The notes beneath the pieces are model-generated. The model worked only from the letters and a program-made list of their open reading frames with translations. It was not told the DNA's origin and did no database searches. From an uncultured Lachnospiraceae bacterium (GTDB taxonomy: Bacteria > Bacillota > Clostridia > Oscillospirales > CAG-272): DNA of 64,000 bases. Positions within the stretch are counted from its first letter, which is position 1, and the number at the start of each line of letters is the position of its first letter. Below are positions 1 through 64,000 of the stretch, in pieces. Made by a program: the position numbers and the translations under genes. Location: positions 69,313 to 133,312 of the forward strand of contig CAZXAU010000005.1 of assembly GCA_964638675.1 (NCBI GenBank). The letters run 5' to 3'.

Positions 1-1
1 A

Positions 2-571
2 GGAAGAACCGATTTCAATCTGTCTGATGTTTCGCTCACAATTTCGGGATATAGCGTCAAGCTTGGCAATCTCCTTTCAGATCCCGGCTCCCTCGCTACA
101 TATTTTGGAGCGGACGGTGCAGAGTATGTATATACTTTAACCGATGAAAACGGAAAAACATTTGTTCTCAGAGATCTCAGCGAATTGAGTTGTTCTGCCG
201 GTGTTCTGGTGATAAAACGCATAGAAACACTGCCTCAGCTTGAACCCGAGATACCAGATGAAACTGCCGAAAGTAGCGAAACTGCCGAAGAAGTCGAGGA
301 TACAACAGAACCCACCGAACCTGTCGAGGATACCGATGTTGAAATAATAAGCGAAAAGCTTATTAAGGTCTGCGAAATTTCGCTTGATGCAGATGAAAAT
401 TCTATTATTGATGCAATGCAAAAGAATCCGACCGAATATTTTGACAGAGACGGAAAGACGGTATTTGTATATAGAGATGCCTATAACGGTATCACACTTA
501 CATTCATTTATGACGGTGACAACAACCGACTTGATGAGATCAGTGTAAAAAGCGATATAGCCGGTATTTGA
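2..571 (+). CDS. hypothetical protein, 5'-truncated by the window edge (acidic E/T/P-rich linker)
   Basis: Frame 2 is open from nt 2 into the listed ORF 185..571, so the ATG at 185 is probably internal. Confidence 0.5.
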   Translation, partial: GRTDFNLSDVSLTISGYSVKLGNLLSDPGSLATYFGADGAEYVYTLTDENGKTFVLRDLSELSCSAGVLVIKRIETLPQLEPEIPDETAESSETAEEVEDTTEPTEPVEDTDVEIISEKLIKVCEISLDADENSIIDAMQKNPTEYFDRDGKTVFVYRDAYNGITLTFIYDGDNNRLDEISVKSDIAGI

Positions 572-621
572 TCTGATATTCGTAATTTTATCAGACAATA
601 CAAGATATAAAAATTAATATT

Positions 622-800
622 TTTAAATGAGGGAGTAGCAAACGGAAACTCCGCAGCAAGTCAACAATCTCGGCATATGCCTGGCTTGCTTTAAATTGCG
701 AGACTCATAACCTGACTGTACACGTCGTGTTATGCATGTCTTGCGTTGCAAGAATTGAAAATTATCCCGTGTCGGTTTTCGTCACGGGATTTGCAATTTA
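622..800 (+). promoter_or_regulatory. yybP-ykoY (Mn2+) riboswitch-like leader with terminator hairpin
   Basis: GAGGGAGTAGC..GTCAAC..GGCTTGC..GCGAGACTCAT resembles the conserved yybP-ykoY core (GGGGAGUAG / GUCAA / AGCAAGAC). P1 is ATGAG/CTCAT. A CCCGTG-N11-CACGGG hairpin plus T-rich tract lies at 766-795, directly upstream of mntP. Confidence 0.65.
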
Positions 801-854
801 ACATAAAAATCCAGAATTTATGTATAATATCTAAAACAGGGAGGATATTTCATC

Positions 855-1445
855 TTGTTTGACTTTGCTTTTTTTCTTAACAGTATTTTATTCGGAATAG
901 GTCTTGCCATGGATGCATTCTCGGTCTCTCTTGCAAACGGACTCGGCGAGCCTAAAATGAAAAAACCGAAAATGTGTCTTATTGCAGGAACATTCGCTTT
1001 TTTTCAGGCGTTTATGCCGCTTTTGGGATGGTTCTTTGTCCATACCATGCTTGAATACTTCAAGGTTGTCGAAAAGTTCATACCATATATTTCACTGGTT
1101 CTTCTTGTCTGGATCGGTGGAAAAATGATTTTGGAGAGTTTAGTGAATAAGGGCGAAGAGAGTAATGAATATAAAAAGCTGACATTTGCGGCGCTCGTCT
1201 TTCAGGGAATTGCAACCTCAATCGATGCCCTCTCGGTCGGATTCACGATAGCATCCCTTGACTTTCTTGCAGCTTTTGTTGAGGCAATAATAATAGCTGC
1301 TATGACATTTGTAATTTGCGTCGCCGGACTTATAATTGGAAAATTATTCGGAACAAAGCTGTCGAATAAAGCAGGTATTCTCGGAGGATGTGTACTGATA
1401 GTTATAGGAATTGAAGTGTTTTTGAAAGGAGTTTTAAATTTCTGA
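855..1445 (+). CDS. mntP: manganese efflux pump MntP (YebN family)
   Basis: N-terminus LGIGLAMDAFSVSLANGL and repeated DA(F/L)SVG motif, six TM segments. TTG start 10 nt after AGGGAGGA. Confidence 0.85.
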   Translation: MFDFAFFLNSILFGIGLAMDAFSVSLANGLGEPKMKKPKMCLIAGTFAFFQAFMPLLGWFFVHTMLEYFKVVEKFIPYISLVLLVWIGGKMILESLVNKGEESNEYKKLTFAALVFQGIATSIDALSVGFTIASLDFLAAFVEAIIIAAMTFVICVAGLIIGKLFGTKLSNKAGILGGCVLIVIGIEVFLKGVLNF

Positions 1446-1446
1446 T

Positions 1447-2508
1447 ATGTTGGTTTCGGTATTATTGTTTATTGTGGGCCTTGTGCTCCTCATTTTTGGC
1501 GGAGATTGGTTTGTTGACGGTGCTGTCGGGATTGCAAAAAAATTTCACCTGCCCGAGCTTCTTATAGGTGCTACGGTCGTGTCTATAGGTACGACTCTGC
1601 CTGAGGTTATGGTGTCGGCAAGTGCGGCTATAGGTGGAATGGGAGACACCTCATACGGAAATGCAATTGGCTCGATCATATGCAATACATCACTTATTGC
1701 GGCGATATCTATGACATTTGCTCCGGGGGGAAAAGTCAATAAAAAAACATTTCGTGCACCTATTATATTCTTATTTGCCAGTATGGCATTCTTTTGCCTT
1801 ATATCTTATACATCCGGATATTTTTCACGTGTTCACGGCATTATACTTCTCGCGGCCTTTGTAGTATATATGTTTGTAACTGTAAGGCAGGCGCTCAAAA
1901 ACAGGACAAATTCAGAGATTGCTGAGATCACTTCAGTTGAATCTATTGAACCGTCTGAAAATGACGGCAGTAAAGCAGACAATGAAGAACACAATGATGA
2001 GTCGGACAAGTTGTTGTTTGGTAAGATCAAGATAAATCCCACCATTAAAATGATATTACTGCTTGTTCTAGGTGCTGTGGCAATTGCTTTGGGGGCAAAT
2101 CTGCTTGTCGACAACGGAATTATTATTGCACAGGAGCTCGGAGTTCCCCAGACTGTTATTGCATTGACTTTTATCGCTCTCGGCACATCGCTTCCTGAGC
2201 TTGTGACAGCAATTACATCACTGATAAAGGGGCACGGCTCGCTGTCATTCGGTAATATCATCGGTGCTAATCTCTTTAATATTGTACTTGTTATGGCAGC
2301 ATCTATCGTGATAAACCCATTCGAGATGCCAAAATCTCAGCTTTTCGGAATGACTTCATCTCTGATTCTCGATATTCCTGTAATGCTTGCCGTCACATTG
2401 ATCATGGCAGTTCCTTCTTTGATCAAGGGCAAGACTTACCGCTGGCAGGGAATTGCACTGCTTTGCATTTATGCGGCATTCTGCGCTTCGCAGTTCTTTA
2501 TCAGCTGA
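1447..2508 (+). CDS. Ca2+/cation antiporter, CaCA (YrbG-like) family
   Basis: Two alpha-repeats (GATVVSIGTTLPE and ALGTSLPELVTAI). The start lies 1 nt after the mntP stop. Confidence 0.85.
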   Translation: MLVSVLLFIVGLVLLIFGGDWFVDGAVGIAKKFHLPELLIGATVVSIGTTLPEVMVSASAAIGGMGDTSYGNAIGSIICNTSLIAAISMTFAPGGKVNKKTFRAPIIFLFASMAFFCLISYTSGYFSRVHGIILLAAFVVYMFVTVRQALKNRTNSEIAEITSVESIEPSENDGSKADNEEHNDESDKLLFGKIKINPTIKMILLLVLGAVAIALGANLLVDNGIIIAQELGVPQTVIALTFIALGTSLPELVTAITSLIKGHGSLSFGNIIGANLFNIVLVMAASIVINPFEMPKSQLFGMTSSLILDIPVMLAVTLIMAVPSLIKGKTYRWQGIALLCIYAAFCASQFFIS

Positions 2509-2523
2509 ATATATTTTTCGGGA

Positions 2524-2541
2524 AGCTTTCTGTAGAAAGCT
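2524..2541. repeat. solo variant of R2 hairpin module a
   Basis: AGCTTTCTGTAGAAAGCT compared with AACTTTCTGTAGAAAGTT in the R2 copies; the change is compensatory. Confidence 0.4.
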
Positions 2542-2650
2542 CATCAGAATAATCGTTGAGATTAAAATTATATATTGTTGCTTATCTGCCTTTAAGTTTG
2601 CGGATGAGCAATACATTCATTACCCATATTGCCTTATATTTTATAACAAA

Positions 2651-2695
2651 CAGGGCTGAGTCAAAAGCTTTCGGTAAGCAAATGACTCAGCCCTG
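2651..2695. terminator. bidirectional hairpin between convergent genes
   Basis: CAGGGCTGAGTCA-N19-TGACTCAGCCCTG, a 13-bp stem. Confidence 0.6.
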
Positions 2696-2779
2696 ACAAT
2701 TTGTGTCGGTGAAAGAATTATAATACGGTATCGCTAATTATGTATAATGCAATCTGTGAAAGATCCTGTAATTCAACAG

Positions 2780-3658
2780 TTAATCTTCGTCTGCCTTGAT
2801 TCCGGTCTGATTCACAAAAGTTTCATATTCCCAGAACGGGAAGAGAAGCTCATAATCGTTGCCGTCTTTTTCAATCTCGAGAGAATAGTATGGAGCGAAA
2901 TGTACCGTTCCGTCTTTGGTTTCATATATTTTTCCGCTGTTTTTATACGAATCGGGAGATTCGTCTTTCATCCAGCAATCGACTTTGACTTTGGATCTGA
3001 TCTTATGAAGCGCCTTGACCTGTGAGAGTGGGATATCATATCTTTCAGTATTAAAACACAGGCATATTTTACTGTCTTCAATAAAAAAATCTGCTGACAA
3101 AATTGCATAATCGAATAGTTTTTTATGTGTGACCTTCATCTCGCCGTTTTTGATCTCATAGGCGAGGGACAATATATCAAACTCGACCGTTTTTCCGGGT
3201 GTTACTCCAAGCTGGGAGAGAGAGAATGTTTTTATGTTTTCAAGTTTTCTGTCAAGCTCAAGCTTTTCATCACTTTTCAGGAAGCTTTTCTCCTTTTTCA
3301 GTAAGAGGGCGAAGGATGCTATACCTGCAAATGCAAGAACTGCCGCAGCTATGAAAGCTACCGGAGCTTTTTGAAATGCTTCGCCGACAGTTATTTCTGA
3401 GCCTGATATTGCACGTATTGCTGCGGCGATAATAAGAAAGAGAGCAAAGCCGCAGAACATTACAATACCTTTCAGCACTGAAATCGGTTTTGTAAGCTTT
3501 TTCATCTGAGCAAGCAGCTCGTCGGCTGACTTATCAATATAATCTTCGGTTTCTTTATCTACACGTGCGGTTATGAAAGCCTCTCCGTCTGATACGCCTT
3601 CTTCCTGATTCAGTGTAAAGTCGGTTGCAAAAATATTTTTAGCCATAGTTATGTCCAT
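2780..3658 (-). CDS. hypothetical membrane protein (2 TM)
   Basis: The ORF 2780..3754 was trimmed because its first 32 codons lie inside repeat R1-A. The start is ATG 3658 or the in-frame ATG 3646. Confidence 0.6.
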   Translation of the reverse strand: MDITMAKNIFATDFTLNQEEGVSDGEAFITARVDKETEDYIDKSADELLAQMKKLTKPISVLKGIVMFCGFALFLIIAAAIRAISGSEITVGEAFQKAPVAFIAAAVLAFAGIASFALLLKKEKSFLKSDEKLELDRKLENIKTFSLSQLGVTPGKTVEFDILSLAYEIKNGEMKVTHKKLFDYAILSADFFIEDSKICLCFNTERYDIPLSQVKALHKIRSKVKVDCWMKDESPDSYKNSGKIYETKDGTVHFAPYYSLEIEKDGNDYELLFPFWEYETFVNQTGIKADED

Positions 3659-3779
3659 TGCTTTCGCAATGCGAAAGCTTCCTTTCTTTCCGGAATTGGG
3701 GCTGGTTTTGCAACGCCAAATCTCCGCCGTGTAAATGGCAAAGCCACAAAACACTGTCTAAAAAATATATTTTTCAGAC
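3656..3779 (-). repeat. R1 structured repeat, copy A
   Basis: Shares GTCTGAAAA-hairpin / GTTTTGTGGCTTT / GATTTGGCGTTGCAAAACCAGCCCCAATTCC / AGAAAGGAAGCTTTCGC-NNN-GCGAAAGCAATGG with the copies at 9552, 37273, 49215 and 63725. Confidence 0.85.
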
Positions 3780-3872
3780 TTTATATCCCCGTTTTATTTT
3801 TATGTTGACAGGACGTGTGATTTGTTGTAAAATGTTATTATAATAGATCATATTGAACGGAATGGATGTAAA

Positions 3873-4547
3873 ATGCAGATTGAACCGATTGCTTACATAC
3901 ATAATGATTTTAAAGAGAAATTCGGAATCCCACGTCAGAGCGGGCTTTCCGAAAATCTTTCAAAAATCGTATTTGAAAAGAAATACAGAATACCTGAGGC
4001 ACTCAGAGGAATAGATGGATTTTCTCATCTTTGGCTGATATTTGATTTTTCGGAATCACACCGTGAGAAGTTTTCTCCGACAGTACGGCCGCCGAGACTC
4101 GGGGGGAACAAACGTGTCGGAGTTTTTGCAAGCCGCTCACCCTTCAGACCAAATTCTATCGGGCTGTCTTGTGTCAAGCTTGAAAGAGTCGAAAAGACAG
4201 AAAATGAGGGAACCGTCCTGATCGTGTTGGGGGCAGATCTGCTTGATATGACACCGATATACGATATCAAGCCATATCTTTCATTTTCCGATTCTCACCC
4301 GGATGCTGTCTGCGGATATGCAGATGAATTCATAGAATATCACCTGACACTCAGTGACCCTTTAAACCTTCTCGGGATAATGCCGACAGATCTGAGACTT
4401 CGGGTAATTGAATGTCTTGAAAACGATCCGAGACCTTCATATAAAAGTAACGAAGGTGAAATATTCGGAATGAGATATTCGGGATATGACATTTCATTCA
4501 GTGTTAAAGACGGTATTCTGACCGTAAAGAATGTAAAAACAGTATAA
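3873..4547 (+). CDS. trmO: tRNA (N6-threonylcarbamoyladenosine37-N6)-methyltransferase TrmO (YaeB/TsaA family)
   Basis: IAYIHNDFKEKFGIPRQSG...FSHLWLIFDF...RPNSIGLSCVKL are typical TsaA-domain motifs. Confidence 0.85.
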   Translation: MQIEPIAYIHNDFKEKFGIPRQSGLSENLSKIVFEKKYRIPEALRGIDGFSHLWLIFDFSESHREKFSPTVRPPRLGGNKRVGVFASRSPFRPNSIGLSCVKLERVEKTENEGTVLIVLGADLLDMTPIYDIKPYLSFSDSHPDAVCGYADEFIEYHLTLSDPLNLLGIMPTDLRLRVIECLENDPRPSYKSNEGEIFGMRYSGYDISFSVKDGILTVKNVKTV

Positions 4548-4583
4548 TTAACAAATAAAGTTCTTGCTTTTTCGCGCAGGGAC

Positions 4584-5849
4584 TTATTTATTTTCGCTGT
4601 TGCAATCGCTTTTTGACTTTTCGGGTGAAGCTGTTACTTTCAGAGCACCACCGTCATCCGATTTCGGGAAATATGATTCGGTATTCGGTGACAGCCCTTT
4701 TGCCTTAAGCCTTGAATTTACTTTATCTCCGATTATTCTGTACAGAGTTGCAAAGAGCGGAACTCCGAAAAGCATACCCAGAAGTCCGAAAAGTGCACCG
4801 AACACGATCGTCGATGTAATAACCCAGACTGCCGGAATCTTTTCAAGTCTTCCGAGCAGGACAGGTCCGATGATTCTGTAATCGATCTGTTGGATTGCGA
4901 TGATTATAAGAATAACCCATATAGCCTTTGACGGCTGAGTCAGAAGTACTATGAAAACAACCGGAATCGAGCCGAATATCGGTCCGAAGAATGGAATGAA
5001 ATTTGTTATTCCCGAGATTATGGCGAGGATCGGGAAAAACTTGAGTCCAAGCGCCCAATAGGCGATATACGAAAACAGGAATACTATAAGTGAGTCGAAC
5101 AGCTTGTTTCTGATATAGTTTCCGAAATTGTAATCGGTTATGCGGTAGATCTCTCCTATACGCTCATAATGCTTTTTGTTCGTAAATGCCTTAAACAGTT
5201 TAGTGAGCAATGTATGCATTTTTTCACGGTAGGCAAGGAGATAAACTGCAAATACAAATGCGATTACTGCATTGTATACTCCGCCCGCAACTGTCGTTAT
5301 GAGATCGGCTACTATCGGGATAATATCCTGGATCCATTCATATGCCTTTTCTATTATCGCACTGTCGCCGCTCTCCGGGTCTATTCCTATAATACGCAGA
5401 ACCGAATCGTAATATTTTGACAGAACCTCATTGTTTTTGACATATCCCGTGATCATTCCGACTACATCATCGACATTCGAGAATTTTTCCGAAAACATAT
5501 TGTAGCTTTCAATGATCTGCGGAATCAATATCATGATTATCAGTGTCAGCACAAGCAGTACGCACAAAAGTACACATACAATGGACAATCCGCGGCGAAG
5601 TTTTGAATAGGTCTTGCCTTTACCGACCTTCCGGAAAACCTTGTTCTCGAACAATGTCAGAAGAGGGTTAAGCATATATGCCATTATTATTCCGCCCAGG
5701 ACCGGTGTCATTATGGAAAGAACGTTGAGGAAAAATGCATGGATCGATCCTAAGTTGATCAGAAGGAATACAAGCAGAACTACAGATGCCAGAACAAGAA
5801 AAGAATATATTGCAATTGTTTTTATTTTTTCGTTTCGTTCAAATTTCAT
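4584..5849 (-). CDS. AI-2E family transporter (UPF0118/PerM)
   Basis: Multi-TM protein with NFIPFFGPIFGSIPVVFIVLL motif. Confidence 0.85.
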   Translation of the reverse strand: MKFERNEKIKTIAIYSFLVLASVVLLVFLLINLGSIHAFFLNVLSIMTPVLGGIIMAYMLNPLLTLFENKVFRKVGKGKTYSKLRRGLSIVCVLLCVLLVLTLIIMILIPQIIESYNMFSEKFSNVDDVVGMITGYVKNNEVLSKYYDSVLRIIGIDPESGDSAIIEKAYEWIQDIIPIVADLITTVAGGVYNAVIAFVFAVYLLAYREKMHTLLTKLFKAFTNKKHYERIGEIYRITDYNFGNYIRNKLFDSLIVFLFSYIAYWALGLKFFPILAIISGITNFIPFFGPIFGSIPVVFIVLLTQPSKAIWVILIIIAIQQIDYRIIGPVLLGRLEKIPAVWVITSTIVFGALFGLLGMLFGVPLFATLYRIIGDKVNSRLKAKGLSPNTESYFPKSDDGGALKVTASPEKSKSDCNSENK

Positions 5850-5863
5850 TTTGTTCTCCTTTT

Positions 5864-7060
5864 TCAGTTTTCAGCCTTTTCACTGCTCAAAGTGTTATTA
5901 GATAGTTCGGGAGGGTTTTTGATCTTTTCTTTATTGCTCAGCCTTTTTCTGATCAGTTGACCGAGCAGTGTATAGGATGAAGCGAAGATCGGAACGCCCA
6001 GGAGCATTCCCGGAATTCCGAAAATACCGCCGAAGAGTATTGTTGATGACATGGTGAATATAGGGATCAGTCCCACCTGACCGCCTACTATCATCGGGTC
6101 AAGAATATTTCCGTCGAGCTGTTGCAGGACTAAAATAATCAGGAAAAGCAATATAAGCTTTTCGGGCTGAGCAATGAGAACAATAAGACCTGCTGGAACA
6201 GCACCGATGAACGGACCGAAGAATGGGATCATGTTCGTTACTGCCGCAATTATAGCGAGAACGGGATAGAATTTTATTCCGAAGAGCATATACACAATTG
6301 CCGAGACAATACCGACGATTATCGAATCTATGATCTTTCCACGCAGATATTTACCGAAATTGACATCGAGAAGACCTATGAATGTCGATATTCCCGAAAT
6401 TGTTTTCTTTCCGAAAAACGCATACATCATCTTCTTGACGATGGCTGACAGTTTTTCTTTATGCGCAAGAACATAAATCGAATAAATAAATCCCACAAGT
6501 ATTGCCCATACTGCATTCGCAAAGCTGACTGCGTATTTTTCAATGATCGGCATTACACTTTTGTACAGAATATCGATGATCGACTTCGATTCTTTTCTGA
6601 TGAACGACATGATGCTGTCGGAGTGATCTTTCAATATCGGCGTATCGCTGATAAATGACTCTATTGACTCCAAAGCCTTGTCTTCCGAGCCGTACTTGTC
6701 GGTGAATATGTGGAAGTTGTCGGCGACATTAGGAACAATTACAAGATAAAAACCGTACAGCATTCCGATTATCAGTGCATAGGTCAATATAAGTGACAGT
6801 ATCCTTCGTAGTCTTGAGAGCTTTTTTCCTTTTTGTATTCTTCCGAATAGTTTATTTTCAATGAATGAAAGTATCGGCGAGAGAAGATATGCAACGCACA
6901 AACCGATGACAAGTGCTGACATCGTCGAAACAATTCCCGAAAGAAATCTTGCAATATCATCTATTGAAAAGAGAAAAAGTGCAAGTAATGCGACCGCCGC
7001 AAGCACGATCACTGCCGCAAGTGCAGCATGCCTTATTGTGGATCTTTCTTTTTCGCTCAT
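5864..7060 (-). CDS. AI-2E family transporter (tandem paralog)
   Basis: NMIPFFGPFIGAVPAGLIVL motif. Lies 14 nt upstream of its paralog. Confidence 0.85.
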   Translation of the reverse strand: MSEKERSTIRHAALAAVIVLAAVALLALFLFSIDDIARFLSGIVSTMSALVIGLCVAYLLSPILSFIENKLFGRIQKGKKLSRLRRILSLILTYALIIGMLYGFYLVIVPNVADNFHIFTDKYGSEDKALESIESFISDTPILKDHSDSIMSFIRKESKSIIDILYKSVMPIIEKYAVSFANAVWAILVGFIYSIYVLAHKEKLSAIVKKMMYAFFGKKTISGISTFIGLLDVNFGKYLRGKIIDSIIVGIVSAIVYMLFGIKFYPVLAIIAAVTNMIPFFGPFIGAVPAGLIVLIAQPEKLILLFLIILVLQQLDGNILDPMIVGGQVGLIPIFTMSSTILFGGIFGIPGMLLGVPIFASSYTLLGQLIRKRLSNKEKIKNPPELSNNTLSSEKAEN

Positions 7061-7207
7061 GTCACTTATCTCCCTGTTTTTTCTTTATTTTATCTTTATT
7101 TTATAATACACTATTTTTTTGAAAGAGTCAACAGTATTTCTTGATTTTTACAAAAAAATATGCTATAATTACAGCAGAATGCAGAAAAAAGGGGTTGAAC
7201 CATAAAG

Positions 7208-8086
7208 GTGAGATATACTCAGATCAGAGGATATGCAAAGATAAATTTATTTCTTGAGGTATATGAGCAGAACGGTAACGGTTATCACGATATAGATTCT
7301 GTGATGCAGTGCGTTTCACTTCACGACAGGGTCAGGGTCGGATTTGAAGAAACATGCACTGACGGAATGAGAGAGATCAGTGTGAGATCGGGAAGTTCAA
7401 AGATACCCTGTGACGAGAGAAACACTGCATATAAAGCGGCAAAAATATTTATGGATCGATCTGGCATCTGCGGAAGGGTGGATATTTCAATTGAAAAGCT
7501 CATTCCGTTCTCGGCAGGGCTTGGCGGAGGAAGTGCAGATGCGGCGGCTGTCATTATTGCACTCAACGATCTGTGCAACACCGGGTATACGAACGAACGG
7601 CTTTGCTCTATAGGCGCGTCTGTCGGTGCCGATGTGCCGTTCTGCATCAGAAAGGGCTGTGCAATATGCAGAGGAATCGGCGAAATTTTCACACCTTGCG
7701 ACAGTCTGCCTCAAAACACACAGATAGTTATAGCAAAAGGCAGACAGGGTTCGAGTACTCCGCTGAGCTTTCGTAAGCTAGATGAAATAAAAAACAGAGA
7801 AATCATACAAAGCAGTGATGAGACAGCCGAGGCACTTCGATCGGGCGACATTGCAAAGATATCAAAAAGTCTTTATAATGCATTTGAGAAGGTCGTCCTT
7901 CCGATAAACAGGGAAGCTTCCTGTGCAAGGCGGCTCCTTGCACTTTCGGGAGCGTCGGGAGTACTTATGTCGGGCTCCGGCTCTGCAGTTTTCGGACTTT
8001 TCTGTGACGAAAAAAAAGCACAGAGTGCAAAATCTCTGCTTATTGACAGAGGATTTTCGGCATTTGTCTGTACTCCGATTCAGTGA
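7208..8086 (+). CDS. ispE: 4-diphosphocytidyl-2-C-methyl-D-erythritol kinase
   Basis: AKINLFLEV N-terminus and GHMP motif PFSAGLGGGSADAAAV. GTG start. Confidence 0.9.
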   Translation: MRYTQIRGYAKINLFLEVYEQNGNGYHDIDSVMQCVSLHDRVRVGFEETCTDGMREISVRSGSSKIPCDERNTAYKAAKIFMDRSGICGRVDISIEKLIPFSAGLGGGSADAAAVIIALNDLCNTGYTNERLCSIGASVGADVPFCIRKGCAICRGIGEIFTPCDSLPQNTQIVIAKGRQGSSTPLSFRKLDEIKNREIIQSSDETAEALRSGDIAKISKSLYNAFEKVVLPINREASCARRLLALSGASGVLMSGSGSAVFGLFCDEKKAQSAKSLLIDRGFSAFVCTPIQ

Positions 8087-8099
8087 TTGCGTAAATAAT

Positions 8100-8137
8100 T
8101 TATGGGGTAAACTTTTGGTATTAAGCTTACCCCATAA
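8100..8137. terminator. bidirectional hairpin
   Basis: TTATGGGGTAA-N16-TTACCCCATAA between convergent ispE and the ROK-like gene. Confidence 0.6.
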
Positions 8138-8162
8138 TTTGATATTTGATTCAGATATCTGA

Positions 8163-9554
8163 TTATTTAAGTTCTACAAGACTTGCAGCTGCGATAGACT
8201 GACCGACTCTGCGAAGCATTTCGCTCGGAAGCTCTACACTTACCTGATACTGAGGATAATCTTTTGCAAGAACCTCACGGCAGGTATCAAGCAAGAGGTC
8301 TCCGCCCTTTCCGGATGTAACTCTTCCCATAAGGATGAGGTGCTTGATCTCGTAGAAGTGGGCGTATGTACCGATTGCATGAGCGAGGTAAGATCCGATC
8401 GATGCAAATATCGAGAGGGCATTCTCGTCTCCTTCATTTGCAAGCTTCTGTGCAATTTTGAGCTTTTCAGCAGGTGTAAGTGATTCATCGATCTCAATTC
8501 CTGCTCTAGGTGCAAGACGTATAACGGCATCCTGCGAGAGATACTGCGTGCCGACTCCTATATCGCCTGACCACGGGTCTGCTGAAGCGCCAGGATTCAT
8601 ATCGATAGGAGCAAAAGCAAGCTCATTGAGCATACCGGTGATGTTACCGCTTTCATCTACATATCCGACAGCTTCACTTGTGCCCATTGCAAGTCCCATG
8701 ACCTTGTTGTCCTTGAGATCCATTGCGCCTGCAAGTGCGGTTACGTCTCCGTCATTTGCCACTTCAAAGGGAATGTCTTTTCCGACTGCTGCACATGCAT
8801 TGAGATATATATCCTTTACCTTTGCTTCAAAATCCTCGGGTGATACCGCCTTGAAGAGAGAAGCGAGCATTGTACGGTTATTTACATATATTCCTGCCGA
8901 TGAAATTCCGATAGCATCGACTCTCGGCATCTTCTCTTTTGCCTTGTTCATTGCCATAACGATGTTTTCGAGGTGATAATCGGGGTTCGTGTTGACCTTG
9001 GGAAGCCATACGATCTCTTCGGAATAAATTACTTCTCCGTTGACAACGGCAGAGACCTTCATATCGCTTCCGCCGGCATCAAAACCGATCCTGCAACCGT
9101 CTACAAATCCTCCGACAGACTTCGGAGCGGATTTCGCCGCCGGTCTTTCTTCGTAGGTTGTATTGATTATTTCAAAATCCGATTCATAGACGTTCGACAT
9201 TGTCTTTACATCGAAATCCTGTCTGCCGCCGATCTTGTAAAGCTCCTTGATGCCTTCATAAATTTTTGTGTTTCCGCAGATGACGACCTTGAATCCGCCT
9301 GATGCCCAGAGCATGAATTTTACAATACGCTCAACATAATTAAGATCGTTTTCATAGCTCTCTTCGTTTCCGACGATCTTTGTTTCAAAGACGCTGACAT
9401 TTTCATTTTCACGGTAAACCGCTATTGCAATTTTCTCATTTGCAATTTTTTCGTAAGCGTCGATATAGGCACCCATAGGGATAAACTCCGGCTCAAGAAC
9501 CGGCTTGCAATTGAATTCTGCTTTGATATCGTTGACTTTCATTTTTTTGACCAT
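8163..9554 (-). CDS. ROK-family (sugar kinase-like) protein with about 150-aa N-terminal extension
   Basis: ATPase motifs GFDAGGSDMKVS, ANDGDVTALAG and GLAMGTSEAVG. Either ATG 9554 (inside R1-B) or the in-frame ATG 9542 could be the start. Confidence 0.7.
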   Translation of the reverse strand: MVKKMKVNDIKAEFNCKPVLEPEFIPMGAYIDAYEKIANEKIAIAVYRENENVSVFETKIVGNEESYENDLNYVERIVKFMLWASGGFKVVICGNTKIYEGIKELYKIGGRQDFDVKTMSNVYESDFEIINTTYEERPAAKSAPKSVGGFVDGCRIGFDAGGSDMKVSAVVNGEVIYSEEIVWLPKVNTNPDYHLENIVMAMNKAKEKMPRVDAIGISSAGIYVNNRTMLASLFKAVSPEDFEAKVKDIYLNACAAVGKDIPFEVANDGDVTALAGAMDLKDNKVMGLAMGTSEAVGYVDESGNITGMLNELAFAPIDMNPGASADPWSGDIGVGTQYLSQDAVIRLAPRAGIEIDESLTPAEKLKIAQKLANEGDENALSIFASIGSYLAHAIGTYAHFYEIKHLILMGRVTSGKGGDLLLDTCREVLAKDYPQYQVSVELPSEMLRRVGQSIAAASLVELK

Positions 9555-9680
9555 GGCTTTCGCATTGCGAAAGCTTCCTTTCTTGTCTTGCGGAATTGGG
9601 GCTGGTTTTGCGGAGCAAAATCGCTGTTACTCTAACGGCGAAAGCCACAAAACGCCGTTTGAAAGATTTATCTTTCAAAC
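9552..9680 (-). repeat. R1 structured repeat, copy B
   Basis: See R1-A. This copy has the H1 variant GTTTGAAAGA/TCTTTCAAAC. Confidence 0.85.
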
Positions 9681-9789
9681 TTTTGTCCTTCCCGATAATA
9701 CAATTTTTTACCCCTGCATTATACAACAAAACTATCCTTTTTTCAATACCCAAAGTAAAAAAATCAGTGCATATCTGTAATTATTTGTT

Positions 9790-10836
9790 TTAGCTTTCGA
9801 TTCTGCATCCCGGGTAATAATGATAAAGTATTTCATCGTAAGAATATCCGTCATGAGCCATTTTCTTCGCACCCGATTGAGACATTCCGATTCCGTGTCC
9901 GTTTCCGTATGACGTGAAAACAATTCTCACTCCGCTTTGTGATACAGTAAACGAGGTGGAGGTCAATCCGAGTGCAAATCTGACACTGTTTCCCGAGTAT
10001 TTCTTTCCGAACAGATGGATATATTTCACACGTCCCGATTCTTCATGATTGACGATTTCCCCTATAATAGGGCTGAATACATCCAATTGCTCACGATCCA
10101 CCGAGAGTCTGTCCATCAGCTCCTCAAGCGAAAATGACACCTTGAATACGTTTGTATTTTCATTACTTTCGACGCTTACAAGATAGGGAATCTCCTTTCC
10201 GTATAGATCAGAATAGCTTTCTGTTCTTTCGTATGAGCTGTCATGAAACATAGCGTCGGCATATTCTCCGTTATATGACAAATATTCACCCTTACAGCTT
10301 TCGGCGATCTCACCGAGAATTTTCAGGATCATTTCTCCCTCATCGCCTTTATCGTTCAGAATATTTTCACGAGGTATGTACCCGAGACAGTGCGTATGAT
10401 CGTCACATACATCGGCAAGCGGATGTTTTTCGCATTTGTAGGTCGTTTTGTACAGGCAATAGCTTCTTATTGCCACCGCTTGTGCCTTCAACGCTTCAAT
10501 TGGTGAAAGATAAGACATTTCCGTGTACAGAGAGCAAACGGTGAATTCTTCAAGCGGTATATTTATATATTCATCCTTCTTTGTGAGATATACGCAGATC
10601 ATCGGGCTGTCTTCAATTTCGGAATGAGAGCATACAAATTTCCGGATATCGTTTTCATATAGCATTATATCGGTTTCTCCTGCACATGGCAGAAAGAGAG
10701 CAATTGCCGATATAACGCAGACCGTCGATATACAGATTCTTGCAAAAATGCGCAATATGAGCCGCTTTTTCCGATCATTCCGCTTTTTATTACGGTTTAT
10801 TTTATTTTCCGATATATTATTTATATCATTCATAGC
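9790..10836 (-). CDS. spoIID: stage II sporulation protein D (SpoIID/LytB domain)
   Basis: C-terminal GHGIGMSQSGAKKMA motif. Start moved to ATG 10836, 7 nt after AGGGAGG. Confidence 0.85.
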   Translation of the reverse strand, partial: AMNDINNISENKINRNKKRNDRKKRLILRIFARICISTVCVISAIALFLPCAGETDIMLYENDIRKFVCSHSEIEDSPMICVYLTKKDEYINIPLEEFTVCSLYTEMSYLSPIEALKAQAVAIRSYCLYKTTYKCEKHPLADVCDDHTHCLGYIPRENILNDKGDEGEMILKILGEIAESCKGEYLSYNGEYADAMFHDSSYERTESYSDLYGKEIPYLVSVESNENTNVFKVSFSLEELMDRLSVDREQLDVFSPIIGEIVNHEESGRVKYIHLFGKKYSGNSVRFALGLTSTSFTVSQSGVRIVFTSYGNGHGIGMSQSGAKKMAHDGYSYDEILYHYYPGCRIES

Positions 10837-11208
10837 ATGTCCTCCCTTTATTGGTAATACATGTATATTCATGCAATTGGTAAAATATTCCGGACATTTA
10901 AGAAAAAGAATAAAAAATATTTAAGATATTATGCATTTAATTTTCTCACTTCATTAATTATATGTTTAACAGATCTTCGGGTGAATGATGCATTAGAAAA
11001 AGCTTGATTAACGTATATAAATATATCATGCTTTTTTGTGTCAACCTTCATATAATCGTCACATTTGTGTTTAAAATAAAGAATAACAGATACACCGATC
11101 GGTGCATTGATTTATATATTATGCTTTGTGAATGTGAATAGGTTCGGGATATACTGAAAGTCCGGAAACAGTTTGCAAACAGCACAGCAGAGGAGAAAGG
11201 AAATTCTT

Positions 11209-12714
11209 ATGAAGTACGATGAATACGATGAAAATGAATCGTTGTCTGAATGCAGGTCAGACGGACAGGATGTTGATACTGATGATTACGGTGCGGATCA
11301 GAGTAATATCGAACGCATCGAACAGCCGTTGTTAAAAGAGGAATACTCGGGCGGCGGCGATATGTCTTCGGGGACTAAAATAAATAATAATACAAACAGT
11401 TACAGCTCATATTCCTATGATTATTCGCCTGAAGGTGAAAAGAAGAAAACAAAGCACAATAATGCGGCGTCCGTATTTGTGATATGTGCTGGCATTGTCG
11501 CAGTTCTGCTCTTGCTGAGTGCATTTGCGGGAATGGCAAACAATATAAATACAGGCTTTTTATCACCCCAAACATCGGAAAAGACCGAGCAGTCAACGAA
11601 TGCCGGTCAGGCCGAGAAGACAGGTGTTGTAATCTATAACGATAAAGACGAGTGGATAAACAGCGGATATCTCGTTTCGGATGATGCGATCGTAAATGCT
11701 ACCTATCACGTAATTGATTCGGTCGTTGCCATAACCACCGGAAATTATGTTTCACAGGGGGCGGGAAGCGGTGTAATTATTGCCGAAAAACAGGACAGCG
11801 ACGGCAATGCAATAAAGAGCTATATAATTACGAATAACCATGTTATAGACGGCGCATCGAGCATCAAGGTCACACTGTCAAACGGCGACACACATGATGC
11901 AAGACTTATCGGTACCGATCCGCAGACGGATATTGCGGTCGTTACGATAGACGCAGTCGGATTGACAAAGGCAACATTCGGGGACAGCTCATCGCTGAAG
12001 CTCGGTCAGAGCGTTATAGCGATAGGGAATCCTCTCGGCTCGCTGGCAGGTACGGTAACAAGCGGAATAATCAGCTCACTTGAGCGTGATATAACAATAG
12101 ACGGCGTCAATATGTCGCTCCTGCAAACGAGTGCGGCGATAAATCCCGGAAATTCGGGCGGCGGTCTTTTCAGCCTTGACGGAAAACTGATCGGTATTGT
12201 CAATGCGAAATCATCGGGAACGAATATAGAGGGCCTCGGGTTTGCAATTCCCGCAGATACCGCAAAACTCATAGCCGAGGATATAATTTCAAACGGCTAT
12301 GTTTCGGGAAGATGCATGATAGGTATAAACGGAACGATAGTTACGGCAGATAATTATTCTTCCTATCAGAATTCTGAGCTGTATACCGACTATATTTACA
12401 AATACTATAAAGCATATGGTTCGCTCCTGACCGGATTCTATGTAACCGATGATACAAATGTCAACTATGCTTCTGATACAGGCGAGACATTTAAATACGG
12501 TGATATAATTGCCGAAATAGGTTCAATTAAGGTGCAGGACAGCACGTCTATCACATCGGCACTTGCATCATTCAATGTGGGCGATACTGTTACAGTCAGA
12601 GTATACCGACTTGTGGAGGAAGAGGTCAGCAGCTTTTTCGGCGGGACACGCAAGCAGACGACTATAAAGAGTTTTGATGTAAGCGTTGTTCTTACAGAGT
12701 ATAAGGGAGAATAA
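11209..12714 (+). CDS. membrane-anchored S1C (HtrA/DegP-like) serine protease with PDZ-like C-terminus
   Basis: Catalytic motifs TNNHVIDG, DIAVV and GNSGGGLF. Start is ATG 11209 after GGAGAAAGG. Confidence 0.85.
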   Translation: MKYDEYDENESLSECRSDGQDVDTDDYGADQSNIERIEQPLLKEEYSGGGDMSSGTKINNNTNSYSSYSYDYSPEGEKKKTKHNNAASVFVICAGIVAVLLLLSAFAGMANNINTGFLSPQTSEKTEQSTNAGQAEKTGVVIYNDKDEWINSGYLVSDDAIVNATYHVIDSVVAITTGNYVSQGAGSGVIIAEKQDSDGNAIKSYIITNNHVIDGASSIKVTLSNGDTHDARLIGTDPQTDIAVVTIDAVGLTKATFGDSSSLKLGQSVIAIGNPLGSLAGTVTSGIISSLERDITIDGVNMSLLQTSAAINPGNSGGGLFSLDGKLIGIVNAKSSGTNIEGLGFAIPADTAKLIAEDIISNGYVSGRCMIGINGTIVTADNYSSYQNSELYTDYIYKYYKAYGSLLTGFYVTDDTNVNYASDTGETFKYGDIIAEIGSIKVQDSTSITSALASFNVGDTVTVRVYRLVEEEVSSFFGGTRKQTTIKSFDVSVVLTEYKGE

Positions 12715-12835
12715 AACAATCGAATAAAGCGAAGGGTAAAAGGCTTATACCAATAGCATGAATGAGACTTGTTATGTGTTAAAGCCTGTTTGCTCTTCGC
12801 AATTACCTATTATTTTTAATTACAACAGAGGTACT

Positions 12836-13528
12836 ATGAGCAGAATACTTATTGTAGATGACGAGAGCAACATACGGTCACTTGTCAGAAAATATGCACT
12901 GTTTGAAGGATATGAGGTTGCGGAGGCAAAGGATGGCATGGAAGCTGTCGAAATGTGCCGCAGAAACGATTATGATATTATCATAATGGATATAATGATG
13001 CCCGAGCTTGACGGATTTACAGCCAGCCGTGAGATAAAGAAGATGAAGGACGTTTCGATAATTCTTCTCTCTGCAAGGGGAGAGGAATATGACAGGATCA
13101 ACGGATTTGAAGCGGGAGCAGATGATTATGTGGTCAAGCCCTTCTCTCCGAAAGAGCTGATGCTCAGGGTTGCGGCAATACTCAGGAGGACAAAAAACGA
13201 GGACGCAGGAAAAAAGCATGGCAGTGAGGTCTACAGATTCAATTCGCTCGAGGTTGACATGACGGCGAGGATAGTCAGAATTGACGGAAAACGGATCGAA
13301 ATGTCACCGAAAGAATATGAGTTGCTTTTCTATATGATACGCAATAAGGGAATTGCTCTTTCACGTGAAAAGTTGATCTGCGATGTGTGGGGATATGATT
13401 ATTACGGAGATGACCGTACGCTTGACACGCACATAAAGCTTTTGAGGCGATCGCTCGGAGAATACGGAAATCTTGTTGTCACATTACGCGGAGTGGGGTA
13501 CCGTTTTGAAACAGACAGCAACCGATAA
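12836..13528 (+). CDS. OmpR-family response regulator
   Basis: ILIVDDE...DIIIMDIMMPELDG receiver domain plus winged-helix C-terminus (TLRGVGYRF). Confidence 0.9.
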   Translation: MSRILIVDDESNIRSLVRKYALFEGYEVAEAKDGMEAVEMCRRNDYDIIIMDIMMPELDGFTASREIKKMKDVSIILLSARGEEYDRINGFEAGADDYVVKPFSPKELMLRVAAILRRTKNEDAGKKHGSEVYRFNSLEVDMTARIVRIDGKRIEMSPKEYELLFYMIRNKGIALSREKLICDVWGYDYYGDDRTLDTHIKLLRRSLGEYGNLVVTLRGVGYRFETDSNR

Positions 13529-13541
13529 AAAAGACAACAAT

Positions 13542-15038
13542 ATGAAGAGAAATAAGTGTACGATGTCACTGCGTAGCAGAATAATCATGCATATGTTTAT
13601 TTTCGTGGCAATAATCATTGCAACCCTCTGGCTTATTCAGTCTGTTTTTCTTGATGATATATATATGCATATAAAGAAAAAGGATCTGTTTAAAACTGCC
13701 GATAGTGTGGTTTCGGCTTTGGATCGGGAGAATAATTCGGATATACTCAGACAGATCGCCTTCGATGAAAAAACATGTATATTTATTTATGACCTGAGCA
13801 ACAATGACGAGATAGCATCGATAGAAGGGCTTAGCGGCAGGTGCGATCTGCATAATATCGTATACAGAAAATCAATAAAATTCGGATTTGAGCTTGATAT
13901 CGACAGGGTGGAAGAAATTGCCGAAAAAACAGAGGCGATCGGAAGCAGTGTGCTTTTCAGCGTTGCCCCTGATGATAACCGCAATCAGCCCGGCTTTAGG
14001 GACGACAATGGTAAAAACAGCGTTATACTGTCGAATATCATTTATACAAAGAGCGGCAATAAGCTCCTTGTGGTACTCAATTCGGTAATTTCGCCGCTTG
14101 CATCAACGGTTGAAACGCTCAATACAATGCTGTTGCATATATCGTGGATATTGCTTTTGCTGGCACTTGTTTTTTCGGTCGTTATATCTCAGATAGTGTC
14201 AAGACCGATAAGCGATATATCCTCATCGGCAAAAAAACTTGCAAAAGGAGATTATAAAACAGTTTTTGAGGGAAAAGGCTTCCGTGAGGTAGAGGAGCTT
14301 GCCGGCACACTCAATTATGCATCTACAGAGCTTTCAAAGGTTGATAAACTGAAAAATGATCTTATTGCCAACATTTCGCATGATCTGCGTACTCCGATCA
14401 CACTGATTTCTGGATACGCCGAAATGATGAGAGATATTCCCGATGAGATGAGTGCCGAAAATCTTCAGATAATTATAGATGAATCTGTCAGAATGAAAGG
14501 ACTTGTCAATGATGTGCTTGATATATCAAAGTTGCAATCGGGCAATGTCGAATTTGAATATGAAAAAGTTGCACTGACAAACTGTATCGAGAGTGAGCTG
14601 ACAAGATATAATAAGCTTCGTGAGAAAGAAGGGTACCGGATAGATTTCCGGTACGACCGACCTGTTCATGTCATGGGCGATGCAAAACGGCTTATGCAGG
14701 TGTTGTATAATCTTGTTAATAATGCAGTAACGTATACGGGAAACGATAAAACTGTAAGTGTCATTCAAAGTACATCAAAGGACAGTGTCAGAATATCGGT
14801 AGTTGATTCCGGAGAGGGAATTGAACAGGAAAATATGCCTTATATATGGGACAGATACTTTAAGGTCGATAAATCGCATAAGCGTGTGGGCGAGGGTTCG
14901 GGTCTCGGATTGTCTATAGTGAAAACCGTAATCGAAGCTCACAAGGGAAAATGCGGTGTCGAAAGCGCCAAAGGATTCGGAAGTACCTTCTGGTTTGAGC
15001 TCAGACTTGCCGAGGATGAAATAACCAATCAGACTTGA
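13542..15038 (+). CDS. sensor histidine kinase (HAMP-HisKA-HATPase)
   Basis: H-box NISHDLRTP, N-box LVNNAVTYT and G-boxes DSGEGI/GSGLGLSIV. Two TM segments. Confidence 0.85.
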   Translation: MKRNKCTMSLRSRIIMHMFIFVAIIIATLWLIQSVFLDDIYMHIKKKDLFKTADSVVSALDRENNSDILRQIAFDEKTCIFIYDLSNNDEIASIEGLSGRCDLHNIVYRKSIKFGFELDIDRVEEIAEKTEAIGSSVLFSVAPDDNRNQPGFRDDNGKNSVILSNIIYTKSGNKLLVVLNSVISPLASTVETLNTMLLHISWILLLLALVFSVVISQIVSRPISDISSSAKKLAKGDYKTVFEGKGFREVEELAGTLNYASTELSKVDKLKNDLIANISHDLRTPITLISGYAEMMRDIPDEMSAENLQIIIDESVRMKGLVNDVLDISKLQSGNVEFEYEKVALTNCIESELTRYNKLREKEGYRIDFRYDRPVHVMGDAKRLMQVLYNLVNNAVTYTGNDKTVSVIQSTSKDSVRISVVDSGEGIEQENMPYIWDRYFKVDKSHKRVGEGSGLGLSIVKTVIEAHKGKCGVESAKGFGSTFWFELRLAEDEITNQT

Positions 15039-15100
15039 GAACCGATTACTAATCGGACAGTACGTTTCATTCATAACAAATTTGATAAACAAATCATATA

Positions 15101-15128
15101 GGGGAAGCTTAAAGAAAAAAGCTTCCCC
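15101..15128 (+). terminator. intrinsic terminator after the histidine kinase gene
   Basis: GGGGAAGC-N12-GCTTCCCC followed by ATTTGAT. Confidence 0.6.
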
Positions 15129-15304
15129 ATTTGATATATAATTACAGTATAAGATATTCTGATAAATTAAGATATTAAAAGCCTTTTTTTCAACATATAA
15201 TTTCTTTGTAAATAAAATAAAATTTTTTTGAAAAAAGTATTGACTAATGATTTTTTTTGTGATATAATCACAAGGTAACTTAAAGATGCGCTAAAGAAAT
15301 AAAT

Positions 15305-15380
15305 CTGGGTGTGGCGCAGTTGGGAGCGCGCTACCTTGGGGTGGTAGAGGCCGCTGGTTCAAGTCCAGTCACTCAGACCA
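15305..15380 (+). tRNA. tRNA-Pro (anticodon GGG), CCA encoded
   Basis: A hand-folded cloverleaf fits: acceptor CTGGGTG/CACTCAG, D stem GCGC/GCGC, anticodon stem CTACC/GGTAG with loop TTGGGGT, T stem GCTGG/CCAGT with loop TTCAAGT. A TTGACT-17-TATAAT promoter lies at 15240-15268. Confidence 0.9.
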
Positions 15381-15381
15381 A

Positions 15382-15415
15382 AATCGGAGGTTTTTAAAAA
15401 CCTCCGATTTTCTTT
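15382..15415 (+). terminator. terminator after tRNA-Pro
   Basis: AATCGGAGG-N10-CCTCCGATT followed by TTCTTTT. Confidence 0.7.
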
Positions 15416-15503
15416 TATTTTCTCGCAAAAACTCGTTTTTCGCGTTTGACAGTGCCCTTCCATTTCGTCCTTAAAATCGATCATTTTTGCTATATTTTCA
15501 GCC

Positions 15504-15541
15504 TTTGACCACATGTTTGACCACAATTCGTGACCACATGT
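15504..15541 (+). repeat. three direct 9-10-bp repeats (T)TTGACCACA at 12-14-bp spacing
   Basis: TTTGACCACATGTTTGACCACAATTCGTGACCACATG, about 125 nt downstream of the tRNA. Confidence 0.6.
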
Positions 15542-15623
15542 GAAAAAAAGCAGTAAATAATCAGGCTTCGGAAAGAGTTTTTTTCATCTCTTCGAAGCCT
15601 TTTCGCATATCACTTTTTGAACC

Positions 15624-15791
15624 TTAGTTGCTCCATATGACGATCTTTCTGCCGATCTCGTCGCATTTGGCGATGATTCTTTTTAGCTCAAGAATCATCT
15701 CGATCATCAGCTCCTTCTCGCTCATGTTCATAAAGCGTGCTCTTTCGGATTCAAGATCGTTCTCAGATTTTCTCTTCATCGAATTAAACAT
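15624..15791 (-). CDS. 55-aa hypothetical helical protein (below the ORF-track cutoff)
   Basis: Own translation: MFNSMKRKSENDLESERARFMNMSEKELMIEMILELKRIIAKCDEIGRKIVIWSN. It is the last gene of the HNH mini-operon and is followed by hairpin GGCTTCG..CGAAGCC (15573-15612). Confidence 0.4.
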   Translation of the reverse strand: MFNSMKRKSENDLESERARFMNMSEKELMIEMILELKRIIAKCDEIGRKIVIWSN

Positions 15792-15799
15792 ACTATCAC

Positions 15800-15982
15800 T
15801 CAATTCTTTCTGCCGCTATCACGGTTGCTGCGATATTCTTCGTTGTTCGGATTGCATTGATTGGAATGATTATCATGATTGGCATGATAAGCGCTGTTAT
15901 TTGGATTGTTCTGATTTGCGTAATTGTCAAGTTGAGCTTTGCTATGTGTATGTCCCGATACACCGTGTCCGCCTTTTCCCAT
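15800..15982 (-). CDS. 60-aa His/Asn-rich protein with duplicated DN(Y/H)(A/S)NQxNPNNxxY motif
   Basis: Listed ORF. Internal repeats are LDNYANQNNPNNSAY and HDNHSNQCNPNNEEY. Starts 14 nt after the HNH gene stop. Confidence 0.5.
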   Translation of the reverse strand: MGKGGHGVSGHTHSKAQLDNYANQNNPNNSAYHANHDNHSNQCNPNNEEYRSNRDSGRKN

Positions 15983-15995
15983 GGTATTTACCTCC

Positions 15996-16307
15996 TTAAA
16001 GTTTTACGATTTCATATTCTGATCTGCTTCCTTTGACTCGTTCAGCCCGAAAGCGTTTCCCATTTGCTTTCCAGTGAGGGAAGCTATCCGCTTTTTCCTC
16101 GTTGGTATCACGATGGCAAATTTCGATGTTTCCGAGAATATCAGCTCCTCCCACAGAAAGCGGTCTGATGTGGTCAAGTGTCGGATGATAGGCACTGTTC
16201 GGATCACCACAGGCTGACTTTTTCATCAAACGTCCTGCGTAATCGTATGCCTCTTGCTTTGATCCGTATACTTGATTCCAAACATCAATTGTTCTGTACT
16301 TTGACAT
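15996..16307 (-). CDS. small HNH-family nuclease
   Basis: HPTLDHIRPLSVGG...NIEICHRDTNEEK matches the H-N-H beta-beta-alpha-metal motif. RBS is AAGGAGG. Confidence 0.7.
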   Translation of the reverse strand: MSKYRTIDVWNQVYGSKQEAYDYAGRLMKKSACGDPNSAYHPTLDHIRPLSVGGADILGNIEICHRDTNEEKADSFPHWKANGKRFRAERVKGSRSEYEIVKL

Positions 16308-16424
16308 TTTGAGTACCTCCTTTTTATAATGTCGACTATATTATCGCATATTTGAGAGCATTGTGCTATGAACCAACGGTTCAAAAAAGCAGGAGCACCT
16401 CTCGTTGAGAAGTACTCCCGCTTT

Positions 16425-16625
16425 TCATAGACTTTTTGAAATCTCTTGAATTCTCATAAGTCTGCTTGATTTTGGCGTTCTTTGTCCTGAGCAATAATAT
16501 GCTATCATTCGGGGCGTAACATCTAATAGTTCTGCCCACTTCTCCTGCGAGATACCTGATTTGTCTACTATGCTTCGGATGTAATTCGCCATTTGGTAAT
16601 CGATAGTTCGATTTTCTTTTTTCAT
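16425..16625 (-). CDS. XRE-type HTH protein (66 aa)
   Basis: SQEKWAELLDVTPRMIAYYCSGQRTP helix-turn-helix. Start moved to ATG 16625 after AAGGAGG. It has its own TTGACT-17-TATAAT promoter (16687-16715). Confidence 0.7.
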   Translation of the reverse strand: MKKENRTIDYQMANYIRSIVDKSGISQEKWAELLDVTPRMIAYYCSGQRTPKSSRLMRIQEISKSL

Positions 16626-16721
16626 ATTTGCAAACCTCCTTTGCATAGACAACGCAGTGCGCCAAAGGTCACAAATACTATAACACATTATATCATTTTT
16701 CACATTTTAAGTCAATACTAT

Positions 16722-17906
16722 TTACAAAAATAAATTGTAACCGTATCTATTTTCTATTTCCTTGTATAGTTTTGTGTAGTTAACTCGTGGTGTATATGGA
16801 TATGAATTCAATAGTTTATATCTTATGATACTATTTACGGCTTTATCCAAAGAAGCAAAGCCAAGATAGGTGTCAATCCTATCCATAAATAGTGAGTTAC
16901 AATATTGCACTTCGCTATCCGTTAATACTTTTACATCGTAAATGTACCGATCATTCTCATGATATTGATGTCCCGTTTCTATTGTTTGAGGTAACTGGTA
17001 ATAATTTCGATTTGGTTCAAACAACTTCGGATTTGGGATTTTTGTTAGATCATCTAATTTGGGCACAGCAATTCTGAAATTTGAATACTTGTCCTTCAAT
17101 TTAAAAAAAGGAGAAATTAAAACGATCATTCGCTTAGAAGAGATTGGAAACATCATGAAATTTTCGCTAAAATTGCCTTGAGCAATACAGTCAGAATATA
17201 TTTGCTCAAGTATATTTTTGGGGAAATTCGCTTGTTTTGCCATCATTAGAACGTCTGTAATGAAGCCTGTTTTCTTCATGTTGTGAACATACACCCCATC
17301 CCATCCATTTTCATTTTCAGAGGTCATGCCAATATCAGTAATGACAAACTCATCGCAATTATTTGAAGTATCCCAAAATCCTACATACGCACCATTTATC
17401 ACAATCGCCCATCGGTACGCCGGATATGTCTTATCGGGATGTTCCAGTATTTCTTTGGGAGTTCCATCTGTGTCTAAAATCACGTTCAATGTTCGCATCC
17501 AATAGTCAAACGCTGTTTCTCCGTCAATCTGCTTTTCTTCAAATGGCAAATTAAATATTTTATGGAGTTTCTTTTCCTTTTGCAAAAATATTTTGCTTTG
17601 CATTGATCGCAAAACAGAAATAAGCAAAAACTTTTTGATTAGTAATAGCTGAGGTCTTGTTAAACTAATTTCTTTATCTGCTTTCAAAAGTACATTTGAT
17701 AATAAATTTCCAAACTGCGATTCAATTTTTACATTTAGTTTATTTTCAGTGTCTCTGTCATATAAATCATCTACCGCAAATGCGTGTTCCGGTACAATGT
17801 TTTCTTGAAATTCTCCCGTCTTTACATTGTACAAGCATAGCTTATCGCTAAACTTTCTTAAAACAAGTCTTGGCACATAATGGCTTGAAATACTTCCTTT
17901 TGACAT
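16722..17906 (-). CDS. DUF4238-like protein of unknown function
   Basis: The N-terminal HYVPRLVLRKF motif is what I recall for Pfam DUF4238. The gene is visibly AT-richer than its surroundings. RBS is AAAGGAG. Confidence 0.65.
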   Translation of the reverse strand: MSKGSISSHYVPRLVLRKFSDKLCLYNVKTGEFQENIVPEHAFAVDDLYDRDTENKLNVKIESQFGNLLSNVLLKADKEISLTRPQLLLIKKFLLISVLRSMQSKIFLQKEKKLHKIFNLPFEEKQIDGETAFDYWMRTLNVILDTDGTPKEILEHPDKTYPAYRWAIVINGAYVGFWDTSNNCDEFVITDIGMTSENENGWDGVYVHNMKKTGFITDVLMMAKQANFPKNILEQIYSDCIAQGNFSENFMMFPISSKRMIVLISPFFKLKDKYSNFRIAVPKLDDLTKIPNPKLFEPNRNYYQLPQTIETGHQYHENDRYIYDVKVLTDSEVQYCNSLFMDRIDTYLGFASLDKAVNSIIRYKLLNSYPYTPRVNYTKLYKEIENRYGYNLFL

Positions 17907-17964
17907 GTCAGGGATCTCCTTTCGATTTAATTTAAAACCTTTGCTCTGATAAACACTTTTTTAA

Positions 17965-18618
17965 TTACAGGCTTTCAGGATTTTCGAGCAGATCCTCTAT
18001 ACTGCAACCAAGTGTTCTTGCGAGCTTATACAAGGTTTGTGCCTGCGCTTTGTCTATATCGTTGACCTTTTGCTCGTATAACTGAATGGAGCGGATTGCC
18101 ACCCCCGAAGCCTTGGCAAGTTCGGATTGCGACAAGCCGCGACTTTCTCTGATCTTGCGGAGTTTTGTGTCTGTGATCACCTCATTATATCGGCGTTCCA
18201 TAGATTCGCAGAAACGGCTGATATCCATTTCATGAAATGTCGGATACATGGAAATGATCTGCGTCAGCGGAATACGGTTGAATATATCCTTGAAGCGTTT
18301 TGCGTTTTCCCATTGATACTGTGCAAGCGCCCAACCTGCCCAATATTCGGGTGAGCGTTCTTCCGAAAACACGGGCTTCGGGAATTTTTCGTCAGGATAT
18401 ACGCTGTGTAGAATATCTATTGCCATTTCTTCACCTGACTTGCCCGATATTACCGCAGGATTGCCACGCTCAAATTGTTCGGCAACTCCCGACTGTACAA
18501 ACAGCTTTGCAAACCAATCCGGTTTCTGTCCGCAGACATTTATCGCATAGTCAAATGCATTCGCCAAGTTCTTTATGGCGTCATTCAGATATAATTCGCT
18601 GTATGCGCGGATCGTCAT
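17965..18618 (-). CDS. DUF3791-like N-domain fused to a C-terminal XRE HTH (putative antitoxin/regulator)
   Basis: C-terminus LRKIRESRGLSQSELAKASGVAIRSIQLYEQ. The start overlaps the upstream gene by 38 nt. RBS is GAGAGGAG. Confidence 0.7.
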   Translation of the reverse strand: MTIRAYSELYLNDAIKNLANAFDYAINVCGQKPDWFAKLFVQSGVAEQFERGNPAVISGKSGEEMAIDILHSVYPDEKFPKPVFSEERSPEYWAGWALAQYQWENAKRFKDIFNRIPLTQIISMYPTFHEMDISRFCESMERRYNEVITDTKLRKIRESRGLSQSELAKASGVAIRSIQLYEQKVNDIDKAQAQTLYKLARTLGCSIEDLLENPESL

Positions 18619-19279
18619 TTTGGATCTCCTCTCTCAATATATCCATAACAAAGATATCGTCAAGATATGTGCGGCTCTTTTTTATCTCGTCTTTGTATGT
18701 CTGTCTTGCAGTGGTATCACGGTCAAGAAACTTCGGATAGTATATTTCCTTTTCTACAGGCTCTGCGGATAAAAATTCAATCTGATCAAATGCTTTTTCG
18801 GATATCAGTACGACCTGTGCACCGAGTTTGCCAAGTCGGAGTGCTTTGTCAAGGCTTCGCAGAGGAAGTGCGTTGCTTACAAATGACTGTGCATAGGAAA
18901 AGTAAGAGTCATCGGCACGATATCCGATAACCACATCGTATCCTGTAGTATCTACCGAATAGTGATCTATCATATATTCTCTTGCATCTATTGCAATTTC
19001 CTCTTGCAGAGAGAATATACGATTTTGCAGAAGGAGGGCAATCCAGTTCAGCACGCTATGGTTGCCGTCGAGCAAATTAAGAATTTTCAGACCGTCCGTG
19101 TTTAAGCTATACCTGTTAACGAAACCGTCTTTGTTCTCTTTGCATGCCCATTCTTTTGCCATCTCCGGTATCTCAGTACAATAGAACCCTTTTCCGTAAT
19201 CGTTATGTTCTTTGCCGAGTGCGAGCTGCGGTTTCTTTATAATATGATCTGTTCCGTGAAGGATAGTAATCTCAGGCAT
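18581..19279 (-). CDS. DUF3990-like protein (possible ADP-ribosyltransferase-fold toxin)
   Basis: ILHGT..DYGKGFYCT..AKEWA at the N-terminus (H-G-T / Y-x-T pattern). Confidence 0.65.
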   Translation of the reverse strand: MPEITILHGTDHIIKKPQLALGKEHNDYGKGFYCTEIPEMAKEWACKENKDGFVNRYSLNTDGLKILNLLDGNHSVLNWIALLLQNRIFSLQEEIAIDAREYMIDHYSVDTTGYDVVIGYRADDSYFSYAQSFVSNALPLRSLDKALRLGKLGAQVVLISEKAFDQIEFLSAEPVEKEIYYPKFLDRDTTARQTYKDEIKKSRTYLDDIFVMDILREEIQNDDPRIQRIISE

Positions 19280-19297
19280 ATAAACAGTCTCCTTTTC

Positions 19298-19349
19298 TAT
19301 CGCTGTAACAATACAATTATATTATATCATTACAACGATAGTTTGTCAA
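19298..19349 (-). promoter_or_regulatory. consensus sigma-A promoter with palindromic operator
   Basis: On the minus strand: TTGACA (19349-19344), 17 nt, TATAAT (19326-19321). The 12-bp inverted repeat CTATCG(T/C)TGTAA brackets the -10 box (19298-19309 / 19330-19341). Confidence 0.6.
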
Positions 19350-19449
19350 GCAATGAGACAAATATTCTAATAGATTTTTGAAAGAAAAGTGATATGCGGA
19401 TCTTTTGTCCACATGCCACTTTTTCTTTGCCTACTGCACCTCAGATTTT

Positions 19450-19684
19450 GTGACATGTCAAGACGGTTGTTTTGTCGCCACTCTTTCTGTTTTTACCGTT
19501 TGAATGAGCTCCGCAAGCTTTGCTTCGCATTCTTCTTCGGTCGGGGCGTAGAGATATTCAGCGGTGTTCGCTTTCCGTCAATGGTGGGCGTATATCTTCC
19601 TTGCCAGCAATTGGCGGAAAGTTGTTTGACATAACCCTTGCCGGGCTTTCTTTTCTTGGATTTGCGCTAATGCTGTTTCATCAT
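19450..19684 (-). pseudogene. remnant of a tyrosine-integrase N-terminal arm-binding domain
   Basis: Own translation: MMKQH*RKSKKRKPGKGYVKQLSANCWQGRYTPTIDGKRTPL(frameshift)YLYAPTEEECEAKLAELIQTVKTE. This is the G-x-W-x-G-R-Y...DGKR...T..E..KL pattern of phage/ICE integrases. The catalytic domain is absent. Confidence 0.4.
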
Positions 19685-19746
19685 TTTTGCGAAGCTATTT
19701 CCGATAAAAAAGAAAGAGCATCTCAGGGACGCTCTTTCTCTCTGTA

Positions 19747-22320
19747 TTAAAGTCTTGGATCAACAGGCTCGCTCTCTAATGCGAGAACACCGAATGAACA
19801 TTCATGTACCCGGTAAAGCGGTTCACCCTTTACAAATCTGTGAAGAGATTCCATCCCAAGCGAAAATTCCTTCAGAGCCAATGCCCGTTTATGATTCAGG
19901 GAACGGACTTTAAGTCGTTTCAAATGGCCGGGTTCGAGATACTCCGCACCATAGATAATACGCAGATACTCCCGTCCTCTGCACTTAACTGCCGGTTGTA
20001 ACAGCTTGATGCCCTGTCTTGCGGTATAGGTTTCAGGCTTCACGACCATACCCTCTCCGCCGTTTCCGGTCAGGTTCAGCCACCAGTCAACCCCTGCTTG
20101 TACGCTTGTTTCGTCTTCTGTGTCAATACAGACATACGGTGTTTCCATATAGACAGGATCTATTCCTGCGATATATTTTCTGATATTCTCCATATGCCAG
20201 ACATGCTTTTCCTGCGAGAAAACACGCCCTTCTGTTGCAAGGATATGGAACGGTGCTATACGGTAATCATCGATGCTGTTTACTGTCCAGCAATATTCAC
20301 GGTATGCTTTTGTATAGCTGAGTATATCATCCTGCTTTGTTCTGTATCGTTCAAGCAGTACGGCAGGGTCAACATTCTGTCCGGATGTTATCTTATCGAT
20401 CTCAAATGCCCTGTTCTGTCTCAGGCAGGCTTTTTCAAGTGCTTTAACCGCAGCCGAAAGTCCTCCTGCGCCTGCATTTCCGGTCGGTGCATACTGCGAG
20501 CGGATCAGCCCTTGTGCCTTATCGGACCACGGCATCAGCTCGGTGTCAAGACATACCCATTCGGTCTCGAAGTCCTCCCAGAAGTTTGTTTTTGTCAGTA
20601 CCGCATCCAGTCTGTCAAGAAGCACACTTTCGGTATCGGCATTCTCGAAAAAGCGTTTGCCCGTTCTTGTGTAGATTATCCCTCTCGTGCCGTCGGTGAT
20701 GCCGAAGCGTTTAAGTGCAGTTCCGGAATCTTTACACAGAACGATCACAGCACGTGAACCCATGTGCTTTTTTTCACAGACAACATTCCGTATACCGTGG
20801 CTTCTGTAATAGTCGAATGCCTGCAATGGATGCTCAAGATATCCGTCAATATCGCTTGTTTCGCATGGCGACATTGTAGGCGGCAGATAGATCAGCCAGT
20901 GAGGATCTGCCGCAAAGCGTGACATGATCTCCAGAGCCGCTGCTGCATTGTTTTCGTGAATGTCGATCGAGGGCATAAGCTGTGTTTCGATATGCATTTT
21001 TTTGTTGAAATCCCCGACGGTGAGCATATCCCCCATGTCGGTGTCGATCGCATTTTCAAGCGGTTTGATCGGTTCATAATACTGTTGCAGGGCTTCTGTA
21101 TCAACTATCTCACGTTCCGGGTAGCGATAAGCTGTCAGTTTTCCGCCGAATACACATCCGGTATCAATGCAGAAAGTGTTATTCTGCGCTCTGACTTCGT
21201 TTCCTGCAATATGTCCGTAAACGATCGTGGCACGCCCTCTGTAATCTGACGCCCAGTCAAGACGTACAGGCAGGCCGTATGAATCGTTTTCGCCCGTAGT
21301 CTCACCGTACAGGCAGAATTCACGCACTCGTACAGAACCACGCCCGATATATTCCTGCTTCAATCCTGCGTGTGCTATCACGAGTTTGCCGTCGTCAAGC
21401 ACATAATGGCTTATCAGGCTGTCAATAAACTCTGCAACCTCATTTTTGAACGCATCGCCCTTTTCCTCGATCTCGGCAACAGTTTTATCAATGCCGTGGG
21501 TCATGGCAACACTCTTACCGCGCAGATATTTAAGCAGCTTGGCATCATGATTGCCGGGAACGGCAATCGCACTTTTAGCCTTCACCATATCCATGACGAT
21601 ACGCAGAACATCGGCGTTGCGGTTTCCTCTGTCGCAGAAATCCCCCAGAAATGCCGCTTTTCTTCCATCCGGATGGGCATATATACCGTCTGTTTTCACA
21701 TATCCGAGTTTGCCGAGCAACATTTCCAGCTCGTCACAGCAGCCGTGAATATCGCCGATGATATCAAAAGGTCCATGCTCGTCCTTTTTATCGTTCCAAA
21801 GCTTAACACGGACGATCTCGGTGTTTTCAAGCTGTTCAAGCGAATTTATCACATATACGAAACGGAAACCCTCACGCTTCAATCCCTTTATACTTCGCTT
21901 AACATCGCGGCAGTGCTGACGTATCACACGTTCGGGAAAATTGCGCTCCGGGCGTGCTTTGTTACGTTCCTGCATGACCTGTTCGGGGAGGTTCAGCACG
22001 ATCGCCGCCGCATGTACATTCTGCTCTCTTGCCAGGTCGATGATCTGTTTTCTCGCACTCTGCTGAATGTTTGTCGCATCAATAACGGTCAACTTCATAT
22101 TGTTAAGGCGCTTGTTCGCCGCATAATACATCAGATCGAATGCATCACCCGAAATACTTTGGCAGTTCTCGTCATCGCATACCATACCTCTGAAAAAGTC
22201 TGATGACAGAACCTCAGTCGGCTTGAAATGCCGCAGGGCAAAACTTGTCTTTCCCGAGGATGTTCCGCCGACAAGTGCCAAAAGGCAGAATTCGGGTATT
22301 TCTATTCTGTATTTATCCAT
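19747..22320 (-). CDS. pnkp: polynucleotide kinase-phosphatase-ligase Pnkp (RNA repair)
   Basis: P-loop GGTSGKTS kinase, calcineurin-type phosphoesterase (GDIHGC..GDFCDRG..GNHD) and a C-terminal adenylyltransferase-like domain. 857 aa. Confidence 0.9.
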   Translation of the reverse strand: MDKYRIEIPEFCLLALVGGTSSGKTSFALRHFKPTEVLSSDFFRGMVCDDENCQSISGDAFDLMYYAANKRLNNMKLTVIDATNIQQSARKQIIDLAREQNVHAAAIVLNLPEQVMQERNKARPERNFPERVIRQHCRDVKRSIKGLKREGFRFVYVINSLEQLENTEIVRVKLWNDKKDEHGPFDIIGDIHGCCDELEMLLGKLGYVKTDGIYAHPDGRKAAFLGDFCDRGNRNADVLRIVMDMVKAKSAIAVPGNHDAKLLKYLRGKSVAMTHGIDKTVAEIEEKGDAFKNEVAEFIDSLISHYVLDDGKLVIAHAGLKQEYIGRGSVRVREFCLYGETTGENDSYGLPVRLDWASDYRGRATIVYGHIAGNEVRAQNNTFCIDTGCVFGGKLTAYRYPEREIVDTEALQQYYEPIKPLENAIDTDMGDMLTVGDFNKKMHIETQLMPSIDIHENNAAAALEIMSRFAADPHWLIYLPPTMSPCETSDIDGYLEHPLQAFDYYRSHGIRNVVCEKKHMGSRAVIVLCKDSGTALKRFGITDGTRGIIYTRTGKRFFENADTESVLLDRLDAVLTKTNFWEDFETEWVCLDTELMPWSDKAQGLIRSQYAPTGNAGAGGLSAAVKALEKACLRQNRAFEIDKITSGQNVDPAVLLERYRTKQDDILSYTKAYREYCWTVNSIDDYRIAPFHILATEGRVFSQEKHVWHMENIRKYIAGIDPVYMETPYVCIDTEDETSVQAGVDWWLNLTGNGGEGMVVKPETYTARQGIKLLQPAVKCRGREYLRIIYGAEYLEPGHLKRLKVRSLNHKRALALKEFSLGMESLHRFVKGEPLYRVHECSFGVLALESEPVDPRL

Positions 22321-23722
22321 TTTTCGTGAACACCCCCATCTGTGTTGGTGTACCTAAATTTTCGTCTGCATCACCGATACCGCTGATACGGCAGGTATAG
22401 CCGAACTTTTCGCAGATATGCTCAGTCCAATCTCTGAATTCTGCCCTCGTCCACTCAAATCTGTGATCCCCGTGACGCATGGCATTCTCCTGCATATGTT
22501 CATAATTCGCATTGTATTCTTTGTTCGGCGTTGTGAGAATGACCGTTCTCGGTGCGGCAAACTCAAACACGGAACGTTCAAATGCAGGTATTCTCATAGG
22601 CTCGATATGCTCGATGACCTCCACTACACATGCACAGTCATATCCCTCAAACCGCTTGTCTCGATAGGTAAGAGAAGCCTGCATCAATGTCAGTTTGTTT
22701 TTGCGGTATGTCTGCATTCTGTCAAGGTGGAGCCTCTGTGCCGCTTTTTCCAGTACACTGACCGATATATCACAGGCAGTCACTTTCTTGATCTGCGGTT
22801 CATTCAACAGAAGGGAAGTCAGGCGGCATTCACCGCATCCGAGGTCAATAACACTTGAAGCACCGCTTGCGAGAACAGCATTTTTTACTGCTTCCATACG
22901 CTGAGTATTCAAGGGAGTGTATGCTTCCTTTTCTCCTTCTCCACGATTATCGGAATTTTCCTCATTTTCCGATGCTTCGTCATCTGCTGTCTCATCGGAA
23001 AGAAGAATATCAAGTGCCTTTCGTGCATAGCTTTTGCGCATAGTAAAATATCGGTTTGCGATCTTCTCCCTGTATGGGTGATCGGCAAGCCAGCCTTCAC
23101 CGTGATCAAGGAGCTTTTTTATCTCGTCCTCGGAAATATAGTAGTGCTTCTGTTTATCAAAAACAGGTATCAGCACATAGATGTGATTCAGCAGCTCAGA
23201 CAGCTTCACTATGCCGCTGATCGTAAGATCGATGTATGGTGATATGCCCCATTCCGGAAAACTTTCATCAAGATATTTGCGCTCGGTCTTTACCGTATAG
23301 CCCAGCGGCTCAAACATTTCTTTTGCAAATTCGGTGTCTCCATTATCTTTCAGAGAGTACAGACGAGCTGTCAGATTTAAAGGAGTATCGGCAAGCTCCT
23401 GACGCTTATCACATCTGCCGGTCATAGCTGTGCCGAATATGCGAACGATTGCCGTACTCATGAAAGAGGTCGATGCGTACGGTCTGTCATTGACATAATC
23501 GAACAGTCCGCCGTCTATACTTCCGACCTTTCCCCTTGCAAGGTCAAGCGGGTCAATGTCAAGAAGCAGCGCAGCCGTCGTGCGCTCATCGCCCAGCTCG
23601 GGATAAAAAACATATGCCTTGCCGTAAGATAACTCAAACTGCTGAGCACGTTCGGGATTTTTGTGCAGAAGATAGCCGAGATCCTGTGTGTGTTGTCCTT
23701 CGTATGTAATGGTCAATAACAA
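22313..23722 (-). CDS. hen1: 3'-terminal RNA ribose 2'-O-methyltransferase Hen1
   Basis: MLLTITYEG..DLGYLLHKNPER N-domain and SAM motif VIDLGCGEC. Overlaps pnkp by 8 nt. TTG start after AAGGAG. Confidence 0.9.
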   Translation of the reverse strand: MLLTITYEGQHTQDLGYLLHKNPERAQQFELSYGKAYVFYPELGDERTTAALLLDIDPLDLARGKVGSIDGGLFDYVNDRPYASTSFMSTAIVRIFGTAMTGRCDKRQELADTPLNLTARLYSLKDNGDTEFAKEMFEPLGYTVKTERKYLDESFPEWGISPYIDLTISGIVKLSELLNHIYVLIPVFDKQKHYYISEDEIKKLLDHGEGWLADHPYREKIANRYFTMRKSYARKALDILLSDETADDEASENEENSDNRGEGEKEAYTPLNTQRMEAVKNAVLASGASSVIDLGCGECRLTSLLLNEPQIKKVTACDISVSVLEKAAQRLHLDRMQTYRKNKLTLMQASLTYRDKRFEGYDCACVVEVIEHIEPMRIPAFERSVFEFAAPRTVILTTPNKEYNANYEHMQENAMRHGDHRFEWTRAEFRDWTEHICEKFGYTCRISGIGDADENLGTPTQMGVFTKNG

Positions 23723-23965
23723 TTCTGATTTCTCCTTTCGTTCATATTAATATATTACTACAAGTATACCATTGTCAGATCAGGAAGTCAATTGCTTTTT
23801 AAATATTTTTCTTATGAAATGAAAAGAAGATATGTACCGATTGGGGGACATATCTCTTTATGTAATGTTGATAGGTAATGTTTAGGTTGTGTTAATGTTT
23901 TGATCGGCGATACTCTGCTCTATAAATTGCTTGGCATGTTCCTCAAATAAATTTCATAGTAAAAA

Positions 23966-24103
23966 GGTTCGTTTGACCCACGGGATAGTCTATCCGAACA
24001 TGTGGATATCGTTGAGAAAGTTGAAAACGGTATCGTTTACTCCGCAGAGCGAAATTTTGGCGATAACCGCCGGGAAAATCACTATACTGTAGGGATATTA
24101 TGA
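23966..24103 (+). pseudogene. possible C-terminal fragment of a CHAP/NlpC-P60-type amidase
   Basis: A start-less open frame reads ..SEHVDIVEKVENGIVYSAERNFGDN.., resembling the GHVGIVxxVxxGxxxTIEGNxxD motif. Confidence 0.3.
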
Positions 24104-24190
24104 GATTTATGTGTGCGGTGTTCCGGAGCATTAAAAAATGACAAAAGAAAAACAGAGGTTTTTCCTCTGCTCATTCTTTTGACTTACATA

Positions 24191-24526
24191 CTATTCTGAT
24201 CCCTTTTGTACTTTGTAGTTTTCGCCCCACACTTTCATGGAATCAAGAATCGGCTGCAAGGACTTTCCAAGATCGGACAAAGCATATTCTACCCTTGGAG
24301 GAACTTCGGGATAAACTGTACGTGTAATAATTCCGTCTGCTTCCATCGAACGTAAACTATCGGTCAACACCTTTTGGCTGATCCCCTCTAAATTCTTTTG
24401 CAGCTCATTAAATCGCCAAGAACGCACAAGTAAATTACGTATAATTAGCAGTTTCCATTTATTTCCTATTAGCTGTACGGTTGTAGCAACCGGGCATTCG
24501 GGAATCAATTCTTCTTTTGTTTTCAT
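24191..24526 (-). CDS. HxlR-family transcriptional regulator
   Basis: CPVATTVQLIGNKWKLLIIRNL..RFNELQK..PPRVEYALSDLG. Divergent from the peptide operon. Confidence 0.85.
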   Translation of the reverse strand: MKTKEELIPECPVATTVQLIGNKWKLLIIRNLLVRSWRFNELQKNLEGISQKVLTDSLRSMEADGIITRTVYPEVPPRVEYALSDLGKSLQPILDSMKVWGENYKVQKGSE

Positions 24527-24852
24527 AATAATCTCCATTCCGCCGCACTGCGGCAGCACAAATAGTTATGAAATTCTCCTGCGTTTTCGAAGAAAACAAA
24601 ATGGGGCAACCCATTTTAAGGAGAATTTGTGCGTGAAACAGATGTGTACCCGCGTTGGATGCACTTTTCTTTCACGCTAAACCCCTATAACTTTAAAAAC
24701 GAATGTTGCACTCATATTATACTGCAACACTCTCGAAAAATCAATAGGTATAGTGTATGACACAAAAAGTTTAAAAACTTTTTCAGTTACGAAATCCGCA
24801 TAACTGCGCAATAGTTACAAAAATGTAACCTAAGTTATAAAAAAGTGCGTAC

Positions 24853-24881
24853 TTGTAAAGGCAAAAAAAAGCTTATATAAT
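24853..24881 (+). promoter_or_regulatory. promoter of the ACGX operon
   Basis: TTGTAA-17 nt-TATAAT. The palindrome GTTACAAAAATGTAAC lies just upstream and is a possible HxlR site. Confidence 0.5.
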
Positions 24882-24934
24882 ATAGGCACAGAGCGTAAAA
24901 CAGTACTCTGAATATTTATAAGGAGGTTATGATC

Positions 24935-25171
24935 ATGGCACTTTCTAACCTGTTTGGATGGAATGAGAAAAAAGCTACGTCATCGTGTAGCTCCGCTTGC
25001 GGTGCAGCAGACAAGTCTGCGGATAAGCCTGCTGAAAAGCCTGCCGCTTGCGGCTCTGCTTGCGGTGCAGCAGACAAGTCTGCGGATAAGCCTGCTGAAA
25101 AGCCCGCCGCTTGCGGTTCTGCTTGCGGTGCAGCAGACGAGTCTGCAGACAAGTCTGCGGACAAGAAGTAA
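24935..25171 (+). CDS. ACGX-repeat precursor peptide (78 aa)
   Basis: AGGAGG lies 8 nt upstream of ATG 24935. Sequence: MALSNLFGWNEKKATSSCSS-(ACGAADKSADKPAEKPAACGS)x2-ACGAADESADKSADKK. The 63-bp DNA repeat starts at 24995, 25058 and 25121. Confidence 0.75.
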   Translation: MALSNLFGWNEKKATSSCSSACGAADKSADKPAEKPAACGSACGAADKSADKPAEKPAACGSACGAADESADKSADKK

Positions 25172-25278
25172 TTTCTTCTGCCCATACCAAACTGTTCTCG
25201 GTGAGAACACTTTTGCCGGGAACATTCGATTATTACTCGGTCAAACCGATTTATATATAATTGCGAGGTCTTTATTAT

Positions 25279-26334
25279 ATGAAACAGTATTTTTCTGAAG
25301 CGAAGCAATACTTCGCTTTTCAGTGGCATATCACAGATGAGTGCGATCAACGATGCAAACACTGCTACATCTTTTCTGAAAACAACTGCAAAAAGCCGGA
25401 TTCAATGAATTGGGGACAAATTGAGGAAACCTTTTATAACTGTCTTGATTTCTGTGAAATGTATAACCGTTTGCCGTATTTCTACATAACAGGAGGCGAT
25501 CCGATTCTGCACCCGGACTTTTGGCGTCTGCTGGGTCTGATGAAAGAACGGGAAATTCCTTTTACTATTCTTGGCAATCCTTTTCATTTGAACGATGAGG
25601 TCTGCCGAAAATTAAAGGAGTACGGTTGTCAGAAATATCAGCTCTCTTTAGACGGTATGCGTGAGACGCACGACTGGTTTCGTAAACCCGGCAGCTTTGA
25701 TATTACTCTTGAAAAAATCGGCTGTATCAATCGTGCAGGAATCCGCAGCGTCATTATGACGACCGTATCGGGCACAAACATTGAAGAAATTCCCGATATT
25801 ATTGACACAGTCGTTAAACATAAAGTAAATGTATTTGCCTTTGCACGCTATTGTCCCACCGGCGAAGAAAAAGATGTCAATATAGAGCCTATGCGTTACC
25901 GTGAATTGCTTGCAGTTTGTGACAAAAAATTCAAGGAATATGAATCTGCCGGATGTGATACTTATTTCAATAAGAAAGACCATCTCTGGACGCTGTATGA
26001 GTTTGAGACGGGTACATTTAAGATTCCCGAAGCCGTGGAAGAAGGCATGATATACGGCGGCTGTAACTGCGGCAACTGTCATTTGACGATTCTGCCTACA
26101 GGAGATGTATTCGCTTGCCGCAGAGTACAAAACAGTAAGGTCGGTAATGTGTTTGAAGATCGCCTTGCCGATGTGTGGGTCTGCGAAATGGAAGCCTATA
26201 GGGAATATACAAAGTTTGAAAAATGCTCAAAGTGCGAACTCCTTGCATTCTGCCGCGGCTGTCCCGCTGTTGCAAGCGGCAAGGACGGTAACTTTTACGC
26301 TGCCGATCCGCAGTGCTGGAAAGTAATCTCTTAA
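25279..26334 (+). CDS. radical SAM/SPASM-domain peptide maturase
   Basis: CDQRCKHCY (CX3CX2C), ITGGDPILHP, and SPASM cysteines GGCNCGNCHLTILPTGDVFACR and CSKCELLAFCRGCPA. Confidence 0.85.
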   Translation: MKQYFSEAKQYFAFQWHITDECDQRCKHCYIFSENNCKKPDSMNWGQIEETFYNCLDFCEMYNRLPYFYITGGDPILHPDFWRLLGLMKEREIPFTILGNPFHLNDEVCRKLKEYGCQKYQLSLDGMRETHDWFRKPGSFDITLEKIGCINRAGIRSVIMTTVSGTNIEEIPDIIDTVVKHKVNVFAFARYCPTGEEKDVNIEPMRYRELLAVCDKKFKEYESAGCDTYFNKKDHLWTLYEFETGTFKIPEAVEEGMIYGGCNCGNCHLTILPTGDVFACRRVQNSKVGNVFEDRLADVWVCEMEAYREYTKFEKCSKCELLAFCRGCPAVASGKDGNFYAADPQCWKVIS

Positions 26335-26351
26335 CCGAAAGGAAAAACGCT

Positions 26352-26927
26352 ATGTTAATGGATATTATTAAAGCCCGTCATTCTATCAGAAAATATACGG
26401 ATAAACAGATCGGCCGGGAAGATATGGAATTGATACTCGAAGCCGGTAATTATGCACCAAATGCAGGCGGCGGTCAGCGAAGTGTGTTGGTAGGTGTGCG
26501 GAACAGAGAACTGACGACAAAGATCGGAATAATGAATCTGGCAAAATTTGACCGTACCAATCTTGCCGGTTCTTATGTTTCAAAAGAACAGCCAAGTAAT
26601 ATTGATGATCCGACCATTAAAAACGGGTTTTACGGTGCGCCTGCTGTTGTGGCTATTTTCGGACAGGATAATTTTATGTTTCGTGTTGCCGACGCTTTCT
26701 GTTGTGCCGAAAATATGGTCTTACAGGCAACGGAGCTTGGCATTTCTTCCTGCATAATCTCTCGCGGAGAAGAAACTTTTGTGAGTGATGAAGGCAAAGC
26801 ACTCTTGAAGGAATGGGAAATCCCCGAAAACTACTCTGCAATCTGCTTTGTGATCCTCGGTTACATTGACGGGAATGAACCACAGACAAAGCCGAGAAAG
26901 CCGGGGCGGGTGAAGATCGTTGAATAA
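26352..26927 (+). CDS. nitroreductase-family oxidoreductase
   Basis: IIKARHSIRKYT..APNAGGGQ motifs. 18-nt gap after the rSAM gene. Confidence 0.8.
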   Translation: MLMDIIKARHSIRKYTDKQIGREDMELILEAGNYAPNAGGGQRSVLVGVRNRELTTKIGIMNLAKFDRTNLAGSYVSKEQPSNIDDPTIKNGFYGAPAVVAIFGQDNFMFRVADAFCCAENMVLQATELGISSCIISRGEETFVSDEGKALLKEWEIPENYSAICFVILGYIDGNEPQTKPRKPGRVKIVE

Positions 26928-27705
26928 TACACAAGCCGAAAGACGTGACTATTTGATCCGTGAATTACTTCGTGAGCAACCCAGGTATTCCGACACGGAA
27001 ATTCCGGAAGGAGAACAAGAACAAAAAAATCTGCTCAGATCGCTTTTCAATATCAGACAACCTTTGCCTGTCAGCGAAGAGTTTTTAAGAGAACAGAACG
27101 CTTATTTACAGGAAGAAACCGAAAGAAAAGGAATTACGGATATAGCTGATCTAACGCCATATCGGGATAACATTTATCTGTGGCAGGGAGATATTACTAC
27201 TCTCCGTTGTGATGCTATCGTCAATGCGGCGAACAGTCAGATGCTGGGTTGCTTTTGCCCTTGCCATGGTTGTATTGACAATGCCATTCACACAGCTGCC
27301 GGTGTTCAGCTTCGGCTTGCATGCAACGAGATCATGCAAAAACAGGGGCATGAGGAAGAAACGGGCAAGGCAAAAATCACACCGGCTTTCAATCTGCCGT
27401 GCAGATATATTCTGCACACTGTCGGTCCGATCGTTTTCGGCAGACTAAAAGAAAATGATGAAAAACTGCTTGGTGATTGCTATCGTTCCTGTTTACAGCT
27501 TGCCGAACAAAACGGAGTGAAAAGTATTGCTTTCTGCTGTATCTCCACAGGCGAATTTCATTTTCCGAACAAACGAGCAGCACAAATAGCCGTACAAACG
27601 GTACAGGAATACAAACACAAAACCAATGGCGAAATTAAGGTGATATTTAATGTTTTCAAAAATGTCGATTACGAAATCTACCGAGAATTACTCAGTTCAA
27701 ATTAA
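26920..27705 (+). CDS. macrodomain protein (ADP-ribose hydrolase type)
   Basis: WQGDITTLRCDAIVNAANSQMLG..GCIDNAIH..ILHTVGP. The only possible start is TTG 26920, which overlaps the nitroreductase stop. Confidence 0.85.
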   Translation: MNNTQAERRDYLIRELLREQPRYSDTEIPEGEQEQKNLLRSLFNIRQPLPVSEEFLREQNAYLQEETERKGITDIADLTPYRDNIYLWQGDITTLRCDAIVNAANSQMLGCFCPCHGCIDNAIHTAAGVQLRLACNEIMQKQGHEEETGKAKITPAFNLPCRYILHTVGPIVFGRLKENDEKLLGDCYRSCLQLAEQNGVKSIAFCCISTGEFHFPNKRAAQIAVQTVQEYKHKTNGEIKVIFNVFKNVDYEIYRELLSSN

Positions 27706-28528
27706 GCAATTAAAAAAAGTAATAAATGATGTCGATGCTATCCTGATTGGTGCTGGAGCAGGACTTTCCACCTCTGCCGGATTTGTTTATAACGGGGAGC
27801 GTTTTGAACAGTATTTTTCAGACTTTGCGAAAAAATACGGCTTTCATGATATGTATTCGGGCGGCTTCTACCCGTATAAAACGCCGGAGGAGCATTGGGC
27901 GTATTGGAGCAGATATATTTATGTGAACCGCTATATGGACGCTCCGAAGCCTGTATATGACGATCTGTTAAGGCTTGTACAGAACAAAGATTATTTTGTG
28001 ATTACCACGAATGTTGACCATTGCTTTCAGAAATCAGGATTTGACAAAAAGCGGTTGTTTTATACGCAGGGCGATTACGGTCTGTTTCAATGCAGCGTGC
28101 CATGTGATACAGACACCTACGACAATGAAGATGTGATCCGCCGTATGATGAACGAACAAAAAGATATGAGGATTTCCACAGAGCTGATTCCGAAATGTCC
28201 GAAGTGCGGAAAACCGCTGACAATGAACCTGCGTTCTGATGATAAATTTGTCGAGGACGAAGGTTGGCTGAAAGCTGCCCGGCAGTATGAGAATTTTCTG
28301 CGTACAAGGCAAGATCAGAACATTCTGTTTTTAGAGCTCGGTGTTGGATATAATACGCCTGTCATCATCAAATATCCGTTTTGGCAGATGACGGCGAAGA
28401 ATCCCAAGGCGGTCTATGCCTGTATCAATTACGGCGAAGCTGTCTGCCCGAAAGAAATTGAAAAACAGTCGATCTGCATTGACGGCGATATAGGAACGGT
28501 ACTTAACGATTTAGAAGAAAAAATTTAG
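27650..28528 (+). CDS. class-M sirtuin (SirTM-type, ADP-ribosylating SIR2 family)
   Basis: ILIGAGAGLSTSAGF, TTNVDHCF, and YTQGDYG where the sirtuin catalytic HG normally sits. AAGGTGA lies 6 nt before ATG 27650. Confidence 0.8.
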   Translation: MFSKMSITKSTENYSVQIKQLKKVINDVDAILIGAGAGLSTSAGFVYNGERFEQYFSDFAKKYGFHDMYSGGFYPYKTPEEHWAYWSRYIYVNRYMDAPKPVYDDLLRLVQNKDYFVITTNVDHCFQKSGFDKKRLFYTQGDYGLFQCSVPCDTDTYDNEDVIRRMMNEQKDMRISTELIPKCPKCGKPLTMNLRSDDKFVEDEGWLKAARQYENFLRTRQDQNILFLELGVGYNTPVIIKYPFWQMTAKNPKAVYACINYGEAVCPKEIEKQSICIDGDIGTVLNDLEEKI

Positions 28529-28605
28529 AGGAAACTATTAAAAAAACATTGTTTTATGGTATAGTAATTTTCTGATATATGTAACTGCAAAGGAAAATTT
28601 TCAAT

Positions 28606-28960
28606 ATGTTACAAACCGAACGATTGACCATACAAGAACTTAAACCTGAAAATTGGATACGCCTTAAAACAATTGTTACTGAATTCGGAGAATCAGAATA
28701 TGCCGTATACGACATGCAACTGCCGACAGAAGACGACAAGATCAAATCATTATGCGAACAATTTGCAGCATCAAAACTTTGGTTTGCAGTTTGGCTTTCA
28801 AATGAAATGATCGGTTATATATGTTTTCATCAAAACGGCACAACATATGATTTGGGTTATTGTTTTCTCCCTGAGTATCAAGGTTACGGTTATGCATACG
28901 AGTCATATAATGAACTGCTCCGATATATGGAGAATACAAGATCAGTCACCGATATATATC
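28606..28960 (+). pseudogene. GNAT acetyltransferase, 3'-truncated
   Basis: The GNAT-like sequence (GYICFHQ..YQGYGYAYES) stops making sense after ..RSVTDIY. The rest of ORF 28606..29133 is antisense to the convergent ferredoxin gene. Confidence 0.5.
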
Positions 28961-28961
28961 A

Positions 28962-29642
28962 TTACAAATATAAAACGGTATTGTTTTTTTTCTTTTGGTT
29001 CAGATACAATCTCAGTATTCCGGTTTGTCTTATATGTAATGCTGATTTCGGACAGACTGTTACGCAGTGCAGGCAACGGATACAGTTTTTGTTTATCTTT
29101 CCGTTTTCAACAGCACCGACGGAACAGCTCTGACCGCAGATGTTGCAAGCGTCACAGAAATCGGTGCGTGTGATCTTCAGACCGATACGGCTGCGCCATG
29201 CGGGAAAGAAGTTTGCGAAAGGATTTTTGTGGGTTATTTTGATCTTTGCACTGCTCGGATTCATGAGTTTGTCAAAAATCGGGGTGAGTGCTGCTGAGTC
29301 AAATTCTGTTCCTTCGTTCAAAAAACTATGTCCTGTCGGAACATATGCCGCTGCAATTACATCTGCTTTGGTCAATTTTGAAGCTTCCCACAATACATTC
29401 CCATATGATATTCTTCCGTATGTCGCAATCAGAACCGCATGTTTTGCGTTCAGCTTTTTCAAAAATTCAACTACGGTATCAGGAATATTCTGACAGTATA
29501 CCGGAAAAACAATGATTGCCGTTTCTACAGAGCATCGGAGGTTTTTTGTTATTTCTGTTACACTCGTTTGCAGTTGTTTTGCAAAAAAATCGGCAAGGGC
29601 AAAGCTGTGTCCTCTGCCCGAAAAGAAATATACCTGCGTCAT
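28962..29642 (-). CDS. EFR1-type flavodoxin-like / 2x[4Fe-4S] ferredoxin
   Basis: Flavodoxin-like N-domain (VYFFSGRGHS) plus CDACNICGQSC and CIRCLHCVTVCP. ATGA overlap with the upstream gene. Confidence 0.75.
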   Translation of the reverse strand: MTQVYFFSGRGHSFALADFFAKQLQTSVTEITKNLRCSVETAIIVFPVYCQNIPDTVVEFLKKLNAKHAVLIATYGRISYGNVLWEASKLTKADVIAAAYVPTGHSFLNEGTEFDSAALTPIFDKLMNPSSAKIKITHKNPFANFFPAWRSRIGLKITRTDFCDACNICGQSCSVGAVENGKINKNCIRCLHCVTVCPKSALHIRQTGILRLYLNQKKKNNTVLYL

Positions 29643-31039
29643 TTTCCCCCCTCTATGTATTCACGCATGAGAGCACATTCAGGTAAAGGATCGAGTGTGA
29701 CTCCCAGCAGATTCTCTATTTCATATAGCATTTCTTCCCGTGTACGGCCGCATTGTCTGCTTGCCAAAGAGATCTCTATGGCACTGAAGGGAATCATTTT
29801 GCTTCGGCAATGATAAAATCGAACAAACTGAGAATGATCTTTGCATTTTTCTATTGCACAGCTGGTATGCAGTGCTTTTTTGCTGTCGTCGGGGGCAACC
29901 CAGCCGCATTCAGCAATTAAAATGTCTTTTACCTTATTCCAATCATATTTTCCACCGCATATCCTGTCAAAATCAAGATGTACGAATGCCGGAATGTTTC
30001 CGCTCCATGAAGACCGCCTGATACTGCACTTGAGCGGCTTTAACATTTCTGGTACCTCATGGATGGCATCTACAACATTGGAGACTAACGGGTTTGAATA
30101 ACCGCTCATCTTTTTCAGAAAATGATCGCCGTAAGCTAATTGCTTCATCGTGAGAAGCGTTTGGATCTGCCCTTTTTTTAAAGGCGGGTGAAGTGTAAGG
30201 ATACGTCCAATGTTTATCAATAGATCGAGCGCACGGTTATTTGCAAAGCGGTAAGCAAATTTCGGTGCCATGTGATTATAATAAAGCCCAAGTGCTTGTA
30301 CAGGCTCATTTCCAACCACGAAATATGGAACACGGTTTGCGACCAATTCGGGATAAAAAAGCAGATAGGCAAGGGAAGGACAGGCACAGGTGTTTTCGCT
30401 CAATTCATATAGCTTTCGGTATATCCGGTTCAGGTCATTGCGATTAACAGAACGTGAAATGAATTCGACATTTGAGAAATGTTTCTTAGCATTTTCTATA
30501 CTTTCTTTGGCACTGTCTGACATAAACGGGATCTCCCAGGTCAGGGCTAAAACACGCAGTCCTTTTTGTTTAGCCAGATGATAAAGTAAAAAAGTGGAAT
30601 CTTTTCCTCCTGTATAAAACACTGCTACATCAAAACGGGATCTTTTTGATCTTGGTATTTCATCTATGATAGGTACTACACTCTTTAATGTCTCAGCTTC
30701 GTTTGCAGTCTGGCACATAGGGCATTGTCCCTTTTCATCGAATTCCAATCCCGGAATGATGAAATCGTTAGCAACACAGGAGGTGCAAAAAGTTGCTTCG
30801 CTTAATGAATGCGGCGTTGGCCTGAAATCCTTTTGCAAAACTACTTGAATATTAAGAAGACCTTTGAGCAATTGTTTTTCTTTGTCGGACAACACACAAG
30901 GTAATTTTTTTATAGTATCAACCTGCTTTTTGGAAAGACGTATCGAATTATTAAACAGATCGTTACGGTTGCGAAGTCCGTAATAGCAGAGCTTATTTTT
31001 TTCCAAGACCCAACGGTTTTGTAAAATATATTTTTCCAT
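29639..31039 (-). CDS. PP-loop ATP pyrophosphatase with Zn-ribbon (N-acetyl-sugar amidotransferase / TtuA-like) and an extra 85-aa N-domain
   Basis: CTSC-N17-CPMC zinc ribbon, PP-loop VFYTGGKDST and CAC motif. A TTGCAT-17-TATAAT promoter lies at 31071-31099. Confidence 0.7.
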   Translation of the reverse strand: MEKYILQNRWVLEKNKLCYYGLRNRNDLFNNSIRLSKKQVDTIKKLPCVLSDKEKQLLKGLLNIQVVLQKDFRPTPHSLSEATFCTSCVANDFIIPGLEFDEKGQCPMCQTANEAETLKSVVPIIDEIPRSKRSRFDVAVFYTGGKDSTFLLYHLAKQKGLRVLALTWEIPFMSDSAKESIENAKKHFSNVEFISRSVNRNDLNRIYRKLYELSENTCACPSLAYLLFYPELVANRVPYFVVGNEPVQALGLYYNHMAPKFAYRFANNRALDLLINIGRILTLHPPLKKGQIQTLLTMKQLAYGDHFLKKMSGYSNPLVSNVVDAIHEVPEMLKPLKCSIRRSSWSGNIPAFVHLDFDRICGGKYDWNKVKDILIAECGWVAPDDSKKALHTSCAIEKCKDHSQFVRFYHCRSKMIPFSAIEISLASRQCGRTREEMLYEIENLLGVTLDPLPECALMREYIEGGK

Positions 31040-31335
31040 AACCTTACCCCTTTCTACAGTCGGACACGATATTATATCATATACTCAGCCGTTATGCAAC
31101 CCGAATTGTAATAAAGTGCACATGATGATTGAAATACCACGGATTACAACTGAAAGTGTTACATAAGCAAAAAAATTTGAGTGTAGTGTAATTCTATAGT
31201 TTGAATGCTGTTTGTAGCATATCTCTTCAACTTCGGCAGAGAAATTGGGTTTTGTGAATTTGTTCGGCGCAAAATGTCGGTTCTTTGAATTTGCGGTTAT
31301 GCAGTTTTTTCTGCCATATCTCCTTATATGTACAA

Positions 31336-31413
31336 AGATCCACAGCGAAAACTCTTTTAGAATTGTTGCAGTATGCAGCAACTTGATTCTGAAAGAGTTT
31401 TCGCTGTGGATCT
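31336..31413. repeat. 22-bp perfect inverted repeat (long hairpin)
   Basis: AGATCCACAGCGAAAACTCTTT-N34-AAAGAGTTTTCGCTGTGGATCT with an inner GTTGC/GCAAC stem. Confidence 0.8.
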
Positions 31414-31455
31414 ATTATTTTATTTATCTATATGATATCCATGATATCTACATGT

Positions 31456-31641
31456 TCATTTGAATTTTTGGAAAAAATCATCTGTTTTACAATCCAAAAT
31501 ACTTGCCAATTGGGGGAGAAGAGTAATATCCGGATAGCATATGTTATTCTCCCATTTATAGACTGCCTGCCCTGAAACGCCGACAAGCTTTCCGAACTCA
31601 TTCAGAGACATTCGGTTTTGTTCTCTGTATTTTTTTATCAT
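31456..31641 (-). CDS. XRE-family HTH regulator (61 aa)
   Basis: MSLNEFGKLVGVSGQAVYKWENN. Confidence 0.75.
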   Translation of the reverse strand: MIKKYREQNRMSLNEFGKLVGVSGQAVYKWENNICYPDITLLPQLASILDCKTDDFFQKFK

Positions 31642-31673
31642 TTCGGCAAGTGTTATATTATATATCGATATAC

Positions 31674-33716
31674 TTATTGCAGATCGCCTCCTTTTGCAAA
31701 ATTTATTTTTCTCATACGGTTGATCACTGCCATAAGCTCTTGCTTGCGGGGAAGATCGAGAAAACGCTCGGTTGTGGTGAAGTAGGACGAATATAAAACA
31801 TCTACGCCCTCCTTTTCAATCTTTGCATACAGCTCGTCGATCTTATTGATAATATCGATTTTGTTATCATTATTGGAGATCTCAAGATATCTCAGCATAT
31901 ATCCGAGTGCATCCAATTGACGCTTGGATACAATGTCGTGAAGTCCTCGCAGATCTATGCGCTCATCGCCGATAATGATAAATCCCATATCAGAAACTTC
32001 AAGCTTTTCACTGCCGCTTCCTACAGGGAAGGAGGTGAATCCTTCCGAATATAGTACTCTGTTTTGATTCCAATCTGTACTTGTCGGTGATTGCTGCTCT
32101 GTCATACCGTGAAACGAACAGATATCCTTCGATCTTTTTGTTACATCATGGATCTGATAGTCCTCCATCATGTAAACTTTATCGGCTACCGAAAGGTACT
32201 CACCGCTTCCGCCGATGACGAGAATTGTCGATACGCCATGTTTGCCGGACAGCTCTTTTACACGGTCAGTAAATGGAGTGATCGGTTCTTTCTCTATAAG
32301 CTCCTTCATCATGCGGTCACGGATCATAAAGTTTGTGGCACTTCTGTCCTCGTCGATAAGAAGAAGCTTTGCACCGCTGTCTATCGCTTCCATGATATTT
32401 GCCGCCTGCGAGGTCGAGCCTGATGCGTGATCGGTTGAAAAATCGCTTGTATCTCCGCCGGGAAGCCACTTTATAAACGGGGAAATATTGATGTGCTTGA
32501 CGCTTCTGCCGTCCTCTGCTGAAATAGTAACGGCACTTTCATCGGTGATACAAAGCTCACGCCCGTCACCGGGAACATGGTCATAAATGCCGGCAGAAAT
32601 GGCGTCAAGCAGAGTCGATTTTCCCGAATATCCGCCGCCTGTGATGACAGTGACGCCTTTTTTGATACCCATGCCACGAACTCCGCAGATCTCAATTTCA
32701 TCTTCGGGAGCGGACATGAACGGAATGGCGTTTTCCATCGGAAGATTAGTTCCTTTGGATCGGGGAAGAATACTTCCGTTTGCCACAAAAGCGCAGTAAT
32801 CACTGTTTTTCAGCCATTTTCGTATGTCAGCTTGCTTTTGGGCAAGCTCAATTGTCCGATCAAGACCGACAATGTCAAATTCGTCAAGAAAGCGATCCAC
32901 GGCATCGGGCAGATCACGGCAGAGCATTTGTATGGTTTTTCGGAGCTTCCTCTTGGGAAGCTGAACCTGCATACGGATGCACAGGCAGATCTTCGGCGGA
33001 GTATGACATTCAATCAAGCGGACACAGTCGCCGCCTGAATATTCATAATCTTTTTGCGGGCAAAGCGAAAAATATGCAGTATTATATATCAGAATTTCTC
33101 CGCCCGGACGGTGCAGGTAGTATTTTCCGTTCTCATTGTCAGGGCGGCTGCGATTGTACAGTTCACTGTTGAGTGAATCGATATACGGCGCAAATTGTCT
33201 CAGACAAAAATCTGCGGCAGCGGCAGTTGTATGGTCAAAACCGAGTTTTTCGGTCGGAATATACCATGTCAATGTCGGCTTATCCTGTGCAAGCTTGTTG
33301 GTCGGCTCTATCGTAACCATGTTATCTTCATAATAGTAATCGTTTGAGTGGTCAATATACGGTTCTTGATTAGTTTCCGGTAATACTACCATCCTTCCTT
33401 CGTACATTTCTTTGTATGTGGCGGTATTGTTATCCATACCGAGCAAATAGTGTTTCAGTCGTTTCATGGGTATACCCCCTTTATCGTTTATCAGTTTGTC
33501 TGCAGGGATCATCAGCGTCACCGTTGGTTTATCCTGCGCAAGTTTGTGCGTTCCTGTTACTGCGTAACCGACATCGCCGTAATAATAGGTCGGATCGTAA
33601 TCCTTTACCGTGACGCCGTTATAGGACTTGATAATTCCTCCGTTGTACATCTCCATATAAGTCGTTTCGTCCTTTTGCATGGATAAGAGCTTGTTTTTTA
33701 ATCTTTTCAATAGCAT
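31674..33716 (-). CDS. ABC-class ATPase (PF09818-like) with duplicated N-terminal module
   Basis: ITGGGYSGKSTLLDAI Walker A, LLLIDEDRSATNFM Walker B. Residues 1-83 and 84-165 are diverged repeats. Confidence 0.8.
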   Translation of the reverse strand: MLLKRLKNKLLSMQKDETTYMEMYNGGIIKSYNGVTVKDYDPTYYYGDVGYAVTGTHKLAQDKPTVTLMIPADKLINDKGGIPMKRLKHYLLGMDNNTATYKEMYEGRMVVLPETNQEPYIDHSNDYYYEDNMVTIEPTNKLAQDKPTLTWYIPTEKLGFDHTTAAAADFCLRQFAPYIDSLNSELYNRSRPDNENGKYYLHRPGGEILIYNTAYFSLCPQKDYEYSGGDCVRLIECHTPPKICLCIRMQVQLPKRKLRKTIQMLCRDLPDAVDRFLDEFDIVGLDRTIELAQKQADIRKWLKNSDYCAFVANGSILPRSKGTNLPMENAIPFMSAPEDEIEICGVRGMGIKKGVTVITGGGYSGKSTLLDAISAGIYDHVPGDGRELCITDESAVTISAEDGRSVKHINISPFIKWLPGGDTSDFSTDHASGSTSQAANIMEAIDSGAKLLLIDEDRSATNFMIRDRMMKELIEKEPITPFTDRVKELSGKHGVSTILVIGGSGEYLSVADKVYMMEDYQIHDVTKRSKDICSFHGMTEQQSPTSTDWNQNRVLYSEGFTSFPVGSGSEKLEVSDMGFIIIGDERIDLRGLHDIVSKRQLDALGYMLRYLEISNNDNKIDIINKIDELYAKIEKEGVDVLYSSYFTTTERFLDLPRKQELMAVINRMRKINFAKGGDLQ

Positions 33717-33733
33717 TCCTTCTTTCGCTGTTT

Positions 33734-33894
33734 AGAGCGTGTTCACACTACTGCTCAAAGGCGTCTTCCGGCTGATTTTCCGCCGTACTTCGTTGTCAAA
33801 TCTTGCATTCCGTAAGGAGTGTGGCGATTTTCCGCCTTGTCCGACGAAAAATCCCCTCGGAATCCGCTCATTTCGGATTGTGTGAACACGCTCT
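33734..33894 (-). promoter_or_regulatory. structured leader closed by a 15-bp helix
   Basis: AGAGCGTGTTCACAC..(131 nt)..GTGTGAACACGCTCT. It ends 17 nt upstream of ATG 33716. Confidence 0.5.
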
Positions 33895-34359
33895 GATTCT
33901 TTGAATCTGATTGCTGTCATTAAAAAATCCCCTTTCTATCTGATATACCTGATAGATTTGCCGAATTTACTGTTGTGACCTACTATAAAGGAACTTTTCA
34001 TAAAAAACAAAAAGCACCCCTACGGGTGCATAAAGCCACGTTTATTTCAAAGCCTGCAATGCCTTGACAAACAAAAACACACCCGAAATCGGATGTGCAT
34101 AAAATCATATAAGCCCTGCGGTCAGCATATCGCAGGCGATAAATATGACATCCGATAAATATAAGTGTTTGTCATTTCTATCACCTCCGGGATTGCCCTC
34201 GCAATTTATTTCTTATCATGTTGACAGTCTATCATATTTTTTACCGGTTGTCAAGCAAAAGTGTGAAATAATTTATCAACCGTTGGTTTAAATTAAAAAA
34301 CGACTGTCAATACCATCAGATATTATCCAAGGTAAAGACAACCGCTTTTTTGATTTTTG

Positions 34360-35097
34360 TTATTCTTCATCAAACAGATATCGATATATGCCATCGGGGT
34401 CATCAAGCATTCTTTTTGTTATAATGTAATGCTCGGTTTGTCTGTAATCAACCGATTCTATTCCGTTTTCGGAAAGCAATTTTATATCGGCGCCCGGGTA
34501 TGACATGAGTATCGGCGAATGGGTTGCTATAATGAACTGTGAATTGCTTTTTTCAAGTTGTTTTATCTCGCTTATCAGGGTGAGCAAACGCATCGGAGAG
34601 AGTGCCGCCTCGGGCTCGTCGAGGATATATATTCCGTTTCCGCCGAATCTGTTTTGTACCACTGACAGAAAGCTTTCACCGTGCGATTGGTCGTGAAGAG
34701 ATATTCCGCCGTAGCTTTCGATGATCGGTATTCCGAGTCCCGGAGAACTCAAGGCATCGATGTTTGTTGCGACATTGTAGAAGCTTTCGGCACGGAGAAA
34801 GAAGCCGTCTTTCGGATATCCGACCTTTGTAAGCGTCAGGTTTTTGTATAGATCGGAGTGAGAATTTTTCGTCGAAAAAGAAAAGTTTTTTGTTCCGCCT
34901 TCGGGGTTGAAGCCGTATGCTACGGCAATTGCTTCAAGAAGAGTCGACTTACCGCTGCCATTTTCTCCGACAAATATTGTTACATCTGAATTCAGCGTGA
35001 TCGACCTGTTGTCGATCAGATAGCGTACTGCGGGAATTTTACTCAGATATGACGCAGGATCTATGGGATTGTTTAATCTGATTTCCTTGATGAACAT
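34360..35097 (-). CDS. stand-alone AAA/ABC-like ATPase (COG3910-type)
   Basis: VGENGSGKSTLLEAI Walker A, YILDEPEAALSP Walker B and ATHSPIL. Confidence 0.8.
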   Translation of the reverse strand: MFIKEIRLNNPIDPASYLSKIPAVRYLIDNRSITLNSDVTIFVGENGSGKSTLLEAIAVAYGFNPEGGTKNFSFSTKNSHSDLYKNLTLTKVGYPKDGFFLRAESFYNVATNIDALSSPGLGIPIIESYGGISLHDQSHGESFLSVVQNRFGGNGIYILDEPEAALSPMRLLTLISEIKQLEKSNSQFIIATHSPILMSYPGADIKLLSENGIESVDYRQTEHYIITKRMLDDPDGIYRYLFDEE

Positions 35098-35210
35098 AAT
35101 TCTCCTTACTATTAACTTACTGTGACCGCTTTTTAATCAATTTGCTTGACAAATACCGGAGCATATGCTACAACATTAGCGGTCGCTTGTCTTCGACAAA
35201 CGACTCCGTT

Positions 35211-35466
35211 GGAACAATAATACGGTGACGGTTGCTTCCTGATAACAAGGAAGCGTAAAATTTTCTTTTTGCCTTCCTTGAGAAAGGAAGGTGATGCTAT
35301 GTACATGTTATGTACATGTACATAGCATGGGATCAGTTGCTTCAATTATGCATTCTGACTGTAGCTATTATATCGCTGTTCAAAAAAAGAAGATAACCGT
35401 CTGCTCCTTGCACGCGTAGACGGTTATCTGTCTATCAAATGAGGAAGCAACCGTCATCGGTGTTCC
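35211..35466. repeat. about 255-bp multi-hairpin element with imperfect terminal inverted repeats
   Basis: GGAACA..TGACGGTTGCTTCCT (35211-35240) pairs with AGGAAGCAACCGTCA..TGTTCC (35442-35466). Three perfect internal hairpins of 8, 12 and 12 bp. Confidence 0.6.
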
Positions 35467-35642
35467 TACGATCATATTTTAATACATTTTTTCCTTTTTG
35501 TCAAGAGTTTTTTGAATTTCGTTCTTTCTTTTTCAGTGCATAACCGATCTATTATACGAAATGTTGTTTATATATTTTATTATCTCATAAATGCTTTGTT
35601 TTGTCAAGCATCAGAAAAAATTAAGATTTTTTTAAAAACCTA

Positions 35643-35671
35643 TTGACAAATGAAGAATGATGTGATATTAT
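35643..35671 (+). promoter_or_regulatory. sigma-A promoter of the T-box leader
   Basis: TTGACA-17 nt-TATTAT. Confidence 0.7.
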
Positions 35672-35677
35672 GCAGTA

Positions 35678-35950
35678 AACCGATGAGGAAGAGTGAGTAA
35701 GTTTCATAAACTTTCGCCCAGAGAGTTGTCGATGGTGGGATGGCAATAGAAAGAGTGAGACTGAATGGACTTCCGAGGGCGACCCGAAAAATGTGTTTGA
35801 GTAGGGAAGACGGGGTATGGCTCCCCGTGAGAAAAAGTCTGCATATGATAGTATGCGTAAGGAGAATGCATTTTGCATTAAGCAGGGTGGCACCGCAGGA
35901 AAGTTTTTGATCCTGTCCCGGCAAAGAGATTTGCGGGACAGGTTTTTTGT
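35678..35950 (+). promoter_or_regulatory. T-box riboswitch, specifier UGG (Trp)
   Basis: K-turn GATGAGGAAGAGTGAGTAAG, AGAGAG bulge, GGTGGGA distal loop, specifier context GAA-TGG-A-CTTCCGAG (TGG at 35766-35768), T-box AGCAGGGTGGCACCGCAGG (35881-35899), and terminator CCTGTCCCG..CGGGACAGG followed by T6. Confidence 0.85.
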
Positions 35951-36114
35951 TTTTGTTTACATGAAAGAAGGACTTTGAATATGTTTATTCTATCTTTATA
36001 TTGGCGATGAGCCGCCGATAACATTTTATTACACATAACATCATTCGATATAACATCGGAAAAACAATAAAAAATTTTGATTAAAGCCAATTGATTCTGA
36101 AAGGATAAAAAATC

Positions 36115-37170
36115 ATGAAAAATATGAAAAAAGTAATTTCACTTATTATCTCGGCACTTATGCTTATCTCGATTGTTGCATGCAACACACCCACACCCGA
36201 AACCGCACAGGACGATGTCACAACATACACGATAGGAATTTGCAATTATGTTGATGACGCATCACTCAATCAGATAGTTGACAACATCAGACAGAGACTT
36301 TCCGAGATCGAAAAGGATAATGATGTTAAGTTTGTAATCAAATATGACAATTGTCAGGCGGATGCAAATGTTATGTCACAGATCATTTCGGGATTCATAG
36401 CTGATAAGGTTGATCTTATGGTAGGCGTTGCAACTCCTGTTGCTATGAAGATGCAATCGGCAACCGAGAGCAACAAAATTCCTGTAGTATTTGCGGCTGT
36501 TTCCGACCCTGTTGCGGCAGAACTTGTTACATCGCTCGAAAATCCCGGAGACAATATCACAGGAACTTCAGATTATCTTGATACCAACTCTGTTTTCAAC
36601 CTTGTTTTTGCAACAAAGCCTGATGCTAAAAAGATCGGACTTCTGTATGACCTCGGTCAGGAATCCTCGACAACCGCTATTGCAGACGCAAAAAAATATC
36701 TTGACAGCAAGGGTGTTGCATATGTTGAAAAAACAGGAACAAATACCGATGAGATCAAGCAGGCGGCAAACGCACTGATTGCAGAGGGCGTTGACGCAGT
36801 TTTCACGCCGAGCGACAATACAGTAATGAAGGCACAGCTTGCAATTTATGAATCGCTCACCGAAGCCGGAATTCCTCAGTTTACGGGTGCAGATTCCTTC
36901 GCACTCAACGGAGCATTCCTCGGATACGGTGTTGACTATGCAAATCTCGGAAAAGAGACGGCTGACATGATCGCAGACATTCTTATAAACAAAAAGGATA
37001 TCTCAAAAACACCTGTAAAAACATTTGATAACGGAACGGCTACAATTAATACGGAAACCTGCGAAGCACTCGGATATAATTTTGATGAGCTTTCGCAGAA
37101 GCTTGCACCGCTCTGCCAAAAGGTACAGAAGATAACGACCGCTGAAAGCTTTGACGATCTTAAAAAATAA
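36115..37170 (+). CDS. ABC transporter substrate-binding lipoprotein (COG2984/PF04392 type; predicted Trp uptake)
   Basis: Lipobox LISIVAC. Family assigned by overall similarity and by the Trp T-box upstream. Confidence 0.8.
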   Translation: MKNMKKVISLIISALMLISIVACNTPTPETAQDDVTTYTIGICNYVDDASLNQIVDNIRQRLSEIEKDNDVKFVIKYDNCQADANVMSQIISGFIADKVDLMVGVATPVAMKMQSATESNKIPVVFAAVSDPVAAELVTSLENPGDNITGTSDYLDTNSVFNLVFATKPDAKKIGLLYDLGQESSTTAIADAKKYLDSKGVAYVEKTGTNTDEIKQAANALIAEGVDAVFTPSDNTVMKAQLAIYESLTEAGIPQFTGADSFALNGAFLGYGVDYANLGKETADMIADILINKKDISKTPVKTFDNGTATINTETCEALGYNFDELSQKLAPLCQKVQKITTAESFDDLKK

Positions 37171-37187
37171 TTTAAAATTAAAAACAC

Positions 37188-37228
37188 TTATTCGGATAAA
37201 CTCCTTCTTTATGAGTTTATCCGAATAA
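37188..37228 (+). terminator. 16-bp hairpin after the binding-protein gene
   Basis: TTATTCGGATAAACTC-N9-GAGTTTATCCGAATAA. Confidence 0.6.
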
Positions 37229-37272
37229 CCTGTTTTCGGATGTAAAATCGAAAAGTTAATTAAGGAGAGAAA

Positions 37273-37416
37273 GTTTGAAAGATAAATCTTTCAAACAGCG
37301 TTTTGTGGCTTTTACCGCCGAAACGAGCCGATTCTTTTCGAATCGGAGGTGATTTTGCTCCGCAAAACCAGCCACAATTACGTAAGAAAGGAAGCTTTCG
37401 CAAAGCGAAAGCCATG
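37273..37416 (+). repeat. R1 structured repeat, copy D (longest; extra CCGATT/AATCGG hairpin)
   Basis: See R1-A. It ends in ATG 37414, which opens a 5-codon uORF overlapping ATG 37428. Confidence 0.85.
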
Positions 37417-37427
37417 GTAATAAAAAA

Positions 37428-38390
37428 ATGACTTTAGATTCTATTCTCGTTTTGTTACAGAATACGTTAGAGCTTGGGCTTATAAGCTCGCTGACTGTCC
37501 TCGCTCTTTTTCTCAGCTATTCGATGCTGAACCTCTGCGATCTGTCGACAGACGGTTGTTATACACTCGGTGCGGCGGTAGGAGCTGTAGTTGCAATGGC
37601 AGGTCATCCCTATCTTGCGATCGTTGCGGCGATGGGAGCAGGAGTTACTTCTGGATTTATCACGGCTTTTCTTCAGACGAGGATGGGAGTGGACAGTCTG
37701 CTTTCGGGAATTATAGTCAATACGGCACTGTATTCGATAGTGATCCTGATAATGAGTGGAAAATCAGATCTCAATATGTTCAGGACAGAAACGATATTCA
37801 CGAGACTGAAGGCGCTTCTTGCCGGAACATTTCTCGAAAAATATTATGTTCTGATCATAGCGATCGTTGCAGTAGTTCTTGTTGTCATATTCCTCACGAT
37901 CTTTCTGCGGACAAAATTGGGCCTTGCGATCAGAGCAACCGGAAACAATCCGAGTATGGCACGCTCGTCATCGATAAATCCTATATTCACAACGACTGTC
38001 GGTCTTTGTATTGCCGGCTCGCTTACCGCTCTTTCGGGCTGTCTTTTCGCTCAGTCTGATAAATCGGTCAACGTCAATCTCGGCTCGGGAATTCTGACTG
38101 TTGCACTTGCATCTCTCCTTATCGGAAATGCATTCACATCCAAGCATAAGATTTTTGTACGGGCGTTGGGCTCGGTACTCGGTGCATTTATTTTCAGACT
38201 TGTATACATGATAGCGCTTCGCTTCAACATGCCTGCAACAATGCTCAAGCTTGTGTCGTCGGTGATCGTGGTAATTGCGGTTTCCGCACCTTATCTCAAG
38301 AAGCAATTCCCGATGTGGAAACGCAGACTGACGCATAATAAACAAATGAAAAAAATCAGGAAGGACGGTGGCGACATATGCTCAGAATAG
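37428..38390 (+). CDS. ABC transporter permease (COG4120 type)
   Basis: Multi-TM protein adjacent to its ATPase, with a 13-nt overlap. Confidence 0.85.
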   Translation: MTLDSILVLLQNTLELGLISSLTVLALFLSYSMLNLCDLSTDGCYTLGAAVGAVVAMAGHPYLAIVAAMGAGVTSGFITAFLQTRMGVDSLLSGIIVNTALYSIVILIMSGKSDLNMFRTETIFTRLKALLAGTFLEKYYVLIIAIVAVVLVVIFLTIFLRTKLGLAIRATGNNPSMARSSSINPIFTTTVGLCIAGSLTALSGCLFAQSDKSVNVNLGSGILTVALASLLIGNAFTSKHKIFVRALGSVLGAFIFRLVYMIALRFNMPATMLKLVSSVIVVIAVSAPYLKKQFPMWKRRLTHNKQMKKIRKDGGDICSE

Positions 38391-39163
38391 AAAATATATC
38401 GAAGACCTTCTTTCCCGGAACAGTCAATGCAAAAACGGCGCTTGACGATCTGTCTTTGCATGTGAAAAAAGGAGATTTTGTCACAATAATCGGTGCAAAT
38501 GGTGCAGGAAAATCTACGCTTTTCAACGCTATAAGCGGAAGCTTTTATACAGACTCCGGGCGGATCGTTCTCGGCGGAAAGGATATAACACTGATTCCCG
38601 AATATAAACGTGCTCGGAAAATCGGCAGACTTTTTCAGGATCCGATGCTCGGCAGTGCACCCGGAATGACTATTGCCGAGAATCTTGCTCTTGCGGCAGG
38701 TCAGGGCGGTTGGCTCTCGACCGTTTCAAAATCGGATAAGCAAAAATTCAGGGAAAGACTTGCACTTCTTGATATCGGACTTGAGGACCGAATGGAACAG
38801 CCTGTAGGCTTACTATCAGGAGGTCAACGTCAGGCACTTACACTGCTTATGGCGACATACAACCCGCCCGAGCTTTTGCTTCTCGATGAACATACGGCGG
38901 CACTCGATCCGTCAACCGCAGATAAAGTACTCGGACTGACCCGGAAGATCGTTGAACAGTACGGACTCACCTGCCTTATGATAACTCATAATATGCAATC
39001 GGCACTCGATCTCGGAAACCGTACTCTGATGATGGACAGGGGAAAGATCATCTACGATGTAGAGGGTGATGAAAGAAAAAAACTAACCGTAAACGATTTC
39101 CTCGAACGATTCAAAGCAGTGGCAGGCAAACAGCTTGACAATGACAGAATGTTGCTTTCATAA
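38378..39163 (+). CDS. ABC transporter ATP-binding protein (COG1101 type)
   Basis: GANGAGKST, LSGGQRQ and LLLLDEHTAALD. Confidence 0.9.
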   Translation: MLRIENISKTFFPGTVNAKTALDDLSLHVKKGDFVTIIGANGAGKSTLFNAISGSFYTDSGRIVLGGKDITLIPEYKRARKIGRLFQDPMLGSAPGMTIAENLALAAGQGGWLSTVSKSDKQKFRERLALLDIGLEDRMEQPVGLLSGGQRQALTLLMATYNPPELLLLDEHTAALDPSTADKVLGLTRKIVEQYGLTCLMITHNMQSALDLGNRTLMMDRGKIIYDVEGDERKKLTVNDFLERFKAVAGKQLDNDRMLLS

Positions 39164-39252
39164 TAAAGTTTTCTGTTATTTATCAATCGATAATTGACCG
39201 ATACAACATATTAAAAGACCGTATTGCATACGGGTACGCATATAGAAGTAAT

Positions 39253-39285
39253 GCCCGAAAGCAGTTTTTTGAATTGCTTTCGGGC
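39253..39285. terminator. bidirectional terminator
   Basis: GCCCGAAAGCA-N11-TGCTTTCGGGC followed by TTATTTT. Confidence 0.65.
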
Positions 39286-39322
39286 TTATTTTAATTATTG
39301 GTTTATTTTCATGAATCAGAAT

Positions 39323-39661
39323 TTAAACTCCCATAATCACAAAATAATCAAATTCTTTAAAATTATCTTCAGCCCAAGTGCTTAGCTCATTTATAACTTT
39401 CGCAACTATAACGCTTTTCTTTACAACATTATGTTGAATTACGTTCCATTTTTCTTTATCTATAATCGTCATACCATAATAATTAAAATCAGGTATCATT
39501 CTGTATAACTCTATTTCATCCGCAATATCCATATGGAGAAATAGTGAATCTTCTTTCCAAAAAGCAGGCTGATATTTCCTTGTGTTTTGTCCTCTTTGAA
39601 ATTCAAAATAACAAGTACCCCCAATTTGTTTTCTTTGTCTTTCCGTTATAAAAAAATCCAT
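39323..39661 (-). CDS. 112-aa orphan hypothetical protein in an AT-rich islet
   Basis: Listed ORF with no recognisable motif. Confidence 0.45.
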   Translation of the reverse strand: MDFFITERQRKQIGGTCYFEFQRGQNTRKYQPAFWKEDSLFLHMDIADEIELYRMIPDFNYYGMTIIDKEKWNVIQHNVVKKSVIVAKVINELSTWAEDNFKEFDYFVIMGV

Positions 39662-39908
39662 TTCATTATCACCTGTAAATTCTCATTTGCCTTATCTACT
39701 CTCTGAAAGCCCTGTTATTTCAAGGTATTTCGTTTGCTAAATGCTGAAATCTTATATATTTTCATTGTTTTTGCTCTTATGAGGTACGATGGCAATGGTA
39801 AAGTTGTGTAAAATCGTATAAAGGGCTAAGACGTAGAAATTGCGGTTGATCCTACTGAAATTATACATGAAGAGGAGTTATATGTCAATAGCAGAGCAAA
39901 GCAAAAGC

Positions 39909-39954
39909 ATAGAAAAGCCATAGTTTTTTGACTTATGATCAAAAATACTATGGC
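39909..39954 (-). terminator. terminator after argF
   Basis: GCCATAGT-N22-ACTATGGC with a T-run on the minus strand. Confidence 0.55.
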
Positions 39955-39993
39955 TGAAAAATTCTGTATGAGTATTGATATATGAATGCTGAA

Positions 39994-40992
39994 TTAAATA
40001 TCGGCGAGAGTTGCCGCCATTACGGCTTTGATGGTATGCATTCTGTTTTCGGCTTCATCGAATACTATTGACTGTTCGCCTTCGAACACTTCGTTTGTTA
40101 CTTCCATTGATGTCAGTCCGAATTTGTCGTATATCTCCTTGCCTATGGTTGTTTCAAGGTCGTGGAATGCGGGAAGGCAGTGCATGAAGCGGCACTGTTT
40201 ACCGGCGTTGTCCATGAGGGCTTTAGTTACCGAATAGGGCGAGAGATCGTCTATACGCTCTTTCCATATTTCATCCGGTTCTCCCATTGACACCCAGACA
40301 TCGGTATATATTACATCGGCGTTTTTTGTAGCGGTCATAGGGTCTTCGATAAGCTCTATTGTTGCACCTGTCTCTTTTGCAATCTCAAGGCATTCATTTA
40401 CGAGCTCTGCATTCGGGAAATACTTTTTCGGCGCGCATGCTACGAAATGCATTCCGAGCTTTGCACATCCGACCATCAGGGAATTGCCCATGTTGTATCT
40501 TGCATCGCCCATATAGACGAGCTTCCTGCCTTTAAGACTGCCGAAATGCTCTCTTATCGTCAGAAAATCTGCAAGAATCTGCGTCGGATGAAACTCGTTT
40601 GTCAGACCGTTCCATACGGGTACTTTTGAGTATTCGGCAAGAGCTTCGACGATCTCCTGACCGTATCCACGGTACTCGATTCCGTCAAACATCCTTCCGA
40701 GTACCCTTGCGGTGTCGGCGATGCTCTCTTTTTTACCTATCTGAGAGCTTTTTGGATCGAGGTATACAGGATGCATTCCGAGATCTGCCGCCGCAACCTC
40801 AAACGAACACCTTGTTCTTGTGCTCGTCTTTTCAAATATAAGAGCGATATTTTTACCCTCGCAGAGCCTGTGGGGAATACCTGCTTTTTTCTTTGCTTTC
40901 AGATCGGATGCGAGATCGAGAAGCCCCTCAATTTGCTCGGGTGTCAGATCAAGCAGCTTGAGAAAGCTTTTTCCTTTTAAATTAATGTTCAT
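39994..40992 (-). CDS. argF: ornithine carbamoyltransferase
   Basis: [13 protein letters not shown] and HCLPA motifs. Start trimmed to ATG 40992 because the upstream 29 codons lie in repeat R2-1. Confidence 0.9.
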
Positions 40993-41002
40993 TGTTTTCT
41001 CC

Positions 41003-41225
41003 TTTAATAAAGTCCTTGAGGGAAAGAGGGATGAGGGATTAGTGAAAAGTGATTTAGACGTGTGGGGGAGGGGGCCCACATGCCGGCTACGTTTCGAGCT
41101 ATTATAGTTTCAGCACTATTACTGTGAAGCCTCTATACTATATTTTTTCAATAAAGTCTTTGAAGGGGGAAGGTGTAATTTTCTGTAGAAAATTACACCG
41201 GGAACTTTCTACAGAAAGTTCCCCC
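41003..41225 (+). repeat. R2 modular repeat, copy 1 (module c present twice)
   Basis: Modules AATAAAGTCYTTGARGG, GTGTGGGGG..CCCACATG hairpin, AGTTTCAGCACTATTACTGTGAAGC, GGTGTAATTTTCTGTAGAAAATTACACC and GGGAACTTTCTACAGAAAGTTCCC. Confidence 0.85.
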
Positions 41226-41245
41226 GATTTCTAAATATAGACTAA

Positions 41246-44200
41246 TCAATGATTAATATCCACGAGATAGGTGTTGTCCTGGGTGTAGTAGGCGCTGACG
41301 ACGTCGGCGAGTGCCATTGCGGTGTCAATTGAGGTCATGCAGGGGATGCGCATGTTCATTGCACGGCGGTGAAGCTGTCTGAAATCTCCGACCGAGGAGT
41401 CCATGATCGCACCCGTGTAAACTATGTAATTGATCTTTCCGCTGTCGAGCAGATCATATATGTCATTGTTTTCCCAGACATTGTGTGCGGTCGTGACATC
41501 CATTCCACGGGCACGGATCGCATTTGCGGTGTCGGGCGTTGCGTACAACCTTATACCAAGATCGGTGAATCTTTCGGCGAGCTTGATAGCATCGGAGTGG
41601 TCGTAATCCTCGACCGATATAAGAATGCCCTTTTCTCCGCCTTTGCCTCTTGCGTGAATATCGATTCCGCTTGCCGTAAGTCCCTTGTAAAGTGCTTCGG
41701 TCTTGGTTCTGCCAACGCCGAGAACTTCGCCGGTAGACTTCATTTCAGGTCCCATTATAGAGTTGGCGTCATAGATCTTTTCAAAACTGAAAACCGGAAC
41801 TTTTACGGCATAATATTTAGCGGCAGGGAAGAGACCTTCCTTGTATCCGAGATCGACCAGCTTTTCGCCGAGCATTACACGGCTGGCAAGCTCGATCATC
41901 GGAATTCCGGTGACCTTGCTGATGTATGGCACTGTACGGCTTGCACGTGGATTGACCTCAATTACATACAATTCGCCGTCCTGAACAAGGTACTGAATGT
42001 TGACAATACCCTTTGTTCCGAGACCTCTTGCCATTTTGATCGATATATCGCAGATCTTTTTGGTCAGTGCATCGGTGAGATTGTAAGGCGGATATACGGC
42101 TATCGAGTCGCCTGAGTGTATGCCGGCACGCTCAATATGCTCCATAATTCCGGGAATAAGTACGGTGTCGCCGTCCGAAATGCAGTCGACCTCAAGCTCT
42201 GTTCCTGGCATGTACTTGTCGACAAGAACCGAGTTTGCGATGTTGCCCGAAAGAATGATCTGCATATACTGCCGAACTTCGTCAGCGTTTCTGACAACAC
42301 TCATTCCCTGACCGCCGATGACGTATGACGGACGGAGAAGAACGGGATATCCGAGTATTTTAGCGGCAATCAGTGCTTCCTCGGCGGTGTTGACGGCAAC
42401 AGCCTTCGGGCGTTTCATGCCGATCGATTCGAGAAATGCGTCGAACTTTTCACGGTCTTCGGCAAGGTCGATTCCTTCCGCCGATGTTCCGAGAATTTGT
42501 ATATTGTTTTTGTGGAGAAAATCGACAAGCTTTATAGCAGTCTGTCCGCCGAACGCAACGACAACGCCGAGCGGCTTTTCCACCTTGATGATGTTCATCA
42601 CATCTTCGGGGCAGAGCGGCTCAAAATAGAGACGGTCTGCCGTGTCGTAGTCGGTCGAAACGGTTTCGGGGTTGTTGTTGATAATGACAACGTCGTAGCC
42701 GAGCTTTCGGAGAGTCTGAACGCAGTGAACCGATGAATAGTCGAATTCGATACCCTGTCCGATTCTGATAGGGCCTGAACCGAGTACGATTATGACAGGC
42801 TTGCCCGAGCGTGTGTGGGTTCTTGATTCGCAACAAAGATCGGTGGTCGAATAGAAATAGGGTGTCTGAGCCTCAAATTCTCCGGCGCAGGTGTCAACCA
42901 TTTTGTAGCTGAAATCCATGCTGTAGGGAAGCTCTCCCGATATTCCGGCGATGCGTTTTATTGCAGCATCGGTGTATCCGAAAGCTTTTGCCTTTTTGTA
43001 TATCTCCTCGCTGAGATCTTTTGCAAGGAGCATTTCAAAATCGGCAAGCTTTTTGAGCTTGTATAAAAACCATTCGTCGATCATGGTTATTTTATGTATT
43101 TCATCGACCGATACGCCGTTTTTCAACGCTTCAAAAATCGTGAAAACTCTGCGGTCGTTCTGCTCGTGCAGACGGTCGATAATATTTTTGTCGTTCAGCG
43201 GAGGGCAATTCAGAGTATCAAGCGATATTTCGGCACCTCTGACAGCCTTCATGAGCGCCTGCTCAAAGGTCGGAGCGATCGCCATAACTTCGCCGGTCGC
43301 CTTCATCTGTGTGCCGAGCGTTCTGCTTGAGCCGACAAATTTGTCAAACGGCCACTTGGGGAACTTGACTACAACATAGTCGAGTGCCGGCTCGAAGCAG
43401 GCACAGGTCTTTCCCGTGACATCGTTTTTAATCTCGTCAAGTGTATAGCCGAGAGCTATTTTTGTCGTGACTTTGGCTATCGGATATCCCGTAGCCTTGG
43501 ATGCGAGTGCCGATGATCTTGAAACTCTCGGATTGACTTCGATCACGGCATATTCAAAGCTTTCGGGATCGAGTGCAAATTGGCAGTTGCATCCGCCGAC
43601 AATGCCGAGAGAGGATATTATATCGAGCGATGCCGAACGAAGCATCTGATATTCTTTGTCCGAGAGCGTGAGCGCAGGGGCAACGACCACAGAATCGCCT
43701 GTGTGAACGCCGACAGGGTCGAAATTCTCCATTGAGCATACCGCTATGACATTTCCGATGCTGTCACGCATCGTTTCAAACTCGATCTCTTTCCATCCGG
43801 CAATACTTTTTTCAACGAGGATCTGATTTATCGGTGAAAGCTCAAGTCCGTTTTTGGCTATTTTATCAAATTCTTCTTTGTTCTTTGCAATTCCGCCTCC
43901 CGTTCCTCCGAGAGTGAAGGCAGGGCGGATGATTACCGGATATCCGATATTCTCAGCGATCTTTTCTGCACTTTCGAGATCATATGCGATATCCGAGGGA
44001 ACGATCGGCTGACCTATTTCTTTCATTGTCTGTCTGAAAAGGTCACGGTCTTCGGCTTTATTTATAGCATCTATATCCGAACCGAGCAGACGGACGTTAT
44101 ATTTTTCGAGAATGCCTTCCTTGGCAAGCTGCATTGCAATAGTAAGTCCGCTCTGTCCGCCGAGTCCGGCAAGGATTCCGTCCGGACGCTCTTTTTCTAT

Positions 44201-44452
44201 GATCCTTGCGACCGTTTTGACATTCAGCGGTTCAAGATAAATTTCATCGGCAAGCTGGCTGTCGGTCATGATCGTTGCGGGATTGGGGTTTACAAGCACG
44301 ACATTCACGCCTTCGGCCTTCAGCACACGGCATGCCTGTGCGCCTGCGTAGTCAAATTCTGCCGCCTGACCTATAATTATCGGTCCTGAGCCGATGACAA
44401 GCACCTTTTTTATACTTATATCTTTTGACATCTTTCTGTCCATACCTTTCAT
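41246..44452 (-). CDS. carB: carbamoyl-phosphate synthase large subunit
   Basis: IKKVLVIGSGPIIIGQAAEFDY and a duplicated ATP-grasp architecture. The true start may be ATG 44431 (MSKDISIKK). Confidence 0.95.
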   Translation of the reverse strand: MKGMDRKMSKDISIKKVLVIGSGPIIIGQAAEFDYAGAQACRVLKAEGVNVVLVNPNPATIMTDSQLADEIYLEPLNVKTVARIIEKERPDGILAGLGGQSGLTIAMQLAKEGILEKYNVRLLGSDIDAINKAEDRDLFRQTMKEIGQPIVPSDIAYDLESAEKIAENIGYPVIIRPAFTLGGTGGGIAKNKEEFDKIAKNGLELSPINQILVEKSIAGWKEIEFETMRDSIGNVIAVCSMENFDPVGVHTGDSVVVAPALTLSDKEYQMLRSASLDIISSLGIVGGCNCQFALDPESFEYAVIEVNPRVSRSSALASKATGYPIAKVTTKIALGYTLDEIKNDVTGKTCACFEPALDYVVVKFPKWPFDKFVGSSRTLGTQMKATGEVMAIAPTFEQALMKAVRGAEISLDTLNCPPLNDKNIIDRLHEQNDRRVFTIFEALKNGVSVDEIHKITMIDEWFLYKLKKLADFEMLLAKDLSEEIYKKAKAFGYTDAAIKRIAGISGELPYSMDFSYKMVDTCAGEFEAQTPYFYSTTDLCCESRTHTRSGKPVIIVLGSGPIRIGQGIEFDYSSVHCVQTLRKLGYDVVIINNNPETVSTDYDTADRLYFEPLCPEDVMNIIKVEKPLGVVVAFGGQTAIKLVDFLHKNNIQILGTSAEGIDLAEDREKFDAFLESIGMKRPKAVAVNTAEEALIAAKILGYPVLLRPSYVIGGQGMSVVRNADEVRQYMQIILSGNIANSVLVDKYMPGTELEVDCISDGDTVLIPGIMEHIERAGIHSGDSIAVYPPYNLTDALTKKICDISIKMARGLGTKGIVNIQYLVQDGELYVIEVNPRASRTVPYISKVTGIPMIELASRVMLGEKLVDLGYKEGLFPAAKYYAVKVPVFSFEKIYDANSIMGPEMKSTGEVLGVGRTKTEALYKGLTASGIDIHARGKGGEKGILISVEDYDHSDAIKLAERFTDLGIRLYATPDTANAIRARGMDVTTAHNVWENNDIYDLLDSGKINYIVYTGAIMDSSVGDFRQLHRRAMNMRIPCMTSIDTAMALADVVSAYYTQDNTYLVDINH

Positions 44453-44526
44453 ATTGTGCGGTGAATGAAGCGAACGTCGAATATTGCCGCCGTTATACCT
44501 TCATTCTGTAAGGCTTTTGCTTTTAA

Positions 44527-45609
44527 TTAATTCTTTTCTTTCTCCATCATTTCGATGAATCTGTCGAAAAGGAATGATGTATCATGCGGGCCGGAGCAGG
44601 CTTCGGGGTGGAACTGAACCGTGAAACACTTTTTTTCATCGTATTCCATGCCCTCACAGCTTCCGTCGTTTGCGTTTCTGAATATTTCTTTGCCGACACC
44701 TTCGAGCGATTCCGAAATGACCGCATATCCGTGGTTTTGGCTTGTTATATAGGTCCGTCCGCTCTTAACATCAAATACCGGCTGATTTCCGCCTCGGTGA
44801 CCGTATTTCAGCTTTTGAGTTATGCCGCCCATAGCGAGTGCCGTGAGCTGATGACCGAGGCAGATTCCAAAGATCGGGAGATTACCTATCAGCTTTTTGA
44901 TCTGCTCGATACAGAATGTATTTTCACTTGGATCTCCGGGACCGTTTGAAAGCATTACGCCGTCGGGATCAGAAGCGAGAATTTCCTCTGCTGTTGTTGA
45001 TGCACTCACAAGTGTGACATCGCACCCACGGTTGCAGAGCGAGCGGATTATATTCATTTTTGCTCCGTAATCTATAAGCGTGACCGAGTATTTTTTGCCG
45101 CCGTCCGTGTCGGCAGGGAAGAATACCGGCGATTTGACGCTCACTTCGTTTACGACTCCGCTTACCGTATAGTTACTTATCTCACTCAGATCATCGGGAA
45201 TGCTGTCGGATATTTTGGCATTCATTACTCCGTTTTCTCTGATGATCTTTGTAATCTCTCTTGTATCGACTCCGCAGATTCCGGGTATATTATTCTTTTT
45301 CAGAAATTCATCGAGTGCTCCTTCGCTTCTGAAATTTGACGGTCCATCGCAAAGCTCACGCATTATATACCCTTTGACTGCGCTTTTGCCGTTTATACTC
45401 TCAAAATCCGAGGGGATAACGCCGTAATTTCCTATCATAGGGAAGGTCTGGACAACTATCTGACCGGCATAGCTCGGGTCGGTCAGCGTTTCAAGATATC
45501 CGACAACGCCTGTTGTGAAGACAAGCTCTCCTGTTGCCGATATGTCTGCACCGATTTTATATCCTTCAAATACTTTTCCGTTTTGCAATATCAAATATGC
45601 TTTTTTCAT
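44527..45609 (-). CDS. carA: carbamoyl-phosphate synthase small subunit
   Basis: GATase motif GICLGHQL and HRGGNQPV. Confidence 0.95.
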   Translation of the reverse strand: MKKAYLILQNGKVFEGYKIGADISATGELVFTTGVVGYLETLTDPSYAGQIVVQTFPMIGNYGVIPSDFESINGKSAVKGYIMRELCDGPSNFRSEGALDEFLKKNNIPGICGVDTREITKIIRENGVMNAKISDSIPDDLSEISNYTVSGVVNEVSVKSPVFFPADTDGGKKYSVTLIDYGAKMNIIRSLCNRGCDVTLVSASTTAEEILASDPDGVMLSNGPGDPSENTFCIEQIKKLIGNLPIFGICLGHQLTALAMGGITQKLKYGHRGGNQPVFDVKSGRTYITSQNHGYAVISESLEGVGKEIFRNANDGSCEGMEYDEKKCFTVQFHPEACSGPHDTSFLFDRFIEMMEKEKN

Positions 45610-45660
45610 TTATTGTACATGCCTTTCGTACACGGTCATTTATAAATTTACTATCGTATT

Positions 45661-46830
45661 TTAAATTTCGCCTGCAACCTCGGTTATTACCGATATTGCT
45701 TTTTTCAGCACTTCAAAATCTATCGTGAGTGCCGGAAGCAGTCTCACTTTATCTTTTGCACTCAGGCAGAGGACGCCCTTTTCCATGCATTTTTTTATAA
45801 CTTCGCCAACCGGCTTTTCGGTTTTGATTCCGATCATCAGACCCATTCCGCTTACGCCGAGAATGCCTTTTTTATCTTTCAAAGTCTCGAAAACATATTT
45901 TTCTTTTTCTTTGACTTCTTCAAAAAGTTTTTCGTCCATTCTCTTCAGGATACTGAGTGCGGCGGCACAGCAGACCGGATTTCCGCCGAAGGTTGAGCCG
46001 TGGTCGCCGAACGACAATACATTTTCGGCTTTTTCTCCGACAAGTGTAGCACCGAGCGGAAGTCCGCCTGCAAGTCCTTTTGCCGTTGACACGACATCGG
46101 GGGAAAGGTCGTAATTCATATATGCATACAGCTTTCCCGTTCTTCCGTTTCCTGTCTGGACTTCGTCTATCATGAACAGTGCATCATTATCTTTGCACCA
46201 TTTTTCAATCTCTTTTGCGAACTCACATGAGGTCGGAATAACTCCGCCTTCTCCCTGAATCATCTCTATCAGTACTCCGGCCACCGGGGTTTTCGAGTGT
46301 ATCTCGTCGAGCGCTTTTATATCTCCCTGCGCTATGCTTTCAAATCCGGGAGTCAGCGGATTGAACAGCTCATGATAGTGATCCTGTCCTGTTGCCGCAA
46401 GAGTTGTCAGCGTTCTTCCGTGAAAGCTGTTTTTCAGTGTGACTACCGTATATCTGTCTTTTCCGTATTTATCGTATGCGTACTTTCTCGCAAGCTTGAT
46501 CGCACACTCATTGGCCTCCGCACCCGAATTTGAGAAAAACACCTTCCTGAGTCCTGTTTTCTCGCAAAGAAGCTCTGCCAGCTCGGCACACGGGTTGGTA
46601 TAATAGAGGTTCGACATATGCTGTACTTTCGATATCTGCTCAATTATCGCTTCCTGCCATACCTTATCCGAGATCCCGAAGCTTGTGACTCCGATTCCCG
46701 AGCCCATATCGATATATTCTTTTCCGTTTTCATCATAAACAAGCGAACCTTTTCCGCTCACAATATTTATCGGAAAACGGTTGTATGTCCCTAATATATA
46801 CTTTTTATCCTTTTCAAATGTATTACTCAT
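45661..46830 (-). CDS. argD: acetylornithine aminotransferase
   Basis: Class-III aminotransferase with FNSGAEANE, DEVQTGNGRTG and STAKGLAGG (PLP-binding Lys). Confidence 0.9.
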   Translation of the reverse strand: MSNTFEKDKKYILGTYNRFPINIVSGKGSLVYDENGKEYIDMGSGIGVTSFGISDKVWQEAIIEQISKVQHMSNLYYTNPCAELAELLCEKTGLRKVFFSNSGAEANECAIKLARKYAYDKYGKDRYTVVTLKNSFHGRTLTTLAATGQDHYHELFNPLTPGFESIAQGDIKALDEIHSKTPVAGVLIEMIQGEGGVIPTSCEFAKEIEKWCKDNDALFMIDEVQTGNGRTGKLYAYMNYDLSPDVVSTAKGLAGGLPLGATLVGEKAENVLSFGDHGSTFGGNPVCCAAALSILKRMDEKLFEEVKEKEKYVFETLKDKKGILGVSGMGLMIGIKTEKPVGEVIKKCMEKGVLCLSAKDKVRLLPALTIDFEVLKKAISVITEVAGEI

Positions 46831-46865
46831 TTTTGCTCCTTTGGTTAGTTTGCGTTATATATCGT

Positions 46866-47085
46866 GGGAACTTTCTGTAGAAAGTTCCCGGTGTAATTTT
46901 CTACAGAAAATTACACCTTCCCCCTTCAAAGACTTTAATAAAATGGGGAGAATATGGGTGCTTCACAGTAATAGTGCTGAAACTGTAGTTGTTTGATTGG
47001 TAGCCGTCATGTGGGGCCCCTGCCCCACACGGCTGAATTGAGAAATTGAGAAAATGAGAAATTGATAGTGATTATTAACTCTTCA
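46866..47085 (-). repeat. R2 modular repeat, copy 2
   Basis: Same modules as R2-1 in opposite orientation. Hairpin a lies 35 nt upstream of the argD ATG. Confidence 0.85.
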
Positions 47086-47955
47086 CTATTCTCTTTCTCC
47101 TGTGAACATTGTTCCTATGCCTTCGTTTGTGAACAGCTCGAGTAGAATTGAGTGCTGAACTCTTCCGTCGATTATGACGACATTTCTCACGCCCTCTTTG
47201 ATCGCTTCGATACAGCAATCTATCTTCGGGATCATGCCGCCTACGATAATTCCGTCAGCCTTGAGCTTTTCGGCTTCGCTTACGCTCAGCATCGGGATGA
47301 GTGTGGACGGATCGTTCTTATCTTTGAGTACGCCCGCTATATCGGTCATCATTATAAGGCGTTCTGCGCCCAATGCTCCCGCAATAAATGCGGCGGCAGT
47401 ATCGCCGTTGATATTGTATGTGTTGCCTTCGCTGTCACAGCCTATAGTTGAAATTACGGGTATATATCCCATTTCAAGCAGATCTGTCACGAGTGATATA
47501 TTGATCTTGGTGATCTGTCCGACATATCCGAGCCGTGGATCTTTCACTTTGGCTTCAATCAGCATTCCGTCAATGCCCGATATTCCTATCGCTTTACCGC
47601 CATTCTGTGAAAGGAGATTCACGAGTGCCTTATTGACCTTTCCTGCCAGAACCATTTGCACTATATCGACAGTTTCTTTGTCTGTGACACGCAGTCCGTC
47701 GATGAATTCGGGCTTTTTGTTAAGCTTGGACATCATTTCATTGATTTCGGGACCGCCGCCGTGAACAAGCACGACTTTTACACCGAGCGCCGAAAGCAAT
47801 GCGATATCCTGCATGACCTGATTCTTGAGTGATTCGTTTATCATTGCGTTTCCGCCGTACTTAATAACTACTGTCTTTCCTCTGTAGTTATTGATATATG
47901 GAAGTGCCCCTGTAAGGATCTCGGCACGCATATTGTTTGAACACTGATTTTCCAT
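47086..47955 (-). CDS. argB: acetylglutamate kinase
   Basis: VVIKYGGNAM and VLVHGGGP. Confidence 0.9.
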   Translation of the reverse strand: MENQCSNNMRAEILTGALPYINNYRGKTVVIKYGGNAMINESLKNQVMQDIALLSALGVKVVLVHGGGPEINEMMSKLNKKPEFIDGLRVTDKETVDIVQMVLAGKVNKALVNLLSQNGGKAIGISGIDGMLIEAKVKDPRLGYVGQITKINISLVTDLLEMGYIPVISTIGCDSEGNTYNINGDTAAAFIAGALGAERLIMMTDIAGVLKDKNDPSTLIPMLSVSEAEKLKADGIIVGGMIPKIDCCIEAIKEGVRNVVIIDGRVQHSILLELFTNEGIGTMFTGERE

Positions 47956-47988
47956 TTCTTTTTTAGTATCCTTTTCAGTCAGACCTGA

Positions 47989-49203
47989 TTATGTGCGGTA
48001 GTCGCCGTTGATCTTGACATAGTCATATGTCAGATCGCAACCCCATGCCATTGCATTTGCTTTTCCGTCTCCGAGTGTGATGATTATTTCGATCTCTTTT
48101 TCAAGGAGGATCTCTTTGGCTTTCTCTTCCGAAAAATCAACTCCTGCACCGTTTTGACATACGGTTATTTCGCCCTTGGGGCTTTTGAATGTCACGCCTA
48201 TTTTGCTGACATCGACATCCGCTCCGCTGTATCCTATGGCACAGAGGACTCGTCCCCAGTTGGCGTCCGCACCGAACATTGCCGCTTTGAATAGCGAAGA
48301 GCAGATCACGCTCTTGGCAACGATCTTCGCATTTTTATCGTCCTTAGCTCCGTATACCGAGCATTCGAGAGTTTTTGTTGCACCCTCTCCGTCGCCTGCA
48401 ATCATTTTGCAGAGTGCTACTGTAACGGTATTGAGAGCTTTCATAAATTCTGCAAAGCTTTCGCCTTCGCATGTGATCTCATTATTTCCTGCCATTCCGT
48501 TTGCAAGCACCGTTACCATATCATTTGTTGATGTATCGCCGTCTACGCTTACCATATTGAATGTATTTGCAATATCGCTTGACAGTGCTTTCTGAAGCAT
48601 CTGAGATGAGATTGCAGCATCTGTTGTGATGAAAACGAGCATTGTTGCCATGTTGGGGTGGATCATTCCGCTTCCTTTGGCGATTCCTCCGATATGGCAG
48701 GTCTTTCCGTCAAGCGTGAATTCGACTGCTACCGATTTTTTTATTGTATCGGTCGTCATGATTCCCTCGTTTGCATCCTCGCTTCCGCTTTCCGAAAGTG
48801 ATGAGACAAGCCCGTCAAGCCCGTTCTTTATTGGTGTAATATCAAACACCTGACCGATAACGCCTGTGGATGCTACAACGATATCATCCTGTGCTATTCC
48901 GAGCTTTTCACTGACAAGACTGCACATCTCCTCGGCTACTTCTATTCCGTTTGCGTTGCATGTATTGGCGTTTCCGCTGTTGCAGATAACAGCCTGTGCC
49001 TTTCCGTTTGCTAAATGTTTCTTTGTAACTGTCAGCGGTGCTCCTTTTACAAGGTTTGTGGTATACACTGCCGCAGCATTTGTGACGCAGTCGCTCACTA
49101 TAAGGGCGAGATCTTTTTTTGTCTTGTTTTTGCGGATTCCGCAGTGTATTCCGCTCGCTTTAAAGCCTTTTGCGGCTGTAACGCCGCCCGATATTATTTT
49201 CAT
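47989..49203 (-). CDS. argJ: bifunctional ornithine acetyltransferase / N-acetylglutamate synthase
   Basis: GVTAAKGFKASG.., self-cleavage region ATMLVFITTDA. Start trimmed to ATG 49203 because the upstream codons lie in R1-C. Confidence 0.9.
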   Translation of the reverse strand: MKIISGGVTAAKGFKASGIHCGIRKNKTKKDLALIVSDCVTNAAAVYTTNLVKGAPLTVTKKHLANGKAQAVICNSGNANTCNANGIEVAEEMCSLVSEKLGIAQDDIVVASTGVIGQVFDITPIKNGLDGLVSSLSESGSEDANEGIMTTDTIKKSVAVEFTLDGKTCHIGGIAKGSGMIHPNMATMLVFITTDAAISSQMLQKALSSDIANTFNMVSVDGDTSTNDMVTVLANGMAGNNEITCEGESFAEFMKALNTVTVALCKMIAGDGEGATKTLECSVYGAKDDKNAKIVAKSVICSSLFKAAMFGADANWGRVLCAIGYSGADVDVSKIGVTFKSPKGEITVCQNGAGVDFSEEKAKEILLEKEIEIIITLGDGKANAMAWGCDLTYDYVKINGDYRT

Positions 49204-49214
49204 TTTATATATTC

Positions 49215-49338
49215 CATGGCTTTCGCATTGCGAAAGCTTCCTTTCTATGTGGAATTGGGGCTGGTTTTGCAGTGCAAAATCGCCGCCGCATCGGTGGCGA
49301 AAGCCACAAAACACTGTCTGAAAATGTATTTTTCAGAC
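49215..49338 (-). repeat. R1 structured repeat, copy C
   Basis: See R1-A. It ends in ATG 49217, which opens the uORF MEYIK* overlapping the argJ ATG. Confidence 0.85.
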
Positions 49339-49356
49339 ATTTTGCCTTTCTTATTT

Positions 49357-50283
49357 TCATTCGGGGATATTCAGCCCCTCGCCCTCATTGCTGCCCATTA
49401 TGATATTCATATTCTGTATTGCAGCTCCCGAAGCCCCTTTGCCGAGGTTATCGAATCTTGATACCAATGTAATTCTGTCATCGTTGCCGAAAACCGAGAT
49501 CTCCATATCGTCTCTTCCGCTCATTTTTGAGCCCGAAAGGAATCCGCTTTCATCACTGTCCTCGACGAATCTGACTATTTTGGATGTATAATAGCTTTTG
49601 TAAATATCTTTTATGTTTTTAATACTGCAGCATATCTCTTCTTTTGCAAGCTGAACGACTACCTCCATACCTGAGTAGTATGAAGATACAACAGGTGAGA
49701 AAAGCGGCAAATATTCGAGCGAGCATATCTTTGCCATTTCGGGAAGGTGCTTATGTGCCTGTGTCAGTCCGTATGTTCTCGGTGCGATCAGCTCGTTTTT
49801 GCCCTCGCCCTCATATTCTGCGATCATCTTTTTTCCACCGCCTGAATATCCTGTGAGCGAAAAGCAATGCAATACTGACTTTTTATCTAAGATCTTATTC
49901 TCCACAAGCGGAGCGACAAGTGATACAAATCCGCTTGCATGACATCCCGGATTGGCAATTCGTTTGCTTTTCTCAATTTTCTCACGGTATCCCGACAGCT
50001 CCGGAAATCCGTATGCCCACGCATCATTTGTTCTGTGTGCCGTCGATGTATCGATAACCGCCGTATTGCTGTTTTCTATCATCCCGACCGCTTCGATTGC
50101 CGCCGCATCAGGCAGGCAGAGAAATGCGATATCGGCACTGTTCAGTGCATCTTTTCGTGCAGCCGGGTCTTTTCTCACGCTCTCTTCAAGCCTGATAAAT
50201 TCGATGTCTTTGCGGCTTGAAAGCCGTTCGTATATCCGAAGCCCGGTCGTTCCGGCGCTTCCGTCAACAAAAACCTTTGTCAT
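49357..50283 (-). CDS. argC: N-acetyl-gamma-glutamyl-phosphate reductase (short type)
   Basis: FVDGSAGTTG and NPGCHASG. The start ATG overlaps the argH stop (ATGA). Confidence 0.9.
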   Translation of the reverse strand: MTKVFVDGSAGTTGLRIYERLSSRKDIEFIRLEESVRKDPAARKDALNSADIAFLCLPDAAAIEAVGMIENSNTAVIDTSTAHRTNDAWAYGFPELSGYREKIEKSKRIANPGCHASGFVSLVAPLVENKILDKKSVLHCFSLTGYSGGGKKMIAEYEGEGKNELIAPRTYGLTQAHKHLPEMAKICSLEYLPLFSPVVSSYYSGMEVVVQLAKEEICCSIKNIKDIYKSYYTSKIVRFVEDSDESGFLSGSKMSGRDDMEISVFGNDDRITLVSRFDNLGKGASGAAIQNMNIIMGSNEGEGLNIPE

Positions 50284-51656
50284 TGTCCGAGTATCTCCCT
50301 GACAGCCTTGATCTGATTTTCGACAGATGTAACGCTCGTTCCGCCCTCGCTGATACGTTTTTTTACGCACTGTGCAAGGTCTACCGCTTCATATACATCT
50401 TCATCTATCAGTTCGCTGTATGTTTTATATTTTTCTATACCGAGAGTTTCGAGAACCTCTCCGCTCTTTATACAATCTGCGACCACTCTGCCCGATATTT
50501 TATATGCACTGCGGAAAGGCATTCCTTTTTTGACGAGATAATCTGCGAGGTCTGTAGCATTTATAAAGCCTTTTTGTGCCGCTTTTTTCATATTTTCTGT
50601 AAGAACGCTCATTGTGGAGATCATTCCTTCAAAAACATCGAGGCAAATCTTGACGGTATCTACAGCATCGAATACGCACTCTTTATCTTCCTGCATATCC
50701 TTATTGTAGGCGAGCGGAAGTCCTTTGAGCGTTGTCAGGAGCGACATGAGATCACCGTACACTCTGCCTGTTTTTCCTCTTACAAGCTCTGCCATATCGG
50801 GGTTTTTCTTCTGCGGCATTATCGACGAGCCTGTTGTATATGCGTCCGAAAGCTCGATGAATTTGAACTCCCAGCTCGACCAGAGTATGATCTCCTCCGA
50901 AAATCTCGACAGGTGCATCATGAGTATTGAAATATCGCTCATCAGCTCGAGTGAAAAATCACGGTCTGACACTCCGTCTATCGAATTCAGGCAGACCGAG
51001 TCGAATCCGAGTGCCTTTGCTTCATATTTTCTGTCTGTTGCATATGTAGTTCCTGCAAGTGCGCATGAGCCGATCGGTGAGACATTCATTCTGTTTTTGC
51101 AATCTTCCAGTCTGTCTATGTCACGCAGAAGCATCATTGCATATGCCATCATATGGTGACCGAAGGTTATCGGTTGCGCTCTTTGCAGGTGTGTATATCC
51201 CGGCATTATCGCCGATTTATATTCATCTGCTTTATCTGTTACGGCTTTTATCAGCTTTACCGTCTTTTCTCTGATCTCCGATATTTCATTTCGCAGATAA
51301 AGCCTTATATCGAGTGCGACCTGGTCGTTTCTGCTTCTTGCTGTATGCAGTTTTTTTCCGACATCGCCTATGCGTTCGGTCAGTACCTGCTCGACAAACA
51401 TATGTATATCTTCGCTTGTATAATCTATGGGAAGCTTTCCGCTTTCGATATCATTAAGTATTCCTTCAAGTCCTTCAATCAGTATGTCCGATTCTTCGCT
51501 TGTTATAATTCCGGTGCTTGCAAGCATTGAGGCGTGCGCCATACTTCCTTTGATATCCTCTGCGAACATACGGCTGTCAAACCTTATTGATGAATTGAAA
51601 TCATCTGCTATGCTTGCCGTATCGCCGCTCGTTCTTCCTGCCCACATTTTTGCCAT
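50280..51656 (-). CDS. argH: argininosuccinate lyase
   Basis: MWAGR.., TGSSIMPQKKNPD signature. Confidence 0.95.
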   Translation of the reverse strand: MAKMWAGRTSGDTASIADDFNSSIRFDSRMFAEDIKGSMAHASMLASTGIITSEESDILIEGLEGILNDIESGKLPIDYTSEDIHMFVEQVLTERIGDVGKKLHTARSRNDQVALDIRLYLRNEISEIREKTVKLIKAVTDKADEYKSAIMPGYTHLQRAQPITFGHHMMAYAMMLLRDIDRLEDCKNRMNVSPIGSCALAGTTYATDRKYEAKALGFDSVCLNSIDGVSDRDFSLELMSDISILMMHLSRFSEEIILWSSWEFKFIELSDAYTTGSSIMPQKKNPDMAELVRGKTGRVYGDLMSLLTTLKGLPLAYNKDMQEDKECVFDAVDTVKICLDVFEGMISTMSVLTENMKKAAQKGFINATDLADYLVKKGMPFRSAYKISGRVVADCIKSGEVLETLGIEKYKTYSELIDEDVYEAVDLAQCVKKRISEGGTSVTSVENQIKAVREILGQ

Positions 51657-51696
51657 TTTATTTTACCTCTGTTTAGTTAGTTTGTGTTTTGTACGT

Positions 51697-51866
51697 GGGG
51701 AAACTTTCTGTAGAAAGTTTCCGGTGTAATTTTCTGCAGAAAATTACACCCACCCCTTCAAAGACTTTATAAAAAGGGGGAATTATATAGTGCTTCGCTG
51801 AAATGGTGCTGAAACTGTAATCACTTGCACTATAGCCGTCATGTGGGGCCTCTGCCCCACACGCAT
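51697..51866 (-). repeat. R2 modular repeat, copy 3
   Basis: Same module order as copy 2. Hairpin a lies 40 nt upstream of the argH ATG, followed by the palindrome TTGAATGAT-N8-ATCATTCAA (51880-51905). Confidence 0.85.
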
Positions 51867-52080
51867 AATTTGGGAAATGTTGAATGATAAATTGGCATCA
51901 TTCAATCATTAATCATTCGCTTAATATTTCCGGTTGATGTATACTTTTACATTGTTTCGATTATTTTAAACCCATTTAAATTATTATACACTTATAAGTC
52001 CGTTTTGTCAAGCTATTTTCAGAAAAAAATGAAAAATATTCGCATATTTTTCATTTTATTCATTTAAATAATGAATATAT

Positions 52081-53064
52081 TCATATCAATCCGAATTCGG
52101 ACATAACATATTCGGAAAGCATATCGCCTTCGGTACAATTTAACGCTTTCAGCCTGCCTGAAATGCTTTTTTTATCGAATGGGCAGAGGATGAGTGAGTT
52201 GTCTATTTTTTCGGCAAGACTTTCGTCATTTGCATCTGTAAATGTTTTGGAGGAAATAATTTTCCACTCTTTGACGCACAGCAGGATCTGCACGCATCCG
52301 AAGGGCAGACGGCAATCTATCTGTTCATTGAATTCGGGTGTTTCTCCGAATATCCACTCATCCGAGTGCTGTTTTTCTTTATATTTTGCGATTTTTGCAA
52401 TATCGCTTTCGCCGAAAGAAATTCTTTCAAAATCGCCGTATATTCTTTTGTAATTATCGGGGATCACTTCAAGCAGTGAACAGACCGATACATCCGGGTT
52501 TATATCGCTGAGGTTACACACTCTCGATCTCACCGATTCAACCCCTTTTGCCTTCATTTTGCGTGGGTCGACCGTCAGATATTTCTGAAGCTTTGACAGA
52601 TCAGATGACACGAGCAGTGTTCCGTGATGGAGCTTTCCGTTTTCTCTTGAGCAATAGGCATTTCCCGAAAATTTTCTTCCGTTAGAGCTAGACAGCAGAT
52701 CGTTTCTGCCTGAGAATTCGCAGGGAATTCCGAGTGATGAAACTGTTTCGAGAATAAAAGAATGAAATTTTTCTTTATCAAATCTGTTTTTTCCTGCAAT
52801 AAATGAAAAATTCAGATTCCCGCTGTCGTGATAGACCGCACCGCCTCCGCTGAAACGGCGTACAAGTTCGACATCGTCACGCTTCATGGCTTCAAGATCG
52901 CATTCTTTTCTCGGGTTCTGATTCTTTCCGATAATTACTGCGTTTTTATTGATATAGAAATAAAGTATAAGCTCGTCCTGCTTTACGCTGTCAAGAAAAA
53001 AATCGTCAAGAGCGAGGTTGTCATATCCGCTCTTCGAGTCCGAAATATACAGATAATTTTTCAT
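52081..53064 (-). CDS. lplA: lipoate-protein ligase A
   Basis: RRFSGGGAVYHDSGNLNFSF motif. Start trimmed to ATG 53064. Confidence 0.85.
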   Translation of the reverse strand: MKNYLYISDSKSGYDNLALDDFFLDSVKQDELILYFYINKNAVIIGKNQNPRKECDLEAMKRDDVELVRRFSGGGAVYHDSGNLNFSFIAGKNRFDKEKFHSFILETVSSLGIPCEFSGRNDLLSSSNGRKFSGNAYCSRENGKLHHGTLLVSSDLSKLQKYLTVDPRKMKAKGVESVRSRVCNLSDINPDVSVCSLLEVIPDNYKRIYGDFERISFGESDIAKIAKYKEKQHSDEWIFGETPEFNEQIDCRLPFGCVQILLCVKEWKIISSKTFTDANDESLAEKIDNSLILCPFDKKSISGRLKALNCTEGDMLSEYVMSEFGLI

Positions 53065-53273
53065 TTTTATGCCGATCCTTTCAACCTTTTTACAGTCCGA
53101 ATCATTATACAGCAAAGAAATGTAAAAATCAATAGCCGAAGAATAAAAAAAGCTTGACTTATTTATTTTTAGTGGTATAATATTATCATATAATTTATGG
53201 CAGAGTTTATCGACTTTTCCGAAAACGATCAGTCGATAGCCGGCACAGTTTTTTCAGCGAAAGGATAACAACA

Positions 53274-54362
53274 ATGAGCAACGAAAACAAAAAAAGACAT
53301 ATGGCACACAATATCTATTCCAATCCGCAGCTCGGCGGAACAAGTGGAAAATTTGAAGGCTTTTCAATAGATTTCAGAGGTGTGCAAACTCCTATATCGA
53401 CATATTGGGCTTTGTGCAACTGGGGAATGGATATTTCGGATTTCAAGCAGACACATTCGGATGCAAAGGGCGGCGGTGCATATTCGGGAATCCAGAATAC
53501 AATAAACGGAAAGACCGCCATACTCTCCTTCTGGGAGATCCTTTATGAGAATGAGACAAAGTGCCACAGGGCGAAGAGAGTTTATCCGCTCGGAAGCGAA
53601 AGCTCATTCGGCGGTGAAGGAGAGGGAACTAACTATATCACGCCTTTTTCATGGGATGACATGACATGGTACAGAATGGTGCTTCGCTCATGGACAGACT
53701 CGGAGTGCGGCACTACATTTGTCGGTCAGTGGCTTCAGAACCGCGAGAGCGGTGAGTGGTCGCTTGTCAGCTATTTCAATACAGGACTCAAAGATTCATT
53801 CATGAAAGGCGGAATGAGCCAGTTCCAGGAAAATTTCTGGGATGAGCATTCCGAATTCATAAGAGAATTCAATATAAAGAATATCCATATCAAGGATCTC
53901 AGTGACGGAAAGTGGAAATATATCGAAAGAACATCGCTTTCATATGACGATCCGAAGTGGGGATTCAATACGGCGGGAACACATGATTTCGGCGCAACAA
54001 GCGAATATTTCTATGCAAGTGCAGGAAGCGATGTTGACGATCAGAAGCTGTACGACACGCAAAGACCGCTTTCATCAATTTACGGAATTGAAAAATCTGA
54101 AGAATTGATCTGTGAAGAATCGTGTGACATTATCGCCGCACTTGAGGACGGAAAGAATGTCCTGAAGGTTGCCGAACAAGCACACCGCACACCGATCCTT
54201 TCGGTATCTATCGAAGCCTTTGACGAGAGCGGAAAGAAGATATATGAGAGCACAACCACACGTCCGCATGTGACAAGTTTCACGCTCCCCGAGTGCGCAA
54301 GCGTCAATGTCACAAGCTGTGATATTTACGGAGTGGAGAATTGTAAAGAATTCAGATTCTGA
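53274..54362 (+). CDS. hypothetical protein (DUF3472-like)
   Basis: YWALCNWG..GGAYSGIQ..FSFWE pattern recalled from DUF3472. Function unknown. Confidence 0.5.
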   Translation: MSNENKKRHMAHNIYSNPQLGGTSGKFEGFSIDFRGVQTPISTYWALCNWGMDISDFKQTHSDAKGGGAYSGIQNTINGKTAILSFWEILYENETKCHRAKRVYPLGSESSFGGEGEGTNYITPFSWDDMTWYRMVLRSWTDSECGTTFVGQWLQNRESGEWSLVSYFNTGLKDSFMKGGMSQFQENFWDEHSEFIREFNIKNIHIKDLSDGKWKYIERTSLSYDDPKWGFNTAGTHDFGATSEYFYASAGSDVDDQKLYDTQRPLSSIYGIEKSEELICEESCDIIAALEDGKNVLKVAEQAHRTPILSVSIEAFDESGKKIYESTTTRPHVTSFTLPECASVNVTSCDIYGVENCKEFRF

Positions 54363-54373
54363 TAGATTTTTTT

Positions 54374-54545
54374 AGTGAAGAGTGAAGAGTGAATAAGTTT
54401 TGCGTGTGGGGGAGGGGCCCCACATGACGGCTGCAATTCAAGCATTTACAGATTCAGCACTGTTTTCACGAAGCATCATATGATCCCCCCATTTAATAAA
54501 GTCTTTGAAAGGGTTCGGGGAAACTTTCTACAGAAAGTTTCCCCG
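54374..54545 (+). repeat. R2 modular repeat, copy 4 (lacks module b)
   Basis: AGTGAAGAGTGAAGAGTGAA tail, GTGTGGGGGAGGGGCCCCACATGACGGC, AATAAAGTCTTTGAAAGG and GGGGAAACTTTCTACAGAAAGTTTCCCC. It ends 13 nt before ATG 54559. Confidence 0.85.
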
Positions 54546-54558
54546 AGAAAAAAACAAA

Positions 54559-55698
54559 ATGGAAAAAAAGAAAAAGAAGCGGAGTGCGGGGCAGTATTTT
54601 ACGATAGTGCTATATGTTATAATCGGTGCAAGTTGGGCATTTTTTGATCCGTTTGAGTTTGATAAGATGTCAATGTCATTCGGTGAATATATGGTGAAAG
54701 TCGTGCTTGGCGAATTACTGGTTCTGTTTGTGGCAGGATATATTCATATTATCATACACGAGGTCGGACATCTTCTGTTCGGACTTTTGACCGGATACAG
54801 ATTTTCATCATTCCGCATCGGAAGTCTGATGTTTGTTAAGGAAAACGGCAAGCTCAGATTCAAAAGAATGAAGGTTTTGGGTACGGGAGGTCAGTGCCTT
54901 ATGCTACCTCCCGAAAGGGAAATCAGCGAGATGCCATATGCTTTGTACAATCTCGGCGGTTCGATAATGAATGTTATTGCATCGGTAATTTTTGCAGCGG
55001 CGTACATATTCACACGAGATAATCCATATCTGGCGATTCTGTTTATGCTCATGACACTTTTGGGATTGGCCTCTGCACTGATGAATGGTATTCCGCTCAG
55101 GCTCGGAACGGTTGACAACGACGGTTACAATGCGAGATCGCTCGGAAAATCGCCCGAGGCTCTGCTCTCGCTTGTCAATCAGCTTAAAGTAAGCGATGCA
55201 CTCATAAGGGGAATGCGTTTGAAGGATATGCCGGACGATTGGTTCTTTATGCCTGATGATGGGGGACTGAAAAACAGTATGACCGTAGTCATGGCTGTCT
55301 TTTCCGAGAACAGGCTGATGGATATGCACCGCTTTGACGAGGCGGTGGAATTGATGGATAAGCTGAAAAACTCTGACAATGCAATGATAGGTCTGCACAG
55401 TTCTTTGATAGACTGCGACAGAATATTCTGTGAGCTTATCGGTAAAGGAAATGCCGATATTATTGAAAGCCTTCTCAGCAAAGATCAGCTGAAATTTATG
55501 AAGCAGATGCAGAACAATACGGGTGTTATCCGCACCGAATATGCACTTGCATTGCTTTATCAAAAAGACAGCGAAAAGGCAGAAAAGCTCAGGATGAGAT
55601 TTGAAAAGATCGCTAAGAAATCTCCGTATAAAGGTGACACGCAGGGAGAGCGTGAGCTGATGGAGATTGCCTTAAATATGGCAAATAATAATGTATGA
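54559..55698 (+). CDS. membrane zinc metalloprotease-like protein (HExxH, M50-like)
   Basis: IIIHEVGHLLFG inside a TM helix. Start trimmed because the upstream codons lie in R2-4. Confidence 0.6.
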   Translation: MEKKKKKRSAGQYFTIVLYVIIGASWAFFDPFEFDKMSMSFGEYMVKVVLGELLVLFVAGYIHIIIHEVGHLLFGLLTGYRFSSFRIGSLMFVKENGKLRFKRMKVLGTGGQCLMLPPEREISEMPYALYNLGGSIMNVIASVIFAAAYIFTRDNPYLAILFMLMTLLGLASALMNGIPLRLGTVDNDGYNARSLGKSPEALLSLVNQLKVSDALIRGMRLKDMPDDWFFMPDDGGLKNSMTVVMAVFSENRLMDMHRFDEAVELMDKLKNSDNAMIGLHSSLIDCDRIFCELIGKGNADIIESLLSKDQLKFMKQMQNNTGVIRTEYALALLYQKDSEKAEKLRMRFEKIAKKSPYKGDTQGERELMEIALNMANNNV

Positions 55699-55716
55699 TA
55701 TAACTGTATAATAAAA

Positions 55717-55770
55717 AACGGACAGTACATAATCGGTCGATTATATGACTTTTTATGTGCTGTCTGTTTT
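55717..55770. terminator. bidirectional hairpin
   Basis: ACGGACAGTACATAA..TTATGTGCTGTCTGT followed by T-run. Confidence 0.5.
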
Positions 55771-55779
55771 TATATTTTA

Positions 55780-57153
55780 TTATTCACTTATTTTTTGCTT
55801 TCTTTTTTCTTTGTGTTGCATAATTGCAAAATAAGCAAAGCAAATTATGATCTGAACAAATGTGGACACGGGTGTAGCAAGTCCGATATGAAATAGCGTG
55901 ACAGGCTCAATTTTACTGAAGATCCAGGAAAGCGGCAGACGGAAGCAAATTCCTCCTATGATGCCCTGAATCATTACAAATGTTGTCTTTCCGCAGCCGT
56001 TAAAATAGCCCATAAAGCAGAACAGGAAGGATGTGAGCAGGCAGTCTATGGCATAAGCTTTCAGATAATCTGCGGCGGCAAGCGTGACAGAATTGTTCTT
56101 TGCAAATATACCTGCAAGCAGATCGCCCCTGAAAAATGTAAATACGCCGACGATCAGTCCGATGCTCAGTGATGTGATTATTCCGTATTTCAGTGCCTTC
56201 ATGGCACGCTCTGGCTTTTTTGCACCTATATTCTGTGCAACGAATGCCGACATCGACTGCATAAACGCCGATGAGATAAGCATAATGAATGCACACACCT
56301 TTTCAGCCACTCCGATTCCGGCAGACTCGGTAAGTCCGATGTCGTTCACGATTGCGAGAATTGCGAGGAAAGAAATGCTCACAAGAAGATCCTGAAGAGC
56401 TATAGGCGTTCCTAGAATGAGAATTGTTTTTATATGCTTTTTTACCGGACGGATATCTCTTCGTGAAACAGAAAAGGGAAGAGGACGCTTTGTGATTATA
56501 ACCAGCGAGAGGATCACGCTCAACGCCTGAGCCACTACAGTTGCAATGGCGGCACCTGTTGCTCCCATATTGAAGACTGCGACAAAGAGCAGATCGCCTA
56601 AAATGTTGATAACGCAGGCAATAGATACGGTGATAAGCGGTATTTTTGAATCCCCGATACCTCTGAATATACTGCCTATAAGGTTGTATGCAACGATAAA
56701 CACTGCACCTGCCGAGCAGACTGTTATATACGAAACCGTATCGGCAAAAGCTTCTTCCGGAGCGTTCATTATGCCTGCAAGCCATCCGGCAGAAAAAATC
56801 ATAACAATGCTGACGCTAACTGCTATGAGGGCAAAGAGAAAAATACCGCTTGAGATTATTTTTCCGGCTTCCTTCGGCTTTCCCTCTCCGATCGATTTGC
56901 CTACCGAAACTGTCAGACCCATGGCGAGCCCTGTAATGATTATGGTTACTGTATGCATGATCTGACTTCCGGTAGAGACTGCCGATACAAATATATCTGA
57001 CGATTCACCGCCGAAGCGTCCGACTATCAGCAGATCGACAGCACCGTAGGTCGCCTGCAGGAAGAGTGCCAGTAGCACGGGGAGTGCAAATTTAATAAGC
57101 GGTGTGAAAATTTTTCCCTGAGTAAAATTATTGTTTTCTTTAATTTCGTTCAT
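55780..57153 (-). CDS. MATE-family efflux transporter
   Basis: 12 TM segments. The N-terminus PVLLALFLQATYGAVDLLIVGRF is typical of NorM/DinF. Confidence 0.9.
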   Translation of the reverse strand: MNEIKENNNFTQGKIFTPLIKFALPVLLALFLQATYGAVDLLIVGRFGGESSDIFVSAVSTGSQIMHTVTIIITGLAMGLTVSVGKSIGEGKPKEAGKIISSGIFLFALIAVSVSIVMIFSAGWLAGIMNAPEEAFADTVSYITVCSAGAVFIVAYNLIGSIFRGIGDSKIPLITVSIACVINILGDLLFVAVFNMGATGAAIATVVAQALSVILSLVIITKRPLPFSVSRRDIRPVKKHIKTILILGTPIALQDLLVSISFLAILAIVNDIGLTESAGIGVAEKVCAFIMLISSAFMQSMSAFVAQNIGAKKPERAMKALKYGIITSLSIGLIVGVFTFFRGDLLAGIFAKNNSVTLAAADYLKAYAIDCLLTSFLFCFMGYFNGCGKTTFVMIQGIIGGICFRLPLSWIFSKIEPVTLFHIGLATPVSTFVQIIICFAYFAIMQHKEKRKQKISE

Positions 57154-57213
57154 TTCTTTATTTTTAATACCCTGTACAATTGAATTGATAATTAATTGAA
57201 TTTTTCGCAGAAA

Positions 57214-57272
57214 GAAAACACCCTCAGCTTTAATGACGCCACAGCGGTCAGATAAAACCTTTGGGTGTTTTC
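57214..57272 (-). terminator. long hairpin, possible terminator of the GH89 gene
   Basis: GAAAACACCC-N39-GGGTGTTTTC followed on the minus strand by TTTCTG. Confidence 0.4.
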
Positions 57273-57491
57273 CGCTATTTTATATCTTTTTCAAGATATA
57301 TTTTTTTGATTTGATTAGGAATCGCTGAATAAATCACGCCATGCGGCTCGGTACCATGCTTGCTTGCATCTTTTTCGTCATACTTCACAAAAAGTTTTGA
57401 CAATAGCTCTGCTATTGACTGCGACTTTTTGTATCGTCTGTCTAAAAATCTGACGGCGCAATCATAGCACCGGATTTAATCAGTGCTTCCT

Positions 57492-60400
57492 TTACTGTTT
57501 TTTCTTCTTTACAACGAAAACCGCAGCTCCGGCAGCCGCAACGATTACTACTGCAACTACAACGATAATAATTACAGTGGAGCTGTTCGACTTGTCGTCT
57601 GTCTTTGTTCCGGGAAGGTCACTTGGTTCGGCCGTGGTCGTGTCACCCGGTACAGGTGTTTCATCACCGGTCGTAGGTGTCTTGTCGGCACTTACAGGCG
57701 GCTTAGGTGTCTGAGCTTTAAGCTTGAGTGTAACCGCATCAAATACCTTATCCGATTTTACAAGTCTAACCGTGCAGTCGTTGCTCAGCTTATCGTTTTC
57801 GGAAAGCTGATTGCCGTCTGCATCGTATATCTTGATTTCTCCGTCACGTGTGCTGAAGAGCGCTGTTATATCCTTTACCGTTGTTTCGGAGGGGATATCG
57901 CTGAGAGTTGCATTGTCCTTATCGAAGCTTCCGATTGCAGGATCATCCTGACAATCGAGTCTCAGATATGACATTACCTTGATTTCGGCGAATGCAGGCC
58001 ACTGCTGACCGTTGATCTTCTTGATGTTTACTCTGATATCATCGGTATATACAGCTTCATCAAGCACTGCCTTCACGGTATATGTTTTGGTTTCGGAATC
58101 ATATGATGTTCCTGTCCAGACGACCTTATCCTTGCCGTCAACCTTTGCAATAATTTCAAGGTCCATAAGATCAGCACCCGCAGGGTTTCTCGGCTCGGAA
58201 ACTATGATGACTTCGTCAACATAGAATTTTTCATTGAATTTAATACCCGCATAACATGGAGTTGCACTGCTTGTCGCTATCCACAATGCAGAGAGATCAC
58301 CGTCATTCAAACGGCTTGACGGGTATATGCTTTGCTCGTTCTTTGCATATCCCTCACCGAGCGTTGCAACATTGTATTTTATGCTGTCAAGTTCAGATAC
58401 GTTGTTATATGTATAATCGCTCCTGATCTCGTTCCATATGGTGCCGAGCCCACGGTTAATGGAACCGCCTGCCGCATCAAGCACCTTGGTATCGTATTTG
58501 CCTTCGTTTGTTACGAAATCCCATGCATATTTGAAATCATCGGAGGCACTCGGAAGATTTTTGCCCTGCGAAAATGCATCAAGCCAATTCTGCCACATAG
58601 GAAGATTGTAATCTGCCAGCTGTCCTGAATATTGACGGTATGCATATGTCTGGAGCACCTTGCTTGACCATGCGGTTATGATCGCTTTGGCATTGATCTC
58701 CATCATATACTTGGTGTAGTCGTCATATTTTCCTGTTCTCGAATCATTGCACCAGGACGATGTTCTGCCTATCCATGTTCCGACAAGAGAATCTTTTTCA
58801 TATGATGCTATCTCGTCAAGAAGAGAGAATCCGTAAAGGAATTTTTTCTTCATATCCTCAAATGCTTTTGTTTCATTTTCATTGTAGGCAAGCATCATTG
58901 TGTTGAAGTAATTGCCCATGCTGTTGGAAACAAGCTGTTTCAGGAGGTCAACAAGGTCATAGACATAACATTCGTTGTCCTTGAAGGTATAGAATTCCTC
59001 AACGAATAATTCAACTGCTTTTTCAAATTGTTCGGGATCATATGTCATTGCAAAGCTTCCCGATATAGCCGAAGGGCTTGTCGACGGAAGCATATTTGCG
59101 ATCGAATTTATATTGAATTCGTGCGATCCGGTATATCCGTATGCAGTATCTAAAAGTATATCCCAGCTCTTTTTGATGTTTTCGCTGAATACGCCGTATC
59201 TTCTAGTTATGTATGAGCTTATCCATTTATCGATATCAGGCTTCTCACTCATCCAGGGAAGCTCCCAGAGAAGCTCCTGAACGACAGGATTTATCTGTGT
59301 TCCTTCCGAAACAAGTCCGATACCTTTGAGATGTGAAGCATTGTTCTTTGCGTCAAAGAATTCCTTTGCCATGTACTCAAGCTCTCCGTGGACGCCGGGT
59401 CTTCCGCCGTAGTTGTCGAGCATACAGAATACCCATCCCGATCCGTTCCACTCTTTTCCGCCCCAGCTTGAGGTGTTTTTATAGTTCTGAGTGTCTGTTG
59501 CTGTGCAGTTGAGGTCAAGCACTATGATGTGATCGGCTCTTCTGTCTCCGAAGCCGTCAAGTACCGCCTTTTCGGGGTTTCCCCACCAGCATTGGATCAT
59601 CCATACGGCAGATTCATCGGCATCTATCATATGCGAGAGTATGCTGCTTGCCATTTCCGATCTTGAAAGATCCTTGGGGATTACTCCACCTTCATGTGCA
59701 AGGTCGCCTGCATAGTAATGAGTTATATCGCCGTATATATATTTCTGCGTATCATAGAAGGCTTTTGCGAGTGTTTCGTATCCATCAAATGTGGTTTTGA
59801 GAAGCGGAGGACGTGTAAAGCCCGACCAGTCACCCTGAGCTACCATGTATTTGGATATATCAGAAAATCCTTTTTTTGTTAACTCAGGTCCGGCTATCTT
59901 TGAAAAGGTTGTCGGAAGAGTTCCCATGAAACCCTGGAGACAGGGACTTATTCCGAGCACTGTCATAAAACGCTGATTTTTTCTTGCAAGCTCAAGTGTA
60001 TCGAGAACCCATGTGTCGCTGACGCTTCCGCCGTAGTTCTCGAGGTTGCCCATAAGCCACCATGCTTTGTAAGAATATCCGCATACGAAATTTTTAGCAT
60101 CGTCGGCATTATATCCGAACTGTTGCAGGTATGCGACCCAAAGTGCTTCTGTAGCTGTAGTATCGAGAATTACATTTACACCCGAGAGTGCGAGATAATC
60201 AAGCTCTCTCTGCCATTCGTCATATCCGAAGAAGGGCATTGTATAGGAAAGTGTGCAGTAGTTGTATGCGTATCTTACCGATATTGCTGTTTCGTTTCTT
60301 ATTTTGCCTTCAATTTTTACGATATCATTCGGCATTGAAACCTGCTTTGTCTGCTGTGAAACATGAACATTGCAGAAGGTTTTGAGATAGTAGTTCAGTC

Positions 60401-61205
60401 CTGTTGCGATCGATACTCCGACATCACCGGTAATACAGACCTTGTTGTCCTTCATCGTTATTTCATAGTAGTTTTTGCTGTTTTCCGACTCCTTAAGCTC
60501 AAACGTGAACCATGAACGGTATTTGCTTCCAAGAATGCGGTCAATAATTCCGTAAAGTGCTTCTTTTGTGTCATTCTCGGTATATGTATCTTGGACCGAG
60601 TAGTCCTTGCCGAGAGTTACATCGTAATTCTCTTTAAGCCATTCACTGTATGATGTGAATTCAATTTTTTCTCTTGTGGGGGTTACTTCAGTTTCTGAAG
60701 AAGTTCCGAAAACTCTGACTTCGGAGATCTTTGATGAGCCGCCGAGTCCGCCCGATGAATATGTGATATTGACACGGATGATCCTGTATACTGTTTTACT
60801 GCTCTCGAATGTGTAATCATCTCCGTTTTGTGCGACTGCCGAATGAGCGTGAGAGGCAATTTTCGTAAAATTGACTCCGTCAAGCGAGCCGTAGATCTGA
60901 TATCCCCAATCGCCGCTCGGCATGACCACCGTGATCTTCGATATCTCATAGTTCGAGAGAAGGTCGATATCGACATACTTCGGATAATCCTCGCCTGTCC
61001 AGACCGTGGATGTCTTTCCGTCTGTTACATATGAGTGAGTTCCTGTCATTGCATTCGATCTTGTCGGCTTTTTGTATGCTATGTTGTCGGGGAACGAGGG
61101 ATCGGTTTCATCTGCCAGAACAGAAAAATCGAAAGCTGTCATTGCAGGCAACAGCATTGCAAGCATCAGTACTACAGACAGTACTCTCTTTAAATGTTTT
61201 TTCAT
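57492..61205 (-). CDS. secreted alpha-N-acetylglucosaminidase (GH89/NAGLU) with F5/8-type-C (CBM32-like) domains and a C-terminal membrane anchor
   Basis: Signal peptide, ISEVRVFG discoidin motif, NAGLU-like core (YAYNYCTLSYTMPFFGYDEWQRELDYLALSG). Pro/Thr linker plus hydrophobic tail ending KKKKQ. Confidence 0.8.
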   Translation of the reverse strand: MKKHLKRVLSVVLMLAMLLPAMTAFDFSVLADETDPSFPDNIAYKKPTRSNAMTGTHSYVTDGKTSTVWTGEDYPKYVDIDLLSNYEISKITVVMPSGDWGYQIYGSLDGVNFTKIASHAHSAVAQNGDDYTFESSKTVYRIIRVNITYSSGGLGGSSKISEVRVFGTSSETEVTPTREKIEFTSYSEWLKENYDVTLGKDYSVQDTYTENDTKEALYGIIDRILGSKYRSWFTFELKESENSKNYYEITMKDNKVCITGDVGVSIATGLNYYLKTFCNVHVSQQTKQVSMPNDIVKIEGKIRNETAISVRYAYNYCTLSYTMPFFGYDEWQRELDYLALSGVNVILDTTATEALWVAYLQQFGYNADDAKNFVCGYSYKAWWLMGNLENYGGSVSDTWVLDTLELARKNQRFMTVLGISPCLQGFMGTLPTTFSKIAGPELTKKGFSDISKYMVAQGDWSGFTRPPLLKTTFDGYETLAKAFYDTQKYIYGDITHYYAGDLAHEGGVIPKDLSRSEMASSILSHMIDADESAVWMIQCWWGNPEKAVLDGFGDRRADHIIVLDLNCTATDTQNYKNTSSWGGKEWNGSGWVFCMLDNYGGRPGVHGELEYMAKEFFDAKNNASHLKGIGLVSEGTQINPVVQELLWELPWMSEKPDIDKWISSYITRRYGVFSENIKKSWDILLDTAYGYTGSHEFNINSIANMLPSTSPSAISGSFAMTYDPEQFEKAVELFVEEFYTFKDNECYVYDLVDLLKQLVSNSMGNYFNTMMLAYNENETKAFEDMKKKFLYGFSLLDEIASYEKDSLVGTWIGRTSSWCNDSRTGKYDDYTKYMMEINAKAIITAWSSKVLQTYAYRQYSGQLADYNLPMWQNWLDAFSQGKNLPSASDDFKYAWDFVTNEGKYDTKVLDAAGGSINRGLGTIWNEIRSDYTYNNVSELDSIKYNVATLGEGYAKNEQSIYPSSRLNDGDLSALWIATSSATPCYAGIKFNEKFYVDEVIIVSEPRNPAGADLMDLEIIAKVDGKDKVVWTGTSYDSETKTYTVKAVLDEAVYTDDIRVNIKKINGQQWPAFAEIKVMSYLRLDCQDDPAIGSFDKDNATLSDIPSETTVKDITALFSTRDGEIKIYDADGNQLSENDKLSNDCTVRLVKSDKVFDAVTLKLKAQTPKPPVSADKTPTTGDETPVPGDTTTAEPSDLPGTKTDDKSNSSTVIIIVVVAVVIVAAAGAAVFVVKKKKQ

Positions 61206-61250
61206 TTTTTATTCCTCCGTGTTTTATATTTCTGTATTATTTTATGATTC

Positions 61251-61955
61251 TTATATTGATATTTCGACTGTAACGGGAAGGTGATCTGCCGCTATCACCC
61301 TCGGAATTACAACATTTTTTACTGTTATATTACCTGATACGAAAATATAGTCGATTTTTTCGTTTGGTTTATCGCTTGGATATGTGAAGTTGTTCCCGAC
61401 GTAAAAACTGTCGCTGTCGCACAGCCGATGTCTTATGGGATCGAGAATTTTGCTGTCGGGGTGAAGGTTGAGGTCACCCAGAAATACGGTCGGCATATCT
61501 GTCGTGTCAAGAATTCGACAGACTTTTTTTACGCTTGACTGTGCTTCCTCAGGCTGAAGTCCGAAGTGTGTGCCGATAATTTTGAGTTCGCCTTCCGGTG
61601 TTGACACAACTGCGTCTATTATGCACCTGTCCTCAAAATATCTGCCCGGTTTACGCAGAGCATCTGACGGCACGGGAATCGTGTTTGCCGAAACTATGGG
61701 ATATCTTGACAAAAGTGCATTTCCGTATATACATTTGCTGAGTTTGAGTGCACCGGCAAAAAAAGAATTGAAGCCGAGCTCAGAGGCTATTGCATCCGAC
61801 TGCCCTTCGCTTCCATCGCTGTATACGCCGTAAACCTCCTGCATCACCACAATATCGGCATTTTCGTTCCTGATCGTTTCAGCCATTTTGTGAGTGTCAA
61901 TTTCATGCGTTATAAAATTTCTTGCATGCTGTATGTTGAAGGTCATGATCTTCAC
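61251..61955 (-). CDS. endonuclease/exonuclease/phosphatase (EEP) family protein
   Basis: IMTFNIQH..ADIVVMQEV..GDLN..DH motifs. Confidence 0.8.
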   Translation of the reverse strand: MKIMTFNIQHARNFITHEIDTHKMAETIRNENADIVVMQEVYGVYSDGSEGQSDAIASELGFNSFFAGALKLSKCIYGNALLSRYPIVSANTIPVPSDALRKPGRYFEDRCIIDAVVSTPEGELKIIGTHFGLQPEEAQSSVKKVCRILDTTDMPTVFLGDLNLHPDSKILDPIRHRLCDSDSFYVGNNFTYPSDKPNEKIDYIFVSGNITVKNVVIPRVIAADHLPVTVEISI

Positions 61956-61990
61956 TATTCTATCACCTCGTTTTGATTACTATAACATAA

Positions 61991-62232
61991 AGCCAGCGTC
62001 CCCGGAGTGGTTATGTTCAAACAAACACTTCCATAAATCGTATTTGGCGCCGCGAAGCGGATATAATCGGCAAATACATATCTTGTGTTTATTATAACAT
62101 AAAGCCAACGAAGTTGGTGTCCCCGAAGGGGTTATGTTCAAACAAACACTTCCATAAATCGTATTTGGCGCCGCGAAGCGGATATAATCGGCAAATACAT
62201 ATCTTGTGTTTATTATAACATATTATTGCCGT
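61991..62232. repeat. tandem duplication, units of 112 and 121 bp plus a partial third
   Basis: Units start with TATAACATAAAGCC at 61991, 62103 and 62224. The units are identical except for one stem-loop segment that carries a 9-nt indel. Confidence 0.9.
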
Positions 62233-62337
62233 TTTTTCAAGTCTGTTTACTACATTTTTATAGAACGTTGTTTTCGGGTGATTTTTGAAGAAATTATGCG
62301 GTTCGGGCAGTTCGTATATTTTACAGATTGATGTATA

Positions 62338-63366
62338 TTACAGCCTGCTGTAAATAAAATACGATACCGCCGGGCATACAAGGAGAGCTGCAAGTCTGCC
62401 TATTATATACTTTTTTATCGATAGCTCCGTTCCCATGGCTGACTTTATCTGCATGGTTACTGATATTCCCGAAAATGTGATGACACTGCTGCCAATTATG
62501 AAAGCGATATGGCTTTCAAATCCGTTTATCATCGAAAGTCCCGAAGCTATTTCAAAGAATCCCGAAACAAGGCATGTCGATATTCCGCTGAGCGGAACAA
62601 TTTCGGATATTACAGCTGTCAACAGTGAAAAGAATATTACAAAAGAATAGATCCTGATGCATGATGCCCCTGCACTCCCGACGCAATCGCAGATCATGTC
62701 GGAAAGTCCGGTTTTCTCCGGAGTCTTGACCTTCCCGGTGTCGGCTTTGCTTTGATATGTTAAAGTCCTTTTTCCCGAATGTCCCAGTATTATGCCGTAT
62801 ACTACAGAAAAAAGACAGCTTACGATGTATAATATCACACCTGCTTTTGCATCATTCATAATTCCTTTGCCGAAGATCGAAATCATGAATGCCGGGGAGC
62901 ATATATTGCAGAAGGCACATATTCTCTCGCACTCGTCCTTGTCTGCGAGAGACTTATCGTATAACTCTCTTGCACACACGCCGCCTATCGGAAATCCCGA
63001 TATCAGTCCGATGATGAATATACTTACTGCCTCCTGCGATATATTGAAAAGCTTTGTAAGGAAAGGAAACAACCTACCTATCGACCTTCCGCATCCGCTT
63101 TTCAGTATGAGCGTCGAAAGTATTATGAACGGAAAGGTTGCCGGAATGAGAGAATAATACAGGACATCGAGAACTCTGTCCACCTGCTTTGCAGTCATTC
63201 CGGGATCTGCGATAAGGCAGACGAATACTGCGAAAACGCAGATGGTAAAGAGTGTCCTCGTTATTCCTGCCATTTTACTTTTTGTGCTTTTCAGAGCCGT
63301 CAGCAGGTTTTCTTTTTTATTGATTTCGTTTTTTGGATTTATAATATTTGTTGCGTAATTATTCAC
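62338..63366 (-). CDS. ylbJ: sporulation integral membrane protein YlbJ-like
   Basis: SLIPATFPFIIL, IGLISGFPIGG and AFCNICSPAFMI motifs. Confidence 0.75.
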   Translation of the reverse strand: MNNYATNIINPKNEINKKENLLTALKSTKSKMAGITRTLFTICVFAVFVCLIADPGMTAKQVDRVLDVLYYSLIPATFPFIILSTLILKSGCGRSIGRLFPFLTKLFNISQEAVSIFIIGLISGFPIGGVCARELYDKSLADKDECERICAFCNICSPAFMISIFGKGIMNDAKAGVILYIVSCLFSVVYGIILGHSGKRTLTYQSKADTGKVKTPEKTGLSDMICDCVGSAGASCIRIYSFVIFFSLLTAVISEIVPLSGISTCLVSGFFEIASGLSMINGFESHIAFIIGSSVITFSGISVTMQIKSAMGTELSIKKYIIGRLAALLVCPAVSYFIYSRL

Positions 63367-63422
63367 GATCTCACCGCATAGTATTTTTTATAAATACTAT
63401 TTCCGGGGGATGATTTTTATTC

Positions 63423-63722
63423 ATGGAGAGCTTTACAAAAAATGTAAAAAGGGTTTCGACAACTAAAAGTGACGGCGAAAAACGAAAGGAAAAGCTGAAA
63501 AAGCTTGTTGGCATTTCTTCGGTCGCATCTGTCACGGGCAGAGGTAAGATTGAGCTTTGCGGTTGTCGGGGTATAATGACATACAAGGACGATCTGATAT
63601 CGGTTCGTCTTTGTGACGGTGTCATAAAAATAATCGGTTCCTCTCTCTGTCTTTGCAATTTTTTCGGAGGCAGAATGATCATTCGCGGTAAAATAGAGAG
63701 TATTTCGTTTTGTGACAGGTGA
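63423..63722 (+). CDS. yqfC: YabP/YqfC-family sporulation protein
   Basis: Beta-rich GRGKIELCGCRGIMTYKDDLISVRL..IIGSSL..IIRGKIESISF pattern, followed by a yqfD-like gene. Confidence 0.75.
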   Translation: MESFTKNVKRVSTTKSDGEKRKEKLKKLVGISSVASVTGRGKIELCGCRGIMTYKDDLISVRLCDGVIKIIGSSLCLCNFFGGRMIIRGKIESISFCDR

Positions 63723-63724
63723 TA

Positions 63725-63845
63725 GTCTGAAAAAAATTCAGACGCCGTTTTGTGACTTTCGCCGCCTGAAAGGCAGCGATTTTGCTTCGCAAAACCAGCC
63801 CCAACTCCGGGGAGAAAGGAAGCTTTCGCACAAGCGAAAGCAATG
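63725..63845 (+). repeat. R1 structured repeat, copy E
   Basis: It fills the whole yqfC-yqfD spacer, starting 3 nt after the yqfC stop and ending in ATG 63843. Confidence 0.85.
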
Positions 63846-64000
63846 GTCATACTTATGCTTTTTTTTAATTATTTTATCGGTGTTGATAGATTGAAAATAT
63901 ACGGAAAGAGCGATAAACTGCTTAATCTTCTTGAGCTGAATTCTGTTGAATACGATGATCTTGAAACATGTGATCAATATATTGTGTTGTCGTGTGCATC
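63843..64000 (+). CDS. yqfD: sporulation protein YqfD-like, 3'-truncated by the window edge
   Basis: Open frame MVILMLFFNYFIGVDRLKIYGKSDKLLNLLELNSVEYDDLE.. runs to the window end. The alternative start is ATG 63855. Called by position after yqfC. Confidence 0.5.
   Translation, partial: MVILMLFFNYFIGVDRLKIYGKSDKLLNLLELNSVEYDDLETCDQYIVLSCA

Follow-up and report, generated by a model that had tools for sequence, protein, structure and literature searches.

An autoregulated, toxin-first DUF3990-HTH gene pair is predicted beside a separate DUF4238 block

We analysed a stretch of DNA of 64,000 nucleotides (the window) in which three adjacent genes, here called A, B and C, had been flagged by a first-pass annotation as one DUF3990/HTH/DUF4238 module. 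Comparison across genomes and metagenomes indicates that this module is a widespread two-gene cassette next to a separate DUF4238 block. The real unit, with a probability that we put at roughly 60%, would be a self-contained, autoregulated operon of A followed by B, which is toxin-first, TA-like and a defence candidate, and which can be described as an HTH-fused variant of the candidate system PDC-M42. The sequence bore out the basic layout described earlier: three open reading frames at the expected places, all on the minus strand, with a 38-nt overlap between A and B and a 58-nt gap between B and C. C is also AT-richer, as had been remarked, with a GC content of 0.32-0.36 versus 0.42-0.45 for A and B. 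The coordinates of all features are collected in Table 1.

Table 1. Features of the A/B operon and of the adjoining DUF4238 block (positions in the window)
Feature	Position	Strand	Remark
-35 hexamer TTGACA, A/B promoter	19344-19349	-	consensus match
Operator box 1, TATCGTTGTAATGATA	19325-19340	-	16-bp palindrome (predicted operator)
-10 hexamer TATAAT, preceded by TG (extended -10)	19321-19326	-	consensus match
Operator box 2, TATTGTTACAGCGATA	19298-19313	-	degenerate repeat of box 1, 27 bp further downstream
Ribosome-binding site AAGGAG	19289-19294	-	9 nt before the A start codon; read from sequence
Gene A	18581-19279	-	232-aa DUF3990, ART-fold protein (predicted)
Gene B, whole	17965-18618	-	217 aa; N-domain and C-terminal XRE HTH
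B N-terminal all-alpha partner domain	18178-18618	-	residues 1-147; proposed A-neutralising domain
B C-terminal XRE/Cro-type HTH	17983-18165	-	residues 152-212; proposed autorepressor domain
Gene C	16722-17906	-	394-aa DUF4238 protein
DUF4238 block, part after C	15561-16715	-	four ORFs, promoter and terminator hairpin
Block promoter TTGACT-17-TATAAT	16687-16715	-	sequence match
Gene D, 66-aa HTH	16425-16625	-	DUF4238 block
Gene E, 103-aa HNH-like	15996-16307	-	DUF4238 block
Two small ORFs	15800-15982; 15624-15803	-	DUF4238 block
Terminator hairpin, block end	about 15561-15600	-	-15.9 kcal

The assignment of A to DUF3990 (PF13151) holds, with a Pfam match above the gathering score (E 7e-43; 146 bits against a cutoff of 32.2) that covers profile positions 2-152 of 152. 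Pfam places this family in the ART clan (PMC7955679), and in Serratia the Rhs5 polymorphic toxin carries a DUF3990 domain at its C-terminus (PMC4524185). When an AF2 model of A (pLDDT 80.3) was compared with the PDB by Foldseek, the best 50 matches were all ART catalytic domains (PARP4/1/2, tankyrases and SAIP); the best of them had a probability of 1.0, yet a weak E value (at least 3e-3) and a TM of about 0.33. H8, Y33 and D115 of A are invariant across 11 divergent DUF3990 proteins, distant subfamilies included, and H8 and Y33 align with H21 and Y54 of diphtheria toxin, the sole PDB profile match, at an E value (0.31) that is non-significant alone. The HG...GFY motif, which had been likened to an ART signature, maps to the H and Y of the H-Y-E ART class, and the triad here reads H-Y-D. 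D115 was taken as the third catalytic residue because it is conserved and opens a beta-strand, not by superposition, and H8/Y33/D115 form a candidate catalytic triad. Cumulatively, these data establish A as an ART-clan protein with an ART fold and an invariant triad. A helical insert is also present in A, as is a helical extension at the C-terminus (about residues 177-232), which is conserved and found only in subfamilies partnered with a B-type N-domain. Searches by sequence for relatives of A or C among solved structures returned none.

The second protein had been described as an HTH protein with a DUF3791-like N-domain, and the two halves of this description fared differently. A C-terminal HTH is present, as residues 153-210 of B match HTH_3 (E 2e-11) and Foldseek matches this part to CapH, C.AhdI, SinR and 434 Cro with rmsd values of 1.2-1.9 A. 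The best NCBIfam match of B, the MqsA family, involves the HTH part only and falls below the cutoff, and a sequence search of solved structures likewise matched the HTH alone. The N-domain gave no Pfam match even at E<=10 and no fold match in the top 50 PDB or BFVD hits, where again the HTH alone was matched. Homology to DUF3791 (PF12668) was rejected: none of 83 diverse members of the N-domain family match DUF3791, and hhalign gave a probability of about 0.1-0.2% for the N-domain against two genuine DUF3791 proteins, which themselves match PF12668 at E 1e-18 and 7e-20. The N-domain is 25% identical to a bona fide PDC-M42B protein and appears to be a distant relative of this PADLOC candidate. 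Its family, with or without an HTH, comprises 1326 clusters at 50% identity and conserves Y6, Y10, E64, W93 and H129 together with an HE(M/A)D motif; E130 is near-invariant.

We next consider the pairing of A and B over 143 independent loci (63 from genomes and 80 from metagenome contigs). Wherever a B-ascertained locus holds intact copies of the two genes, A lies directly upstream of B, and the overlap, measured in 48 pairs, is always 23-38 nt. Both genes are full length in 62 of the 80 A-ascertained loci; the remainder consist of 2 with a B that lacks the HTH, 2 with a frameshifted B and 14 cut by a contig end. An intact A without an intact B occurs only in the two A-ascertained contigs with a frameshifted B. 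As the coverage of one of these is 1.2x, its frameshift may be a sequencing error; A could also be tolerated alone there. In six degraded loci, the catalytic part of A was lost in all six, and one locus (L035) retains an intact B while residues 1-168 of A are deleted, a pattern that indirectly supports a growth-inhibiting A neutralised by B. The two genes are thus tightly coupled across the loci surveyed, and the overlap noted in the window is conserved. Most A/B loci lie among housekeeping genes, not in obvious defence islands. PHROG families gave no match to A or C, and a single-sequence scan of IMG/VR found nothing; a profile scan of IMG/VR found 17 viral contigs with A/B. A phage origin of the pair was rejected, A/B being sometimes prophage-borne and not mainly viral.

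Upstream of A, the perfect TTGACA-17-TATAAT promoter reported for the window was recovered with a score of 12/12. A 12/12 promoter by itself is weak evidence, and a second such match in the window lies antisense at 16301-16330. The inverted repeat described around the -10 box (CTATCGTTGTAA / TTACAGCGATAG) is present; a 16-bp palindrome that occurs twice, TATCRTTGYRAYGATA, describes it better, with the left half of box 1 as one of the claimed 12-bp arms and the right half of box 2 as the other. Box 1 occupies the promoter spacer and shares its final 2 nt with the start of the -10 hexamer, and box 2 covers about +1 to +16. Box 1 is the only zero-mismatch occurrence of TATCRTTGYRAYGATA in the window, where sites with 3 mismatches are at chance level (18 found versus 9.2 +/- 3.9 expected). 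A palindrome scan of the window found no operator box before gene C.

The same layout of promoter and boxes recurs in 48 other loci whose flanks cannot be aligned. Among the 49 aligned upstream regions, the spacer is 17 nt in 45, the -10 hexamer matches at 6/6 positions in 40, and 5-6 of the 6 TTGACA positions are matched in 42. Box 1 is found with at most 3 mismatches in all 49 and is always fused to the -10; both boxes are found at this threshold in 30, and 23 have 27 bp from box to box. In distant pairs the layout is retained, with both arms altered together (TATCAC/GTGATA, TACTCC/GGAGTA and TACTTC/GAAGTA), and the recognition helix of B shifts with the arms (RSIQ[LM]YEQ, RQIQLFEQ and RT[IVL]QQYE, respectively; the window has RSIQLYEQ). 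Pairs without an HTH (L167 and the second pair of L008) have no such palindrome, suggesting that HTH and operator go together across pairs. This conservation of the operator, with its co-variation with the helix, is strong comparative evidence and backs the earlier proposal of a palindromic operator over the promoter, on which the B HTH very probably acts.

PADLOC lists relatives of A/B as the candidate PDC-M42, and its models match A (PDC-M42A, E 1e-44) and the B N-domain (PDC-M42B, E 3e-8). PDC-M42 is one of 145 candidate systems proposed from guilt by embedding (bioRxiv 10.1101/2024.01.29.577857). Like the window, it has the ART gene first, and it encodes a DUF3990 protein with a 138-aa partner. 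The window genes score lower than a true member in L008, by 2.6-fold for A (150 versus 397 bits) and 7.5-fold for B (32 versus 241 bits), and the canonical pair is without HTH and operator, whereas B of the window is a 217-aa protein with an XRE HTH. L008 has both kinds of pair, with 474 nt from the window-type pair to the canonical one downstream of it. In a third layout, found in L094, it is the DUF3990 protein that bears the HTH, at its N-terminus. Literature searches under Pfam accession numbers or PDC names found nothing relevant.

The classical DUF3791-DUF3990 modules (B. fragilis pBF9343 and C. tetani plasmids) share the invariant H, Y and D and likewise form a small overlapping operon on mobile DNA. 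However, their order is reversed, with DUF3791 first and a third small ORF after; their DUF3990 protein has about 160 aa without the helical insert or the C-terminal extension, and their DUF3791 partner has no detectable kinship to the B N-domain. A similar architecture is found in MqsRA and HigBA, toxin-first type II TA systems in which, as in A/B, the genes overlap and, as predicted for A/B, a palindromic operator lies in the operon's own promoter. Their antitoxins join an N-terminal toxin-binding domain to a C-terminal XRE HTH, an arrangement predicted for B. Their toxins are RNases, whereas A is an ART-fold protein, and the N-domain of MqsA is a zinc ribbon, whereas that of B is an unrelated all-alpha domain. 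DarTG, CmdTAC and Xre-RES/MbcTA resemble the proposed function of A/B in coupling an NAD+-using ART-clan toxin to a cognate neutraliser; DarTG differs in its macrodomain antitoxin, CmdTAC in needing a chaperone, and both in their toxin families (DarT and CmdT). In Xre-RES, an XRE-HTH antitoxin binds promoter palindromes (PMC6436930, PMC12204516), but the antitoxin gene comes first and the toxin belongs to the RES family, not DUF3990. No sequence relationship of A/B to Xre-RES, DarTG or CmdTAC was found beyond the clan level.

Because an ART-clan protein, a coupled gene pair and a B HTH with its candidate operator come together here, A/B can reasonably be read as type-II-TA-like or abortive-infection-like. 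Of the TA hallmarks listed for the window, the overlap and the HTH with its candidate operator stand, and the pairing is conserved, but a toxin-first order is no general hallmark; it is a minority TA layout, known from MqsRA, HigBA and HicAB. We infer the following scheme. A, an ART-fold protein of the H-Y-D type, would be a growth-inhibiting NAD+-dependent modifier. Since the start codon of B lies inside the end of A, the two would be translationally coupled. The all-alpha N-domain of B would neutralise A, and a dimer of its XRE HTH would bind the 16-bp palindrome in the spacer and -10 as well as the second copy at about +1. As the HTH is proposed to bind these promoter palindromes, B would shut off its own operon. 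When B is lost or titrated, the operon would be de-repressed and A freed. An abortive-infection or defence role is compatible with this scheme, as relatives of the pair form the PADLOC candidate PDC-M42.

How the N-domain would neutralise A bears on one alternative. Its invariant polar residues (E64 and H129, with E130 near-invariant) mean that it could be an enzyme and not a stoichiometric inhibitor, and the strict conservation of polar and aromatic positions and of HE(M/A)D would suit a type IV, DarG-like antitoxin that removes the modification. ART toxins with hydrolase antitoxins exist, DarTG being an example, and one locus (L100) has a gene for an ADP-ribosylglycohydrolase four genes upstream of A/B. 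However, neither Pfam nor the top 50 PDB fold hits show any similarity of the N-domain to macro, ARH or NADAR proteins, and the C-terminal extension of A, confined to subfamilies partnered with the N-domain, fits a binding interface better. We regard enzymatic neutralisation as unlikely.

That A is not a toxin at all seems quite improbable to us. It would then be a detoxifying or regulatory ADP-ribosyltransferase resembling Arr, the rifampin ADP-ribosyltransferase and itself an H-Y-D enzyme, and B would be a ligand-responsive repressor whose N-domain senses the substrate. The H-Y-D instead of H-Y-E triad and the many loci among metabolic or housekeeping genes fit such a function, and an N-terminal sensor joined to an HTH, with an operator in the promoter, is the classic layout of an inducible repressor. 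However, the N-domain is kept beside DUF3990 even where the HTH is missing (PDC-M42 and L167), which ties its primary role to A and not to DNA. The enzyme gene precedes and overlaps its partner, an intact A without B appears only as two possibly erroneous frameshifts, and DUF3990 occurs as the tip of an Rhs toxin (PMC4524185). The toxin-first operon thus remains our preferred reading of A/B.

Gene C matches DUF4238 (PF14022) above the gathering score, as annotated (E 1e-18; 68.3 bits against a cutoff of 27), and matches no PADLOC model at E<=0.01. A single DUF4238 protein from P2-like prophage hotspots protected E. coli against T7 (Rousset 2022, PMC9122126). That system is a single gene, whereas C, related to it by family match, sits in a block with an HTH gene, an HNH-like gene and two small ORFs. 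DUF4238 followed by the same gene order recurs in L066-L072 and L094-L097, and C retains D and E as partners where A/B is absent. The window shares 74% DNA identity with such loci over 15333-17934 (a block of about 2.6 kb), and this homology begins 26-28 nt upstream of the C ATG. These comparisons indicate that C opens a separate, conserved block of five genes, one that adjoins A/B in this genome alone, and is not part of the A/B module.

The first-pass annotation had treated the DUF3990/HTH/DUF4238 triad as one system, and the lack of co-occurrence of the three families, which it had itself named as refuting, speaks against it. tblastn of C found no DUF4238 near A/B in any of 63 genome loci or 80 metagenome loci (3-6 kb on each side) or in any of 17 viral A/B contigs, so that DUF4238 follows A/B in none of the 143 loci, and the triad was rejected. 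The neighbours downstream of B fall into 143 different Pfam families, and DUF4238 is not among the recurrent families listed in a Pfam scan of 96 downstream neighbours. The closest A/B relatives (B 92% and 83% identical) are followed by unrelated genes, and L064 and L065, two Logan contigs with 100% identity, are the only others with the three-gene arrangement. C is evidently not conserved beside A/B.

In the window itself, neither a terminator nor a promoter is predicted between B and C, and C has no promoter of its own, because its homology to other contexts starts only about 27 nt before the ATG. C is therefore probably transcribed here by read-through from the A/B promoter, which would be a local accident and not a conserved design. 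A DUF3990 module lies within a few kb of the DUF4238 block in 3 of about 7 contexts (the window, L097 and L094-96). However, these differ in DUF3990 subtype, position and distance: one module adjoins the block, another lies 2.6 kb upstream and is separated from it by three genes, and in the third, 1.9 kb downstream, the toxin carries the HTH. This is a pattern of island co-residence. Although C lies on the strand of B, 58 nt beyond it, and lacks its own promoter, an obligate three-component TA or abortive-infection system is scarcely credible in view of the A/B loci and viral contigs without DUF4238, the other neighbours of the closest relatives, the loyalty of D and E to C where A/B is missing, the disparate co-resident cases and the differing GC content of C.

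A-like proteins form more than 8000 clusters at 90% identity, and DUF3990, one of the few ART-clan families without an assigned substrate, abounds in Firmicutes and Bacteroidota of the human and animal gut. A broader view, which we hold only tentatively and consider doubtful as a whole, is that DUF3990/partner pairs make up a very large ART toxin family of gut anaerobes. The H-Y-D ART would modify nucleic acid or else a core factor of translation or replication, and the all-alpha neutraliser, a domain new to description, would repeatedly have gained a DNA-binding domain, as an HTH on partner or toxin, and become self-regulating; in the window, the B-controlled promoter would have captured a promoter-less DUF4238 defence gene. 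If so, one repressor would gate two unrelated effectors in this genome.

The locus offers a compact entry point to the family, as a 1.4-kb two-gene cassette with the predicted triad H8, Y33 and D115. Its defined 16-bp operator comes with specificity classes and matching recognition helices that could be swapped, and with natural variants that have or lack the HTH. Were toxicity, a target and an anti-phage effect to be shown, PDC-M42 (and probably M10 and M13) would become a characterised ART-based system, and a new antitoxin or immunity fold would be defined. For annotation, the lesson is that adjacency in a single genome suggested a three-gene system, which comparative data split into two modules.

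The module had also been placed in an island with an HNH nuclease, an integrase remnant and the Pnkp/Hen1 RNA-repair pair. The ORFs checked around the locus included no integrase remnant. Pnkp and Hen1 were rejected as functional partners of A/B because other A/B loci are without them. The RNA-repair pair itself does lie upstream (PNKP_ligase E 2e-166; Hen1_L E 8e-99), and a weak HNH match (E 2e-4) lies downstream.

We compared genes A (DUF3990), B (the HTH-carrying partner) and C (DUF4238), together with the A/B promoter, P(AB), with related loci. The first-pass annotation had reported a promoter, three genes, an overlap, a gap and an AT-rich third gene, and this raw observation was accurate save for a DUF3791 label on the N-domain of B and an integrase remnant nearby, of which there was none among the ORFs checked around the locus. 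A and B overlap by 38 nt (the start of B lies inside the end of A), a gap of 58 nt separates B from C, and C is AT-richer (GC 0.32-0.36 against 0.42-0.45). P(AB) scores 12/12 as a sigma-70-type promoter. A consensus promoter by itself is weak evidence in such an AT-rich stretch, because a second 12/12 match (TTGACA-18-TATAAT; 16301-16330, +) lies antisense to the 5' end of the HNH-like gene past C. Hen1 and Pnkp are encoded upstream of A/B on the same strand, and a terminator-like hairpin with a T-run (19394-19414, -) between the end of Pnkp (19747) and P(AB) points to separate transcription of A/B and the Hen1-Pnkp operon.

Features of the A/B locus and the adjoining DUF4238 block
Feature	Position	Strand	Description
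P(AB) -35 box	19349-19344	-	TTGACA; 17-nt spacer to TATAAT
P(AB) -10 box	19326-19321	-	TATAAT; preceded by TG (extended -10)
Box 1	19325-19340	-	16-bp palindrome
Box 2	19298-19313	-	second copy of the palindrome
Ribosome-binding site	between P(AB) and gene A	-	AAGGAG
Gene A	18581-19279	-	232 aa; Pfam DUF3990, E 7e-43
Gene B	17965-18618	-	217 aa; XRE-type HTH_3 at residues 153-210, E 2e-11
Gene C	16722-17906	-	394 aa; DUF4238, E 1e-18
DUF4238 block	15333-17934	-	about 2.6 kb; DUF4238, 66-aa HTH with own promoter, 103-aa HNH-like, small ORFs

Scanning one genome per GTDB species with B gave 63 loci, and a DUF3990 gene lay directly upstream of B in every one of them with both genes intact. Of 48 pairs in which the overlap was measured, 26 overlap by 35 nt, 18 by 38 nt and 4 by 23 nt. 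To offset ascertainment through B, metagenome contigs were scanned with A, yielding 80 loci. Full-length copies of both genes were found in 62 of these; B ended after its N-domain in 2 and was frameshifted in 2 (one at 1.2x coverage), and 14 were cut by a contig end. By these comparisons the conserved unit is the A/B pair, and the earlier view of A and B as overlapping, coupled genes is upheld, the pairing being kept whichever gene was used for ascertainment.

Among L001-L063, the comparison loci, A/B pairs 60-80% identical occur in MAGs assigned to widely separated phyla (Parasutterella, Bacteroides, Alistipes, Hallerella, Spirochaetales and a Methanomethylophilaceae archaeon), indicating either horizontal transfer or mis-binned contigs. 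A/B pairs are present on 17 IMG/VR contigs, and 76 plasmid records gave matches to the A protein, in the main remote classical DUF3990 genes carried by plasmids of Bacteroides.

Alignment of 49 A/B upstream regions revealed a conserved promoter core, with all sequence upstream of the -35 box unrelated. The spacer is 17 nt in 45/49 regions, the -10 box matches at 6/6 positions in 40/49, and the -35 box at 5 or 6 of 6 in 42/49. Within this core lies a 16-bp palindrome, TATCRTTGYRAYGATA, whose final two bases double as the start of TATAAT. It was matched with at most 3 mismatches in all 49 regions (about 30 with none), and in most of them the palindrome recurs past the -10 box but ahead of the ribosome-binding site, typically 27 bp downstream of the first copy. 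The 64-kb window holds no further good copy besides boxes 1 and 2. A 12-bp inverted repeat described earlier is present, and is recast here as the outer half of each of the two 16-bp boxes. Distant pairs (40-48% identity) keep the same layout with other symmetric arms (TATCAC...GTGATA, TACTCC...GGAGTA, TACTTC...GAAGTA), and the recognition helix of B changes in step with the arms (RSIQ[LM]YEQ, RQIQLFEQ, RT[IVL]QQYE). No such palindrome was found at pairs with an HTH-less partner, namely in locus L167 and at the canonical PDC-M42 pair of locus L008. Because the palindrome is conserved, arms and helix co-vary and HTH-less pairs are without it, there is strong comparative evidence that B would bind the boxes and occlude its own promoter, which supports the proposal of an HTH protein acting on a palindromic operator.

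The C-terminal 65 residues of B form a standard Cro/C1-type HTH, with Foldseek matches to CapH, C.AhdI, SinR and 434 Cro (rmsd 1.2-1.9 A). The N-terminal 147 residues gave a confident all-alpha prediction (whole-model pLDDT 88); this domain had no structural counterpart among the best 50 PDB or BFVD matches and matched no Pfam family, and the suggested likeness to DUF3791 failed every test run. This N-domain matches the PADLOC PDC-M42B model (E 3e-8), and is 25% identical to the bona fide PDC-M42B adjoining a window-type pair in L008. An exhaustive HMMER search returned 1326 50%-identity clusters of the domain. Members come as stand-alone proteins of about 145-160 aa, as HTH-bearing proteins of about 210-220 aa or as longer forms, and HTH_3 matched 32 of the 83 sampled. 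Since family members occur both with and without an HTH, it is the N-domain that constantly partners the DUF3990 protein, with the HTH as an add-on. In L008 (5340-8198) two modules stand in tandem: a window-type pair with HTH and, 474 nt further on, the canonical PDC-M42 pair, whose A protein scores E 6e-120 and whose 138-aa partner scores E 7e-73. A third architecture is seen in contigs L094-L096 (e.g. L094 7094-8351), where an XRE HTH sits on the N-terminus of a 282-aa DUF3990 protein, followed by a 135-aa partner and the methylase (HsdM) of a type I RM system.

Pfam places DUF3990 in its ADP-ribosyl clan (PMC7955679), and the Rhs5 polymorphic toxin of Serratia is reported to carry DUF3990 as its C-terminal domain (PMC4524185). 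When an AlphaFold2 model of A (pLDDT 80.3, pTM 0.77) was compared with the PDB by Foldseek, the best 50 matches were all ART catalytic domains, including PARP4, PARP1/2, tankyrases and an insecticidal ART; the best probability was 1.0, but E-values were modest (best 3e-3) and TM-scores about 0.33. In an alignment of A with divergent members of DUF3990, among them the short classical ones encoded on plasmids of C. tetani and B. fragilis, the invariant residues were H8, G9, D27, G29, G31, F32, Y33, W79, R87, D115, G119, A122, L152 and Q155. The only PDB match of the alignment profile was diphtheria toxin (E 0.31), in which H21 and Y54, the catalytic His and Tyr of that enzyme, fall opposite the YHG and GFY of A. 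D115, at the start of the next core strand of A, is a candidate third residue, which would give an H-Y-D triad as in Arr. The ART-only fold matches and this placement of H8 and Y33 support the suggestion that A is an ART at the level of fold and motif, with a predicted enzymatic activity. A helical C-terminal extension of A (about residues 177-232) occurs only in subfamilies partnered with B's N-domain, and DUF3791-partnered DUF3990 subfamilies are without it. Because it is limited to subfamilies with that partner domain, it is a candidate interface with the N-domain.

In the mechanism that we propose, P(AB) would drive A and translational coupling would drive B. B dimers on boxes 1 and 2 would repress the operon, and the N-domain of B would hold A inactive. 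Loss or titration of B would de-repress the operon and free A, which would ADP-ribosylate some target and stop growth; the outcome could be stabilisation of the element or abortion of phage infection. The catalytic region of A is missing in 6/6 degraded loci, and in one of them, L035 (1156-1960), B is intact, A residues 1-168 are deleted and only the last 64 are left. Such decay, in a small sample, is as would be expected if A were harmful without B. At L053 (5874-6390), an in-frame-looking deletion fuses A residues 1-43 to B residues 88-217. That B is instead an enzymatic, DarG-like antitoxin seems unlikely. It is quite unlikely that A is a non-toxic Arr-like enzyme and B a ligand-sensing repressor.

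C homologues at 61-70% identity in other genomes are also followed by an HTH gene (66-72 aa), in most loci by a 103-aa HNH-like gene, and by small ORFs of about 55-61 aa; upstream of them lies a rhodanese gene, an IS110 transposase or a flavodoxin-like gene. In the window, C is followed by a 66-aa HTH gene with its own TTGACT-17-TATAAT promoter, the 103-aa HNH-like gene and two small ORFs, beyond which come a strong hairpin and a tRNA-Pro(GGG) gene (15305-15380, +). DNA identity to these loci is 74% from 17932-17934 down to about 15333-15500, and homology therefore starts only 26-28 nt before the ATG of C. Because of this boundary, C is the first gene of a separate block of about 2.6 kb carrying no promoter of its own for C. 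The rhodanese gene of other genomes lies only 35-73 nt from the DUF4238 gene, so that the promoter of DUF4238 seems in every case to be borrowed from upstream. Neither the B-C interval nor that between C and the 66-aa HTH gene contains a predicted terminator in the window, the first strong hairpin lying past the last small ORF. With none predicted between B and C, transcription from P(AB) probably reads through into C at this locus, a local effect of juxtaposition. The small ORFs of the block are 60 and 55-59 aa, and the block abuts the tRNA gene. In contig L070, HipA-like and Hachiman (HamA) genes lie beside the block.

The first-pass annotation had joined C to A and B as a triad. By tblastn with C, relatives were found in 0/63 genome (+/- 6 kb), 0/17 viral and 0/80 metagenome (+/- 3 kb) A/B loci, and a co-occurrence check of the three families recovered the A-B-C order only in L064 and L065, a pair of short Logan contigs with 100% identity. 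In 28 of 50 loci, about half, the next gene past B runs on the opposite strand, and the 96 nearest ORFs downstream of B matched 143 different Pfam families, none recurring more than 4 times. The closest relatives of the window pair are followed by prophage genes (B 92% identical) or a GH38 mannosidase (B 83%). DUF3990 modules lie within a few kb in 3 of about seven distinct DUF4238-block contexts: adjacent to it in the window; in L097, 2.6 kb upstream and beyond three metabolic genes (pair 48%/40% identical); and 1.9 kb downstream in L094-L096, where the HTH-DUF3990 fusion and its 135-aa partner lie beside the type I RM methylase. Because these three modules differ in subtype and position, we read them as co-residents of variable islands, not as a functional triad. 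An obligate triad of A, B and C is hardly credible, and the proposed three-gene novelty does not hold. The pair with the 92% identical B (L100, 3438-7657) lies in a region that resembles a prophage, close to portal and terminase genes; four genes upstream of the pair is a gene for an ADP-ribosylglycohydrolase, accompanied by Metallophos and HAD genes.

The closest catalogued entity to A/B is PDC-M42 of PADLOC, one of 145 'guilt-by-embedding' candidates (bioRxiv 10.1101/2024.01.29.577857). Judged by sequence, the window pair is a divergent sister of PDC-M42, to which it adds a predicted self-regulating HTH and operator. The toxin-first logic proposed for A/B resembles that of MqsRA and HigBA, and in clan its proposed toxin is like those of Xre-RES and DarTG. 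The pair stands outside strict DUF3791-DUF3990 modules because its partner family and gene order differ. A/B constitutes a two-gene family that is abundant, cleanly delimited and experimentally tractable.

Two further gene groups were observed in the window. About 7.6 kb from the DUF3990 gene, two overlapping ORFs at 26920-28528 (+) encode a macro-domain protein (E 9e-40) and a weakly SIR2-like product (E 9e-4, under the Pfam cutoff), and may form an ADP-ribosylation pair of the SirTM/macrodomain type; no such pair is conserved beside A/B at other loci. At 24929-26334 (+), an 80-aa ORF with three tandem ACGSACGAADKSADKPAEKPA-like repeats immediately precedes a radical SAM/SPASM enzyme and a nitroreductase, and the repeat ORF with the radical SAM/SPASM enzyme looks like a RiPP precursor with its maturase. 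An HxlR regulator is encoded near the repeat ORF (24191-24559, -).

Follow-up and report, generated by a model that had tools for sequence, protein, structure and literature searches.

Proteobacteria and streptococci are familiar hosts of small interspersed repeats, which have hardly been described in the uncultured Clostridia, the dominant members of gut and rumen communities. Mycobacterial-type MIRUs are direct-repeat units of 40-100 bp that lie in operon spacers in the orientation of the operon, near the start of the next gene, and carry small ORFs that overlap the flanking stop and start codons. A second group, the BoxC/PIT/TM_ECO repeats of E. coli, forms an intrastrand triplex in vitro; TM_ECO has no strand bias and forms no stable triplex in vivo (PMC4666352). 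GTAG-tagged REP elements are defined by their GTAG tag, and a 2013 survey of these elements recorded them in Proteobacteria, Cyanobacteria, Chloroflexi and PVC, with none in Firmicutes (PMC3733652). Among the REP-associated tyrosine transposases (RAYTs), group 1 has been noted in Clostridia (PMC5581495).

R2 is a previously undescribed non-coding repeat of about 200 bases from a gut or rumen Clostridia genome, and is best read, by analogy, as a new interspersed repeat of composite build that resembles BOX, REP and MIRU elements. It was picked out in a window of 64,000 nucleotides (the whole stretch of DNA analysed, C5:69313-133312; window positions used below equal the C5 coordinate minus 69312), where an earlier note had described it as a BOX-like modular repeat punctuating an arginine cluster. 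The hairpin-rich structure and the optional modules of that description stand, and the terminal inverted repeats typical of BOX are absent.

Census and anatomy of the family

The assembly searched comprises 2.33 Mb in 32 contigs, with 42% GC. BLASTN and three rounds of nhmmer identify 64 non-overlapping R2 loci, 43 of them near full length, after collapsing 112 nhmmer hits; the expected number of chance matches is about zero. These loci make up about 0.5% of the 2.3-Mb genome. As 60 of them lie outside the window, the copies in the window are members of a genome-wide family and not a local peculiarity, and the refuting outcome named in the earlier note, copies restricted to the window, did not occur. 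Tandem arrays occur at C6:92992-93544, and an assembly gap falls inside one tandem array. The four copies in 13.5 kb at the arginine cluster are nevertheless denser than average (Poisson p=6e-4). Copies diverge from one another by 15-28%, with the loop of hairpin c nearly invariant.

The forward direction of R2 is defined as that in which the majority of copies face a gene start. In this direction the order is an optional (GTGAARA)n array, hairpin e, CTAC, spacer d, hairpin c, an optional module b, hairpin a and the tail, with 2-25 nt from the tail to a Shine-Dalgarno sequence and then a start codon. The consensus begins with 12 weakly conserved nucleotides (approximately TTAnATTCAC). Hairpin e has the consensus CCGTGTGGGG-nAGG-GGCCCCACATGnCGG and is followed by CTACAG and the variable spacer d. 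Hairpin c reads CCCCTT-[AATAAAGTCTTTG]-AAGGGG, its loop (AATAAAGTCTTTGA) being the best-conserved part of R2, and hairpin a reads GGGGAACTTTC-TACA-GAAAGTTCCCC, followed by the A/C-rich 3' tail, CGAnnAnAAACGCAAACTAACT. The e-d-c and a-tail modules are constant; modules b and f are optional, with b present zero or one times per unit, and three a-type hairpins stand in tandem at one locus.

Modules a, b, c, d and e can be read as the earlier note had claimed. Its module f, placed there as a tail, is instead the heptamer array: GTGAARA arrays are found in about 10 copies, 5-49 nt upstream of e, and since every clear array in the genome lies 5' of e on the same strand, f is a 5' module. The spacer that was said to be shared by copies 2 and 3 is indeed shared, though it is the family-wide 3' tail and not special to these two. 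Solitary tails are rare, with only a few in the genome, and the tail was rejected as an independent motif for this reason.

R2 has no terminal inverted repeats, as a comparison of its 5' end (TTCACCGTGTGGGG) with its 3' end (AAACGCAAACTAACT) makes clear, and no target-site duplication is visible in 43 aligned flanks, a weak test given that there are no empty sites from the same species. The two features that would mark a MITE, terminal inverted repeats and target-site duplication, are thus not seen in R2. Coding potential was rejected as well: of the 42 long copies, 31 have no open frame among the three forward ones, and the other 11 are open in some forward frame. No R2 match was obtained from Rfam at E<=1 over 22 kb, and the element alone retrieves nothing beyond noise, namely eukaryotic miRNA and snoRNA models that score well under their gathering thresholds.

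Because modules a and b are alike, both RNAalifold on a MAFFT alignment and a fold of the HMM consensus gave misleading long-range pairs, and base pairs were therefore counted in hand-defined local hairpins on an HMM-guided alignment. Hairpins e, c, b and a all keep their pairing through double changes. In the b and a columns, GC, TA and AT pair types interchange while 42-49 of 49 copies remain paired; such compensatory changes are the behaviour of hairpins, and do not suit fixed operators. Hairpin e contains a conserved G.U pair. On the sense strand, G.U-type pairs outnumber C.A-type pairs by 61 to 10 in e and by 56 to 20 in c, which points weakly to the forward strand as the one that folds. 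The sense RNA of copy 2 is predicted to fold into the e, c, b and a hairpins with an unpaired tail (z = -6.5), and its antisense strand folds as well as the sense strand. In the minimum-free-energy fold of this copy, the Shine-Dalgarno GAG and the start codon are both paired, their partner being flank sequence that lies far upstream and outside R2.

Copies in the window and placement in the genome

The gene names previously given to the cluster hold, with NCBIfam confirming argH, argC, argJ, argB, argD, carA, carB and argF, and nhmmer bounds recover all four of the copies reported there. Copy 2 (46843-47038, minus strand, nhmmer bounds) lies in the argB-argD junction, sense to the operon. In plus-strand numbering, its tail is at 46840-46864, hairpin a at 46866-46889, hairpin b at 46890-46917 and the c core at about 46923-46943, followed by d, the GTAG at 47000-47003 and the e palindrome at 47004-47032. 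The 5' flank (47039-47088, minus strand) consists of an AT-rich spacer and one f-type unit, TAGTGAAGAG, which overlaps the argB stop codon (TAG, 47086-47088). At the other end, the argD start region (46828-46842, minus strand), with GGAG at 46836-46839 and the start codon at 46830-46828, adjoins the R2 tail.

Copy 3 (51674-51870, minus strand, nhmmer bounds) is found in the argH leader, with a at 51699-51722, b at 51723-51750 and CTATAG plus the e palindrome at 51830-51863. An exact consensus promoter, TTGACA-17-TATAAT, is located 113 nt upstream (51983-52011, minus strand), which would place copy 3 within the 5' untranslated leader of the arg operon. Copy 4 (54397-54548, plus strand) lacks b, as had been noticed, and contains e at 54402-54434, c at 54496-54514 and a at 54517-54544, preceded by an f module of heptamer repeats, TAGTGAAGAGTGAAGAGTGAA, at 54373-54393 on the plus strand. 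The gene downstream, with its start codon at 54559, encodes a membrane protein of 379 amino acids with an HEVGH motif; it was formerly labelled 'M50-like', and has no match in NCBIfam. A solo a/b-type hairpin, GGGAAGCTTTCTGTAGAAAGCTCA, is present on the plus strand at 2520-2543, close to where it had been placed, with a 7-bp stem, 12 nt 3' of the stop of the ORF at 1447-2508.

Copy 1 (41052-41247, plus strand) is antisense to carB and argF, with e at 41058-41090, c at 41150-41169, b at 41172-41199 and a at 41200-41223, and its tail overlaps the carB stop codon (41246-41248). Both the flipped orientation and the second c module that had been described for this copy are correct: the extra c (41003-41022, within 41003-41051, plus strand) adjoins the argF ribosome-binding site, and a degenerate, purine-rich, f-like stretch follows it in the same region. 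In the direction of the operon, a T-rich, terminator-like stretch follows hairpin a. Inside the flipped copy, on the minus strand and directed toward argF, lies a promoter-like TTCACA-16-TATAAT (11/12, 41101-41128), the only strong promoter-like site among the 42 long copies, which may be a copy-specific compensation.

Across the genome, with gene calls made simply by taking the longest ORFs first, 39 of the 64 loci lie sense between co-directional genes, 8 are antisense to both neighbors, 9 are in convergent spacers and 8 in divergent ones. The excess of sense over antisense copies at same-direction junctions is pronounced (39 vs 8, p=5.5e-6), whereas the spacer classes themselves (47 unidirectional, 9 convergent and 8 divergent) match the genome baseline (chi-square p=0.88). 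An orientation set by replication was rejected, as GC skew assigns 35 loci to the leading strand and 29 to the lagging strand (p=0.53); the orientation is thus independent of the GC-skew strand, which ties the bias to transcription. At 43-45 loci, a Shine-Dalgarno sequence and start codon follow 10-40 nt after the tail. The intercistronic or leader positions near start codons described in the earlier note are borne out, and the extension of called ORFs into the repeats was likewise observed.

The genes downstream of R2 include argH, argD, gyrB, dnaE, dnaB, valS, asnS, gltX, prfA and der, as well as relA, ruvA, thyA and ilvB, all with unrelated housekeeping functions. A regulon-specific or riboswitch-like leader is ruled out by this lack of relationship, and the element is not specific to arginine genes. 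The four copies within or next to the cluster are typical members of R2 and not an arginine-specific control device, and in annotation they should not be taken as arginine-specific regulators. Their association with the cluster is partly incidental, given that the family is genome-wide, and partly old, given that a sister species also has the core ahead of argH and argF (vide infra).

No conserved sigma-70-like site was found inside R2: the strongest recurring candidate is a weak one, seen in 12 of 43 copies, and an internal sigma-70 promoter was rejected on this basis together with the single strong site, that of copy 1 on the other strand. Promoters with at least 11 of 12 consensus positions start 76-176 nt upstream of e at five loci, argH among them. 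About 22 copies lie within 60 nt of an upstream co-oriented gene, a gap that leaves no room for a promoter or terminator. From these predicted promoters and short operon junctions, R2 should be co-transcribed with its flanking genes. In the sense direction, no hairpin is followed by the T run that would be expected of an intrinsic terminator. Read the other way, hairpin a leads into GGTGTAATTT, which a scan called terminator-like. The candidacy of e as an antisense terminator was rejected, as an A run lies 5' of e in only about a quarter of the copies.

Relatives and the REP/RAYT link

The long form of R2 was not found by BLAST in 40 relatives, nor with the c pattern in 400 genomes of the same family, where module c has 0-1 matches per genome compared with 33 in its own genome. 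A joint e and c pattern gave six chance hits in public genome contigs, all in unrelated phyla, and the single IMG/VR match, which covers no module but c, was put down to chance. No R2 match came from phage or plasmid collections, and no R2 was detected in 85 ArgD-related loci, 80 of them metagenome contigs (710 kb for all 85), in which ArgD identity is at most 71%; ArgD identity to the same-genus species is about 60%. An exact look-up of the ArgB protein gave no record.

The c-a core has a wider distribution. It is present in both other species of the genus, with a looser pattern giving seven matches in G001, 14 in G002 and one in another genus, and in these relatives it likewise faces the gene in sense, with 20-40 nt between it and the start codon. 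Module e was seen in this genome only. The variants of the c-a core in the relatives are species-specific, with AAAGTTTTTGA replacing AAAGTCTTTGA and a different loop. Since the copies of each species share its diagnostic bases, they have been homogenised by conversion or their sites have been re-used. In one relative, a c-a core lies between a SAM riboswitch terminator and metK.

The comparison of presence and absence that had been suggested could be made between species. The argB-argD junction measures 0-40 nt in G001, G002 and G005 and is filled by R2 only here, while at yebC it is G002 that has a copy in the junction and this genome that has none; both differences speak for insertion. A short c-a form occurs where this genome has the long form at argH and argF in G001 and at gyrB in G002, so that, of 11 orthologous genes compared, 3 share the element (p=0.002). 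At argF the two copies are oriented differently and stand among different genes, the arrangement in G001 being argD-[c-a]-argF without carAB.

On the reverse strand, module e reads CTGTAG-CCGTCATGTGGGGC-CCCT-GCCCCACACGG, a GTAG-headed, GC-rich palindrome, and CGGCTACAG is conserved after e in 37 copies. A RAYT-like ORF of 162 amino acids in G002 matches NF047646, 'REP-associated tyrosine transposase', with E=1e-17 and 64 bits against a cut-off of 80; its product has an HVH motif, and a CTGTAG palindrome lies about 100 nt downstream of the ORF. CTGTAG-headed palindromes of its own are also seen around the c-a elements of G001. The R2 genome contains a decayed RAYT-like homologue at C7:95600-95970, with a frameshift, a stop codon, a HUH motif that now reads HIY and the C-terminal part missing. 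No intact RAYT was found in this assembly, and the C7 remnant is not flanked by e.

The only other Y1 transposase here (PF01797) belongs to a frameshifted IS200 whose end hairpins are unrelated, and TnpB was not found in the genome; an IS200/IS605 origin of R2 was rejected on these grounds. There are no inverted e pairs among the 64 loci, each R2 unit having one e. R2 as a whole is not a REP family, as the inverted doublets common in REPs, their enrichment in unidirectional and convergent spacers downstream of genes, and the flanking RAYT are all lacking, and only e has REP anatomy.

Interpretation and comparison with known systems

The explanation that we consider somewhat more probable than all others together is that R2 is a lineage-specific, non-coding modular repeat, made of a REP-like e and a genus-wide c-a, that persists almost only in transcribed spacers. 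Two older pieces, a GTAG-headed palindrome (e) and the genus-wide c and a hairpins, would have been joined, and the composite, with its optional heptamers, optional b and A/C-rich tail, would have multiplied to about 64 loci in its own species. It would have been retained almost only between the genes of operons or in 5' leaders, and usually sense to the transcript, its tail directly upstream of the Shine-Dalgarno sequence. R2 presumably is, or was, mobile DNA; e was probably the substrate of a RAYT-type tyrosine transposase, now decayed here, and the likeness of the copies may be kept by gene conversion or re-insertion. A sense copy would ride in the mRNA as a non-terminating stack of hairpins that leaves the ribosome-binding site unpaired, would thus be tolerated, and might block 5' degradation. 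Antisense copies would put U-rich stretches after hairpins and would be selected against. The segmentation of mRNA stability that the earlier note had suggested, by analogy with REP/BIME elements, would be a separate, putative effect. R2 looks like selfish DNA riding in mRNAs, and not like an arginine-specific switch. Several observations count against this explanation: terminal inverted repeats and a clear target-site duplication are lacking, the assembly has no intact RAYT and its decayed one is not flanked by e, the RAYT-like ORF of G002 scores under its cut-off, the c loop is nearly invariant in an otherwise divergent element, and, where the neighbor is convergent, full-tail copies end within 5 nt of its stop codon in 7 of 7 cases.

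The sense bias and the fixed place by the Shine-Dalgarno sequence would also be expected if R2 were a leader that serves the host, its 5' hairpins protecting the downstream mRNA after processing, its A/C-rich tail acting as a ribosome standby site, and the whole working as an expression-boosting or insulating cassette between cistrons. We regard this as unlikely, while giving it some weight. The predicted fold, with the tail unpaired and the Shine-Dalgarno sequence partly paired with distant flank, is consistent with it, as are the position of R2 before essential, highly used genes (gyrB, dnaE, valS and prfA) and the maintenance of the c-a element upstream of argH and gyrB in two species. The near-invariance of the c loop despite the divergence of 15-28% could also mean that each copy has a host function and is not selfish, although conservation of c could equally reflect a requirement for copying. 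However, 8 of the 11 orthologous genes in the relatives lack the c-a element, their argB-argD junction works without R2, and 17 R2 loci face no gene start. A mobile promoter or operator cassette that drives or controls the downstream gene, in which a and b bind a global regulator or a carries an ECF-type -35 element (GGAACTTT), would likewise account for a location directly upstream of genes. In favor of such a cassette, the palindromes have a common core, CTTTCTnnAGAAAG, and the b half-sites AATTTTC/GAAAATT may resemble a CodY box. It is nonetheless very improbable: a conserved sigma-70 site is lacking (12/43 weak, 1/42 strong and on the opposite strand), the palindrome halves co-vary as expected of hairpins and not of the operator of one regulator, the downstream genes form no regulon, and the copies lie in short operon junctions (about 22) or behind consensus promoters of their own.

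A different kind of explanation, which we hold to be quite improbable, takes c-a to be a DNA structure in which mirror purine tracts allow an intrastrand triplex, with its function or selfish advantage in replication or recombination and not in RNA. By analogy with TM_ECO, which has the same R-N3-R arrangement and a 3-nt second loop (PMC4666352), the layout GAAGGGG-N3-GGGGAAC...GTTCCCC can be read as R-N3-R followed by a pyrimidine arm. Tract lengths of 6-9 nt match within units in four genomes (permutation p=0.0004, 18 unit types), and the tracts have mirror identity (permutation p=0.003, 18 distinct unit types), although the c-a units are related to one another and both p-values therefore overstate the signal. 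Between species, C-to-T in c goes with C-to-T in the hairpin arm. On the other hand, the tracts are short and mirror each other at only about 75% identity, with a poor match in some units, the c purine tract has a conventional pairing partner as well, in the CCCCTT upstream of it, and TM_ECO itself shows neither strand bias nor a stable triplex in vivo (PMC4666352). The bias toward the direction of transcription would be left unexplained. It is just as doubtful that both ideas combine, R2 then recording a REP/RAYT-type system of gut or rumen Clostridia in which a GTAG palindrome was fused to the genus-wide element, whose tracts would stay matched in length through triplex folding of one strand, and the product spread and was homogenised in each species just upstream of ribosome-binding sites; if true, this would connect translation-start regions with a non-B structure of DNA and a domesticated transposase.

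R2 matters in several ways. It sits in 5' leaders and operon junctions that belong to essential genes, it misleads gene callers and it breaks assemblies. If its placement, in sense and next to the ribosome-binding site, affects mRNA processing or translation, it would constitute a widespread, unannotated layer of expression architecture, and if the RAYT-like enzyme of the sister species handles the GTAG hairpin, the REP/RAYT partnership would reach the Firmicutes.

Compared with the systems outlined above, R2 resembles the BoxC/PIT/TM_ECO repeats in having a hairpin and a third tract that, in R2 roughly, mirrors one arm across a 3-nt loop, and both are intergenic, conserved and without a known transposase (PMC4666352). 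However, the third tract lies 5' of the hairpin in R2 and 3' in TM_ECO, the R2 tracts of 6-9 nt are imperfect, the R2 hairpin has an extra, non-purine inner stem, and the orientation bias of R2 is absent in TM_ECO (PMC4666352). Module e and the GTAG REPs are alike in being GC-rich palindromes with a 9-12-bp stem, a bulge, a 4-nt loop, a GTAG head and G.T pairs. In another species of the genus, a RAYT-like gene has a CTGTAG palindrome beside it, and the RAYT is decayed here, as in genomes that have lost their REPtron. Unlike a REP, e is one part of a 200-nt unit and never an inverted doublet (REPIN), R2 does not avoid divergent spacers, and its genome has no intact RAYT flanked by e.

With MIRUs, R2 shares the sense orientation in operon spacers (39 vs 8 in R2) and the place near the start of the next gene, but it is composed of hairpins, and 31 of its 42 long copies have no open forward frame. 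BOX elements of S. pneumoniae and the BOX-type elements of S. suis are likened to R2 by layout and not by sequence, in which no relationship would be expected with a distant Clostridia lineage as host: both have fixed end modules and optional internal ones, measure about 100-300 nt, lie between genes and contain many stem-loops, and occur as species-specific variants whose copies number in the tens to hundreds per Gram-positive genome of about 2 Mb (PMC3049150). BOX elements are transcribed with their neighbor genes, as is predicted for R2 (PMC3049150). R2 differs from BOX in lacking terminal inverted repeats and an IS partner with similar ends, and in having b at zero or one copy where the internal modules of BOX form long tandem arrays. 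Its strong sense bias, and a fixed 3' tail by the ribosome-binding site, further set R2 apart from BOX.

RAYT-like and IS200-type genes

The genome under study (G000) contains a decayed gene resembling those for REP-associated tyrosine transposases (RAYTs), located outside the window at C7:95600-95970. Over its N-terminal part, the remnant shares 68% identity with a RAYT-like protein from another species of the same genus (G002). Beyond this part come a stop codon and a frameshift; HIY stands in place of the HUH motif, and the C-terminal catalytic region has been lost. The G002 gene is an intact ORF of 162 aa (L153 1315-1803, on G002:C37), with NF047646 as its top NCBIfam match. Its coding sequence contains a REP-like hairpin, GGACGACCGATGGTCGCCCCTAC, and a palindrome headed by CTGTAG lies about 100 nt downstream of the ORF. 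G000 also carries a single IS200-type tnpA gene (C2:117077-117432) with an internal stop or frameshift. The hairpins that flank this gene are its own, and are unrelated to R2.

The arg promoter region and other repeats in the window

Upstream of R2 copy 3, which lies in the argH leader, an exact consensus promoter is present at 52011-51983 (minus strand). Several TGAAT/ATTCA inverted repeats surround this promoter (51880-52110, minus strand), including ATGAATATATTCAT and the pair TTGAATGAT...ATCATTCAA. These repeats resemble half-sites for ArgR (ARG boxes), and are candidates for that role in the argH-argC-argJ-argB-argD operon.

A separate repeat family, R1, is unrelated to R2, and has copies at 3644-3800, 9540-9691, 37251-37431, 49200-49350 and 63737-63830. 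One of these copies separates argC from argJ, within the operon that also carries R2. The window further contains two direct repeats of 104 nt each (61998-62222), which are 98% identical and spaced by 121 nt.

Tandem arrays and repeat-bearing junctions in related genomes

In G000, three R2 units are arranged head-to-tail at C6:92992-93544, and a run of Ns within this array marks a gap in the assembly. G002 has a tandem array of three 107-nt units (L125, G002:C5:834-1088). Short-read assemblies are probably broken by these tandem repeats.

The c-a element, the hairpin pair of R2 common to the genus, is also present in a further congeneric species, G001. At L138 (G001:C47), a c-a element comes after a SAM-riboswitch-like leader with its terminator, and ahead of the Shine-Dalgarno sequence and start codon of metK, so that the repeat lies between the riboswitch and the gene under its control. 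At L140 (G001:C57:1-980), argD is followed directly by argF with a c-a element in between, whereas in G000 carA and carB separate the two genes, and the rearrangement point thus coincides with the repeat.

In another genus of the family (G004, L033), the argB-argD junction is occupied by an insertion of another kind, about 280 nt long, with arrays of the octamer GTGCAAAG bordering it in inverted orientation. These octamer arrays are reminiscent of the GTGAARA heptamer arrays that form an optional 5' module of R2.

Follow-up and report, generated by a model that had tools for sequence, protein, structure and literature searches.

A structured interspersed repeat inserted just upstream of start codons in gut Clostridia, with a putative translation initiation region of its own

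Between argC and argJ in the window (the whole 64-kb stretch of DNA analysed here) lies a copy of R1, a repeat of ~130 bases that recurs upstream of other genes, and its position raises the question of how it came to stand between a gene and that gene's own Shine-Dalgarno (SD) sequence and how translation could begin downstream of it. We favour, with moderate confidence, the explanation that R1 is a small mobile non-coding interspersed element, and that it puts a translation initiation region (TIR) of its own in place of the gene's, one resembling the split TIR of phage T4 genes 25 and 38. R1 occurs in dozens of species of gut Clostridia (Ca. Flemingiibacterium, CAG-272 and Oscillospiraceae-type MAGs).

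Copies, boundaries and fold of R1

All five copies that a sequence-only reading had placed in the window were recovered at the same places and on the same strands (nhmmer E = 1e-47 to 1e-51; covariance-model scores 120-146 bits, n = 5), and nhmmer found no additional or partial copies there. Copy c1 (3647-3779, minus strand; 124.9 bits) lies upstream of a 288-aa gene (ATG 3644-3646; host SD flank 3780-3793), c2 (9543-9680, minus strand; 145.7 bits) in the 5' UTR of a ROK kinase gene (ATG 9540-9542; host SD flank 9681-9694), c3 (37273-37427, plus strand; 139.8 bits), whose helix P3 contains an extra nested hairpin, upstream of an ABC permease gene (ATG 37428-37430; host SD flank 37259-37272), and c5 (63725-63854, plus strand; 120.4 bits; host SD flank 63711-63724) upstream of a gene starting at 63855, which we take, following its earlier naming, to be yqfD. 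Copy c4, the subject of this report (49204-49338, minus strand; covariance-model match 49201-49357, 135.9 bits), is the whole insert at the argC/argJ junction, from helix H1 through the 3' tail. Five of the ~58 genes in the window thus carry R1 upstream, on both DNA strands within 64 kb and with orientation tied to the gene.

Comparison of the copies establishes the boundaries of R1 and a fold of five helices, namely H1, a long-range helix P2 around P3 and P4, and then P5. In c4, read along the minus strand, the argC stop TGA (49357-49359) and the host flank with the original argJ SD (AAGAAAGGCAAAAT, 49339-49352) are followed by H1 (GTCTGAAAA-ATACA-TTTTCAGAC, 49316-49338), the 5' strand of P2 (GTG-TT-TTGTGGCT, 49302-49314), the variable-sequence hairpin P3 (49281-49301), the hairpin P4 (ATTTTGC-ACT-GCAAAAC, 49264-49280) and the 3' strand of P2 (AGCCCCAA-TTC-CAC, 49249-49262), the partner of 49302-49314. 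Next come SD2, a putative element-borne Shine-Dalgarno sequence (AGAAAGGAAG, 49237-49246) that is invariant among copies, the hairpin P5 (GCTTTCGC-AAT-GCGAAAGC, 49219-49237), which fills the interval between SD2 and the start codon and is replaced by other stems or missing in non-ascertained copies, and the 3' tail (CATGGAATATATAAA, 49204-49218; family consensus nATGGTCATAA+NN), which includes an ATG of the element itself at 49215-49217. The host argJ start codon occupies 49201-49203, and the ORF from this ATG matches Pfam ArgJ (E = 2.5e-147). The motifs listed in the sequence-only reading are all present (a two-form, compensating H1, GYGTTTTGTGRCTTTCGCC, a variable hairpin, GATTTTGC-NNN-GCAAAACCAGCCMCAAYTCC, AGAAAGGAAG, an 8-bp hairpin and MATGG), and to these the comparison adds the long-range helix TTGTGGCT/AGCCNCAA (P2), which closes a three-way junction, a non-repeated, SD-like tract that precedes H1 by 2-7 nt in each window copy, and ~7 nt of conserved sequence beyond MATGG, up to ...ATGGTCATAA, after which 2 variable host nt precede the gene ATG.

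That this structure is under selection, as had been argued from the window copies, is borne out by covariation, with 89% of cells paired against 34-47% in controls and double changes at 35 of 43 pairs. H1 has double changes at 9/9 pairs, with 91% of cells paired (65 copies), and P2 at 9/12; P3 covaries at 8/8 pairs (91% of cells paired) and P4 at 6/6 (95%). P5 is paired in all copies that have it and takes at least six different stem sequences, with unrelated stems in L017, L074, L063 and L038. Mismatches in the internal loop of P2 (U.C and U.U) are conserved in 35-48 of 65 copies, and the strands of the three-way junction are only 1-3 nt long, without a large invariant core. The structure was built by hand and with a covariance model; plain RNAalifold on a MAFFT alignment gave P3 and P5 only. 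Nearly all copies were recruited by exact identity to the 3' module, and this recruitment biases every statement made here on that module.

Module content is variable. L016 has three tandem H1 units, L040 lacks P2-P3, L007 and L067 consist of H1 and the 3' module only, ~40 copies are the 3' module alone, with such copies found behind promoters, and L004 lacks the H1 that L078 has at the same locus, an H1 deletion. Between genomes, stems are spared in pairs of copies (0.039 vs 0.138), with compensation of up to 57-64%; in recent pairs within a genome they are not spared (0.068 vs 0.053), and stem breaks in recent copies are uncompensated in 62 cases and compensated in 21. Judged from these substitutions, the selection pattern appears to be like that of a master-copy family, and the 5' domain (H1 plus the P2/P3/P4 three-way junction) would be retained by selection on propagating element lineages, in which it could serve mobility or regulation.

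An alternative interpretation is that R1 is a cis-regulatory RNA, with a junction that has a protein or small-molecule ligand, or senses temperature or a global signal, and so gates SD2, and that it spreads by way of common translational control, with a benefit to the host for each copy. A multi-helix fold with conserved helix sequences and P2 mismatches, and stems spared between genomes, would be expected of such an RNA, and a GUUUUG:CAAAAC pairing that had been proposed as one of two mutually exclusive folds is possible in principle, being complementary in 88% of cells. This pairing did not survive scrutiny, since its covariation score of 0.044 equals the shuffled mean and it shows one double change, whereas the nested P2 and P4 do covary; indeed no alternative pairing covaries. 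We consider regulation quite unlikely also because the downstream genes appear, by their Pfam assignments, to be functionally incoherent (151 families in 90 genes, at most four genes per family), because SD2 is predicted to be open rather than sequestered (P(unpaired) 0.58 vs 0.44 for ordinary SDs), and because the short junction strands, the excess of uncompensated stem breaks in recent copies and the whole or partial loss of the 5' domain in many working copies (the 3'-module-only copies behind promoters; L004 vs L078) all argue against it. R1 accordingly has neither the coherent gene set nor the covarying exclusive pairings of riboswitches and ligand-sensing leaders, and the earlier rejection of a metabolite riboswitch, made from the unrelated genes of the window, stands.

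Insertion between the Shine-Dalgarno sequence and the start codon

At the ROK kinase gene, the orthologue L176 (90% amino-acid identity, from the window's own lineage) has an empty site that reads ...GGGAAGGACAAAAA/ATGAAAGTC, and the filled site in the window reads ...GGGAAGGACAAAA, the element and AAAAAA/ATGAAAGTC, with flanks near-identical to those of L176; five further orthologues also lack the element. All 80 of 80 orthologous ArgJ loci are empty at the argJ junction, and the host flank of c4 matches the empty-site initiation region of one of them, L116 (TAAGAAAGGCAAATTTATTT/ATG), whose SD agrees with that left flank. Further filled and empty pairs are L058 vs L007, L021 vs L036 and L059 vs L016. 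These orthologous junctions demonstrate that R1 arrived at such sites by insertion, and the insertion point lies between the gene's pre-existing SD and its ATG, ~2 nt from the ATG, so that the protein is unchanged. One genome has eight near-identical copies before different genes, with sharp ends (A)GT...TCATAA and then 2 variable nt and the ATG, which by their likeness are evidently the product of recent spread. Filled and empty orthologous sites and near-identical copies within a genome thus uphold the suggestion, made from the window, of a mobile or propagated translation-initiation cassette.

Some orthologous genes carry R1 in two species (L055 and L071, L004 and L078), which is what an ancient leader, vertically inherited, lost in some lineages and not mobile, would leave. 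Such a leader is hardly credible and is already contradicted, because R1 is missing from the nearest orthologues of two of the window's genes, because the L055 copy resembles L025 and not L071, likeness within the genome exceeding that between orthologues, and because adjacent genes exchange the carrier role between species (L059 vs L016, L007 vs L058).

The comparison with empty sites, which the sequence-only reading had proposed, also defines the ends of the element. Left flank and right end gave no signal of a target-site duplication (permutation p = 0.25-0.76), and a duplication between left flank and 3' tail was rejected on these grounds; the L176/window pair leaves an ambiguity of at most 1 nt, within an A-run. 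Inspection of the alignment revealed no terminal inverted repeats, the ends (A)GTCTGAAA... and ...ATGGTCATAA not being reverse complements. No fixed 4-5-nt target abuts either end; in the left flank the one preference is for A (71-85%), at two positions, to the right of the insert two variable nt precede the ATG, and the target context is an A-rich spacer only. Classical MITEs (for example IS630- or Tc1-derived) have both terminal inverted repeats and a target-site duplication, and several families of small interspersed repeats have inverted-repeat ends and TA duplications; R1 has none of these. Clustering of the ORFs in ~8-kb flanks (~0.7 Mb) revealed no recurrent transposase or other partner gene. 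With no recurrent partner and only an A-rich spacer, the precision of insertion ~2 nt upstream of start codons is left unexplained by our model. Were selection the only force at work, neutral copies should remain in intergenic DNA; none was seen among the copies examined, which counts against selection as the sole explanation of position.

R1 might instead owe its fold to single-stranded DNA, as a non-autonomous derivative of an IS200/IS605 (HUH/Y1, 'peel-and-paste') or other hairpin-recognising transposon mobilised in trans, with its SD and tail serving only to make insertions at gene starts tolerable. In common with the palindrome-associated, non-autonomous derivatives of IS200/IS605, it lacks target-site duplications and inverted-repeat ends and has hairpins at or near both ends (H1 at the 5' end, P5 11 nt from the 3' end), sharp boundaries and apparently exact empty sites. 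The selection pattern of a master-copy family fits this origin too, as does the finding that G.U pairs are not commoner than A.C mismatches in R1 stems, so that constraint at the RNA level is not proven; as a test of the folded strand, or of RNA against DNA, these counts proved uninformative. However, we consider such a derivative unlikely because R1 has no conserved target tetra- or pentanucleotide at either end, because its orientation follows the gene on both strands within 64 kb, and because no recurrent Y1 or TnpB-like gene emerged from the ~0.7 Mb of flanks, as judged by clustering only, nor any R1 carrier from phage, plasmid and viral-contig collections. Its internal three-way junction and its SD also set it apart, and we know of no IS200/IS605-type element with a counterpart of the P2-P4 junction.

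A bolder reading, which we put forward tentatively, is that R1 may be the first element found to home to TIRs. Its machinery, protein- or RNA-guided, would recognise SD-spacer-AUG and insert ~2 nt upstream of the start, the host ribosome-binding site would be replaced by a split one, and the 5' domain would belong to an RNA class of novel function, such as a ribozyme or an insulator or regulator of translation, at up to ~8% of the genes in carrier genomes.

Translation initiation at filled sites

In the explanation that we favour, R1 has inserted in gene orientation into the SD-ATG spacer, ~2 nt upstream of the ATG and without target-site duplication, and displaces the host SD (SD1) ~130 nt from the start, so that the element would have to supply a replacement TIR. 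This would consist of SD2 (AGAAAGGAAG), single-stranded between P2 and P5, usually P5 itself, an 11-nt tail, 2 host nt and the host ATG, and folding of P5 would cut the SD2-AUG distance from ~34 to ~14 nt on the split-TIR principle of T4 genes 25 and 38.

The position of the downstream reading frames bears on this proposal. In 101 of 103 copies an ATG lying 10-16 nt past P5 opens an ORF of 60 aa or more, and in 64 of the 103 the distance is exactly 13 nt, in agreement with the single orientation relative to the gene that had been noted in the window. The same interval separates P5 from an ORF in 11 of 12 evaluable non-ascertained copies, and 66 of 66 matches to the 5' domain only are followed by a TIR. 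Judged by these frames, the ATG ~13 nt after P5 is established as the real start and the one that is used. The element's own ATG, to which the gene ATG stands at 12 nt in three window copies and 14 nt in two, appears dispensable: it is intact in only 46 of 64 copies of modal spacing, is separated from the gene ATG by an in-frame stop in five copies, and in c4 lies in a different frame from the argJ ATG. It was rejected, on these counts, both as the true start and as part of an obligatory coupled mini-ORF. The claim that the repeat always ends in an ATG therefore holds within the window and fails across the family, in which the element also continues past this point, and the idea that the hairpin serves the element's ATG gives way to a universal start ~13 nt after the hairpin.

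By sequence SD2 is a strong SD, with eight consecutive nt that agree with the complement of the canonical 3' end of 16S rRNA. Its GGA lies 33-34 nt from the ATG in linear sequence and ~14 nt from it with P5 folded, the latter being more than the usual optimum. From the fold model we infer that P5 would be a structural spacer and that SD2 and P5 together would drive translation of the downstream gene; the copies without P5 (L019 and L084) have the same tail and a spacing of 12 nt. The tail after P5 measures 11 nt and its ATGGTCATAA is conserved with no demonstrated reason for conservation, which counts against this explanation. In the T4 split TIRs, folding of a hairpin shortens the SD-AUG distance from 27 to 11 nt and from 22 to 5 nt (PMC3014915). 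R1 resembles T4 genes 25 and 38 in having a distant SD and start, more than 20 nt apart, and an intervening hairpin, conserved as structure, that would restore the distance, a role assigned to P5 by analogy. It differs in that the T4 split TIR is a single-locus feature of particular genes, whereas R1 is a repeated mobile cassette at many unrelated genes, with an extra 5' domain.

H1 would bury a TTG, CTG or GTG that lies at start-codon distance from the orphaned SD1; the CTG at H1 stem positions 3-5 of c4 has a predicted P(unpaired) of 0.03. The predicted structures thus suggest that H1 masks a pseudo-start. That a host SD precedes the element is borne out by the left flanks, 64% of which contain GGAG or GAGG (ordinary starts 40%, random 16-mers 9%), and by the 3-4 nt between SD1 and H1, which with 2 nt more give the ordinary spacing of ~6. 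In strength, SD1 tracts equal or exceed ordinary SDs instead of having decayed, which hints at a retained function that our model does not assign.

One such function would follow if R1 were a module of RNA processing or stability, in which RNase cleavage takes place within the element or ahead of it, SD1 and H1 act as a 5' stabiliser like STAB-SD, and cistrons are uncoupled. SD1 does stand at full strength directly before a stable hairpin, about one-third of full copies lie at most 30 nt after a co-directional gene, and insertion breaks an ancestral stop-SD-ATG coupling, as it necessarily does at argC-argJ. STAB-SD, the 5' stabiliser of Bacillus thuringiensis cryIIIA, likewise has an SD-like tract far upstream of the start that is used, beside RNA structure; unlike it, SD1 is the gene's former SD, left behind by insertion, and any stabilising role is only putative. 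We regard processing as highly unlikely because many copies lie in ordinary 5' UTRs behind promoters of their own and because no Rfam ribozyme or processing motif matches R1; the mRNA-processing option of the sequence-only reading finds no support here.

Other candidate roles were tried and set aside. A 'split SD', in which AGAAAGGA and GGTSAT would jointly pair with the 16S tail with P5 looped out, is unproven, the completing G being found in 3 of 64 copies and C in 44 of 64. Silencing of the host SD through pairing with the conserved GUUUUGUGGCUUUC was rejected, as the flanks actually present show no pairing advantage over swapped, shuffled or random flanks. A leader peptide read from the H1 TTG, CTG or GTG would use three frames (24, 23 and 12 copies) with inconsistent stops, spread over a range that begins 148 nt before the gene ATG and reaches 270 nt and more past it, and R1 therefore lacks the conserved short ORF of fixed frame and stop that characterises leader-peptide (uORF) attenuators.

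Relation to catalogued families and repeats

R1 matches no catalogued RNA family or described repeat, in line with the sequence-only reading, which had matched it to no known RNA family. A search of the whole window against Rfam 15 at the gathering threshold returned tRNA only, sensitive Rfam scans of c4 and c3 gave a best E of 0.6-0.9 (17 bits, against cut-offs of 39-80), and literature searches yielded no description of such an element. Its five-helix fold with abundant covariation is a candidate new Rfam family.

MIRU are tandem units of 46-101 bp whose small ORFs overlap neighbouring stop and start codons. With MIRU and putative mobile promoters, R1 has in common that repeats between or before genes, in gene orientation, carry expression signals for unrelated genes; R1 would provide a ribosome-binding site rather than a promoter, and no sigma-70-like promoter was noted inside it, without a systematic scan. 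Putative mobile promoters involve the reuse of sequence upstream of genes, with no defined fold or register (PMC3575422). BOX elements, together with RUP, SPRITE, ERIC and Correia, resemble R1 in being short, non-coding, multi-copy, modular and lineage-restricted, with stable structures when transcribed, and in R1, as in BOX, copies differ in which modules they contain and how many of each. Pneumococcal repeats keep no fixed start-codon register and no single orientation, and their enrichment lies elsewhere, for instance where two genes converge (PMC3049150), whereas R1 lies in gene orientation ~2 nt from the ATG in ~98% of copies.

If the favoured explanation is correct, mobile elements can persist by replacing a gene's ribosome-binding site with their own rather than by avoiding genes, which would offer a new, one-step route by which many unrelated genes could change in how efficiently they are translated, how they are coupled in operons and possibly how they are regulated. 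R1 would then be nature's equivalent of the insulated ribosome-binding-site parts engineered in synthetic biology. It would also pose a sharp mechanistic question, namely what measures out the 2 nt between insertion site and start codon. For annotation the consequence is direct: gene callers place starts at the element ATG and thereby add ~4 spurious N-terminal residues (MV[IK]x), an extension present in the NCBI model for the ROK kinase of the window.

Insertion between a Shine-Dalgarno sequence and its start codon

The five window copies of R1, a folded interspersed repeat of ~130 nt, lie at 3656-3779 (-), 9552-9680 (-), 37273-37416 (+), 49215-49338 (-) and 63725-63845 (+) (c1 to c5), with the positions and strands assigned by an earlier sequence-only reading, and can be aligned over about 125-145 nt. 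An HMM built from these copies recovered all five in the 64-kb window (E = 1e-47 to 1e-51), with no further or partial copies. In every full copy, a purine tract lies outside the repeat, 2-7 nt upstream of H1, the first helix. Of the left flanks of full copies, 64% contain GGAG or GAGG, 29% GGAGG and 2% no core, compared with 40%, 13% and 32% for 173 unambiguous ordinary starts at the same loci and 9%, 1% and 73% for random 16-mers. The modal distance from this host Shine-Dalgarno sequence (SD1) to H1 is 3-4 nt, which with 2 nt added equals the ordinary SD-to-ATG spacing of ~6 nt. Eight near-identical copies in JAZNKS, the genome of Ca. Flemingiibacterium SGB_1620, set the boundaries: they become identical at (A)GT|CTGAAA and remain so through ATGGTCATAA, after which come two variable nt and the ATG.

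Orthologous sites with and without the repeat establish that R1 is an insertion between the SD of a host gene and its start codon. At the ROK kinase gene, the empty site of L176, a locus from another genome (90% aa identity), reads TTGTATTATCGGGAAGGACAAAAA directly before ATGAAAGTCAAC, and the filled window site (c2) reads TTGTATTATCGGGAAGGACAAAA, the element (GTTTGAAAG...CCATGGTC) and AAAAAA before the same ATGAAAGTCAAC; five more orthologues, at 75-79% identity, are all empty. At the c4 site, between argC and argJ, the closest 80 ArgJ loci without exception (80/80) have a compact, empty stop-SD-ATG junction, and that of L116 (TAAGAAAGGCAAATTTATTT followed by ATG) matches the left flank of c4, AAGAAAGGCAAAAT. 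Other species provide further filled and empty comparisons (L058 versus L007, the latter with AGGAGGTAAAAA before ATG; L021 versus L036), and in L059 and L016 R1 sits on different neighbouring genes. The protein N-terminus is unaltered in every filled/empty comparison, the old host SD has not decayed at filled sites, and no target-site duplication was found around R1 copies. These sites directly support the main interpretation of the sequence-only reading, a propagated translation-initiation cassette; mRNA processing, which it had offered as an alternative, is not supported.

About one-third of full copies begin within 30 nt of the end of a co-directional gene, and the others have longer upstream regions. 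A promoter-like TTGAAA-17 nt-TATAAT site at about 9718-9746 (-), ~40 nt upstream of c2, is conserved in the empty L176, which places c2 within a 5' UTR and not between cistrons.

Distribution and fold of the repeat

A scan of one genome per species for the exact 3' pattern GAAAGGAAGCTTTCGC-N3-5-GCGAAAGC found matches in at least 95 stretches. Among the matches listed, hosts are dozens of uncultured gut Clostridia, including Ca. Flemingiibacterium and Firmicutes bacterium CAG:272, together with metagenome-assembled genomes labelled Oscillospiraceae, Eubacteriales or Clostridia from human, chicken, horse and ruminant guts. JAZNKS by itself carries at least 11 copies. No copy was found in 305 kb flanking the ArgJ genes of less closely related Clostridia, in IMG/VR viral contigs, or in PLSDB plasmids and INPHARED phages. 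No Rfam 15 family matched R1 in the window at the gathering threshold, where the sole match was a tRNA gene at 15305-15377 (+) (RF00005, 59 bits), and sensitive scans of two R1 copies gave chance-level matches only.

A five-helix model was written, turned into a covariance model and used to re-align 65 full-length matches. After H1, it comprises the long-range helix P2 (TTGTGGCT/AGCCNCAA plus three outer pairs), which the sequence-only reading had overlooked, enclosing P3, a hairpin that is the most variable part of R1 even between copies of one genome, and P4 (ATTTTGC/GCAAAAC), and then P5 (GCTTTCGC/GCGAAAGC). In this alignment, which had been fitted to the structure under test, standard pairs occupy 89.1% of cells (34-47% if partners are shifted by 1-3 columns), both partners have changed in 35 of 43 pairs, the score for covariation is 0.351 versus 0.05-0.075 in the shifted controls, and none of 500 shuffles reached any of the five measures. 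P5 is near-invariant in this set only because the exact-pattern scan demanded its sequence: copies found without that requirement have stems GACCTGC/GCAGGTC, GCCTTC/GAAGGC, GCTTCT/AGAAGC, GCTTTCA/TGAAAGC, GTCTTTGC/GCAAAGAC and GTTTTCGC/GCGAAAAC, and in two P5 is absent altogether. The alternative pairing of GTTTTG with CAAAAC, previously proposed, is complementary in 88% of cells, yet shows no covariation and is not supported. Since G.U (21 pairs) is no commoner than A.C mismatches (22 pairs), these data do not distinguish selection on an RNA fold from selection on single-stranded DNA.

The two copies lacking P5 (L019:2158-2299 and L084:6549-6690 (-)) form a diverged subfamily with a fully paired 11-bp P2 (GAAGTTTTGTG/CACAAAACTTC) that shares genomes with canonical copies. 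In c3, P3 is enlarged by an extra nested hairpin (37311-37351; GAGCCGATTCTTTTCGAATCGGAGG). On the strand antisense to R1, T-rich tracts complementary to the purine-rich SDs come after both P5 and H1 (c4, 49218-49238 and 49315-49339 (+)), and the two hairpins scored as intrinsic-terminator-like in a terminator scan; they could block antisense transcription or be a by-product.

Translation signals and register with gene starts

Insertion puts ~130 nt between the host SD and its start codon. R1 brings its own SD (SD2, AGAAAGGAAG) in the linker between P2 and P5, with eight contiguous matches to the complement of the canonical 16S 3' end, which may not be that of the hosts. Partition-function folding of 58 copies predicted a mean unpaired probability of 0.58 for SD2 versus 0.44 for ordinary SD regions, 0.37 for the gene ATG versus 0.43 for ordinary start codons, and 0.03 for the TTG, CTG or GTG in H1 at start-codon distance from the old SD. 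GGA and ATG are 33-34 nt apart in linear sequence, which folding of P5 would shorten to ~14 nt; relatives without P5 keep this tail, at 12 nt. This 3' module (with SD2 and P5) has the arrangement of the split initiation regions of phage T4 genes 25 and 38, where a hairpin shortens the distance from 27 to 11 nt and from 22 to 5 nt and its disruption lowers initiation (PMC3014915), the closest match for the putative working of the module. P5 covariation, the fixed tail length and the P5-less variants suggest that P5 would serve as a T4-like spacer bringing SD2 near the gene ATG.

Among the matches listed, 101 of the 103 3' modules have an ATG 10-16 nt past P5 (exactly 13 nt in 64) that opens an ORF of 60 aa or more (median 287). 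The intervening tail, with the consensus nATGGTCATAA plus two variable bases, lay outside the search pattern. Of 13 copies not ascertained through that pattern, 11 open an ORF of 111 aa or more at the aligned ATG, one runs off a contig end and one has decayed. A search of 1.05 Mb with the 5' domain only (H1 and P2/P3/P4) gave 66 matches, and after each of them come the 3' module and the start of a gene. The 90 downstream genes represent 151 Pfam families, the commonest in four genes. Of the 64 copies with modal spacing, only 46 preserve the ATG within the element, stressed by the sequence-only reading; in five copies an in-frame stop separates it from the gene ATG, and in c3 and c4 it is out of frame. 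It is thus not the obligatory start.

In the decayed copy (L060:313-407 (-)), P5 has a mismatch, the aligned ATG opens a 15-aa ORF only, and a fresh SD (GGGAGGGG) and ATG lie 20 nt downstream; its host may have re-evolved an initiation region. The public model of the ROK kinase gene (P0001, 463 aa, NCBI) begins at the element ATG (MVKK-MKVND...; 9540-9554 (-)), and in orthologues that lack R1 the protein begins with the second ATG (459 aa). Automated gene calling has probably added ~4 spurious residues to many genes carrying R1 in frame. Ordinary initiation regions of the clade often have GAAAGGA and an immediate ATG with the real ATG ~12 nt later (e.g. GAAAGGAATGATTGACAAGATG; L179:478-503, L180:478-503 and L181:480-503), so that the 3' module looks like such a region with an inserted hairpin. 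The tail ATGGTCATAA is conserved with weak three-base periodicity and is similar to GGTGATC, the 3' half of the complete anti-SD complement, but just 3 of 64 copies have the base needed for a perfect match.

Known elements, turnover and selection

R1 belongs with the small interspersed repeats and is unusual among them in its insertion into the SD-AUG spacer and its self-supplied translation signals; our literature search turned up no account of an element lodged between SD and start codon. It shares with pneumococcal BOX-type repeats a modular, structured, multi-copy nature, but the latter do not keep a fixed register to start codons (PMC3049150). With MIRUs and 'mobile promoters' (PMC3575422), the only common ground is the idea of reused expression signals. 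Like non-autonomous IS200/IS605-type elements, R1 has no duplication, no inverted ends and hairpins near its ends, but their fixed target sequence was absent when tested for at the R1 ends. Its flanks hold no recurrent mobilising gene, and no target motif beyond an A-rich spacer is visible at insertion sites. The point of insertion nevertheless varies by no more than ~1 nt, and neutral intergenic positions yielded no copies, a pattern hard to account for by random insertion followed by selection. There is a real chance, though less than even, that R1 represents a novel type of element, one homing to initiation regions and bearing a functional RNA domain that is itself new.

Parts of R1 also occur separately. 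The 3' module is found alone, for example right after good -35/-10 promoters in L003, L068 and L072; L040 lacks P2-P3; L007 and L067 consist of H1 and the 3' module. At one locus, shared by two metagenome-assembled genomes with downstream proteins 99.6% identical, L078:4178-4330 has H1 and L004:3323-3465 lacks exactly H1, with CG instead. At L016:7433-7640 (-), H1 (CTGAAAATAAATTTTCAGACCCG) stands three times in tandem ahead of a copy, which indicates that H1 can duplicate on its own.

Copies in the same genome are more alike than orthologous copies across species (L055 resembles L025, not L071). Stems are not spared in within-genome pairs of at least 90% identity, where the difference rate is 0.068 in stems versus 0.053 in unpaired positions, with 62 breaks versus 21 compensated changes; between-genome pairs of the same identity spare them (0.039 versus 0.138 unpaired), and compensation reaches 57-64% of stem changes where pairs are divergent. 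This is the pattern expected if selection keeps the fold in R1 lineages that are still propagating while single insertions drift.
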